Assembly (NCBI RefSeq): GCF_963506605.1
Contig: NC_083289.1
Span: 28,086,001 to 28,150,000 of the forward strand
Direction of reading: 5' to 3'
Length of the DNA: 64,000 bases
Origin: Zootoca vivipara
Taxonomy: Eukaryota
Below are positions 1 through 64,000 of the stretch, piece by piece. The notes beneath the pieces are model-generated. The model made no database searches. It was not told the origin of the DNA and saw only the letters and a program-made list of their open reading frames with translations. The position numbers and the translations under genes are program-made. Position 1 is the first letter of the stretch. Each line of letters opens with the position of its first letter.

Positions 1-3000
1 GCTTGGAGGTCTGAACAACCAGGTGCTGCATATCACGCCAGGTCAGGTTCTTGCTGCGGAGAAGGAGCAGCCGTGTCTCACCGGAGAGGGCAAGGGTGCC
101 AAACCCCTCATCTCCATCAGTGATCAAAGCAGCAGCACCCCCCACCCCCACAAGCCCTTCTCCCCTCCCTCCCTCCTGGCCCCCTTACTTGGCTTCCAGC
201 GCCAGGGCGATGATTCCAGCTGCCAATGGGGCAGAGGCGGAGGTACCTGTGTGGGACTCGGTGCACTTCTGCCTCAGGTCTGTTGTCACCTGGGGAGGAG
301 GAGGAGGAGGCACAGGGTGATTGCCAGGTTGTGACCCAAAGCCCACCCCCAACCCCCCTGTCAGGCCCGATGGAGACTCACAATCTGCTTCTCGTTCTGG
401 CTGCCGCTGCTGTAGGTGGTGGCGAGGGTGGAGGAGCAAGCCTCGCTGTACCAGGGCACGTTCCCGTACTGGGTGGTGCTGCTGATCGAGAGGGTGTAGA
501 TGCTGTTGGTGTAGCCGTCGCAGTTGCAGCTGTCGTGCTCGCGCCCGCCATTCCCAGAAGCCCAGACGAAGATGGAGCCCAGTCCGTTGCGGCCCTGGGG
601 TGGGGTGGGGACTAAGTCAGGCAGAGGCAAGACGGGGTGGGGGGCTTGGCAGCAGCCCAATCTCGCCCCAAGAGCCGCCTTTCCTCCTCCCCTGGCTGCA
701 GACCACAGGCTTACCTGGCTGACGCCCCGGTAGAAGGCCTCTTCGGCCAAGCGGGCCGGGCCGTCCACCGTCTTGCCGTCATCCTCGGGGCCCCAGCTGG
801 CGCTATAGATGTGGATGTGGTTGGGGTTGAGGCCCAGGGAACGGGCCTCCACAGCATCCGTCACCTCTCCATCCAGCATGCGGACACCTAAGATGATGGT
901 ACAGTTGGACATCACTAATGGCACTGCTCTGGTCTGCCTTGGCCAGGCCCCACCTGGAGTCCTGGGCACCACAGTTTGAGGAGGATACTGACAAGTTGGA
1001 AGAGGTGCTGAAGAGGGTGACCGAAATGATCAAGGGTCTGGAAGCCAAGCCTTATGGGGAACGGTGGAAGGAGTTAGGCATGTTTCACCTGGAGAAGGGG
1101 TGATATGAGAGCCACCTTCAAATATCTGAAGGGCTGCCACATGGAGGATGGAGCAAGCTTATTTTGTGATGCTCCAGAGCAGGCATCCCCAAACTTCGGC
1201 CCTCCAGATGTTTTGGACTACAATTCCCATAATCCCTGACCACTGGTCCTCTTAGATAGGGATCATGGGAGTTGTAGGCCAAAACATCTGGAGGGCCGAA
1301 GTTTGGGGATGCCTGCTCCAGAGTGTAGGGTCCAAACTAACGGATCCAAATGACAAGAAATGAGATTCCCACTAAACCTTGGGGGGGGGGGCAAATCTGA
1401 CTATACGAGCTGTTTGACAGGGGAACGACCTCCTTTTCCTGGATTCTTGTGATTCTTCCTTTGCAGGGGGGTTGGATTAGAAGACTCTCGGGGTCCCTTC
1501 CAACTCTACAATTTATGAGTTTAGCTCTGGGCAGCTAACCCAGTGTGAGAAGCTGGATGCAGAGCAGAGCCCAAGGCAGAGACGATGCCCTCCTCACCTC
1601 CGATCTTGGCGTTGTAAGCAACACCTACACCACAGATGCCATTGTTTGCCACGGCAGCTACTTCGCCTGCACACCGAGTACCATGCCTGTAAGAAGGAGA
1701 GGGGGGGTCGGACTTGAGCTGGGTGAGGAGGGACTGGCAGCCATATGTTAGAACAGGGAGAAAACAGGGGACAGGGGACAAGCAAACCTGCCCCAAACTT
1801 CTCTCCCTCTTAGTGCAGCTGAACAACACAGTCAGGGTTCAAATGGGCAAAGGGGGGGAGGGGGACAGAGGGGGGAAGTGCGGTATTCCCAGGGGGTAGG
1901 AAGCTCCACCCACCTTTCCTTCTGCACAGCACCATTCCCAGCCCACATGTCACCAGCGACTGAGCTTCCAGGACTGAGCAGAACTGGTGTTCCTCTTTCC
2001 CTACCCAATATCTCCCATCCCTACCCAACCTCTCTCCGGAAAGGCTCCCCACCTGTTGTCATTCATTTGGGTGTAACGTGGCTGAGGGTCTGAATCCTGA
2101 TCGTTCACATCAAAGCTGGCGGACGGATCCTGAAGGAAGAAAGAATTACAATATTGTAGAGTTGGGAGGGATCCAGGGGGATCCCTCTACTCCAACCCCC
2201 CTGCAATGCAGGAATCGCAACCGAAGGGCCCAGCACCACCTCCTTCCCCACTGGAATTGGCCTCCCCACAATCACGTTTTCTGCATCAGCAGTAAACTCC
2301 CAGTTCTGAAAGCTCCAGTTGTGACCCCAAGAGTCCACAAAGGACCACTGTTCCACGTGTGATGCAAAGCGGTGCTGCGGGTAGCCACAACCAGAGGCTG
2401 CATTTGCTTGGGCTCATTCCGTCAGAGAGTATTGCTCACAGGCAGGGCTTGATGGGGCTCAGGAGGACTCTGGGATTTTGTTACTGCTACAAAGCTTTCC
2501 TCAGCTTGCGTGCAAAAGTGGCCTCAGCTTGGGTGGGAGGGGGTTGTCGCATGAAGACTCACGGACCCTTCTACCAGCCCTGCAAAGTGGGCACGACATG
2601 TGCCAAGGGAGCCCGCTCACATCCCACTCACGTAGTTGGCCTCGAGATCCGGGTGGTTCTTCTCAATGCCGTCATCCAAGATGGAGATCACGATGCCACG
2701 CCCCGTGTAGCCCTGCTGCCAGGCCTCCCGCACGTTCAGGTCTCGCTGGTTCCCATTGGACTGGAGGGGAAAGGGGCAAAGGTGGGGGGAGCAGAAGGCC
2801 AGTCAGCACAGCCAGTAGGGCAACTCTAAAGGCTACAGAGCCGTGGCAGTGTTTCGTCACATGGAGGGGGGGGGAGAAGCCAACCACCTTTAACTAGACC
2901 CCAGATGCCTGGCTCACAGAATCATAGAATTGCAGAGTTGGAAAGGACTCCAAGAGCCATCTAGTCCAACCCCTGCCATGCAGAAATTACAGTTAAGTCT

Positions 3001-6000
3001 GTAGCTTAGCTACAGAATCTGTAGCTGAGCATTGGGGAATGCTGGCTGCTGCTCCCTTCACTACCCTGTTTTCCTGGAAAGTGGCAAGGTCAAGCCCCAC
3101 ATATTCATTGGGACAGGAGAATGCCAGCTCCAGCCTCTTGGCCCTACTATTCTATGCTAAGCAAAGACGACTCTACAGTGGGGAGGAGGGGTGGGGGAGA
3201 ATCTGCTCTGCAGCAACACCTCCTTCAACGCCTGACAACTCCCCAGTTGGAAAAGGCCCGTGCAAGACCCCCAGCTTTGGGGGAGAACCATTGGCACAAA
3301 GAGAACGTGTGGTGGCCCCTAAAAGCTGTGGAACTCCCTCCACAAAGAGGTGCATCTGGCACCTTCATTGCACAGCTTCTGGAGAATGCTGAAGACACAC
3401 CTCTTTCCTTTGGCTTCTGACTCTTATGGTGGGAAGTTGTTTAAAATTATTTGTAATACAGGCAACTCTCAATTTATGTGGGGGGTTATGTTCCAAGACA
3501 CTGCCCGCATCAGTGAAATCACATACCGTATATTTGAAACACCATTGGAAAAGCCTGCAAACCCCCTCTAAACCAGTGTTTCGCACACTTGGGTCTCCAT
3601 CTGTTTTTGGACTACAACTCCCATCATCCCTAGCTAGCAAGGCCAGTGGTTAGGGATGATGGGAATTGTAGTCTGAAAAAAACATCTGGAGACCCAGGTT
3701 TAGGAAACACTGCTCTAAACCTATGGAGATCCTTGAAAAACCAGCAGCACTTACCAGACCACCAAAGTCCCTCCACAATCACTCCCTCCAAACCTCCTTT
3801 CTCAAATTCAAACTCTCCACAGGCCTCAAAGGTCAGTGCAAAGGCTTGTGGGATTGCACTTGCAAAGGCTTGTGGGATTGCTGGGCACTGTTTTCCATGC
3901 CCTTTCTGGGCTCTCTGAGGGCCCATTTTTGCTGTTTTAAAAGTCACTTCCAGGTTTGGTGCAATGCATGCGTGTGCAGTCCTGCTGAACACGTGTAAAT
4001 TGAGAGTTGCCTGTATTGTTTTTAATGCTATGACCTGCCCTGGGACCTTAGGGTGAAGGGCAGGTAATAAATTAGCAACAACAACAGCAATGAGGTTGCC
4101 CCATTCTTTAGGGCAGGATCCGGATGGTGCCCCTCAGTGGCCTCTGGGACCTCCCGGCAGTCCAAGGGCCGGGGCGGATTCTGTTCCAGGGCGGTGGCAG
4201 CTCCTGCGAGCTCAGCCATGGAAGGGGCTTTGCTTCTAGGCTGCCACTAATCCTCCAGGCAGGGAGGGAGGGAGTGATTAACTCTGTGGGAGGGGATTAG
4301 CAGTCACATCAGGGCGCCCTTGCCCAACCACCATGTGGGTGGAAGGGCATGGGTGGCAGCAGCCCTGCAGAGGGTAGAATCCAGTGCCTGTTGCCTGGTG
4401 GCTTCTGCTTCCCTTCATCATCATGCCCCCCTCCCCTCCCACTTACCAGGTACCACTGCTGAGGGTACTTGGGGTCTGAGGGCTCCAGGAAGATGTCCCG
4501 CTTTGTACGGCGCTTGGACACCTGCTGCTCCAGCCAGTGCACCTGAGGAGGCGAAAGGAAGAAAAGGGCAGGCTCCCAAGTGCACCCTTGGGTGCGAGGA
4601 GCAACCAGGTCCCCATGGAGGTGGCTGGCGGGGGCACAGTTGCTGGCAAGAATGACAGGATGCTTTGCGGAAACATCTTGGCACCTGCAGGGGTGCAGCT
4701 CAGTTCAGCCACGCACAAAGTGGACTCTCGAACCCCATAACGCCCACGAGGACCAGGGCCAGTCAGGCCAGGGACATCCTTGGCCAAATGTGGAGGGGAC
4801 CCATCCCTTCCCCTATTGCCACCCATAGGGAGACCAGAAGGACTCAGACAGCCACCAGAGTACCTGGCAGGGTGGGCTCTACCCTCTCATCTCTTTCTTG
4901 GACCAAGTTAGGCCAGTGGCCCACCTAGCTCAGCATCGTCTGCACTGACTGGCAGCAATGCAGTGCCATTGCAGTTATTGAAGTGTCAGGCTAGGATTCA
5001 GTTCACATCCCCAGGCATGAGGCTCACTAGCTGGCCTTGGGCCAATTGCTGTATTGCCCAGCCTGCCTCCCAGGATTGTTGTGAAGGTGATGTGGGAGGA
5101 GACACCTTGGAGGAAGGGAAGGGTAAGGAAGAGCCAGAATTGCAGGGGAGGAGGTGGCCCAGGCTAATCCTCTGGGCCTTCTTCTGCAGCCCAAAATGGA
5201 ACCAGGATATCAGGCCCATCTGGTTTAAAACCAGCCTGATTAGACACCCTCCACAGCCTATCCCAGAACCGGCCCCAGGCCATGTGCAGAGCACAAAAGT
5301 GCCCAGTCGAGGCATGCTGGAGGAAGAAAGCCCCTCTGCTCTCTCCATTGTGGGAACTCAGCCAAAAGCCTCAAGCAGGAGCCAACCTCAGCTGTCTCCA
5401 GGAGACAGCACTCCAGCCCTGAAGCCCTCCAGCGCACCAGGCATGCATTGACCAGAACCAGGGCTTCTGTGCTCTGTAGCACCCCCATGGTGGCTGCCTC
5501 TCACTTGGGACAGGTTCCCTGCTTCTGTGGACTCACCTGTGGCTCCCTGCCCAGGTAGCTGTGGTGGGACCTGTGTGGGGAGAGGGAACGCTTGGCCACT
5601 CCTCGGTGGTGGAAGTGGTAATAGTCTCCAACGATCTAGGGTGGGAGAGAAAGGAGGAATGAATGAGACAAAAAAATCTCCCATGTGTTGGTCCAAGCAG
5701 GGCAGCCCGTGATAGCTCAAGGCAGAGGTCCCATCCAGGGGAGGCTCCCCATGGGCCAGTATAGCCCCACATGCTGGCACCCAGTTACATGGAGGGGAGG
5801 GAGGGGAGGCCAAATCCAGGAGCTCCTCTCCCCCCGCCCATCCCTGTGAGGGCCACCAGCTGGCTCCTGCTCCTTCCCCACATGCTGCCTGCAGGGCCTG
5901 GCTAAGATGCTAAGAAGATTCTGATGTAAATCTCTAATCTTTAAACAAACCCCTCAAAAGAAGGGCAGGGCAAGAGCAGCAGCTCCTCATGTGACCTCAT

Positions 6001-9000
6001 GGCACTGGGCCCACGGGGCAGAGGAGGAGGAGGAAGGAAAAGGGCAGCTTGCTGGCCTCCCTAGAGATGACACAGGAGGAGGAGGAGGAGGAGAGCTATG
6101 CCAAGCGGACATTCGAGGGACCCCCACCTCGATGGGTTCCCACTCCCTTCCAGCATCCAGTGTGCAGCCTCCCAGGCAACAATTTATGAAGGTCCCCTCT
6201 CATTTCTCACACCCACACTCTTAGCAGGGCACAGACCACCATTGTAGGGAAAGGCAGGAGGATCGGGTATGCCAGCAGGTCAAAAGGGTTGCCCTCTGTG
6301 AAGAGGAAGCTCAAGGGAAGGAAGGAAGGAAGCAGGCATGGAGGTCACACAGCAATTGTGGTTGACCCCTCTTGCCCTATTCTCTTCTGGGCTGCAAGGC
6401 TCACAGGGGAAGTCCCTTTTAGTCTAGCCTACCTCACAAGGTTGCTGTGAAGATGAAAAGAGGAACTCCACGACCACCGTGGAATTGTCTCTGCTTGGAG
6501 AAAGATGGGTACAGTAGTATTTATCAGTGTCCACAGCCCAACAGCAGCCCCTGGCCCCAACAGACCCCTTCACCAGAGGCTGCCCCCAGGACACTTTCAG
6601 CCTGTACATGCCAGGGGCTGAAGCCTCCACTCCCAATGCTCAATTGCAAAAAATAGGGGTCACGAAATTCCCCCCCTCCCCAGAAGACAGCTGAAGAGAA
6701 TTGCAGGGCACTTTGCCATGGAAACAAGGGCTTAAGTGTAAGGGGACACCAGCTCCTGCCCCGAGAATTGGCACTGTGCCAGCGGTGGGGGCAATTCGCA
6801 GACAGAGCGTCATTGCCAGGTAGAGGAGAGGGAGGTGCCCCACTCTGGTGGGCTCCAGCCTTAGCAAGGAGAGGCTCTTCTGGTCCCCCTCTTCCCAGAT
6901 CCCTTTGCCTTCTTCCTGGGAGTGCCTCAGAACCCCGAGCTAGTTGTTGCCTGCCCCACGCCTGGCTGTGCCCCAGGCCCTGGCTCCCTGCCCTGTTTTC
7001 CCCAAAACAAACAGGATTCCCCTTCACAGGGCCTCTTGCCTTGGCTGCTGCCCGCAGGTGCCAGCGCCACAAACCTGCTCAGCCTGCCCTAGGAAGGAGC
7101 CAGGAGCCACAACGGGCACTTAGGGGGTACAGCGGCACAGGCCAGGGGTGGAAGGAAGAAGCACGACCCACAGAGGACTGACACCCCACTCCTTAGCTCC
7201 ACTCCTGGACCTTAGGCTGCACCGGACTGAGCCCTGGTTCATTCCAGTTGTGCCAGGGGCAAAACATTCCTCACAGATGAACAAAAGGGATTTCACTGAA
7301 CTACTTCTTTCCTGCCTCTGGAATCAAAGGCCCAGTGGCAGAGAGAGCCCACTTCTGCATGACTACCTCCTCCACATGCCCCCTGCCCCAGGGGTCTTGG
7401 GTCTTCTACCCCTCCACCCCAGCCCAATTGAGCCTGAGCACCAGCCTGCTGCACAGCACCTCCCCTTACTGGGCTCACAGGATCTGACCAGGACTGGAAG
7501 GGTAGGATGCTCTGCAGAAGCTCAGCACCCGGAACGGAAGACTCTGTTGCCATGTCGTCTGCCAGCACCCACATCCAGCTCCAGGGGATAGTTCAACCCC
7601 CAGAAATCGCAGCAGGGAAAGGTTGTTACCTCATGTGCAAGGCCAGAACACCTGGCTCTCATCGCCTGGGCGGTAGAGGTCTTGAGTTGGCGAGGGAGGA
7701 AGTGGTGAAGGGGCGATTGCAACCAGGAGCTGGCAAATAGCAAGCAGCCTGGATTGATCTTCATGTGAAGAGGAAGACCAAAGTGTGATAGAAGTTTATA
7801 AAAATTAAGCATAGTGTGGGGGTAGAGCAAGTTTTGCTCCCTTCTCAACACTAGAACTCATGCATGGACATCCAATAAAGCTGACTGTTGGAAGGTTCAA
7901 GACTGATAAAAGAAAGTCCTTCTTCACGAAATTTAGCTATGGAACTCATGCCCACAAGAGGCAGTGATGGCCATCAACTTGGATGGCTTTAAAAGAGGAT
8001 CGGACAAATTCAGGGAGAAGAGGGCAATCAATGGCTACTAGCCAGGATGGTTATGCTCTGCCTCCACAGTTGGAAACCACAGGAGAAGAGAGTTGCCCTT
8101 GTGCCCTGCTTGCAAGTTTCCCAGAAGGGGCACCTGATTGCAGGACGTTCACTGCGAGAACAGAAAACTGAAATAGATGGGCTCCATTTGGCCTAATCCA
8201 GCAGGTTCTTCTTATGTTCTTAGCTCCAAAGGAACAGCTTGTTTTGTCCCCCAAAGATGCTCTAGCAGGCCAAGCCCCTGTCCTGCCCCCCAACCAAGCT
8301 TCACTCTGGAGTCAGGGCTCATCAAGACTGTGCCATGTTTTCCAGGCACAGGTCCACACTTTCTAGGTCCATGTGGTTTTGTTAGTGTGTTTCACCTCTT
8401 CCCCTGGGAAAACCCACTGTTTACTGTTGAATTAGAACAAATGGCAATCAGTTTATCCAAGGATTCCCTTTCACTCCAATTCAGCGGTTTTTCCAAGGGT
8501 AGTGGCAACACATACATACAAAATCACTTGAACACGGACCTAGAAAAGTGCAGACCTGTGGCAGGAAAGTGTGGTGCAGAAGGAAGTCTGGGTGAGCCCT
8601 AAAGCAGCAGGTGAACTCAGCAAGTGAGGAAGCCTCTGGCCCTCCCTCTAAGGTGGCCCCATGGCCAGGGGAGGAGGTAGGAATGGGGTCCTGCACCTCC
8701 CTGTCAACATGTCAAGTGCATTCAACAGAGCCAGCCCTAAAAGAGCTGGACTCCCTCGTCTCCCCCTGGAGCAAGAGATCCAATCCATCCCAAGTGCCAG
8801 CCCCACCCTGCAGTCAGGCTTGCCCTAGGTGGGCTTCAGTGAAGCTCATCAGCTCCGTTCAATCCCATATCCGTTCAATCCCATTTGTTAATGCTGGTCA
8901 ATGCCACGTCTTCCCACTCCAGTCAAGGGTGAAATGATTCAAGAGTTGCAGGGCAGCAAAGAACGTGGCATGAAAGCCCACCAGATGAGAACAAGGCTGG

Positions 9001-10134
9001 CCTCAAGATAGGCAAACAGCCCCAGGGCACACAGTGTCCCATCCCACATGCAGGTGAAGTGCAAACAGCCTCAGGGGGCAGGCTGTGCTCTTGACCTTTC
9101 CGCACCTGCCCAGAAGATGATGCAAATGCCATGCTCGCTGCCAAGCAAAGCTTGCATTAGTCCTGCATCAACACAGGGCAGCTGCCCCCCCACCCCCACC
9201 TCTAAGATACGAGGCTCCTGGGGCAAAGAGAGCCAACCACCCACTCCCAAAAAGTCGCTTTCCAAGAGGCCGCAACAAATGCCCTTTTGTAAGGCGCAGA
9301 AGCATCACCTTTCCACCTGTAGGGAGTTTAACTGAAGCACATTCAAACAGAAAGGGCAAGGAAAAAGGTAGAGCAGCCTGCTGCCACTGGAACCACATCC
9401 CACCTCCCACCCACCACAGCCAGCCCCTCTGCAGAGCACATGAAAATATTCTGCCAAAGGCCAACAAAAAACCCAATGCAACTCCTGAAAGCAAACTGAA
9501 CGAGAGGCTGTAGGAGAAGAAAAACCAGCCACATGACACCATAGTCGCTGGCCAGTCCCACCTGGGCAAACATTGGTTCCTCATCCCAATCTCAGCTAGC
9601 TCTGAACACCCAACAGACTTTCTCAGGTGGAGTTTCCAGCTCGCCCACCACAGCCAAGCACCCTGCCTCTATTGTTAGCACCTCCCAGTGCCTCCATGCA
9701 TGGAAAAGAGCCCCTCCCCCAGACCCCCGCAACGAGGAGAGCAGCAGGTCTGTCTCAAACCCAGCAAGGCTGTTGGCTTCAGCATTTGTTTCATGGCTTC
9801 TCCCTTCTAAAGGAAGCAGTACCACACCTGGCCTTCTTCTCTACCCCTTCCAAGCCCCGCATCAAGGGCTGCTCCCTCCCTCCCTTAGCCCATTTCAGCT
9901 TTCCTTCAGGTTTGGGGTTGCACTAGCTCCAGGGAAGCTGCAGGCGTCACTCACCGGGCCCAAGTTGAGGAATCCATGCTTCTTGGCCAGCCGCTCCGCT
10001 TCTTGTGGCCCAGCAGGGACTAGGACGGCCCAGGTGTTGGTGTAGACGTGCTGGCCAAGCACTTCTCTGGCCAGGAGAGCTATGGCCCCAATCAGAGTCC
10101 ACGACAACAGCAGCCAGGGTGGCCTCAGATCCAT
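1..10134 (-). CDS. FURIN: Furin (proprotein convertase), 5' part; gene continues beyond position 1
   Basis: GT-AG exons with consistent phase: 10134-9955 ([16 protein letters not shown]), 5635-5537 ([21 protein letters not shown]..), 4542-4447 (..[12 protein letters not shown] prodomain cleavage site), 2760-2632 (..[13 protein letters not shown], catalytic Asp), 2129-2053, 1686-1598 (HGTRCAGEV, catalytic His), 887-715, 594-382 (WASGNGG, oxyanion Asn), 289-189 (GTSASAP, catalytic Ser), 53-1 ([11 protein letters not shown], truncated). The first coding exon has a pyrimidine-rich acceptor upstream (exon starts ~10289). Confidence 0.98.
917..1518 (+). mobile_element. CR1 LINE 3' fragment in a FURIN intron
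   Basis: Degenerate CR1 RT C-terminus ([41 protein letters not shown]) and a CR1-type 3' tail (gggtcccttccaactctac); interrupted by a MITE. Confidence 0.85.
1180..1315. mobile_element. 136-bp hairpin hAT MITE nested in CR1
   Basis: Long TIRs caggcatccccaaacttcggccctccagatgttttgg / ccaaaacatctggagggccgaagtttggggatgcctg; perfect 8-bp TSD ctccagag. Confidence 0.93.
3459..4013. mobile_element. Tc1/mariner (Tigger/pogo-like) MITE
   Basis: TA-flanked perfect TIRs caggcaactctcaattta / taaattgagagttgcctg; carries a nested hAT MITE and an internal 21-bp direct repeat (3837-3857, 3861-3881). Confidence 0.85.
3574..3712. mobile_element. hairpin hAT MITE nested in the Tigger-like element
   Basis: cagtgtttc...gaaacactg termini; same internal core as 1180-1315; 8-bp TSD ctctaaac. 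Confidence 0.9.
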
Positions 10135-13100
10135 GAAAGCCGGGAAAGGGGGGAGCCCAGGGAGCACCTCAAAGCAGGCCCTCACTCTGCCGCCCAGCAA
10201 GGCCCCAGTCAGTCCGAGGCAGCATCAGGGCTAGTGGCCAGGAGAGGGAGAGCAGGAGGCAAACCTTGAGAGGGTCACCTGCACAGCACCTGGGGAGAGA
10301 AAAGGAGAGATTTAGATCCTGGACAGAGACTAGCAAAAGGCCAGGATGATGATGAGGAGTCACACAGAGACCTGCTCATGGGCACCTCAGCACAGGCTTG
10401 ATGTGCCACCACCCCAAAGGTCTGTCCCACAACCCCAGGATGCAAAGAAGTGTGGCAAGCAAGCTGTTCCTGCACCCAGCATGCTGAGATCCCTTCTCAG
10501 AGCTCTTTGCCCCCCCCCCCCCAGTGACCATCAGGTGCCTCCTCCTCATCCCCTCCCTTAATCCTCCCCAGGAAAAGGGCCCTGCTCCCAGGAGCTGAAG
10601 AGGCTGCTTGTTCAGGAGGGGCGGGGAACGTCCAGGGCTCTTTTGGCCAGACAGGCACTCATCCACTTGGGTGGCCTAGCAGGGCTGAAAACTCCAGTGG
10701 GAGGCTCCTGGGCCAAGCTGGCCCCAGGGGGCAACCTGAGAGAGAGCTCCCCTACCTACTTCACAGGCCTTGAGCATAGAGAGAGGCTAGGCTGCAGCTG
10801 AACTACCTGGGAGTGACCCGACAAAGCCACTCTTGGCTCAAAATACATTTTGGGGAAAGTTTCAAGGCCGGGAGGCTCTGACTCGGGTTCTTGAGCAGCC
10901 AAGAAGGAATCAGCCCCCCACACCCATTGCTGAGGCAGCTTAACCCTCCTCTAATCAGAGGCTCTGGAATTCTATGAGGGGGCGAAGAATGTGCAATTAG
11001 ACTTTGGCAAACTGTATTTGCATATGGTTATCGGCAACTGTGAACTGTCCTGGGATTATTACTTTTAATTGAAGGGGTATAAAATATCCTAAGCAGATAC
11101 TTGTAGAATGTGGAAATTTGCAGTTCCGCATTTCCCACACTTCTTTGGAAAGCTACTGAGAAGGCAGAGGTGGGGGCTTATGGAGACAAGATAAACAGGG
11201 GTCAACAAGTCTGCAGAGATGGGCAGGGACCAACAACGCCCACAAATTACCTCCTCAGAATCCCTCCTGCAACACTTGGGGATCCTCAAAGCTCTATCTG
11301 GCCCTGGGCTGTCACCCCAGTTCCACCTCCCTATGCTGCTCTGTCAACCTTCTGCACCAAGGCAGGCAGGACGCAAATTGCTCCACTCACTTTCCAGGGA
11401 CACAGAAAGCAGGAAATATCAAAAAGGCATACTTGATGGAGGGTAGGTGGGTGGAAGAACAAGAAGAACCTGGGACTCAGGACCACTGTGAGGCCAACCA
11501 TGCAGCAGACAGAGACTACAAAGCATTCCATTGTTGGCTTAGCAGTATGGACCTTAGACTTTGGAACAGAACCTGAAGGATCATTTGCTCTCTGCAAGGC
11601 CAGAGTCTCTTCTCTTCCATGTCACCCTAACCCTCATGCCAACAACACATGACCAGAAGTGACCCAAGGTCTGACGGATGAGAGGTGAGCTTCCGTACTA
11701 CCAGTTATGAAGCTGCTGCTGTTGCCACCACCACCAGAGTCAAGCCTTTGGTCCACCTAGCTCAATAGGCTTCCTCCAATGGGCAGGATCTCAGGCACAG
11801 AGGACGGTCTTTCCCAACAGCACTGGCCACCTGCTCCTTGGAGATTCTGCTGGGAACTGAACCCAGGAGATTCTGCAGGCACAGCAGCTGGTCTGCCCCT
11901 GAAGCAGAATCCAGTCCCCTGAGATCACGGTCTCAAGCAAGCTTGGCCGCTCCCCGCAGATGGCAATCAGTTCCTAACACATACACCCTGTGCCATCAGC
12001 TGTGCTCCTGGGTCCTTTATGACCTGGCCCTTCTAGGCCGGTCTGTGGCCAGGGCCGCTCTGCCACATCTAAAATCCTGACAATAAAACTTGTTCATTGA
12101 GACATTAGGTGCTGCAAAACGAGGGGCCCTCCACTGCTAAACAACTCCCATAAGGCTAAGAGGAGGGACACAGATGTTGCCCCCCCATGCCCCGCTCTAT
12201 GGGAACAAGCTTATTCCTTTAACTGAGGAACACAAGAAGCCCCTTCTTTGGGGCCCAGAGGGAGAGGGGAACAGAAGCAGCTCCTGTGGTTCAATGCCAG
12301 GAAGTTTTGAAATGCCATAAAGAGGAGAGGGAGTGGCAGCTGCATGCCAGGCCAGGCAGGAGGAGATGGAAGAGTCTGTCTGAATAGAAAACCAGAGGAG
12401 TTTCCATCCCCAGGCAACAAGGCAGCAGAAGAGTGTCTCTTACAGCAGGAAGGGAAGTGAGTTAACCCTTAGAGGTATGCAAACCCAAACTCATGACACA
12501 CCACAAAAGCCTCATCTTCTTTGACGATCACTTGTAGCTGAGTAAAATTGTCTTCCATGAAAACGGACTTAGCAATGAGTCTGTAAGTGACTGTGGAGGC
12601 CAAAGCTTCATACCATGACCCAGAGAGAAAGTGGCTTAGGGAATTTCATCCTGTGACCTCTTTGGGCACAGTACCAAGCTGGGCAGAAAACCAGAGACCC
12701 AACAACCACAGGCAACTGAAGAAAAAGCAGCGGGGTGGGAGGACAGTTGACATCTTCCCTCCAGAGCCAGTTGGAGAGCTTCCCCAGGCAGACTCAGGTA
12801 CACCTGGCTAAATCCCTGCCACTCCTGCCTCAGCCTCCAGCACACTTGGATTCCCCTGAAGACACAGACCCACACACACCAGCTTGCCCCGCATGAACTC
12901 AGGCACACAAAGAGCCACCTGTGCCCCAGGAGCATCCACTGAGCCTTCTAGCGCCTGAGAGACCGCAAGCAGGTGGAATCCAGGCGCTCTTGCGACAGCA
13001 CACCTAGAGGGAAGGGCTGGGGAAAAGAGCACCCACAAGTGGCGAGGACTATGACAGCATCGACTCATTTCCTTAGAAGCAGGAGGACAGTGCAGCTGGG

Positions 13101-13249
13101 CAGAAAGCAGTCAGCCTCGCCAGCTCAGCTGGCAGCCGCCATCCTAAAGCGGTGGCCTTGTATCGCCCCCTCCTACCCTAGGACAACTCAGAGTAGCCAG
13201 GTCCCCCGTATGGTACCCCAAGATATTGGCAACCCATTTCTGTTTATTA

Positions 13250-15120
13250 AATGGGGGTCCAATCCGTGGACCCTCTCCCCCGTTTCATAAGGGGGCGGGG
13301 AAGTGGTCCGGGAAAACTTTCTCGGGGCAGCCGGGCCGTCGCTTCTGTCGGGAAGGCCACGTCCACGCCGACTTCTTCCTGGCCCCCCAGAGAAGCTCAG
13401 TTGGCCGCCCAGGCTCGTCTGGCAGGCAGGGTGACTCACTCCTCCCCTCGCCGCGGTTAAAGCCGGAAAGCCGGAGGAGACGGCGAGGGAGGAAAACAAG
13501 CCACGCCAAAGAGGGGAGGTTGCCCTTGGGGGTTCCTGCCGCCGACAGGCCCGGCTCAAGACGGCCTCGGGAATGTGCCATGCCCCGAGTGCGCATCGCT
13601 CGGGGAGGCCGGCAAGGGCCAGGCGCAACCTGCGCCGCCTCCCGGGGACCCCAGACTACTCGGCTTCAAGCGTCACTGCCGCGCCGTCGGGAAAGACCTG
13701 GCCGAGCCCTTCTCCAGTCAGGGCCGTCGGGGAAGCTTCCCTCGGGAAGGGCCCAGGCGGGCCGGGACGAGCGAGAAAAACCCAGTCCCGTCGCCTCCAG
13801 GGGGACGGGCAGCAGCAGCAACAGGGCGGACGGACCGACTGCTAGATAGCTCGCTTCCTCTCCCCCCCCCCGCCCCTGCCCGAAACACCGGCCGCTGCCT
13901 TACCGGGCCGCCGGCTGCTCCTCTCCTCCGAAGGGCTCCCGCGTCTGGCAGCGCCCGCCTGACCCGTCTGGCCCCTTTATGGGCGGCGGCAGGAGCAGCG
14001 TCACCTAGACGGGAGGGAAGGACCGGGAAGCCCAGCCCGGAGGAGCCCCCGCCCCGCGGGCAGCAGCAGGAGGCGGAGGCGCAGCGCTTGTTTACTCCCA
14101 GGAACCGCCGGACGGACCGGAGAGGGGGCGGCCCTCTACGGCTCCTCCTCCCGACAAGGGGCACCGAGAGCGCAGGCGAAAAGGCAGGCAGGGAAGCAGG
14201 CGGGCGCCCCCGGATGCCGTCACTCCCGACTGCAGCAGCGAGCAAGAGAGGCGGGCCTTCTTTGGGCCCCTTGCCCGAAAGGAGGAAGCGCCCCCCGGGC
14301 GGGCAGGGAAAGGGAACCTGGAAGCGCCTTTGGGCCGCCCCATCTGCCAGCAGGCACGGCGATTCCAAGGCCGGCCCTCCGCCTGTGCCAAGGCTGCGGC
14401 TTGGCCCGAGCGCTTCCTGTGCATGAAGCGAGTGAGCGATGCTCTCCGGGGCGCTGAGCAGCTGGCCTCAGGGCACCTGAGCAGGTCACCGGAATCCTGC
14501 GCAGCAGCAGCGCCGGCCTCGGCCGCCGATTTTGTGTGCCCTGCGACTCTGCGAGGGCAGCTATTTGTTACTTTTATGCTTTTACTGCCAGGGAGGGGAC
14601 GAAGTGCTTGTGCCAAAACAACTTGGCTGCCCTGGGCTCGCTTATCCCCCCCAGAGCAAGAGAGGCGGGCCTTCTTTGGGCCCCTTGCCCGAAAGGAGGA
14701 AGCGCCCCCCGGGCGGGCAGGGAAAGGGAACCTGGAAGCGCCTTTGGGCCGCCCCATCTGCCAGCAGGCACGGCGATTCCAAGGCCGGCCCTCCGCCTGT
14801 GCCAAGGCTGCGGCTTGGCCCGAGCGCTTCCTGTGCATGAAGCGAGTGAGCGATGCTCTCCGGGGCGCTGAGCAGCTGGCCTCAGGGCACCTGAGCAGGT
14901 CACCGGAATCCTGCGCAGCAGCAGCGCCGGCCTCGGCCGCCGATTTTGTGTGCCCTGCGACTCTGCGAGGGCAGCTATTTGTTACTTTTATGCTTTTACT
15001 GCCAGGGAGGGGACGAAGTGCTTGTGCCAAAACAACTTGGCTGCCCTGGGCTCGCTTATCCCCCCAGAACGTCAGACGAGCCCTGCTGTGTCAGATCAGA
15101 CCCCCCCCCCCCATCTAGCC
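13250..15120 (-). promoter_or_regulatory. CpG island, probable FURIN promoter with non-coding first exon(s)
   Basis: Very GC/CpG-rich, 3-5 kb upstream of the first coding exon. Minus-strand donor candidates CCG|gtaagg (exon end 13904) and GA|gtgagt (exon end 13440). CATAAA box on the minus strand near 13976-13981. Confidence 0.7.
14240..15066. repeat. Head-to-tail tandem duplication, 2 x ~414 bp
   Basis: 14240-14653 and 14654-15066 look identical by eye apart from a C7 vs C6 run at the unit end. Confidence 0.95.
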
Positions 15121-16361
15121 CAGCAGGTGAACCATCTTTCCTCTTCCTCCCTTGGCAGGTACCGGTATCTGCCCGTTCCTTCCCCATCCGGTCCCCTCTG
15201 GTTCGTCTTCCTTCAACCAGAAATCAAACGGGTGGGAGAGGGAAGCTCAATTGCACTTCTCATGGCTCCACGTTCTTGTTAACTTTCAGACCTCCGTGGA
15301 TTTTCTAGTTTGAAGTGTCAACAGTTAATTTGTGCCTAGTTGGCACCTCTAGAGCTGCCAGCACGAGGGACCCCCCCCTCGTTATGGCCGCCACCCCCCG
15401 CGGGTGGGCAAGCAGAGAGATGCTCCAGAGATGGTGGAGGGTGGCGGGCTCATCGGGCATCCGCTCAAATACAGCGTCTGTCTGTGGCCTAAAATGTGAT
15501 GTCCAGAAGCAAAGCACAGAGTTCTAAGGGGAAAGTGGGACAGAGTAGAGAGCTGGTTTCTGCTGGGAGTCAGTGCTAGTCCTGTTGCGCTGGAGGGAAG
15601 GGGGCCAAAGAGTCCTAGCCCTCCTCCCTTGCAAAGCTGGCAGGCCTGAGAAAATGAAGGTGGCTGCAGTCCTAGGCTTATAGAATCATAGAGTTGGAAG
15701 AGACCACAAGGGCCATCCAGTCCAACCCCCTGCCAAGTAGGAAACACCATCAAAGCATTCCTGACAGATGGCTTAGTTTATGTTCATAATTTATATCCTG
15801 CATCTTCAGCATTCCCAGAATGCTAAGGGACTAGTAAGAATCAAAAAGCACAATTTAAAGAAAGCATTTGAAAGTAAAACACCAAAATAATTCAACATAC
15901 TGAAAAAACAACTGTCAGTTTAAATCAGGGGTGTCAAACTCAAATTCATCGGGGGCTGCATCAGCAATTTGGTCACCCTCAAAGGGCCTGTTGTATCTGT
16001 ATGTGTCCACTCTTTATTATCATAAATTATTGTCACTGCATTCAATTATTACTGTTTTTTGTAATAATGTAAGTAATAACTAGCTCTGAAAGCAGAAACA
16101 TAGTCAGAATAATGGCAAGTAGATATTCAAATGTACAATTATTGTACAATTTATTGAAAAATGATTTTTGGTAACTGCACTGGGTGGTGGAGGCTCGCTA
16201 GGGTTTCATGCAGGACCTTTGCAGAGCTACTAGTACCTGGAGATGCTGGGGTCCTTCTGCATCCAGGACAGATGTTCTGCCAGTGAGCCACCACCCTCTG
16301 AGGTTGACTCACTGAAGCTGCTCTCCTGGCTCCAAGGTTTAAGGGCCAGAAGTATAAAGCA

Positions 16362-16504
16362 NNNNNNNNNNNNNNNNNNNNNNNNNNNNNNNNNNNNNNN
16401 NNNNNNNNNNNNNNNNNNNNNNNNNNNNNNNNNNNNNNNNNNNNNNNNNNNNNNNNNNNNNNNNNNNNNNNNNNNNNNNNNNNNNNNNNNNNNNNNNNNN
16501 NNNN
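16362..16504. other. Assembly gap (N run)
   Basis: Run of N. Confidence 1.
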
Positions 16505-16870
16505 TAGGAAATAAGGAAGAGAATAAAGAAGGAAAGAAAAAGAAAGAGGGAGAGAAGACGGAAAGGGAGAAAGAAGGAAGGAAGTAGAGGGAAAGAAAGA
16601 ATAAGAATGAGGGAGAGGAAGAAAGTTGGGAAGGACGGAAGGAAGAAAGGAAGAAAGTAAGGAAGAAAGGAAGGAAGAAAGAAAGAAAGAAAAGAGGGAG
16701 CAGGAGGGAGAGAGGAAGGAAAGAGGTGAGAGAAAGAAGAATAGGAAAGAAGGAATAAAGAAGGAAAGAAAAAGAAAGAGGGAGAGAAGACAGAGATAAA
16801 GAAGGAAGGAAGGAGAGGGAAAGAAAGAATAAGAACGAGAGAGAGGAAGAAAGAAAGAAAGGGAAGGGGG
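16505..16870. repeat. GA-rich low-complexity tract
   Basis: Almost purine-only (GAAA/GGAA/GAGA units) with an internally repeated block (gaataaagaaggaaagaaaaagaaagagggagagaagac near 16521 and 16753). Confidence 0.9.
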
Positions 16871-19800
16871 GGTCGCCGCCTTGATTCAGCGCCAGAAAAG
16901 AGCGCGAAGGGACCCAGGGGCAAAAAGCATTTCCCCGGCCCCAGCTGTTTGTCGGCGCTTTGTTGACGCGGCGCTTCAGCAGCAAGGTCCCACTGCTGGG
17001 TCCCGCTGGCTGGGGCGCTCGGCGGGCCACATGACGAGGTCTGGCGGGCCGGATTTGGCCCCCGGGCCTTGTGTTTGACACCCGTGGTTTAAATAGATGG
17101 TAAAATCAAACACTTCTGCCACCTCCAATGCGCCAGCCCAAATGAGAATCAGATCCTACCAGTGTTCTTAACTGGAGTTGTGATGCTGTTTTATATTGTT
17201 TTGGTTGATCTGCTGTATGTACTGTATTTTGCATTTGTTGCATCATGCTTTTACAATATATGTTAATGTTGTAGCAGTCTAGGAAAACCAACATGCTTTT
17301 TGCCAGTTCTCTAAATGACAGCAATGAGGTATCCATGTGAACCACCATGGGGAAGGTCTTCCAAAGTGAGAAGCCACCACAGAAAAGGCTCTTCCCTGTT
17401 GCCATTTGCCACATTTTGGGTGGTGGAGGCACCCAGGGAAAGGCCTCAGGTGCCCATCTCAGTGGGCGGATGGATTGATACAGGTAAAGGTGGTCCAACA
17501 AATGACTGGGTTCTGATAAGACATGTCAGGGTTTAAAGAGCCCTTTGAATTGGGCTCAGAAACTCACTGGGAGCTGTTTCTTTTTTCTTTTTTCTAAAAT
17601 TCAATCTTTATTCAACAAAAATTAGAAAATTGCACAAACACACACACAAGGGAATAAATATAATAACACAAATACACACTTAAGTCACCCAACATAAATT
17701 AACAAACATAAATTAATATGTAAACAAATTCAACCAAAAATAATTGAAACTTGTTGGGCAAATTAAATCATTTAAACAATAAATAGTAAACAATATCAAA
17801 TTAAACATAACATAACATATCCCCAAAGAATTTTATGAAATATAAACATGTAAACATAAAATCTATTCATTATAATTTAAAATTGGGAACTGTTTCAATA
17901 CCGGAAAGGTTTGCATTCTTTGCTCATTTCCTGTCAGCAATCCAAGCAGCAGGGGCGTTCCAAACTATCTTCAATGGCAGCCCCATGCATATTGCAGTAA
18001 TCAAACCACAGCCAGGGGGCATGGACAGCTCTGACTAACTACCTTGTCCAGGGTGGGTTGCCATTAGTGTATTGGCCTTGGCTGATAGGCAGCCGTTTGT
18101 GCCACCGAGGCTACTTGAGCCTCAAGAAACAAACAACAATCTCTGACTATGCACCTTATCACTTAGATAGTGCTTTCAAAGGGGCTTCGGTTTATTGTGA
18201 GGACATGCAAAGCGCCTTTCAAAGCACATTGCGGGCACAGCTGATGGGTGGCGCCTGCAAGCCCTCTTGTGTCTGATCCAAGTTGCTGCCTGCCCCCTCC
18301 TACCTAACACAGTATATGATGGTACACCAAGCTATGGCCCTTCCTGGTATCTTAAAACATGGACACGTCACAGGCAGACACCGCAGCATTGCAGCCTTAT
18401 TCTGTCAGATCTCTTTCCTAATCACTCTTAAGATCACTGAGCTTTAACTGGGATGGGCTCAGAAGCTAGACCTCTGCAGCCACAACCAAGAAACTACCAT
18501 GACTCTTACTTCCATCACCCAGAGGTGATAGACACCCTCAGACTCCAGGAGGCATGTTACGTGAGCTTCTCAGTGCACAGGAAATCAAGCAGGTAGCTTT
18601 GCTGTCACTAAAATACCAAGCAGGCAGGAAACCTCTTACATTAACCAGAATTGGGGTCATCTTAGTTACTGGAAATCACTGATAATTTTGTTTCATAACC
18701 GAAATGCTGATTCAAGGTGGTTTTCAGGGGGAAACAGAGATATGCATCTGAAACCCAAGAGGTCCCAGGATTTCCTGCTAATGAAGCAAGTTCTCAGTGT
18801 GCAGAAAGCAGGCCCTGCTAAGCACGGCTCACCTGCTTCCCACCCCATATTCTGGACATGGTCCTTCCTAAAGCTGGCAAGGAGGCACCCCTTCTCTCCC
18901 CCCCCCCAAAAAAGAGGCAGCAGCATCCATTACCCCACCACTGAAAAGCTATTGGCTCTTGCACGTTCTCCACATATTGGTAGCAAAGGCTATAAACAGT
19001 CCCAGTATTTGGGCCCTCCTGCAGAAAGCAATCACACAGGCAGGCATCCCCTGAAAAGAACTGCTTAGCTCATCCACAAATGCCACACTGAGCCTCACTA
19101 GGTGGCCTTGATCATGATGCTATCAGCTTGGTACTTCATCTGTAAAATGAGAGCAATGGTGAAGCCATCTTTGAATTTGCAAACTGAATTTTGGACAACT
19201 GGCAGCAAAGTACTTTACAAATTCAAAGCGCTCTAAGACTGATTAAAAAGGAGCAGCTAGTGAATTCCTCTGCTTACCACCGATTATTGAATAGGTACAA
19301 GGAAAGGACTACGGAACAGCGTACTGAGAAAGAAAACCCCACAGGACGCCACACTGCCGACATCCTGCACATTCCCAGGCAAACCTGAACAAGATGTCTG
19401 CACACCTCTGCGTGCTCTCAGGTGCTCAGGTTTCAGCTTCCCTGGCCAAAAGTTCCCTCTGTGGCATCATCATCCCTGCACTTTGGTAGCTGCCAGCTGA
19501 TTTTGCTGAAGTAGACGCCTGGCTCAGCGCTCAGCCTGACTTGAGGGAATAATGCCTCCTTGTGGAGAAATAGCTGAGAAGGAGGATTTTCTTCTTCTTC
19601 ATTTAATAATGTATGTAAAACAAAACTGTAACAGACACACAGAATGAGTACAGCTGCAAATGGAATAAAATAACAAAGTTCAAGTAAAGACTATCAGCGT
19701 TATCGGATGAGAAGTTCCAGTAAAGCTGAGTCAGATTTGTCATGCTTGTGATAAGGGTTGCTGGGATGCTGAGCTGAAGAGCAGCATGAAAAGATGCAGG

Positions 19801-20340
19801 ATTATCCCAGGGTCCAAACCCTGCCATGGCTAACCCTTCCCCTTCTCATCACAAGGCTACAGGGTTGAGGGACAAACTCTGCCTACATGAATTCTGAAAG
19901 GCAATTTCTCAGATTCCCTTTGCTCAGTCTTCTCTACTGCTTCATGAACACACAAAATCTCCACAGAAGTGGAAGCTCATTCATTTCAGTGAAACCTACC
20001 AGGATGTATAAGAAGATGAGAGGCCCCACTCATATCTTCACCAAGTTTGTGAATTGCAGCTTTGCTTGAGTGTTAAAGCTTGAACCTTGGCAGAAGAGCT
20101 TGATGTATGGATCTGCCAATGTGTGTAAGTGTCTGAGATAGTTACAACCACTTTGACCACACTCACCACTGGCACTTGAAGAACCCAGTGAAAAGGCAAT
20201 ACAGTCCTCAGGCCACAAAAGACTAACCACCTCAGCTCCAGAGCCACCTTTTCCAACTTGGCATCTTCCAGGTCTTTTGGCCTGTCATTCCCATCATCCT
20301 TGGACCATTGTTCATGCTGCCTGGGCCTAACTGGAGCTAT

Positions 20341-20344
<4 letters not shown>

Positions 20345-20382
<38 letters not shown>
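20345..20382. repeat. (CA)n microsatellite
   Basis: Direct observation. Confidence 0.95.
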
Positions 20383-20384
<2 letters not shown>

Positions 20385-23300
20385 AGGAAGGCACCAGGGG
20401 AAGCCAGTTCTAGAGAGTCAAACAGACAGTTTTCTCCCTCACACAATATTAGAACTCTCTGGGCCATCCAACGGAGCTGAACATTAAGAGATTGAGTACC
20501 ACTTCATACTGTTAAACATACTTAAACACACACACAAGAGGTAGTGATGGTCACTAACCTGGATGGCTCTAAGAGATTAGATACATTCACGGAAGATAGG
20601 GTCACCAACTGGCTACTAGCCACAGTGGCTCTTTTACCTCCAGTACCAGAGGTAGTGTGCCTCTGAATACCAGTTGATGGGATGATGTCCTGCTAGCAGG
20701 CTTTCTAGAGGCACCTGGCTGGCCACTATGGGAACTGGCTTCCGGACTAGATGGGGCCTCTTTCGTCAGATACAGTCAGCCTCTTCCATACAAACAGGAG
20801 TGACTGCCATGCGGGGCACGACATAGGGGAGCAAACACTGGAAGGAGCAACTTCCACAGAGATCTTTGCCCCATGGCCAGAAGCCAAATTGCACAAAACA
20901 TCAAAGGGTCAGATTTGGAATCCAACAGTGAACAGAACAGGAACCAGACACTAGGAACCCTGAGGTGGGAGCCAGCAGAGCACCATCTATGGGGGACCCA
21001 GTACAAAATGGTAACCCAGGCCACCACCTCCCACTGGCATACCACAACCCAATCCCTACATTCAGGAAAGAAAGCCAGGAAGGAAAGAAAGCCATTTTTT
21101 AATTGTTTTACTTTTCTTACATTACACTGGGGCTTTTCTGCCATGCCTCCAACCACCACCCGTACCCACGATTTTTAATAAACATTCAGTCTAAAGAAGA
21201 GTCCAACAAAACTAACTATATAATAACTTTCAATTGTCCTAATAAAAACAATGTCCTGTTGTTCTGATCCAATGCAGCAGCACACACTTCATAAACACTT
21301 TACACCTTAATTTTTCTGGACTTTTCAATTGCAAAATCACGTATCATCCCCCTAAAGTTTATTTATCTTGCCAGTTTACTCTCATACGACAATGCACATA
21401 AAATAGCCAGGTGGCCTAACTGTTCCTGCCTAGTGTGTGGTTTGAACTAGACATTCCCCAAACACATACCGCTACTTTGGACTTGTCAATCTGCCCAGCA
21501 GTGCTGGCTCTGTCCCTGGGATGAATGTCCTTGATTATTATGCTTTGCCCCTTCCACAAACTTGTACCTTCTTCCTTGTGCACAACGAAGTCTGGATCAG
21601 GCCAAAAGGGGCCCATCTGGTCCAGCATTTTGTTCTCACAATGGCCAGGCATATGCCTGTGGGAAGCCCGGAAGCAGGACCACAGCACAAGAGCCCTCTC
21701 CCCACCTGTGGTTTCCAGCAACTGGTATTCAGAAACATTACTGTCTCTGGCTGTGTAGGCAAAACAGAGTTTGTTATAAAGGGAAAGGCAAATAGTGTTC
21801 TCTCTCAAAAAGCATGTCCTAATTTAACTACCCAAGCTTACTCTCAGAGATAGGGAAGGGCCTGGCCCCACAACTCACTGTTCATAATGTTGTTTGTCCT
21901 GCTCTTACACAGCTTCTGATTGGCTTCAACAAATTTCACAAGATATCTAGACAATAGTGGCACAGATAATGTCCATAAATATCCTCAAGCATAATCTACA
22001 ATTTAGCCTCCATTTCTTTTCCTTGCAGCAATGGGATTGTAGCCTAACCTGCCTCCATCACAGATCTCTGGACCCTAATAAACTCTACCATTTCCCCTAA
22101 CTGACCCTCTAATATTTGGGCCTGAAATGAAGGGGAGTGAGGCATGTAAGGAGTGAGGTAAAAGATGCTGGGAGACTGAGAGACTATGGAGCAAGCTCCC
22201 AGGCCACAACAAGACCCCCAACCAGGAAAACCTAACCTCGCATCTCCACATCAGGAATTGGTGGTTCTGCAAGTGTGGAAGAGCAATGTGATATTCACAT
22301 GTCAAGTGACCTGAAGATACACAGCCATTATGCTGGTGGAACAGCTGCTCTAACAAGTGCTCAGCTGGGAGAGAAAGCCCAACTCCAAAAAATGCAAAAG
22401 CAGTGTTAAAAGAACAGGCACCCCTATCATCCCTGACACAGCGCACCAACCAGAGAGGATGGCTTAGTCTCCATGTGACATGAAGGCATACCATAGCTTT
22501 GCATGAACAAGAGAGCATGCAAGTGAGTGCATGAAGCAAAACTCCCAGCTGCTTCACTCCTCCCTTCATCCTGCCGCCGCTATCATGTTACCCTGATTGA
22601 GACCATAGTTGATTAAGCATTAAACCATAAGCTCAGGTTCAGATGTATCTCCCAGTGGCTACGGCCAGTGTTAGAAACTGAAATATGAAAGCTAGGAGCT
22701 GAATGGCACCTTAAACCTAGGTTATGGGCGCAACAACGGAATGTCTAGGCACGCTTTTTTATAACAAGAATGCAAAGCTGAAAATGAATGAACTGCAGTT
22801 AAAAAATTATATTATGTTAATTTTTGACATGGTCTAGTCCTTCCCCTGTCCACCCCTCTAATACTCTTAAGAGGGTCTCTTCTTCAGTCTTCAAATAGTA
22901 GCTGAAAGTGGGGATGCAGAAAAAGGTCCTCCTTTGCTTCCACTCTGCAGTTTTAATCTGAAATCTTAGGCACAGTACTGCACCAAGCTCAGAAACTGCT
23001 CACGCTGATGAAATTCCGTCGCAAAATGCGCCTAGAACAATGGGAGTTTTCAACATTGGCTACAGCAGTACCAAGTGAAGGAACTCTGTGGTTTAGTCCA
23101 CAAAGCAGAAACAAACAAGTTCAGGATGTTGCTGATTCTAATCCACCTGGGGGAATTTTCATCAGTTGAAAAGGATGTTGTCAGCACAGCTATGGAGAAA
23201 CATGAGCAAATGCACACACTGGTTCCTGTGGAAATTCAATTACCCCCAAGGGAAAGCATTATGTATGGCAGATGCTGGTTGGGAAGGTCTGGCATGTCCC

Positions 23301-24479
23301 CATGGTCCCTCAGGAGGCAACATGGCACCAGGGTGGGACTCCACATGACACCCTGGTCCACAAATGTGTCTCAAGGGAAGTGGAACTCAGGAGTCAAGCG
23401 GGAAATGAGTACAACAGCACTAACCCAACTTGTGTGCCCAAACAGGTGGTGTCCAGAGGCATGTTGTCACCAATACTAAAGGTAGTACAGAGCCATTATG
23501 GCTTGTAGCCAATGGACTTAGTCTCTGTATAGTTTAATAAGATGCTGATCAGGAGAGACCTAGGGGATTTACAGTAAGTGTGCAGGGTTACATTAAATGA
23601 ATTCCATCCTTTGGAACTAAAGCAGATTGCTGAGAAGTTCTGTGTATCATGTCTGAGAAACCCTGCAGAACAGGTGAGGTGCCTCAGGACTGGGAACAGG
23701 CAGCTGTTGCTCCGAACCTGATCCCTCAAAGGGACCCTGTCCAGTCAGTCCCTGCTGACTCCTCCTCTGCAGACCGTTTCCCCATCCACACTACCATCAC
23801 CTCACCTGGATTAAGTTTCAGCTTGTTTGTCCTGGCCCATACCACAACTTCCTCTTCCAGATGGCCTCTCTGGAACCAAGAAGTGGAAAACAGAGGCAGA
23901 GAAAGTTATATGCACACTGATGACGTTGCAGCCCAAACCTAAGTCACAAGTAACAATAGTTCCGCTTTGCTCTGCCCTCAGACCACACCTGGGGCTATGG
24001 AGGATATGCAGACAGACTGCAGCAGGTTTAGAAGAGAGCAAGAAACATGCTCTGAGATGTATAGGGAAGAAGCCCTATGCGGGAATGTTGAAGAGATTGG
24101 GCATGTTTAGGCTGGAAAACAAAATGGATGGGGAACATGACTGCACTCCTCAGGGAGGGCAGAAATGCATGTAATGGGGATAAAGGGGAGGTTTCAGTTT
24201 AACACTAGGAATAACTTAGAGCAGAGACAAAAGAACCACTGGCTGTGGAAGGGATCACTGGGTGGGTGAGCTCCTCTCCCTTCATGTAAGTATTGGGTGG
24301 GCAACCACCTGCTGGAGCTTCTACGGTAGTTCGAGGAGTGGGTCGAAACTCATGGCCAACACACACCTCTCTTATTTTTCTAACCCAGATCTTATTAGTG
24401 GCTTTATTTAAAGAAGTATCAAAGCGGTTTCACAATTTAATTTAATACTATTATTTAATAGCCTTGCAAATACAGAAGC

Positions 24480-24981
24480 AAAAAGTGCTCATAGTTCGGC
24501 CCCGCCCCCCGCCCTCAAGAAGGCTGGACTGGTTGAGAGTGGCTCACGACACCCCTGCAGTGCAGGCCAAGATTAATACTGGCCTGGAGGGCGAAGGGGC
24601 TTCTTTCAGGAAAACGAAGCGGGGGCAGGAAGCTGAAAAATGGGCCACAAGACGAGGGGAAGCGGGGGAGGCAGGAGAGGAAGGCGCTGCTCAGCAAGAC
24701 CGTTTTTCCCCGGTGTGTAGGCGGAGCGATTACGGCCACACGGGTACGTAGAGCCAGGGGCGGCGCTTAAAGAGCGTCGAACAGGCTACAGCGGAAGCTG
24801 TCGGGCGACAGAGGAAGTGACGTCTAAACTTGTGTGCTGACATGCGTAGTGGCATCTAACCTGGCTTCCGATTCCGGTTTGTTCTGGACAGAGCTTCCGG
24901 CTAGAGCTTGGCGTCTGTATTTGTGTGCCTGGTTCAGTGGGGGCTCCTTTCGCCAGACCCAGAGGAGGAGACACCGCCGCC
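24480..24981 (+). promoter_or_regulatory. MFAP1 CpG promoter with overlapping ETS-CRE motif
   Basis: GGAAGTGACGT at 24813-24823, further CGGAAG/CTTCCG sites and a GC box, upstream of a strong Kozak ATG (gccgccATG, 24982). Confidence 0.65.
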
Positions 24982-27900
24982 ATGTCGGGCTCCAGCAGCG
25001 CCCTCATGAAGCAGCCCCCGATCCAGTCGACGGCGGGGGCCGTCCCCGTCCGCAACGAGAAGGGTGAGGCGTCCTGGGCCGGGGAGCGGGACATGGGGGG
25101 AATCTTCCGTATCCTGGACGATGGGGGGGGGGGAGAGAAGCAGCTGAACCTGAGCTCTTCTCCCTCCTGGGGCAGGGGGGCGAGGGGGGGCGCCCAGGGG
25201 CAGGCTCAGTTTCTCCCCTCCTGACCTCTTGCTCCACTTCCAGGGGAGATTTCGATGGAAAAGGTGAAAGTAAAACGCTACGTCTCGGGGAAGCGGCCAG
25301 ATTATGCCCCCATGGAGTCCTCGGACGAGGAGGACGAGGAGTTCCAGTTCATCAAGAAGGCCAAGGAGCAGGAGCTCGAACCAGAGGAGCAAGAGGAAGA
25401 GCTGGCCAGCGACCCCCGTTTGCGCCGCCTGCAGAACCGCATCTCAGAGGATGTGGAGGAGAGGTGAGGGGCAGCAGAAGGTTGAGGGTAGAGTTGCTTG
25501 GGAGGTTGCACTTGGCATGAAGTGGAAGAGGACAATCTGTGGGGGAAAGGCTGTGATAACCTGACATAGGAGGGGTGTTTTGTGAGCTGCATGCCATTTT
25601 GTCACATTAAAGGTGGGAGTTAGTATAATTAGAGCTTTATTTGATTCATGAAGCACCTGTCCAAATAGTACTCTTGTGTCACATTCCATACTGCTTTCCT
25701 TGATCTGCTTGTTTTATTTTCTTGGGTCTTATTTTGTGAGTATTACAATTATAAAAACCAGTAAAAAATATTACAAAAAGGTGGGTGTCTGTGTTCTAGG
25801 CTGGCAAGGCATCGTAAGATTGTGGAACCAGAAGTGATAGGGGAGAGTGACTCAGAAGTGGAAGGAGAGGCCTGGCTTGCAGAGAGAGAGGACACCAGTG
25901 AGGAGGAAGAGGAGGAGATTGACGATGAGGTACGAGCAGGCCTGAGGAGCCACATTTTCTGGTTACCCAGTCTTGGTGTTGGGTTCTGAATCTTGGGTTG
26001 AAATGTATGTAATTGGCCTGTATAATGTTTTTGTTTTGAAGTCTTTTAAGATAATATTTTAATTTCCTGTTAAAGCATTCCTGCTTTGTATGTATATTTT
26101 ATATTTGACATTTATTCTGAATGTTCTAATGTAGGTTGTAAACTGCTTTTGAGATTTTTTTTCTTTAAAAATTATAAAGCAGTATAGAAGTGAGATGATG
26201 ATTACAAGAGACTCATTGCTCTTCAAGGATATGGGCACTTTCCCCAGTTCTGCTTGGGAGATGCTGATGGGAACCATTGAGCTATGACCCTTTCCCAGAT
26301 ATGAACATATGAAAACTGCTTTATACTGTGTTGGCACATTGGTCCATCTAGCTCAGTAGATCTACACTGACTGGAAGCAGTTCTCCAGGGGTTTGGATAG
26401 GGGCCTCTCCCAGCCTTACTTGGAGATGTTGGGGGTTGAACCTGGGACCTGCATTTATGCAGATGCTGTACCACTGAGCTCTTCTTTCTTGATAGGAAAT
26501 TGAACGTCGCCGTTGCATGATGCGGCAGCGTGCACAGGAACGTAAGAATGAGGAGCTGGAAGTCATGGAGGTGGAAGATGAGGGCCGTTCTGGAGAGGAG
26601 TCCGAATCAGAGTCTGAGTATGAGGAGTACACAGATAGTGAGGATGAGACTGAGCCACGTCTGAAACCTGTCTTCATCCGCAAGCAAGTGCCATCAGTCC
26701 TGAGCAGGGAGGGGGGAGGCTGGTTTCTAAAACACAGTTGGTAGCTGAGCCTTCCTGTCAGAGCTTCCTGGCTTGGGCTACTTTCAGAGTTTCTTTCTGT
26801 TGACAACACATAAATGCAAGCCTATGGGGTGGGTGGGGTGCTTCTTAGGAGAAGGTTATGACAAGGGAGGCGATTGGTTCTAGTGAGCGGTCTGTTTGGC
26901 TTGGGGGATGGTTTGAGTTGATCTTCAATGTCTTCTGCAGGAAGGACAGAGTCACAGTCCAGGAGCGAGAGGCCGAAGCACTGAAACAGAAGGAACTGGA
27001 GCAGGAGGCCAAGCGAATGGCTGAGGAGAGGCGCAAGTACACCCTGAAGGTATTGTTAGGAAAGGCAGACACATGGGTTTCATGGTTAGAGGAGCCTGAG
27101 TACCCCAGGACACTCACTCTCTGTTAACTTACTGTAGATTGTTGAAGAAGAAACCAAGAAAGAGTTGGAGGAGAACAGGCGCTCCTTGGCAGCCCTCGAT
27201 GCTCTGGACACCGATGATGAGAATGATGAGGAAGAGTATGAGGCCTGGAAAGTGCGGGAGTTGAAGCGCATCAAGCGGGACCGAGAGGAGCGTGAGGCGT
27301 AAGTGAAATGGGATGTGGCACAGTCCATTTGAGAAGGGAGAGGTCTTCTGGGTTGCTCCAGTCAGGAAGAATAGGTTGCTTGGGTGTGGGTCTGATCTTG
27401 CTGATATCCATTCCCCAGCTGACAGAGTCTTATGCAGTGAGCAGAAAGTTGGGGAGTGGACATCACTAATTGAAGTGGAATGGATTTAGATCCACCCAGA
27501 CTCCTGGAAAGGGATGTTTACAGAGATCTCCTGTGCAGAATCTAAGTGTCTGGAGTGAAGGAGTATATGTTCTGCTCCACACAGGATAGAGAAAGAGAAG
27601 GCAGAAATTGAACGAGTGCGGAATCTGACTGAGGAGGAACGACGGGCTGAGCTCCGAGCGAACGGCAAGGTCATTACCAACAAGGCAGTGAAGGGCAAAT
27701 ACAAGTTCCTGCAGAAGTACTACCATCGGGGGGCCTTCTTCATGGTGAGTTCCCTGTCATTGAATACACAGCAAGAACTCAAATGTGCACTGGAATGGAA
27801 AGGAGGCTGCTATCCAGGATATAGCCGCCACGGGGAGAGGGGGGCTGAATTCCATCACTTCTCTCAAGCAGTCCCTGAACAAGTGTGTTCTTTTCTGTTT

Positions 27901-28463
27901 AGGCTATACTATGCAGGCCTTTTCTCCCAAGGCCAGCCTAGGGATGCTTGGTAGAATAAGGGTGAAGAGGCTGCTGTGAGCAAACATGTCTCTACTTACC
28001 TGCTGTGCTCTTTGTTCTCTAGGATGAAGATGAGGATGTATACAAGAGGGACTTCAGTGCTCCAACTCTGGAGGACCACTTCAACAAGACCATCTTACCC
28101 AAAGTCATGCAGGTACATGAGGAGAAGGAGGGGGCTCTGTTGTTTGGGCTTGGAGCCCCAACTAGCTTTGGCTTGCTGATGTTATATGCATGTGCCCCCT
28201 CCAACCAGAATTCCAGAAAGGTTGAAGTAAAGTGAATTCTTTTTGAAGCTTCTCCATTTCTTAAACTCTTTCCTCTGCAGGTGAAGAACTTTGGGCGCTC
28301 TGGACGAACAAAGTACACCCACTTGGTAGACCAAGATACAACCTCTTTTGACTCTGCATGGGGGCAGGAGAGTGCACAGAACACCAAGTTCTTCAAGCAG
28401 AAGGCAGCTGGTGTGAGGGATGTCTTTGAGAGACCCTCTGCCAAGAAGCGGAAGGTTACCTGA
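24982..28463 (+). CDS. MFAP1: Microfibrillar-associated protein 1 (spliceosomal B-complex protein), 440 aa
   Basis: Exons 24982-25063, 25244-25463, 25800-25929, 26496-26683, 26941-27049, 27138-27298, 27585-27744, 28023-28112, 28281-28463 total 1323 nt in an open frame. Motifs [77 protein letters not shown] at ~28768. Confidence 0.98.
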
Positions 28464-29765
28464 GTCATCAAGAATAATTTGGGGCACTGTTAAGATCTTG
28501 CTGGATCAGTTTTGCCCTGTTTCTATGACATGGGACTATAGATCATCAAAGGCCTGGACCCACTTTTTCTGTCATCTTTGGATGGAGGATTTGACCCATA
28601 ACCATAGCCCATTTTTAAGGAGTTTGCACCAGCTTGGCAGACTCATCATTGCCCTTGAAGTACACCAGCTCCCTCTACAGCCCTGTTTTTAGTTTTGGGA
28701 GGCATTTTCCAATTGTAAATATTTCTTGTTCTCTCTAGAGGGGAGAGAAAAGCAAGGTGACACCTGTATTAAATGTATTTCTTACCAAGTTGCTGTTGTG
28801 GTAATGTTCTAACAAGTAGGGACCCTATTGTGGCAGACTCTAATGATGCTCTAATAAGATAGTTAGACCCACTTTTAGTAGAAAGGGGGCTTGGCAGTGC
28901 TGTGTGAGAAACACATTTTGGAACCTCTCTGGCTTGTGGGCAGAATTAGGCCCATGAGACTGTTTTCCCCCAACCACACTCACAGGACATCGGGTGCGGG
29001 ATGTAAAAGCTATGAAAGCATAAACAGGAGCTTCAAGTTGTTCCTTGTAGGTGCAGCTTCCGTTTGGTGCTGTTTAAATTGGCAACAACTGGATATGGCC
29101 CAGCACCCCAGTGTGCAAGATGTAAGTTTTGAAATCATCTAGGTTTAGTTTCCTGGAAGATTTCAAAACTGACCTCATGTTCCCACAAACCTCTTCATTT
29201 TTCTGAGTCCCATCTAAAGGATTGCCGATAGTAGCTTAGGAAAATTCCAGTACTGGTTGACTCAAAAATAATGGCTATGGGGAATTAAGGGCCCACAGTA
29301 TAGTTTACAATGCAACTCTGTCTACCCAAACTGGAAAGGGGGGGGAAGCTGCCCACTGGTTGATTTCTCTTCCTGTCTCCTCCGCATCACTCCACTGTTT
29401 CTCCTTGTCTGGGAAAGAACACCCAATGGCTTTAAAAGTCTGGATTTTATATTGAATTCTTCAAGTTGTTGTTTTAATGAAACAAAAGGATCCCTGAATG
29501 AAAATAGGGCACCAGTTTACCACCACGAGTCCTTCAGTCAGCTATCTGAGAACCACCCTGGGATCTTCGGATGAAGGGCAATATACAAATTTAATAAATG
29601 ACAATAATAAATATCTTATAAACCACATTAACAGCAACTTCAAAAAAATTGGAATATTTATTCCAGCAGCTTTAAAAGATCATATGCAAAGAACCTGTGC
29701 AGAACAGGCCAAAGAGAGGCTATCTCCTTCCCTTGCTCCTCAAAAGTCCATCTAGCAGGTGGCCC

Positions 29766-32700
29766 TCAGTTGGTGAGGGTAATCAGTGCTTCCACCACGT
29801 TCCCCATGTGTTCTCGCAAGCTGCGTTCTGCTGCTGCCCTGGATATTTCCATCTCGTTCATCTGTAAGGAAAAGAAGATTCTTCACCAAGAGGTGACAAC
29901 TAAAATGGCCTGTAGTGACATCAGAAAGCAGCCTCTGTCAATGCTGAGCCACCACCCAAGCTGTCCAATCAACATTGTGCTAGACTCACAATCAACTCCA
30001 AATCTTCTTTCTTGATTGTGACTTTGGCCAGTTCTTTTTCCCTGAAATGGAAGGAAGGAAAGAGGAATTAAGACTCTCTTATCCTGCTCCACTCTCTAGT
30101 AATGAAATGCAGACCTTACTGCCACCCTGTCCCCACTCCAAGAACTACACATAATAAAAACACAGCTCTGGCTGTCTGCAACCAAGCACCACTTCCCCCC
30201 ATTAATGTCAAGTGCAGCAAAACCAGCCTAACCCCTAAACAGTTTTAGAATATGGAAATGTGTCCTTAAACAGCAGTTTAGCATGTAGACACCATTCCAC
30301 TGTGGTGTGTTCATCAAGACACTGCTACCTCCAAGCTTGGTCATGGTTTTTAATGTTTTAATTCTGTAACCTACCCTAGGAACTTCAGGTGAAGGGTCGA
30401 TAATAAATAAATTAGCAATAATAGTATGCATGCACATCTGGCACTGAATTATGTTTACACATTGTGTGTCACCTCTACAGTTCTGCTAGAAGCAAACAAG
30501 TCTGCTCTCCCTTAGCAGGAGATGAAAACAGGGCACTCACCGCTCCTGCTTTGCTTTCTGCTCTCTGGATCTTCGGTCTCCAATCACTGACATCGCCTAA
30601 ACAAGAGAAAGCAAATTAAACACCCACCCTTGGACTTTAATATTAATAGCCAGACCCAAATCTTGTACCTTAAAGAGCAACCAAATTATCTCACAGTATG
30701 AGCTTTTATGTAACACAAGTATAGAGGGGGGGAAACAGCCAGATGGCAGTGAAATTCAAAAAGTGTTGTCAAATGGCAACGAAGTACAGTTTACTTAACT
30801 GAGTACACTTAATTGGGGTGATGGTAGGCCTAGATGACGTATTGCCCGGGACTGGTTTGAAGGCCAGAATGCAATGACGCCTTCACCTGGCAGTATATCA
30901 ATGTTTGGTTGGTGATACATTGCAATATTGGAAAGCTTATCTCTCCCAGCCCTAGATGATGGAGCCCAAATCATTCTAGGTAGTCAAAATCAAGCAGACT
31001 ATAATGAGATTCAGTGCATGTCAATTCACAATTACACATTTTCAGGTAGAAGTCTGGCTGTGAACTACCCTGAAAATTAGGCTTCCTGTCACTGAAAAGA
31101 CCTTGTGCTTCTGATCACTGAACCGCTGCTCTTGAGGTATATAAAGAGAAATTGGTGCAGGGAGTTTCTAAGCTCAATGTGCACCTGAAAAACACAAGTC
31201 TCAAAGTTATGCAAGTTCCTTGTGGGAGAAATTTCCACACCTAGACAATGTGGGTAATCTACAATGCAAATCTGAATTGTATTTTTTTAATGTTGACTGC
31301 AAGGAATGTTAGGGGTTGAACCAGATGGTTCAGATAATAATTTGCTGATGCATCAATTCCTTTTACACACCACAAGTACTGTGACAAGGCAGTCACAAGT
31401 ACTGATTCACAAATAAAGCACGGGGGGGGTACTTTTAATCATTTATATTAAAATATTTTTCAAACCAGCTTACAAGAAGTAGTACAACAAAATACCAGTT
31501 AAAAATAGTGTGAGAAGTATAAGCAACAACAGCACTGAAGCAAGCAAAAGAAACTTCAAAACAGCAGGGATCAAATCAAAAAGTCCTTCCAGATTAAAAT
31601 GACTATCCTTAAAAATGTTAAGGGAAAGGGTCTGGATCTCCCTAGGTCAGTGGTTCCCAACAGGTGGTCCGGGGACCCCCAGGGGTCCGCGAGCTATGCC
31701 AGAGGGGTCCTCAAGATCCTATTAGAATAAAAAATATATTAAATATATTTCGTATGATAACAGATTTTTTGTTTTGGTCGCTTCCTGCATGAGCAGAGTC
31801 TAGCGCAAAACTAGAATTAGATAGAGGCAGTAGTTCTGCTGTATGCCGCAAGGGCTACAAGAAACTTGGAGATAAGGCAATGAAAAAGATCCTTCCATTT
31901 GCAACCACATATCGGTGTGAGCAAGCATTTTCTTCCATGGGTTTCATGAAAAACAAATATAGGAATCGGCTCGACATGCGGTCGGATTTCGGAGTGAAAG
32001 TTTCAAGTTTGGAACCTAATATTTCAGAAATAATGGACTCAAAGGACAGATTTAACTCATCTCATCAAGAACTGAAAATTAAAACTAACTGTATACTGAT
32101 GGAGTACTCTGTTGTAACTGTAAAAAACGTATAAATATAAAATATAGAAAGCCTCTTAATTTGGCTCTCACTTTTTAATTTTAGGATTAGGAATTAATGG
32201 GGGTCCTTGTCACAATAGCGGCTCGATGAGGGGTCCTCGAGAAAATTTTGTTGGGAACCCCTGCCCTAGGTAGAGAATTTTACAGCTATGGTGCCACCAT
32301 CAGGAAGCACAAGTGTTTCTCCTTCCCGTTTCTCTTTGCAACAGCCTGATGGAATGGCAGCTGCTACATGGCAGATGCAGGAAACAAGGCCCTTCCATCC
32401 TCTCTGGTAAGAGACCAGTGCCATTTACCTCTTTCTCTCCATCCCTGCTGATCATTATGAGTACAGTACTACTACCGGTATGTAGAATTAGTGCCTACTT
32501 GTCTTCTTGCTTAACTTTACTCCTGTTTGCAATGTGCCTCTTAGACTAAACCTGCTGGCAAGGATATCCAACTGAATAACTGGGGCGGGGAGTCTCTTGT
32601 CTTAAACCTTGGGCAGGCTCACAGAAGTGAAAGCAGCCCTTAAGAACAGAAGTAGGGAAAAACTATTTTCTCTGGTGGGCCAAATAAAAAAAATGGCCAC

Positions 32701-33377
32701 ACACACCCCAGGGTCTGCCTACCTGTCAATCACATTATGCCAAGCATATGACATCGGGTGGATCTGAACCTGCCAGGAAACTGCAATGCCCTCTTACAGA
32801 TGCGATGGAAGGGAAGGCCCGCACAAGACTGGTATGAGGCGTTTTGCTGTCTGAGGACGCGAAACAATGGGCGCCCACCCAGAGCACCTCGGGAAGGCCA
32901 AATAGTTCCAGCCCCAAAGACGAAGGACCCCGCAAGCAAACATCCCCAAACCGGCAGTAAGAGAGAAGTAGCAGCAGCAGCAGCAGCAAGGCGGCAGGGC
33001 AAGCGATGCTTCACACGGGCGTCCAGCCACACTTGCAGGGGCCTCGGGCAGCCTCCACACGTGCAGGGCTCCCCATTCCCACGTACGGCGCTGGGGCTCC
33101 AAGGGGCCCTTCGGCAGCGGTCCAGTCCAGCCGGCTCCGCCCCGCCCGCGGTCACCATGACAACCAGAGCCCCCCAACGCGGCCAAACGCATGCGCTCAT
33201 CACCGTTTCCAAGTTGGAGCTCTGGATCTCTTTCTCCTCCGCATAGTCCGTGACGCGCTCGAGGTCGGCCGCTCCGCTGTCGTGCTTCCGCGGCTTCTCG
33301 GCAGGTCGCTCTCCGGTGCCTGCCGAGCCATTGGGCTCCGCTTCTAACTCCAGCTCTACATCCCCTTCAGCCGCCAT
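29766..33377 (-). CDS. HYPK: Huntingtin-interacting protein K (NatA-associated chaperone), 125 aa
   Basis: Exons 33377-33204 (..KPRKHDSGAADLERVTDYAEEKEIQSSNLET), 30596-30541 (AMSVIGDRRSREQKAKQER), 30041-29990 (EKELAKVTIKKEDLELI), 29861-29766 (MNEMEISRAAAERSLREHMGNVVEALITLTN*) total 378 nt. AATAAA on the minus strand at ~29657-29662. Confidence 0.98.
30825..30954. mobile_element. Older hAT MITE in HYPK intron 1
   Basis: Degenerate tagg.. / ..cagcccta termini; TSD ggtgatgg/gatgatgg (7/8). Confidence 0.5.
31648..32263 (+). mobile_element. Internally deleted hAT (Charlie/Buster-type) transposon retaining the transposase C-terminus
   Basis: TIRs cagtggttcccaac / gttgggaacccctg; perfect 8-bp TSD ccctaggt. 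ORF 31880-32134 (ILPFATTYRCEQAFS..KNKYRNRLD) resembles the hATC dimerisation motif of Charlie/ZBED5/ZBED8-like transposases. Confidence 0.92.
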
Positions 33378-33650
33378 CGCTCCGTCTGCCTTCCCCTCTC
33401 GTCACGTGGTAAGGCGCGCTTCCGGAAGCTGCGGGAAAAGGAGAAAGCGGCACTAATATAGAGATCAGCGCAAGAGCCTAGAGCGCCGATGCCCTGCGCC
33501 ACCATAGAGAGTGGAATGTAGACTGGCAAGCCAAACATCTGCAGGTGGAGCTTCCAGGTTCTTTTTGACCTTCCTGCCCCCACCCGATAGAGCAAGCACT
33601 ATAGAAACCTAGCAGTTATAAATAGGCGTGGTGGGCGGAGGAGAGAAAAC
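33378..33650 (-). promoter_or_regulatory. HYPK promoter
   Basis: E-box GTCACGTG (~33402-33409), palindromic ETS cttccggaag (~33419-33428) and a GC box (~33632) just upstream of the ATG, in CpG-rich sequence. Confidence 0.55.
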
Positions 33651-35776
33651 AGAATGAGAGCAACAAAAGCAAAGGGCTCTACTCCTTTGTAGTTCTCATA
33701 GGAAAAATATGGCTTTTAAAAGATTTTCAAACACTAAAAAGTACCATGTCAATGCAGCCCATTGTCTCTTTATTGTGTGGGAAACCGTGGCTGAGGAAGC
33801 TACTGAATGACATTCCTGCAGTGTAGACCACTGCAATGTATGCTGCAGATTAGAGATGGAGACAGATTGAAGGTATTGAACAACAACCCTGCAAGGTAGT
33901 TCAGAATTATTTGTTCATTATTATTATTATTATTATTATTATCCAGTCTCTTGGTGGGTTTTATTTAAAGGAAATGTGGATTGAGCAACTGTGGAATTGA
34001 TCACAGGAATGGCCCTGAGGGAAAGGGTGAAACACTGTTCCCACATTTTTGCAACAAAATCCTTCCCACTTCCTATATTTTATCTTGCAAGGAGAAAGCA
34101 ACTGTGAGAGTGATTTTGATAGCAAAACAGAGGTGGAGGAGAGAAAGCCTTCACCCCTGGCTCCCCTGGGATTATGTTTGCATATCTTCTCTGACTTTGT
34201 CTCCTTAAACAAATACGTGCTTTCTTTTAGCACTGCATTAATGACCGCTTCCCCCTTTGCACCTTGTTTCCCCCCACCCCCAATATCCCCTGAGATTGGA
34301 GAATAGGTCAAGCTACAGTAGTTCATTGACCCTCCGCTTCGCAGCCCAAATCCAGAAGCCAACTGTATGCTATTCATCCAATGGACATTTGAGTTATTTG
34401 CTTACAAACTAAAGCTAAAATAAACAGCACCCCATTTACTGGAAACAAGACTGAAAGAGCAAAGAAGTACCTCCATTTTCTGGGAAGGGGACACAAACAC
34501 TGCTGCCCAGTCCTAGCTATTATAAAAGCCTGGATTTTTGTATTGCTGCTCACATTTTTGTTCAGGGCCCCCCAAAAGAAACAGTCAGCCTTCAACCCTG
34601 AATCTGAACAACTTGCATCAGTCTAAATGTTTGGGCCAGGTATTTCTATACACCAGTTACGGCAGGCGGCAGGCATGGAGATAAGCTGCCACAGACTGCC
34701 AAACACAACGTTAAGAAAAAGCGTCTTGTGCCACCTTAAAAATTAACCAGTGTAAGCCTTTGTGGGCCTACGGGTCATGTCATCAGTGTTGTCCTGAGTT
34801 ATCCTGGAAGGGCAGGCAAGTTGGTGGAATTGTAAACACTGAGGTCAAAAGGAAAAGCAGAAAAGCACAGGTGGTGGGCCTCTTGTGGATGTGGACTGAA
34901 AGTCCATCTAGTCTAGAATCCTGTTCTCACAGTGACCAACCAGATGTCCCTATAGGAAGCCTACAAGCAGGGCCAGAGTGCAATAACACTCGTGATTCCT
35001 ATGAACTGGCATTCAGAGGCATATAAGAGAGTACAGGTAGAACACAACTACTGTGGCTAGTAGCCACTGGTAGCTTTTTCCTTCTTTAAATTATCTAATA
35101 ATTTCATTTTAAAGCTATCCACATTGGTGGCCATCATTACATATTGTGGTAGCAAATACCATCATTAAACTATGGTGAGAAGTGCTTCTCTTCATCTCTC
35201 CTGAATCTCCCACCATCCAGTTCCATTGGACGGGCCCCAGTGAGCTCTTAGTATTACGAGAGAGGGAGAAAAATACTTATTTATCTGCTTTCTTCGCAGG
35301 ACAGCAGACCTGGAAAGAATAAGAGGCAGAGTGTGGGTAAGGTGGGGTGTGCCTAATGTCACAGGCGAGGCGGTGTTTGTTAGGCGGAGGGAATTATTAT
35401 GCCATAGCAGAGAGCTCAGAGATCAGGCAGTTCATGGGGAAGGAAAGGTTTTAAGGGTGTGGCAGTGGCTGGGTGAGGACAGATCCCAGGGGAAAGCAGG
35501 CTGAGCCTTTCAGTGGACCTGGGGCCTCTCCATAGCACATGGGGAGGGCACAGGAAGGGAGTCAGATACCCACCCACACTTCCTTGCAACAGCTAGGGTG
35601 TGGAAATCATTCTCTAGGACTGGATAAGCAGGATGGTAGAGCAATTGTCATTCTTGTGGCCTCCCCACCTTGTTTCACAGGGATTAGACATCTGGCAAAT
35701 CCCCAAATGTCAGATTCTCACCTGTTTGTCTTCAAGGCGACGCAAGCTTGTTTGTTGCTCTAGAGTTGTTCATATC

Positions 35777-36249
35777 TATCAGGGGATTGTTGCGGCTACT
35801 CTCGAGTAAAGACGCTCCAGTCCGATCTGTCTTTTAAGGTTTTATTGTGCATACTATTTACAGTGCAGAGATAGCAGAAAACATGACCTCCTAGTCACTA
35901 GCAGAATCCGGCAATGGTGCCCTTCTGCTTCGGGGCCAGCATAATAGCTTGGGGACCCCGAAACGCTGCCCCCTAAACCTGCGCTTGGACGCGCGCCTCA
36001 ATTTGGGTGCCGGAAGCAGCTGCGCTCCCTCTTCCACCTGTTGGCTAGGGCAGTGCAGGGGCTCTGATACATCACCGAGCCCTCCTTCCTCCACTAGATG
36101 GCTGGGGCGGTGCAAGGGCTCGGATGCCTCACTGAGCCCTCCCTCCATTCCGCTCCATTCCTCATTCCCCCCACCTGACCCGCTGCTACTGCTGTCGCTG
36201 GTCGTAGTGCTGTTCAGGATGATAGGGCCTGCAGGGAGTCCCCCTGACA
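35777..36249 (-). mobile_element. Solo LTR (Gypsy/ERV-type), 473 bp
   Basis: Inverted termini t(a)tcagggg / cccctgaca; 5-bp TSD atatc on both sides; minus-strand AATAAA at 35841-35846; internal ~57-bp tandem repeat (36029-36142); CpGs retained. Confidence 0.8.
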
Positions 36250-36364
36250 ATATCATTAATTATTATATTTATTTATATCGCGCATTCGCCCCCAACCAGG
36301 ATTCAAGGTGACTTGCACAAATTAATACAACACAGATAAAATACAGAAAGCTAAAAACATATAA

Positions 36365-36512
36365 GCTGTGATTGCTTAGTTGGTTAGAGTTTGGTGTGGA
36401 TAATGCCAGGGTTGCAGGTTTGATCCTTGTATGGGACAGCTGGATATTCCTGGATTGCAGGGGTTGGTACAAGATAATCCTCATGGTCCCTTCCAACTAT
36501 ACCATTCTATGA
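36365..36512 (+). mobile_element. tRNA-derived SINE with CR1-type tail
   Basis: A/B-box-like head (gcttagttggttagag ... gcaggtttgatcc) followed by ggtcccttccaactataccattctatgat. Confidence 0.7.
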
Positions 36513-36559
36513 TCATTAAAAAGCAACTAAACTCCAGTAGAGGTAAAACAATATAAAGA

Positions 36560-37600
36560 ACAAAGCTATTTTAAAAAGCAGTAAAAATAAACAGCAGTAT
36601 TAAGAGACCTTTCCTTCAAAACACCCACGAAACAAGTCAGTTCCCCAAGGCCTGTCGGAATAAAACAGTCTTCACCTGCTGGCAAAGGACAAGGTGGGAG
36701 CCATTCTGGCTTCTCTAGGAAGTTCATGGGAGCAGCCATCAAGACGGCCCTGCATTGCCACAAACTTCGTATGCCTGTGAGGTTGGCAGGACTGATAGAA
36801 GGGTCTTCTCTGAAGATCTCGGAGCGCAGGCAGGTTTGTATGGAAGAATATGGTCTTTCAGAAAGGGCTTTATTGGTCACAACCAACACTTTGAATTGTG
36901 CCTGGAAACAAACTGGTAGCCAGCGGAGCTGTTGCAACAAGGGAGTCATATGGTTCCTATAACCTGCCCCAGTCAACAGTCTAGCTCAGGGGTCAGCAAA
37001 CCTTTTCAGCAGGGGGCCGGTTCACTGTCCCTCAGACCTTGTGGGGGGCCGGACTATATTTTTTGGGGGAAATGAATGAATTCCTATGCTCCACAAATAA
37101 CCCAGAGTTGCATTTTAAGTAAAAGGACACATTCTACTCATGTAAAACCGGCTGATTCCTGGACCGTCCGTGGGCCAGATTTAGAAGGCGATTAGGCCGG
37201 ATCCGGCCCCCGGGCCTTAGTTTGCCTACCCACGGTCTAGCTCAGAGGTCAGCAACCTTTTTCAGCTGTGGGCTGATCCACTGTCCCTCAGACCATATGG
37301 TGGGCCGGACTATATTTTTTTTTGGGGGGGGGGAATAATGAACGAATTCCTATGCCCTACTATTAACCCAGAGATGCATTTAAATAAAAGCACACATTCT
37401 ACTCATGTAAAAACACGCTGATTCCTGGACCGTCCACAGGCCGGATTGAGAAGGCGATTGGGCTGCATCCGGCCCATGGGCCTTAGGTTGCCTACCCCTG
37501 GTCTAGCTTCACCTTTTTGGACCAGTTGAAGTTTATGGGCACTTTTCAAAGGCAGCCCCACACAGAGTACGTTAACAGTAATCCACACAGGATGCAACTA
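36560..37600 (-). mobile_element. L2 LINE 3' fragment interrupted by two MITEs
   Basis: L2 RT C-terminal peptides GLPLKSAHKLQLVQ..AR and H.TPLLQQLRWLPVCFQAQFKVLVVT.KAL join up once the MITEs are removed. Confidence 0.8.
36987..37500. mobile_element. Two related hAT MITEs in tandem (36987-37234 and 37243-37500)
   Basis: Each has cagNggtcagcaa.. / ..ttgcctaccc termini; the 8-mer gtctagct occurs three times (36979, 37235, 37501). Confidence 0.92.
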
Positions 37601-51300: not shown

Positions 51301-51790
51301 GGAAAAGGAGGAAGGCCCATTTTTAGGGGTGCAGGACACAAAATTTGAGGTTTTTTTAGGGGAGCCAAAGTTGTTGAGCTTCTTTGGGGGGAGCCAGTGA
51401 TCTACCTCAGACGTTCGGTGAATAGCTTCCAGCTGTTGGTGATGGGACAGGCCTATGACCACTGTACAAGACTGCAAGCCATATAAACACAGGCACACAT
51501 ACATGGGAGCACACAGTGGAGAAATTGCTTCAATGCTGCTGACCTGACCCATCTCACTTCCTGCAGTAATTTTTCAGCCAGCACAAATGGGTAAAACTAC
51601 TTTAATGAAGTATCTTGATTCTAGCATTTGCCAGCTCCCACCAGGCTGGGGCTCCTCCTTTCTTCTCCAGCCTCAGCAGGAGGTGGTCTGGTGGCCCCAT
51701 AATGCCACTGTGGCTATAAGCAGGAGTGTGAGCAGTTGAGGGAGAAGGAAAGGGAGCCACCACCTGGGCAGGCCCCCTCGGGGCTCTTGC

Positions 51791-53030
51791 CTACTTTGGC
51801 TGCTGTGGCTGAGGCTCTTCCTTCTTCTCCTTGGCAGCCTTCTGCTTCTGCTGCATGATTTCTGAATCTCTGGGGAGAGAAAAACAGGCAAGGCAGTCAG
51901 GCTGTAGCCATTGAGTCCAGAAGGGGTACCTGGGCCTGAGGGCAGGTGCTGGGCTGCTGGCAAATAAAGGTAGGGCAAGGGCTGCCTCAGTCGCCACTGG
52001 GCCTGAGAGAAGGGGCTGTCACTCTGGCCTCTGAGGGCTTTGACAAGGGGCTAGGCCAGACTAGGCTTGGCACATTAAGGATTTGGGTGGAAAGTAAGAG
52101 CAGGGATGGAGCAGCAGCAAGGACAGTTCGGCGGAGACTCCATAGCCAGTGGTGGAACCTCAGGCACCGGCCGCATGGACGTAGCGCGGGGGGCAGCATT
52201 CCCCCTAAATCATTCAAAATCAATACAAATCTGAGTTTCTGCCCCAACCAAAGCCCCCCGCCCCCGCCCCCCCCCACAAAAATCCTGGGGACATCTATGA
52301 CTGGCCGCCTCAGCCTTCAGCAGCAATGCCATGGAGGAGTCTTGAGACACCTTAAAGACAAGCAGACTGAGATGGGCATCCAAGGAAGCGGATGCCAGGA
52401 GCCCCGGAAAGCTCATCCAGGCCTACGGTGCTTCTATTTCTAGTGCCACGAGGAGCCTCGTTCCTATCAGAGAACAGGATGATGCCCACCGCTCACCAAC
52501 AGCGGCGGAACAAATAGGAAAAGCAGGAAGGTTGGGGAGGCAGCCAACCGTTCCTGGCTCTTGCCCCGGCCAGGTCTTTTATGCCGAGGAGGAGGCGCCT
52601 CCGGGCTCGAGGCCCCGCCCAGAAAGACAGCCAGCCCGCCCGCCCGCCCGACCTTGTTCCCCTCTCGCCCGGCGCTCACCGTTGCTTGCGGGCGGCGGCG
52701 GAGAGGCCGTCGTCGCGGCGCTTGCCCTTGTCAGCGTTCTTCTTCATGTTCTTGCTGCGCGCCAGTTCGCGCTGGTTTCCCCCTGCACCGCGGAGAAAGG
52801 TAGTGCACGTGTAAGCGCGGCGGGGGCCGGTCAGGCGGGGCCCCGGGGGCCACTGCGGGCCGCCGAGCCTTGCCGGGCGGGGGAAAGGGGCGGCAGAGGC
52901 GGCACCCCCGCCCTTAGCAAGTCAAGGAGGCAACGGGACCTTCCAGCCCATATCCTTCCCCCACCCACCGGAGAGTAATAAGGGGGCGCGAGACCGGACC
53001 GGGGGGGGGGGAGTCCCGCTTACGCGTCAT
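51791..53030 (-). CDS. SERF2: Small EDRK-rich factor 2, 62 aa
   Basis: Exons 53030-53024 (ATGACGC|gtaag), 52782-52680 and 51869-51791 give [68 protein letters not shown] on the minus strand at 51601-51606. Confidence 0.97.
52174..52299. mobile_element. hAT MITE in SERF2 intron 2
   Basis: catggacgt / acatctatg termini; TSD accggccg/actggccg. Confidence 0.7.
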
Positions 53031-53350
53031 GGCTCCGCTTCGCTCGAGTCCCCGAGGCAGCTACGGCCACAGCCCTGCCCTACTCCGCCCCTGTCGCCTG
53101 ATTGGCCAATCCGCACAGGGGCCAGGAGGCTATTAGCCCGCCAGCGCCAAGAGGCAGCCACTGGACCAGGCGGACCATTCAGCGATTGGCTGCAGGGGAG
53201 GACGGCCAGAAATGAAGGCGGGGCATCATGGAGGGCAACAGGCGCAACGTGGCGGTCTTGAAGCCCCTCCCCTGCGCCGCGAATGGCTGTGGAACCGCGA
53301 GTGGCGGGGCCCGTAGGAGCTCCGCCCTCTCCTCTCCAGTCCTGGGCACG
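53031..53350 (-). promoter_or_regulatory. SERF2 CpG promoter
   Basis: Palindromic ATTGGCCAAT (53101-53110), a further ATTGG (~53184) and GC boxes in CpG-rich sequence. Confidence 0.65.
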
Positions 53351-53442
53351 GAGTACTGTAAATGCTAGCGGTGGCAAGATCGACGGCCAAGTTCCCCCAG
53401 CAGAGGTGGTGCCGCGTGGGTTACGTCCCCGTGGGATGGAGG

Positions 53443-53606
53443 CAGGGCCGGCTCAACCATGAGTCAAAGTGAAGCCATTGTCTCAGACGGCAACAGATCT
53501 CAAAGCCCTTGTTTCTGAAGCTCTTCATTCACCCCCTTCTTACTTGGCAGGGAAGGTACCATTATGCGGTTCGCCTCAGGCACCAAAATGTCTTGGGCCA
53601 GCCCTG
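53443..53606. mobile_element. hAT-Tip100-like MITE
   Basis: cagggccggc / gccagccctg termini; degenerate TSD gatggagg/gacggagc. Confidence 0.55.
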
Positions 53607-54809
53607 GACGGAGCAGAGGGTCAGAGTGGGGCTTCCCAGCTGCTGCTCTGTCAAGGGGTCAGGGAAGGCTCACTCTGCAAGGAGTCAGGTTCTTTACCAT
53701 AAAATCATAGAGCTGGCGTGGATCTTGGGGATCATCAGGGTGCAGCCTCAATCACAGACTGGCCAAGTCAGGATGGCTCTTGTGCGCCAAAACCCCTCTC
53801 TCAAAGCCCAGACCTTATGCTGGAAGCGCAGCAGCAGAGGAGATTTGGACTCAACATTGTCTGCCCTTCCCCACACACACTCCAAGGGAATCCTCATTAA
53901 ATAACCAACATTGTCTAATCTCCCTGTGAGCAAATCAGGATCAATGCTCCATAAATGGATTGCCTGACAGCACCGCCTTCTCTTCCTCAGGAACCAGCTC
54001 CCCAGCTCTTTCTCTCTCTAGAATTTTCATTTATGACAAACATTTCAAACAGATATTTACATATCATATTTTGACTTCCCACCCCCCTCTTCCTCTCTTC
54101 CTTACATTACTCTATTTTCCTGCATACCCGAATATAAATCTATTTTATATTTTATTTCCATCCATTTCATATGTTTTCAATACTGCACATTGTAAACAAA
54201 TTAAAACATTAGCAGGGTTAATGTGCAGTAAACAAATTAAAACAGTAGCAGGCTCTTTCTTTGACTACCCACCTGTGGAACTCCTGACTGCTTCAAAGAA
54301 GGCTGCTCACTACATTTGAGCACCAGGGCCTCTGCTAGGCTCCTTTTCACTCAGACATGCCTGTTGTTATGAGGCTGAAGCTGTTCCTTTGTCCCATCTT
54401 CAACAGAGACTGGATGCTTTTAGGCCAAGCACCCAAAATAGAGTAGATGAGTTGCTCTGCAGCCTACAACCCTTGCATGAACTCGTTATTAGGGTGACCC
54501 AGCACCTAAAGGTGTTCCTCCCTGAAAAACCAGGCCATAAGAGAGTCCTCCTGAGATTTCTTAGAAGGTGGTGGGAAATGTTGTTCCCAACTGAAACTGC
54601 AAGTACACACACAACCCTGTATGAAAATCCAGTTGCTCAGAGGTTATCTGCCTTCTACAATTTAGGGGATACTTTTAGGACAGTAGAGAAGTTATTCCTA
54701 CTCTTCCCCTGAAGAAGGAAGACCTTCTCCATACTTGACCTGCTACAGCTCATGAGTGAGGCTGCCACAAGAGAGGTGATGGTGACTGGTGGTAAATATT
54801 GTGTGTGCA

Positions 54810-54949
54810 NNNNNNNNNNNNNNNNNNNNNNNNNNNNNNNNNNNNNNNNNNNNNNNNNNNNNNNNNNNNNNNNNNNNNNNNNNNNNNNNNNNNNNNNNNN
54901 NNNNNNNNNNNNNNNNNNNNNNNNNNNNNNNNNNNNNNNNNNNNNNNNN
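54810..54949. other. Assembly gap (N run)
   Basis: Run of N. Confidence 1.
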
Positions 54950-56124
54950 ATGAGGCAACTGGGATATTAGAATGGCCCTTGGTGGATCTTCAGAGCAATA
55001 AGGAACCCTTTAAGTACTTGGCCCTTATGGTGCACATAGATGTACATCCTGAGTGGGTACAAGACTGCCCTCCATACAACCAACTTTCACTTTTTTCAGC
55101 CAAACTGCAAAGTGCTGCCTGGCTGGCCCTTGTGGCAGTCATGAAGCCCCTCTTTGCCCAGACTTGTGTTTCAAAGAGGTATGGAAGAAGAACACAACAC
55201 AGTAAGAGTGGTGTTTGTCTGCTTTTAGAAAAGGGAGAATAATAATGCCAGAAGCAGAGCACCCCACCCCACCCCACAATAGCAGCAGAAAACCCTTTGC
55301 CAGTCCATGCAGGGAGCTGTATGTCTGTCCACACCCTGGAATTTGTTCTCCTCCTCAGCTCAACACTAGGAACAGGCCAGTCTTTGGGTTGAATGAGATG
55401 TATTCCAAGGTGGCTTCCCTGCAGATTGGCAGGGAAATGAATAGAGCACAGAAGAAAATATAAGCAGCAAGCTGGGTTGCAGGACAACATCCAGCCTCAG
55501 AGTATCCAGCTTCAGCTGGAAAGGATCTTCCCACCCTTTCACAATGACAGCCTTCCTTTACACTTAGGGAACATCATCATCAAATGTGTCAATGAGAGCC
55601 AGCCACTTGACTTCGGGTGCCATGTTTCATTCTTGGATAAACCTCGATTGCAAACCTCTCAATCACTGGTGTTGGTGGTGGCAGAGAAAGAGGAGGAGGA
55701 AGAGACCGAAGACTTCCTTTTTGGACTTACAGCCACGCAGTTCCATAGCAGCTGTAGGTATATACCATCACAGGAGAAACAAGTGGGCACACACAACAAG
55801 TATTTGGCCCTGACGCCCCTCAGAAGTCCTTGCTGTCGGAGAAGGTAGAACTTCACATTTCTGCAAGGCTTTCTAGGGTCAACCCAGGAAAAGAAGCAGC
55901 CACTCAGCTTGGCTGGGGAGCAGGAGCATCTGTCTGCAAAAGATGGCAGTGAGGAGACACATGAGCTTTCACAGCCTGACAATCTCTTATTTATCTCTTA
56001 CATATTTTTCCACCTTTCCTCCAAGGAGCTGAAGATGGCATACATCTCCCCATTTTATTATCACAACAACCCTGTGAGGTAGATTAGGCTTGGAGGCAGT
56101 GACTGGCCAAAGATCACCCAATAA

Positions 56125-56350
56125 GATTGGGTGGCGCCCGCCCTGTGGAACACCCTCCCATTATATGTCAAAGACAAAAACAGCTACCAGATTTTTAGAA
56201 GACATTTGAAGGCAGCCCTGTTTAGGGAGGCTTTTAATCTTTAATCGATTATTTTATTCTTCTGTTGGAAGCCGCCCAGAGTGGCTGGGGAAACCTAGCC
56301 AGATGGGCGGGGTATAAATAATAAATTATATTATTATTATTATTATTAAT
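56125..56350 (+). mobile_element. Young L2-type 3' end with (ATT)n tail, inserted into a MIR-like SINE
   Basis: ctgtggaacaccctccc ... gccgcccagagtggctgggg ... gggcggggtataaataataaa(tta)n; flanked by acaaccctgtgaggtag and ggctgagtggggatttgaacc SINE halves. Confidence 0.7.
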
Positions 56351-56574
56351 ATTAGATTAATGGCTGAGTGGGGATTTGAACCTTGGTCTCCCAAGCCCAC
56401 CACACTGGCCAAACAACATGCCCACAAAGCCAGCTGCCACAAGGCCACCAGAACAGTCTTGGGAAACAAACCCACCACCACCAGCAGCAGCACCCAGGAT
56501 AAAGGGGCAGAAAGGCACCTGCTAAGTGACAAGGACCTTCAATCCTTTGCCTTAACTAGGTTGTGATAACAAAC

Positions 56575-58336
56575 CTGAGCACTGTGAGCAATGGTGGGTG
56601 TTGCCATGTCTTCCGGAGTGGCCCCTCCTGGGCCAGGGCATTCCAGCAGCCCCCTCTGCCGCCTTGCTAGTTTGGAGAGCTCAACATGGATGGCCTAGAG
56701 ACAGTCAATGTCTTTTTAATCCTTGGGAGCAAATAGATAATACACTCGGTAGGCAGGGGGGGATCACCTCCAGTGCCCCCTGAGCACCCTCCCACCAGTG
56801 CTAGGAATATAATGTCATCTCAGTGCGAGCTGAGCAAAAGGGGAGATGCCAGTCACAAGTGCTGAAAGTGGCAGAGGATGAAGCTGGCCCAGCAAAGGTA
56901 GACCTTTCCCACCACCTCTGCTATTGTCCTTTGCCTGACTTTGCCCCTAGCGTGTCCTGTTGTCCCACCTTGGTAGTTGGCTCCAGCTGCAGGGCTCTCT
57001 TCAGAACAGTGGTGGCTGCCTGGTCCTCTCCCCGCTCTGACAACAGCTAAATAGCAGAGAGAGAGTGACAGAGATGGGGTGGTATATGAACTGGGTAGGG
57101 GTGGGGGAGCCTGCCCTTGTCCACCTCTTTCTCTGGCTGTTCTCTGCAGCTGTTCCTTGCCCCTCCCTCATGCCTTCTCTCACCTCTGGTGGTCACAATT
57201 CCCTTTCCCCCCACTTCAATCCAGACACAGCATTACATCAATATTGTGGGACAGGGACCTTTTGCCACCACCCCCACCACCCCACTCCAGATGTCAGCCA
57301 GCTGTAGGGCCTTCAGCATGCCATTCCCTAGCCAAGTTCTTCCCTCCTGCCCCTGGAGCAAGTGAGGGGCTGGGACGCGTATCCCTCATCACCTTCCCTT
57401 TCCTGTAAAGTGCCTTGATGTTCTCTGGGTCAAGCTGTATAACTTCATTGCAGGATGCCAGGGCCTCATCCAAAAGCTTCAGCTTCATCTGGGCAGCTGC
57501 ACAGTTGTTGAGGCATTTGACCCGATGGTCATGCAGCTCCTCTTCCTCCTCCTGGCTCAGGCAGTCTAGAGAGAAGCCCACATAAGTGCAGCGTCACCCC
57601 CAGCCAGGAGGTGCAGCTGGGGCTGAGCCCCAGAACTGGGCTTCTGCGGTAAGGATGGGTCAAGTGTGCCTTTGCAGGAGAGCACACCTGGGATGGGGTT
57701 CCTCTCCTTTTTCATCCAAAGGGCCCAGATTTGGGCTCACGACACTATTTCCAGGCAAGCTGCTGGTCAGCTCTAACTGAACCCTTGCCAACCCCATGTT
57801 TCCAACATGCACCAACATGGCTGTGTTGGCAGGGCTTCATCCCCCAGTGCATCCCAAGCCCTCAGAACAGTGCCTCACCTGTCCCCGGCAAGGAGAGGAC
57901 GTGCAAAGCCTGCTGGTAGGAGTGCAGGGCCTGCTCGTACTCCCCCCGCTCAAAGTGGAAGTTGCCCCACTCCCGCTTCTGGTTGCCCAGGCTGAGGCGC
58001 TCCATGGTGGGCAACAGCGACAGGTCCGGGCTGTCCTGCACATGCAGCAGAGTCACCTCGTACAGCAACGTGGCATCTTTGGGAATATCTGGCTCTCTGC
58101 AGGAGGAGGAGAGGCCTCTGAGAACACACAGCTCCCTTCCCCCACCAAGGACCATGTTGCCCCCCTCCCTGCGCACCAGTCACAGTGCAGCGCAATGACT
58201 GATGACTACCTGCCCAGGTGACCGTAGGCACAAGCAGGGCCAGCGAGGAAAAGGGCTATTTCACCAAGCTGCATGGAGCGGACGCCAAGGTCCAAAGCCT
58301 AAGGAAAGAAAAAGGAAACAAGGACCTGACCTCACC

Positions 58337-58381
<45 letters not shown>

Positions 58382-60388
58382 CCTGCTGTCACACCTCTCA
58401 GTACCACCATGTGCAAGAGTACATTGGCTTGGGAGCAACAGCGATTCTCATGTGGTCTGCATTGGCCTCTGCAGTTCGAAAGCACCTCAAAAGTGCAAGT
58501 AGATAAATAGGTACCACTCCAGCGGGAAGGTAAACACCCCCAGTGCATCCGGGGGGAAGGTTCGCCAGAAGCAGCTTAGTCATGCTGACCACATGACCTG
58601 GAAGCTGTCTGCAGACAAACACCGGCTCCCTCAGCCAATAAAGCGAGATGAGCGCCACAACCCCAGAGTTGGTCACGACTGGATCTAATGGTCAGGGGTC
58701 CCTTTACCTTTATGATGGCGCACAGGTAGAAAAGGTGAGATCCTATGTAGAGGGAGGGCCCTGTAAGCATGAGGTTGGGGGTGGCTGAAACAGAACAGAA
58801 GCAGAAGGACAGCAGGATTCCCCCCATTGGTGGCATTCAGTTGCTCAGGCAACCGAGAGAAATGGGCTGCCCCTGTGGGGCAGGCTGCCAGGCAAAGCCA
58901 GGGGAGCAAGGATCAGGAGGAGAAAATGCACGAAGGAACAAGGGAGCCCCTGGGCTGCAGCCTTCCCACACCTCACCTGTATTGCCTCCCCCTGGCCGAG
59001 GACAAAGGTGAGCTTTGGGTCCTTTTCCACCAGGCTGTGGTCCTCCAGAATTCCCAGCATCTTCACAGTAACCTCTTGGCCCAGTTGTGGCCAGCTGCCT
59101 CCCTCTGGGCTCCTCTTCACCAGACACTTCCGTAGGGACTTGTCCTCTGGAGGATGGAAAGGGAAGCATCAGTTCAACTACAGGTGGAGGTGTTTGCCTG
59201 AGGAAGTGTATGCAACTCCAACTGCCCAGGTGCAAAGGAAGGAAGGCCAAGGGAGTGCCGGAGAATGAGGAAGTTACAGTCCCTCTCTCACAACACAATC
59301 TGCTCTGGCCAAATAGAGGGGCCTTTTCTCCCCACCATGAGGTACTGGCTGCAGTGTCCCACCTGCCCAGCTACCTCCAAATGGTCCTGGGCCAGGGTCT
59401 GATTTACGCATAGGTTAAGTACACTACAGTTTAGGGCTTCAGGTGATGAAGGCCTCCAGATACAAAAAAGGGACTAGTTTGTTTTCATTTGACTTCTCTG
59501 TACTGATATCTACGCAAAAACAAAACATGTATTTCTCTCTTTTGCCTTCATGATCTGTTAGACTAATATACTTTTGGGGGAAGGGGTAGAACAATGGGGC
59601 CTCTCAAACTTGGCAGAGCTGAGGGCATCAGAAGGTCTTAATGTGGTTCCCCACACCCACCAGTTTTTCTCCTGCCTGGGGGGAAAATCCACATCATCCA
59701 GGACTTTAAGCATTTGCATTTTATTATGCTGCCTTCACTTATCCTCTTATTCCTTTTGATGCACCACCACACATTCTGTGGGGTGCTGAGTGTTGAGGTG
59801 GGCATCAGTCAAGCCACTCCTCAGTCTGATGCACCTCTAGAACCCCATGGGTGTGAGGGCAGCTGGTCTGGGTCGCTGAGGCGAGGGCAGGGGGCTTTCT
59901 GGCTAAGAGGCAGCGAACTCAGCAACCATCACCTGCCCCAGTGGCTTCTGGCTATGGCGCTTGTTAGCCAGCGATGTCACCCCCGCCCCCCAATGACTGG
60001 CACGGCAGCAGAAAGGATCATGTAGGGTCTGAGAGGCCGAGCCGCCCTGTTGCCTCCAACGCCCTCTGGGCAGCAGCGGGACCCTCCATCTCCTGGCCTG
60101 AAAGCCCCCTGCGCCCCGGGCCTCACCTCGGAGGTCCTCCCAGCCGTCAGCCGCAAAGAGCGCTGCAAAGCCGCCTCTTTCTCCTCCCAGCAAGCGCTCC
60201 AGCCGCTGGTAAAAGGATCGCTCCTGAAGCTGGGGCGGGGGCTCCTGGATGGTTGTGTGGGGCAGCAGGAAATGGACCCTCCGTCCAAGGTGCGGGCCGC
60301 CTCCCTCCAGCAGCACCGGCCCGAGGCTGGCGCCCGCCCCCTCGCCTTCCTCCTCTTCCTCGCCCTGAAACATCTTGACCAAGAACAT
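56575..60388 (-). CDS. FKBP8/FKBP38-like PPIase-TPR co-chaperone (possible orthologue of fish fkbp16); terminal exon unresolved
   Basis: Kozak ccaccATG at 60388. Exons 60388-60127, 59146-58977, 58298-58210, 58096-57879, 57565-57393, 57046-56969, 56694-56575 total 1110 nt, all GT-AG and in frame. FKBP domain (GWEDL..LRK..GQEVTV..FVLGQGEAIQALDLGVRSMQLGE..AYG..IPKDATLLYEVTL), three TPRs (KREWGNFHF, CLNNCAAAQMKL, NIKALYRKGK) and helix AIHVELSKLARRQ. Confidence 0.9.
58341..58380. repeat. (CA)n microsatellite
   Basis: Direct observation, about 40 nt upstream of the FKBP-like exon 3 acceptor. Confidence 0.95.
58470..58712 (+). mobile_element. 5'-truncated Sauria SINE
   Basis: Matches the reverse complement of the 3' two-thirds of the copy at 42876-43236; ends ggggtccctttaccttta. 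Confidence 0.88.
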
Positions 60389-60967
60389 GGTGGGCAGCTC
60401 CTCCGTCCTCGGAAGGGGCTTCCCGGGGCGAGGGGCTTTGCCTGCAGCCGCGCATCAGGATCTCGAGGGATTTGCTTCCCCGCCTTGCATGCGACGGTCG
60501 GAGCAGGCCGGCAGCGGCAGAAGCAAGAGACCGCTTAGTCGTCTCTCCTTCCCTCAGTCTACACTGAGCGCCTGTAATTCAATTATAGAGTAAGCCCCCC
60601 CTACGCCCCAGCTGCGCTCAGGCTTACTTCCAAGGAGGATCTGGGCGTCAGGCTGCGGCCGGGTTTAGCAGGGATCAGCTGGGCCCCCTCCCTTTGGGCT
60701 GCCTTAATAAACCCAAGTAATGTAAATGCCTTCGCGTCTATAACAGAAGAGGGAGGCAGGGACCAGCAACCCGCTGTTCACTCAGACGCGACGGAAAAGG
60801 GGTTTTCCTCTTATACTACGCAAGGCCCCAAAGACTTGCGCCAAGAGGGAATACTTCTCGTGGATGAATGGGTTCCCCCCGATCTCCTGACAGGCTAGAT
60901 TCTGAGAATACTCAGTTGGCTTCGCCCTCCATCCAATTCTCTCATGTATGAACAGACCACCCAGAAG

Positions 60968-61141
60968 CAGAAGTGCCAACCTCAAAACTTTGGGGGAGCA
61001 GGTAAGCCCCGCTCGCATAATCGATCACATGATGCGGTGCATACACACTACTTGAATAGCAGTGCCCATCAACTGTGGGGGGGGCGGCCCCCGCAAAAAA
61101 TAATAGGGGGGGCTGGACACCCCTCGGCGCCTAGTAGTATG
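60968..61141. mobile_element. hAT-type MITE in the divergent promoter
   Basis: 174-bp insert flanked by the perfect 8-bp direct repeat cccagaag; termini are degenerate. Confidence 0.6.
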
Positions 61142-61448
61142 CCCAGAAGTAAACGTCTATCAAAGTCTTCTGGGTGAGGGAAGCCGCTCAACCGAAGAGG
61201 CGCATCCAACAGTCTTAGCGGTTCTTAGGGGATACTGCCCCGCCCCAGATTATTGCCCACTGACCTGCGGGGCTCTAAGAGGCTTAGTGGAGAATCCCAA
61301 GAAGCACGTGGCCACGCTGCACGTGGCCAAGCGTCCGGGGTCGGCTGCCTGCCCCTGGGGGCTTTGTAGTAGATGTGAGGCCCGCGGCCCAAAGGGAGGC
61401 CCAGCCTCGGGATCTCCGGTCTGGGGGACCGGGGACAATGGGCAGAAG

Positions 61449-61539
61449 CATAGCTGTCAAGTTTTCCCTTTTCTCGCGAGGAAGCCTATTCAGCATAAGG
61501 GAATTTCCCTTTAAAAAAAGGGAGAACTTGACAGCTATG
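61449..61539. mobile_element. 91-bp MITE (catagctg TIR family), ~295 bp upstream of the ELL3 ATG
   Basis: TIRs catagctgtcaagtt / aacttgacagctatg; TSD ggcagaag/agcagaag; same family as the copies at 40453 and 41301. Confidence 0.9.
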
Positions 61540-61833
61540 AGCAGAAGTTCCCCTGAAGACCTGGATAATGGACCGGCCGTGCTTCTTCGGGGCAAACTGT
61601 TGAGGGGCTTCTGGACGGGACAGCAGACTAAAGCTCAGAGGTCTCTTCTTGCTCCGGGCCTTTCCCATGCCCCAAACAGAGGCAGGTCTGGCCAGGCATC
61701 CCTGGCTGGGCACGCGCACCGGTTCGTGGAGCAGCAGCGGCTACCGAGCAAGGAGCAGCGGCCCCGCCCCGCCCTGCTGTCGAGCCCAAGTCCCGCCCAG
61801 GCGCCGCCGCCGCCACAGCCGCTCACTCCAGCG

Positions 61834-63029
61834 ATGCCGCGGCGGGCGACGGAGCGCCTTTCCTACCGCCCCGGTTCGCGGGGCGCCCGCCTCAGCCTCT
61901 TCCACGTGAAACTGACTGACTCGGCCCTCCAGGCCTTAGTCGCCTACCAGCGGTGTCAGGTAACGGGCTGGGCTGGAGGCAATTGCCGCACGGCCAGTCA
62001 CTTGGCGGGAGGGCTAGTCTCACTGTCCGCTTTTTTTCTGCAGGTGGCGGCGCCTCGACCCGTGATCGCCTTCCAGGGTAGCCAAGGGGTAAGGATATTT
62101 CCCAGCACCGTGCATTGGGCAGGGGTCCTGTCGTGGACCCTGCCGGCATCGCCGGGGCTGGGCAACGGAGCGGCGCCGTGGACGTTGCTATCGCCGCGGG
62201 CGCCGCCTGCTTGCTAATGAGCTCCCCGCGGCTTTCTGCAAGGCGGCTAACGAGCCTCGCGCGAGCGGCAGACCGAGCCTGGCTGCGGCGTCCTCCCCGC
62301 GGAGTGCTCTGCTGTCTTGGCGCTGGAATGGGGCATCCCGCCCCGTCAAAAGCAGCTTCTTTTTCGGGCTATGTTAGCTCTCCTTTCCCCTCGTCGATCT
62401 AGACGGGAAAACCCCTTTAGCAAAGGGAAGAGCGGAAAAGACGGAGCTGGCAGATGCCGCGCCTCCGCTGCTCTGTACGGGGAGCCCCGCGCTCTCTTCT
62501 TGCGCAGGGCCAAGGCTGACCCCTGGAAAAACACACAGCCCCACAGTGTCTTTCACTCACGCTGGGCCATGCCCCACTGGCACAGAAACAGACCCTAGCC
62601 ACATGTCTAGGGTCAGGTCCTGCTCCGGAGGCCAAGGGGCCAGACCAGATTCCCACTCTTCTCTTTCTATGCTGTCCAGTATCTGAAGGTGCCCTGCAGT
62701 GCCACTGCCGGCTGTCGTGACCCACGGACTTTCCGCTTCACCTTCTACCTCTCACGCTATACGAAGGAGCAGCCGCAGGCCAGCTTCGATTGCGTCCGCC
62801 AGGCCAGTACCAGGTGAGCTGGCCCAGCCCAAAAGCTGTTTCCCTGGGGTGGGAATGAGGGAGAGAGGCATCCCTGAACATTGCTCTTCTTTGCCCAGGT
62901 GGCTGGAGGGCAGAGGAGCTATCCAAGAGAAGATCACCATCTGTGCCATGGTTGTGGAGGCCTCCAAGTCCAGATGGGGGGTAGAGAGGCTGGCCTGCCG
63001 TAGGGCAGCAGCTGCATTCCCAAACCCAG
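61834..63029 (+). CDS. ELL3: RNA polymerase II elongation factor ELL3, exons 1-4; gene continues beyond the window
   Basis: Exons 61834-61959 (..LSLFHVKLTDSALQAL..), 62044-62088 (RPVIAFQGSQG), 62680-62813 (YLKVP..FTFYLS..SFDCVRQ), 62899-63029 (GAIQEKITICA) encode the ELL N-terminal domain. The ELL3 assignment rests on synteny with SERF2. Confidence 0.88.
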
Positions 63030-63447
63030 GTGAGGAGAGAGGGGCAAGGGGCAACAAGGGGTTCTTGGATAGGAGCTGAAGGGGGAATTGGCACAAATTG
63101 CCACCACCTCTCTTCCCTACCCACTTCCTGAAAGGAACAATTTGTGAGTGTTGCCATTCAAAGGTCTCTGGTTCTAACCTAGAATGTATATATTCTAAGA
63201 AGCAGTGGAACATGTTTTAAATTTAAAACCACATAGCAAACTGTTTTTACTAACATGTGATCATAATGGAAGTTTAGTTTGGTATCTTATCTAAAACCTT
63301 TGTGTCCTAGAGGGTGGCTGTATTAAATCTGTTTATATAAGCAGTTATTACTACTATAATAAACTGATATGGTAATTTCCCAGTAATGGAAAAGCCGTGG
63401 AAATATAGTGTGTGCTAAATAACTAGTATAAATCTAATGTTTTATTA

Positions 63448-63780
63448 CAGGCACGTCCAACAGGTAAATTGTGATCTACCAGTAGATCACTGGATGTCTG
63501 TGGTAGATCACTGCTAGATCACTGGCACCCCTAAAAAAAGCTCACCCAAAATTTTCCTCCCTAAAAAAGCTGAACTATGACCTGAAGCCCTAAACAAAAA
63601 TGGGCCTCCCTCCCTCCTAAAAGAAGCTCAACAAGTTTGACCTAAACCCCCCAAAACAGGGCTTCCTTTCCTTAAAAAAACTCAACAGCTTTGACCTGAA
63701 CCCCCCCAAAAGGGGGTAGATCACTCCCAGTTTTTAACTCTGTGAGTAGATCAGAGTCTCTTGGGAGTTGGCCACCCCTT
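63448..63780. mobile_element. Non-autonomous hAT-like element with internal tandem subrepeats
   Basis: caggcacgtccaac / gttggccacccct termini; repeated gtagatcac and aaaagctcaaca..tttgacct units; a decayed inverted relative lies at ~51231-51450. Confidence 0.65.
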
Positions 63781-64000
63781 TAATTTATTATATACACGGT
63801 GGATTTATGAAATCCTTCCATATGTGAACCATCTTGAGATTTTCAGATTAAGGGTGGTATACAAATTTAATAAGTGGATCTGAAGTGCAACATCCAAATT
63901 TCAGCTCAGTTGCCATATAGACAATCACTGTGGAGGAAGAATGGAAACTGTCTTCTGCAATTGGCATTGGGGAGGGGGCCGAGCTGCTGACAGCCAAGGC

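Follow-up and report, generated by a model that had tools for sequence, protein, structure and literature searches.

The interval between SERF2 and ELL3 in the lizard Zootoca vivipara raises the question of what an FKBP8-like gene is doing there, and whether it is FKBP8 itself or an older relative with a function of its own. We analysed this locus within a window of 64,000 nucleotides, the whole stretch of DNA considered here. The reading that we favour, with somewhat better than even confidence, is that the gene is FKBP16, an early-vertebrate paralogue of FKBP8 whose TPR clamp likely binds Hsp90 and whose N-terminal RVxF motif likely docks PP1.

The FKBP16 gene, its transcripts and its neighbours

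The lizard FKBP16 gene lies on the minus strand and consists of eight GT-AG coding exons with a product of 379 aa. In the window sequence, exons 1-7 (60388-60127 to 56694-56575) comprise 370 stop-free codons, all bounded by AG/GT and in frame, just as a first-pass annotation of this DNA had described them; that annotation overlooked the eighth coding exon (55933-55904), so its gene extent held for seven exons and fell short of the complete set. All junctions are represented in spliced contigs, the evidence to which the annotation had looked for a check, which confirms FKBP16 as a real, spliced gene of the lizard. The 379 aa agree with all aligned residues of the Zootoca vivipara protein XP_034987620.1, which is two residues longer, and 365 of the 379 match Podarcis raffonei XP_053220232.1.

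Coding exon 1 (60127..60388, minus strand, like all those that follow) encodes a disordered N-terminus (aa 1-47), an RVxF-like motif and the start of the FKBP domain, with two predicted helices at aa 54-67 and 74-79; it is based on the 59146/60127 junction in the X1 contig and on the pLDDT profile. The FKBP domain continues through exon 2 (58977..59146; 170 nt, the length of FKBP8 exon 2, with its junctions in contigs) and exon 3 (58210..58298; 89 nt, ending in the R174 codon), and ends in exon 4 (57879..58096; 218 nt), which also encodes TPR1 with clamp residues R215 and N219. TPR2 and the start of TPR3 come from exon 5 (57393..57565; 173 nt), which holds K263, N266, N267, N295, K297, R301 and K304. 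Exon 6 (56969..57046; 78 nt) continues TPR3, and exon 7 (56575..56694; 120 nt) provides the capping helix and a disordered tail. The coding part of exon 8 (55904..55933) contains nine codons and a TGA, with no transmembrane segment. Loose ends of the X2, X3 and X4 contigs at 56575 match 55904-55933, and the splice from exon 7 to this stop-bearing exon was seen in contigs from three runs. The probable 3' UTR (55342..55903, minus strand) follows from the reach of the X2 contig, if that contig is colinear.

In three raw RNA runs, of each of which about 6% was read, exons 1-6 of FKBP16 had essentially zero depth, whereas SERF2 junctions in the same runs were covered by 48-185 reads; expression is therefore low or tissue-restricted. 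Some contigs extend into FKBP16 introns 5-7, and contigs of related organisms that cover the gene are fully spliced.

On one side lies a SERF-family gene with three spliced exons (51641..53183, minus strand), which is SERF2 by position. On the other is the 5' part of an ELL-family gene (61834..64000, plus strand), assigned to ELL3 by elimination, as ELL and ELL2 are found on contigs C6 and C11. The 1.45 kb gap between the head-to-head start codons (60389..61833), with the ELL start near 61834, is CpG-rich, with a CpG observed/expected ratio of 0.64 versus 0.20 in the FKBP16 gene body, and is a probable shared promoter region of the two genes.

Orthology and a probable origin by duplication

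In a careful tree of 38 rows, the lizard gene formed a clade with fkbp16 of Danio, Latimeria and Pristis (support 83/100). The same clade stood apart from FKBP8 in a quick tree of 21 rows (SH-aLRT 100), and the quick-tree AU test rejected the topology that pairs the window gene with the lizard's own FKBP8 (p-AU 7e-89). Across the core, the window protein is 46% identical to its own FKBP8 versus 52-54% to fish and shark FKBP16. The grouping of FKBP8 and FKBP16 against invertebrate-type rows received 97 in the quick tree and was unresolved in the careful one; a hemichordate is the one outgroup row with a name, and no row is a named lamprey or amphioxus. These comparisons support the lizard gene as an orthologue of fish fkbp16 and a paralogue of FKBP8, as the first-pass annotation had suggested, and support a divergence of the two that predates the split of sharks and bony fish.

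The Zootoca genome has its own complete FKBP8 on another contig, C6, adjoining a KxDL gene, so the situation that the annotation had held against its own reading, a gene inside the FKBP8 clade in a genome with no other FKBP8, did not arise. This FKBP8 carries an acidic N-terminus, FEVL and PPLE motifs with roles in LC3 and PHD2 binding, and a membrane anchor. We also considered the window gene as the FKBP8 orthologue, which is refuted by the C6 gene, the tree and the AU test; the window protein lacks the acidic N-terminus, FEVL and PPLE, the full post-TPR helix and the C-terminal anchor. A genome search with exon 2 as query matched only the window and missed FKBP8; therefore such searches undercount.

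In the Zootoca genome, the one whose gene order was read, an ELL-family gene has a convertase gene within about 60-170 kb on each of three contigs (C14, C6 and C11), and a SERF-family gene is also present on C11. These convertase-ELL blocks fit an origin of the FKBP16/FKBP8 pair by whole-genome duplication, the origin proposed in the first pass. The ELL/FKBP8 side-by-side arrangement that accompanied the proposal does not apply to this genome, since the two are 5.5 Mb apart on C6 and thus not adjacent. FKBP16 and FKBP8 share their intron phases at 7/7 introns, 6/7 of which fall in the same aligned column, and their five internal exons are identical in length.

Database entries named 'FKBP8-like' or 'fkbp16' come from fish, amphibians, turtles, alligator, birds and lizards, and all sampled fish groups possess the gene, so the gene, which the first pass had described as kept in squamates, is not specific to them. 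Thirteen squamate and 17 bird proteins have an unbroken reading frame and retain the motif and the clamp. Neither mammals nor snakes occur among the best 120 of 243 protein matches to lizard FKBP16; the loss in mammals that had been proposed is consistent with the 0 mammals in this set, not proven by it. Literature searches returned no paper on vertebrate FKBP16, the matches listed for 'fkbp16' and fish concerning plant FKBP16 or other genes, and by title no paper on FKBP16 among those on FKBP8 paralogy by vertebrate genome duplication. In the ESM Atlas, the whole protein matched FKBP-TPR clusters only, and residues 25-85 had no match at 0.9 or more.

Core domains and C-terminal tail

Sequence comparison and an AF2 model give lizard FKBP16 an FKBP domain, three TPRs and a capping helix; the best fold match of the model is FKBP38 (5MGX, E 3.5e-27), which bears out the domain plan read from the sequence at first. 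With FKBP12 residue numbering for the pocket, M117, V127, E128 and L146 occupy the Y26/F36/D37/W59 positions, again as first described, in an alignment to the first domain of FKBP52 in which the gap at F36/D37 was moved by hand. Y186 stands at the F99-type position, so the FKBP12-type set Y26, F36, D37, W59 and F99 is absent from the lizard protein; Y169, the Y82 equivalent, is retained. R174, at the His87 position in 59/59 aligned orthologues, is the equivalent of the pocket-occluding Arg184 of FKBP8. Because the aromatic pocket residues are replaced and the occluding Arg is kept, FKBP16 is predicted to have little or no constitutive isomerase activity. The isolated FKBP38 domain shows measurable activity despite similar substitutions, according to PMC3804861, and the inactivity of FKBP16 is therefore not certain.

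Clamp-type residues had also been noted in the first pass, and R215, N219, N267, K297 and R301 are present in the lizard protein. With the FKBP8 clamp residues as given in PMC5344419, equivalents of R225, N229, K273, N276, N277 and N305 occur in 28/28 aligned orthologues, and those of K307, R311 and K314 in 26/28, 27/28 and 24/28. Judged from these residues the Hsp90 carboxylate clamp of FKBP16 is intact, and by likeness to FKBP8 the protein likely binds Hsp90.

A hydrophobic 19-mer scoring at least 2.0, taken as the anchor, occurs in 57/58 fish and shark, 17/19 amphibian, 1/1 crocodilian and 3/12 turtle proteins, versus 0/13 squamate and 0/17 bird proteins. The lizard FKBP16 mRNA encodes no membrane anchor. 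In the interval from exon 7 to SERF2, outside 140 N at 54810-54949, neither tblastn with the tails of 9 orthologues nor an HMM built from 20 tails picked up any significant match to a hidden exon with a transmembrane segment. Several lizard families have an identical short terminal peptide. To our reading of these sequences, the absence of the anchor in lizard and bird FKBP16 is new here and points to a change from a tail-anchored to a soluble form in both groups; the lizard protein is probably soluble. An alternative frame of exon 8 holds a short hydrophobic run, whose resemblance to the anchor falls short of significance.

The first-pass annotation had also seen a helix resembling the calmodulin-binding segment of FKBP8. 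Its first half is there; the YxK/RM half is missing from exon 7 and was found in 0/120 FKBP16-type matches versus 77/84 FKBP8-type representatives, so that the calmodulin-type helix of FKBP16 is truncated. Neither the RVxF motif nor the loss of the anchor had been mentioned in that annotation.

Compared with its closest relatives, fish fkbp16 and tetrapod 'FKBP8-like' models of the same clade, the lizard protein has the same FKBP and three-TPR core (52-68% identity) and the same RVxF-like motif at an equal distance from the core, while its N-terminus is shorter and it has no C-terminal membrane anchor. FKBP8/FKBP38 (5MGX; PMC5344419 and PMC3804861) shares the exon-intron plan, fold, clamp and occluding Arg. 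Only FKBP8 has the complete helix and an acidic N-terminus that carries FEVL and PPLE, and it keeps the C-terminal anchor that is missing from the FKBP16 of lizards and birds; only FKBP16 has the RVxF motif and the two extra N-terminal helices.

The N-terminal RVxF motif and its possible meaning

Codons 36-40 (60269..60283, minus strand) encode RRVHF, an RVxF motif of the PP1-docking type, directly followed by LLPHTTI. It conforms to the pattern [RK]x0-1[VI]{P}[FW], and this loose pattern occurs in 112/115 orthologue N-termini; according to PMC4794898, about 25% of proteins carry such a loose consensus by chance. A five-position pattern, which is the six-position one of that paper minus the first of its two basic positions, occurs in 109/115 orthologue N-termini, related by descent and not independent of one another, versus 0.59 expected from shuffles and 0/74 among FKBP8-type controls, and in 105 of the 109 it lies 42-50 aa upstream of the FKBP core. 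The window sequence departs from the full six-position consensus in having Gly at position 35, as do 40/59 aligned orthologues. Across 11 deep lineages, no column of aa 1-82 is invariant except V38 and F40, and the two variable motif positions vary freely within the sets that PP1 docking allows. Residues 1-47, the motif included, are modelled as disordered (pLDDT under 50), and the motif is left unpacked in the AF2 model.

A candidate hydrophobic phi-phi pair would lie at T46-I47; position 47 is I or V in 48/59 aligned orthologues, and teleosts do not retain the pair. The aligned orthologues show no conserved Arg motif downstream. In a predicted complex of PP1 with residues 28-82 the scores were 0.54, 0.31 and 0.00, a median of 0.31 against a mark of 0.34, from runs without alignments or folded controls and with a peptide of a kind outside the tested range of the tool, as peptides and disordered chains are; we let this outcome weigh on neither side. 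The PP1 chain was an intact animal-type one from a metagenome locus, with 4 differences from sturgeon PP1-gamma over residues 64-299; protein searches had yielded no intact PP1 of a vertebrate. Phactr1, spinophilin, PNUTS and PPP1R15, as described in PMC7599070 and PMC10731240, likewise carry basic-x-V-x-F in a disordered segment, and FKBP16 has a candidate for their type of hydrophobic pair 6-7 residues past the Phe in its tetrapod, coelacanth and shark forms; unlike these subunits, FKBP16 has no conserved Arg or Trp motif that we could see, and bears its motif on an FKBP-TPR core. The conservation of the motif in FKBP16 orthologues, sharks and birds included, is new here, and the motif makes it likely that FKBP16 docks PP1. 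A search coupling FKBP8, PP1 and RVxF gave no relevant paper, judged by title.

Phosphatases and FKBP-TPR scaffolds are coupled elsewhere: PP5 combines a Ser/Thr phosphatase and an Hsp90 TPR clamp in one chain, FKBP51 is linked with PHLPP, and FKBP15 (alias PPP1R76, a name for which a literature search listed no confirming paper) couples PP1 to an FKBP. None of PP5, FKBP51 and FKBP15 is known to carry both an RVxF motif for PP1 and a TPR clamp for Hsp90. In FKBP16 the intact clamp would hold Hsp90, by likeness to FKBP8, while the N-terminal motif would dock PP1, so that the phosphatase would be brought to complexes of Hsp90 or to clients bound by the FKBP domain. We give an even chance to the fuller account in which FKBP16 acts both as a PP1 regulatory subunit, so far unrecognised, and as an Hsp90 co-chaperone. 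After the early vertebrate duplication, the acidic autophagy/calmodulin N-terminus of one FKBP8 copy would have been replaced by a PP1-docking motif, and this motif would have been retained for more than 400 million years; the tail-anchored form of fish, amphibians, alligator and some turtle models would then have become soluble separately in lizards and in birds, with loss of the gene in mammals.

A plain FKBP8-like Hsp90 co-chaperone, whose K/R-x-V-x-F segment binds a partner other than PP1 or autoinhibits its own FKBP domain, is possible but doubtful. The N-terminal extension of FKBP38 makes transient autoinhibitory contacts (PMC3804861), the model gives the segment 54-79 beside the motif an ordered, helical structure in which F59, F74, L77 and F78 are conserved, and the lizard motif departs from the six-position consensus; yet the positions held fixed are the basic residue, Val and Phe only, exactly the PP1-docking pattern with PP1-compatible residues between, and the model leaves the motif unpacked instead of folded onto the domain. 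It is improbable that only the ancestral anchored protein's motif served PP1 and that the lizard copy, weakly expressed, is heading for the loss that apparently befell it in mammals and perhaps in snakes, with the missing anchor a sign of decay. The near-zero raw-read depth, the loss of both anchor and YxK/RM helix, the lack of any snake or mammal in the best 120 of 243 matches and a crude dN/dS of about 0.29, which is not very low, agree with such decay. Against it stand the intact frame, motif and clamp in the squamate and bird proteins, the fully spliced contigs of related organisms, the terminal peptide common to several lizard families, and the counts behind the dN/dS, for which the first pass had also called (13 synonymous changes over 202 sites versus 12 non-synonymous over 644). 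That the gene arose by recent or lineage-specific duplication of FKBP8, or is FKBP8 itself in a new place, is highly improbable: several databases do label the protein FKBP8 or FKBP8-like, but the separate C6 gene, the closer core identity to fish and shark FKBP16 and the AU rejection all speak against it.

We return to FKBP16 as a PP1-docking Hsp90 co-chaperone. PP1 owes its specificity to docking partners, and lists of these are mostly mammalian; mammals seem to lack FKBP16. Should the motif be functional, an unstudied PP1-targeting subunit wired to Hsp90 is present in zebrafish, frog and chicken. Many 'FKBP8' names in non-mammalian databases denote FKBP16, not FKBP8. If the account is true, the pair would offer a clear example of how an ohnologue acquires a new linear motif, and the tail anchor would have been dropped twice, in lizards and in birds, while being kept in turtles and the alligator.

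Gene structure and genomic setting

The window gene occupies the minus strand between a SERF-family gene (51641-53183) and an ELL-family gene that starts near 61834, and comprises eight coding exons with AG/GT borders throughout. Exons 1 to 7 (60388-60127, 59146-58977, 58298-58210, 58096-57879, 57565-57393, 57046-56969 and 56694-56575) are in frame and agree with the first-pass annotation, which described a seven-exon gene of 370 codons and overlooked the eighth coding exon (55933-55904), which ends in a stop; after splicing, the reading frame has 379 codons plus the stop. All 379 aligned residues are the same in the Zootoca vivipara model XP_034987620.1, which has two more residues at the first junction, and 365/379 are the same in Podarcis raffonei XP_053220232.1. 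Because these models are named 'FKBP8-like', the gene is already in the databases under an anonymous name. SINE-like interspersed repeats, called from the thousands of reads and contigs that match them in part, lie at 58471-58712 (intron 2), 55990-56330 (intron 7) and 61449-61518 (the gap to ELL3).

On contig C14, which carries the window, the order is furin-type convertase, MFAP1, Serinc, SERF, the window gene, the ELL-type gene and a thioredoxin-domain (PDI-type) gene. We take the human 15q15 order to be the same, the window gene and the convertase excepted. The convertase (364-1029 of the window, minus strand, and G000:C14:28084522-28084840 in the Zootoca genome) is separated from MFAP1 by about 25 kb and from ELL3 by about 60 kb. 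PDB matches identify the ELL-family genes of contigs C6 and C11 as ELL and ELL2, so that by elimination the neighbour is ELL3. The ELL-family gene has a convertase gene in its vicinity (within about 60-170 kb) on each of C14, C6 and C11; C11 also carries a SERF-family gene. This threefold block is the expected remnant of whole-genome duplication. The tight convertase-ELL link looks ancestral; human FURIN is presumably far from the ELL3-SERF2-MFAP1 block. A third SERF-family match is found at G000:C8:22005237-22005347. The pairing of ELL/FKBP8 with ELL3/FKBP-like, proposed earlier, survives only at chromosome scale in this genome, because on C6 ELL (5.78-5.81 Mb) and FKBP8-KXD1 (11.28-11.30 Mb) are 5.5 Mb apart; in human we assume that they adjoin.

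Orthology to FKBP16 and range across vertebrates

A genome search with the TPR exon returned two matches, the window and C6 at 11.28 Mb, where a complete 412-aa FKBP8 with an acidic N-terminus and a membrane anchor adjoins a KxDL gene. The introns of the two genes agree in phase at 7/7 and in aligned column at 6/7, and five internal exons are equal in length. Core identity of the window protein is 46% to this FKBP8 and 52-54% to Danio, Latimeria and Pristis FKBP16. In a 38-row FKBP-TPR core tree, the window protein falls inside an FKBP16 clade (support 83/100), where its nearest neighbours are other lizards, followed by archosaurs and turtle, by amphibians and by fish, coelacanth and shark FKBP16; FKBP8 forms a separate clade (99/95) that holds only lizard and two eel rows. 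A 21-row quick tree gave FKBP16 a support of 100 and separated FKBP8 plus FKBP16 from invertebrate-type rows at 97, a node that the careful 38-row tree did not resolve; the outgroup rows of the trees are mostly unnamed. Uniting the window protein with the genome's own FKBP8 as one clade was rejected in the quick tree (p-AU 7e-89), and the reading that the window gene is itself that FKBP8 is ruled out by its placement and by the complete gene on C6. The first-pass proposal of an FKBP8 paralogue, possibly orthologous to fish fkbp16, is borne out, and we regard orthology to FKBP16 as nearly certain.

A protein search scored 7990 candidates, 243 of them at E 1e-40 or better. The best 120 of these 243, sorted by us with five unnamed rows put with fish by sequence, comprise 13 squamate, 12 turtle, 1 crocodilian, 17 bird, 19 amphibian and 58 fish or shark proteins, and none bears a mammal or snake name. 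The representative library added members from newt, axolotl and coelacanth. Human presumably has no such gene. Among the same 120 there are 13 lizard proteins against no snake, and a second loss of FKBP16, in snakes, is possible.

Splicing, expression and constraint

Contigs of sequencing runs X1, X2, X3, X4 and X12, which we guess to be RNA and whose intron-skipping joints are typical of it, cover the exon joints 1 through 8, in line with a spliced gene. One X1 contig joins exons 1-2, 2-3 and 3-4; single contigs of X2 and of X3 run from exon 3 to exon 7 with all introns gone, flanked by loose ends that match exon 2 and exon 8 respectively; X4 contigs hold the 5-6 and 6-7 joints and a loose end matching exon 8; and the 4-5 joint is seen in X12. 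Some contig pieces enter introns 5, 6 and 7. An X4 contig at 56917-56996 continues past the donor of exon 6 into intron sequence, in agreement with the truncated RefSeq model XP_060138749.1, and together they possibly represent an intron-retaining form without the capping helix. In three raw RNA runs (about 6% of each sampled), labelled with the same species as the best-matching DNA runs, exons 1-6 had essentially zero depth where SERF2 joints had 48-185 reads each, which argues against strong expression. The 25 distinct coding differences in X1, X2, X3 and X12 (13 synonymous on 202 sites, 12 non-synonymous on 644 sites) give a dN/dS near 0.29, a crude estimate from a partial sample.

Protein features and a predicted role

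In the AF2 model (mean pLDDT 79), a disordered segment (1-47) and two confident helices (54-67 and 74-79) precede the FKBP domain, which is followed by three TPRs with their capping helix and by a tail that is again disordered. A fold comparison of the model placed FKBP38 in complex with the Hsp90 peptide first. The helices in residues 54-79, encoded by exon 1 ahead of the FKBP domain, exceed pLDDT 80 and conserve F59, F74, L77 and F78; FKBP8 has no counterpart, and the ESM Atlas returned no look-alike. Conversely, the window protein lacks the FEVL and PPLE motifs of the FKBP8 N-terminus. The carboxylate-clamp residues listed in PMC5344419, of the type noticed at first pass, are kept in 24-28 of 28 aligned orthologues, and the protein is predicted, with high probability, to bind Hsp90. 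The active-site replacements were likewise seen: M117, V127, E128 and L146 stand for the Tyr, Phe, Asp and Trp of the FKBP52 first domain (one alignment gap adjusted by hand), and R174, the equivalent of the pocket-occluding Arg184 of FKBP8 (PMC5344419), is found in 59/59 rows. The replaced aromatics and the kept arginine suggest little constitutive isomerase activity, with the caveat that the isolated FKBP38 domain is an active isomerase in PMC3804861. The calmodulin-type helix fared less well, its distal half (YxK/RM) occurring in 0/120 of the best 120 of 243 FKBP16-type matches versus 77/84 FKBP8-type representatives.

Residues 36-40 read RRVHF. After removal of 5 of the best 120 of 243 matches (N-terminus under 50 aa), the pattern [KR][ACHKMNQRSTV]V[CHKNQRST][FW] occurs in 109/115 N-termini, which are related to one another, against 0.59 predicted by shuffles, and lies 42-50 residues ahead of the core in 105/109. 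This is the pattern of PMC4794898 minus the first basic position, at which the window protein fails the full form. The loose RVxF consensus, which by the same paper turns up fortuitously in roughly one protein in four, is present in 112/115. In the last 80 N-terminal residues of 74 FKBP8-type representatives, the strict pattern occurs 0 times and the loose one once. Within residues 1-82, no column other than V38 and F40 is invariant over 11 deep lineages, sawfish to lizard, in an alignment of 59 sequences picked for intact N-termini; the variable motif positions hold M, T, R, A, V, S, Q, K and R, K, Q, H, T. The motif was not found in the single alligator model, whose poorly aligning N-terminus may reflect a different first exon. 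Sharks, coelacanth and tetrapods, but not teleosts, continue with Leu-Pro-x-x-Thr-Ile, which may serve as a second, hydrophobic docking pair of the kind described for PP1 partners in PMC7599070 and PMC10731240. Docking of PP1 by the motif is predicted as probable. In fish and amphibian FKBP16 (P0024, P0072, P0134 and relatives), a conserved (R/K)TPS(F) precedes the motif by 5-8 residues and Thr or Ser often falls within it; these are possible phosphorylation sites that could switch docking.

With a hydrophobic 19-mer (value 2.0 or more) at the C-terminus as its mark, a membrane anchor is present, among the best 120 of 243 matches, in 57/58 fish and shark, 17/19 amphibian, 1/1 crocodilian and 3/12 turtle proteins, and in 0/13 squamate and 0/17 bird proteins, the bird and most lizard ends being gene models, not RNA. 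Lizard contigs join exon 7 to the stop-bearing exon 8 in 3/3 runs reaching it, and a sequence search downstream of exon 7, with a 140 N stretch outside its view, found no anchor exon. Since turtle and alligator are anchored, the anchor was most simply lost separately in lizards and birds; an alternative last exon of ancient origin is possible, because in two turtle models the C-terminus is a short, loosely lizard-like peptide and not an anchor.

Taken as a whole, the most likely mechanism, which we favour with moderate confidence, is that the TPR clamp would grip the Hsp90 tail, the degenerate FKBP domain would offer a surface for binding, and PP1 would dock on the N-terminal motif, which would place the phosphatase at Hsp90 complexes; fish and amphibians would have it at a membrane, lizards and birds in the cytosol. 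A literature search, with subscription journals and supplements outside its reach, retrieved no publication about the vertebrate gene. Databases already list this gene, and its kind is a known one; what is apparently new is its PP1-type motif together with the repeated loss of its anchor, seemingly unremarked before.
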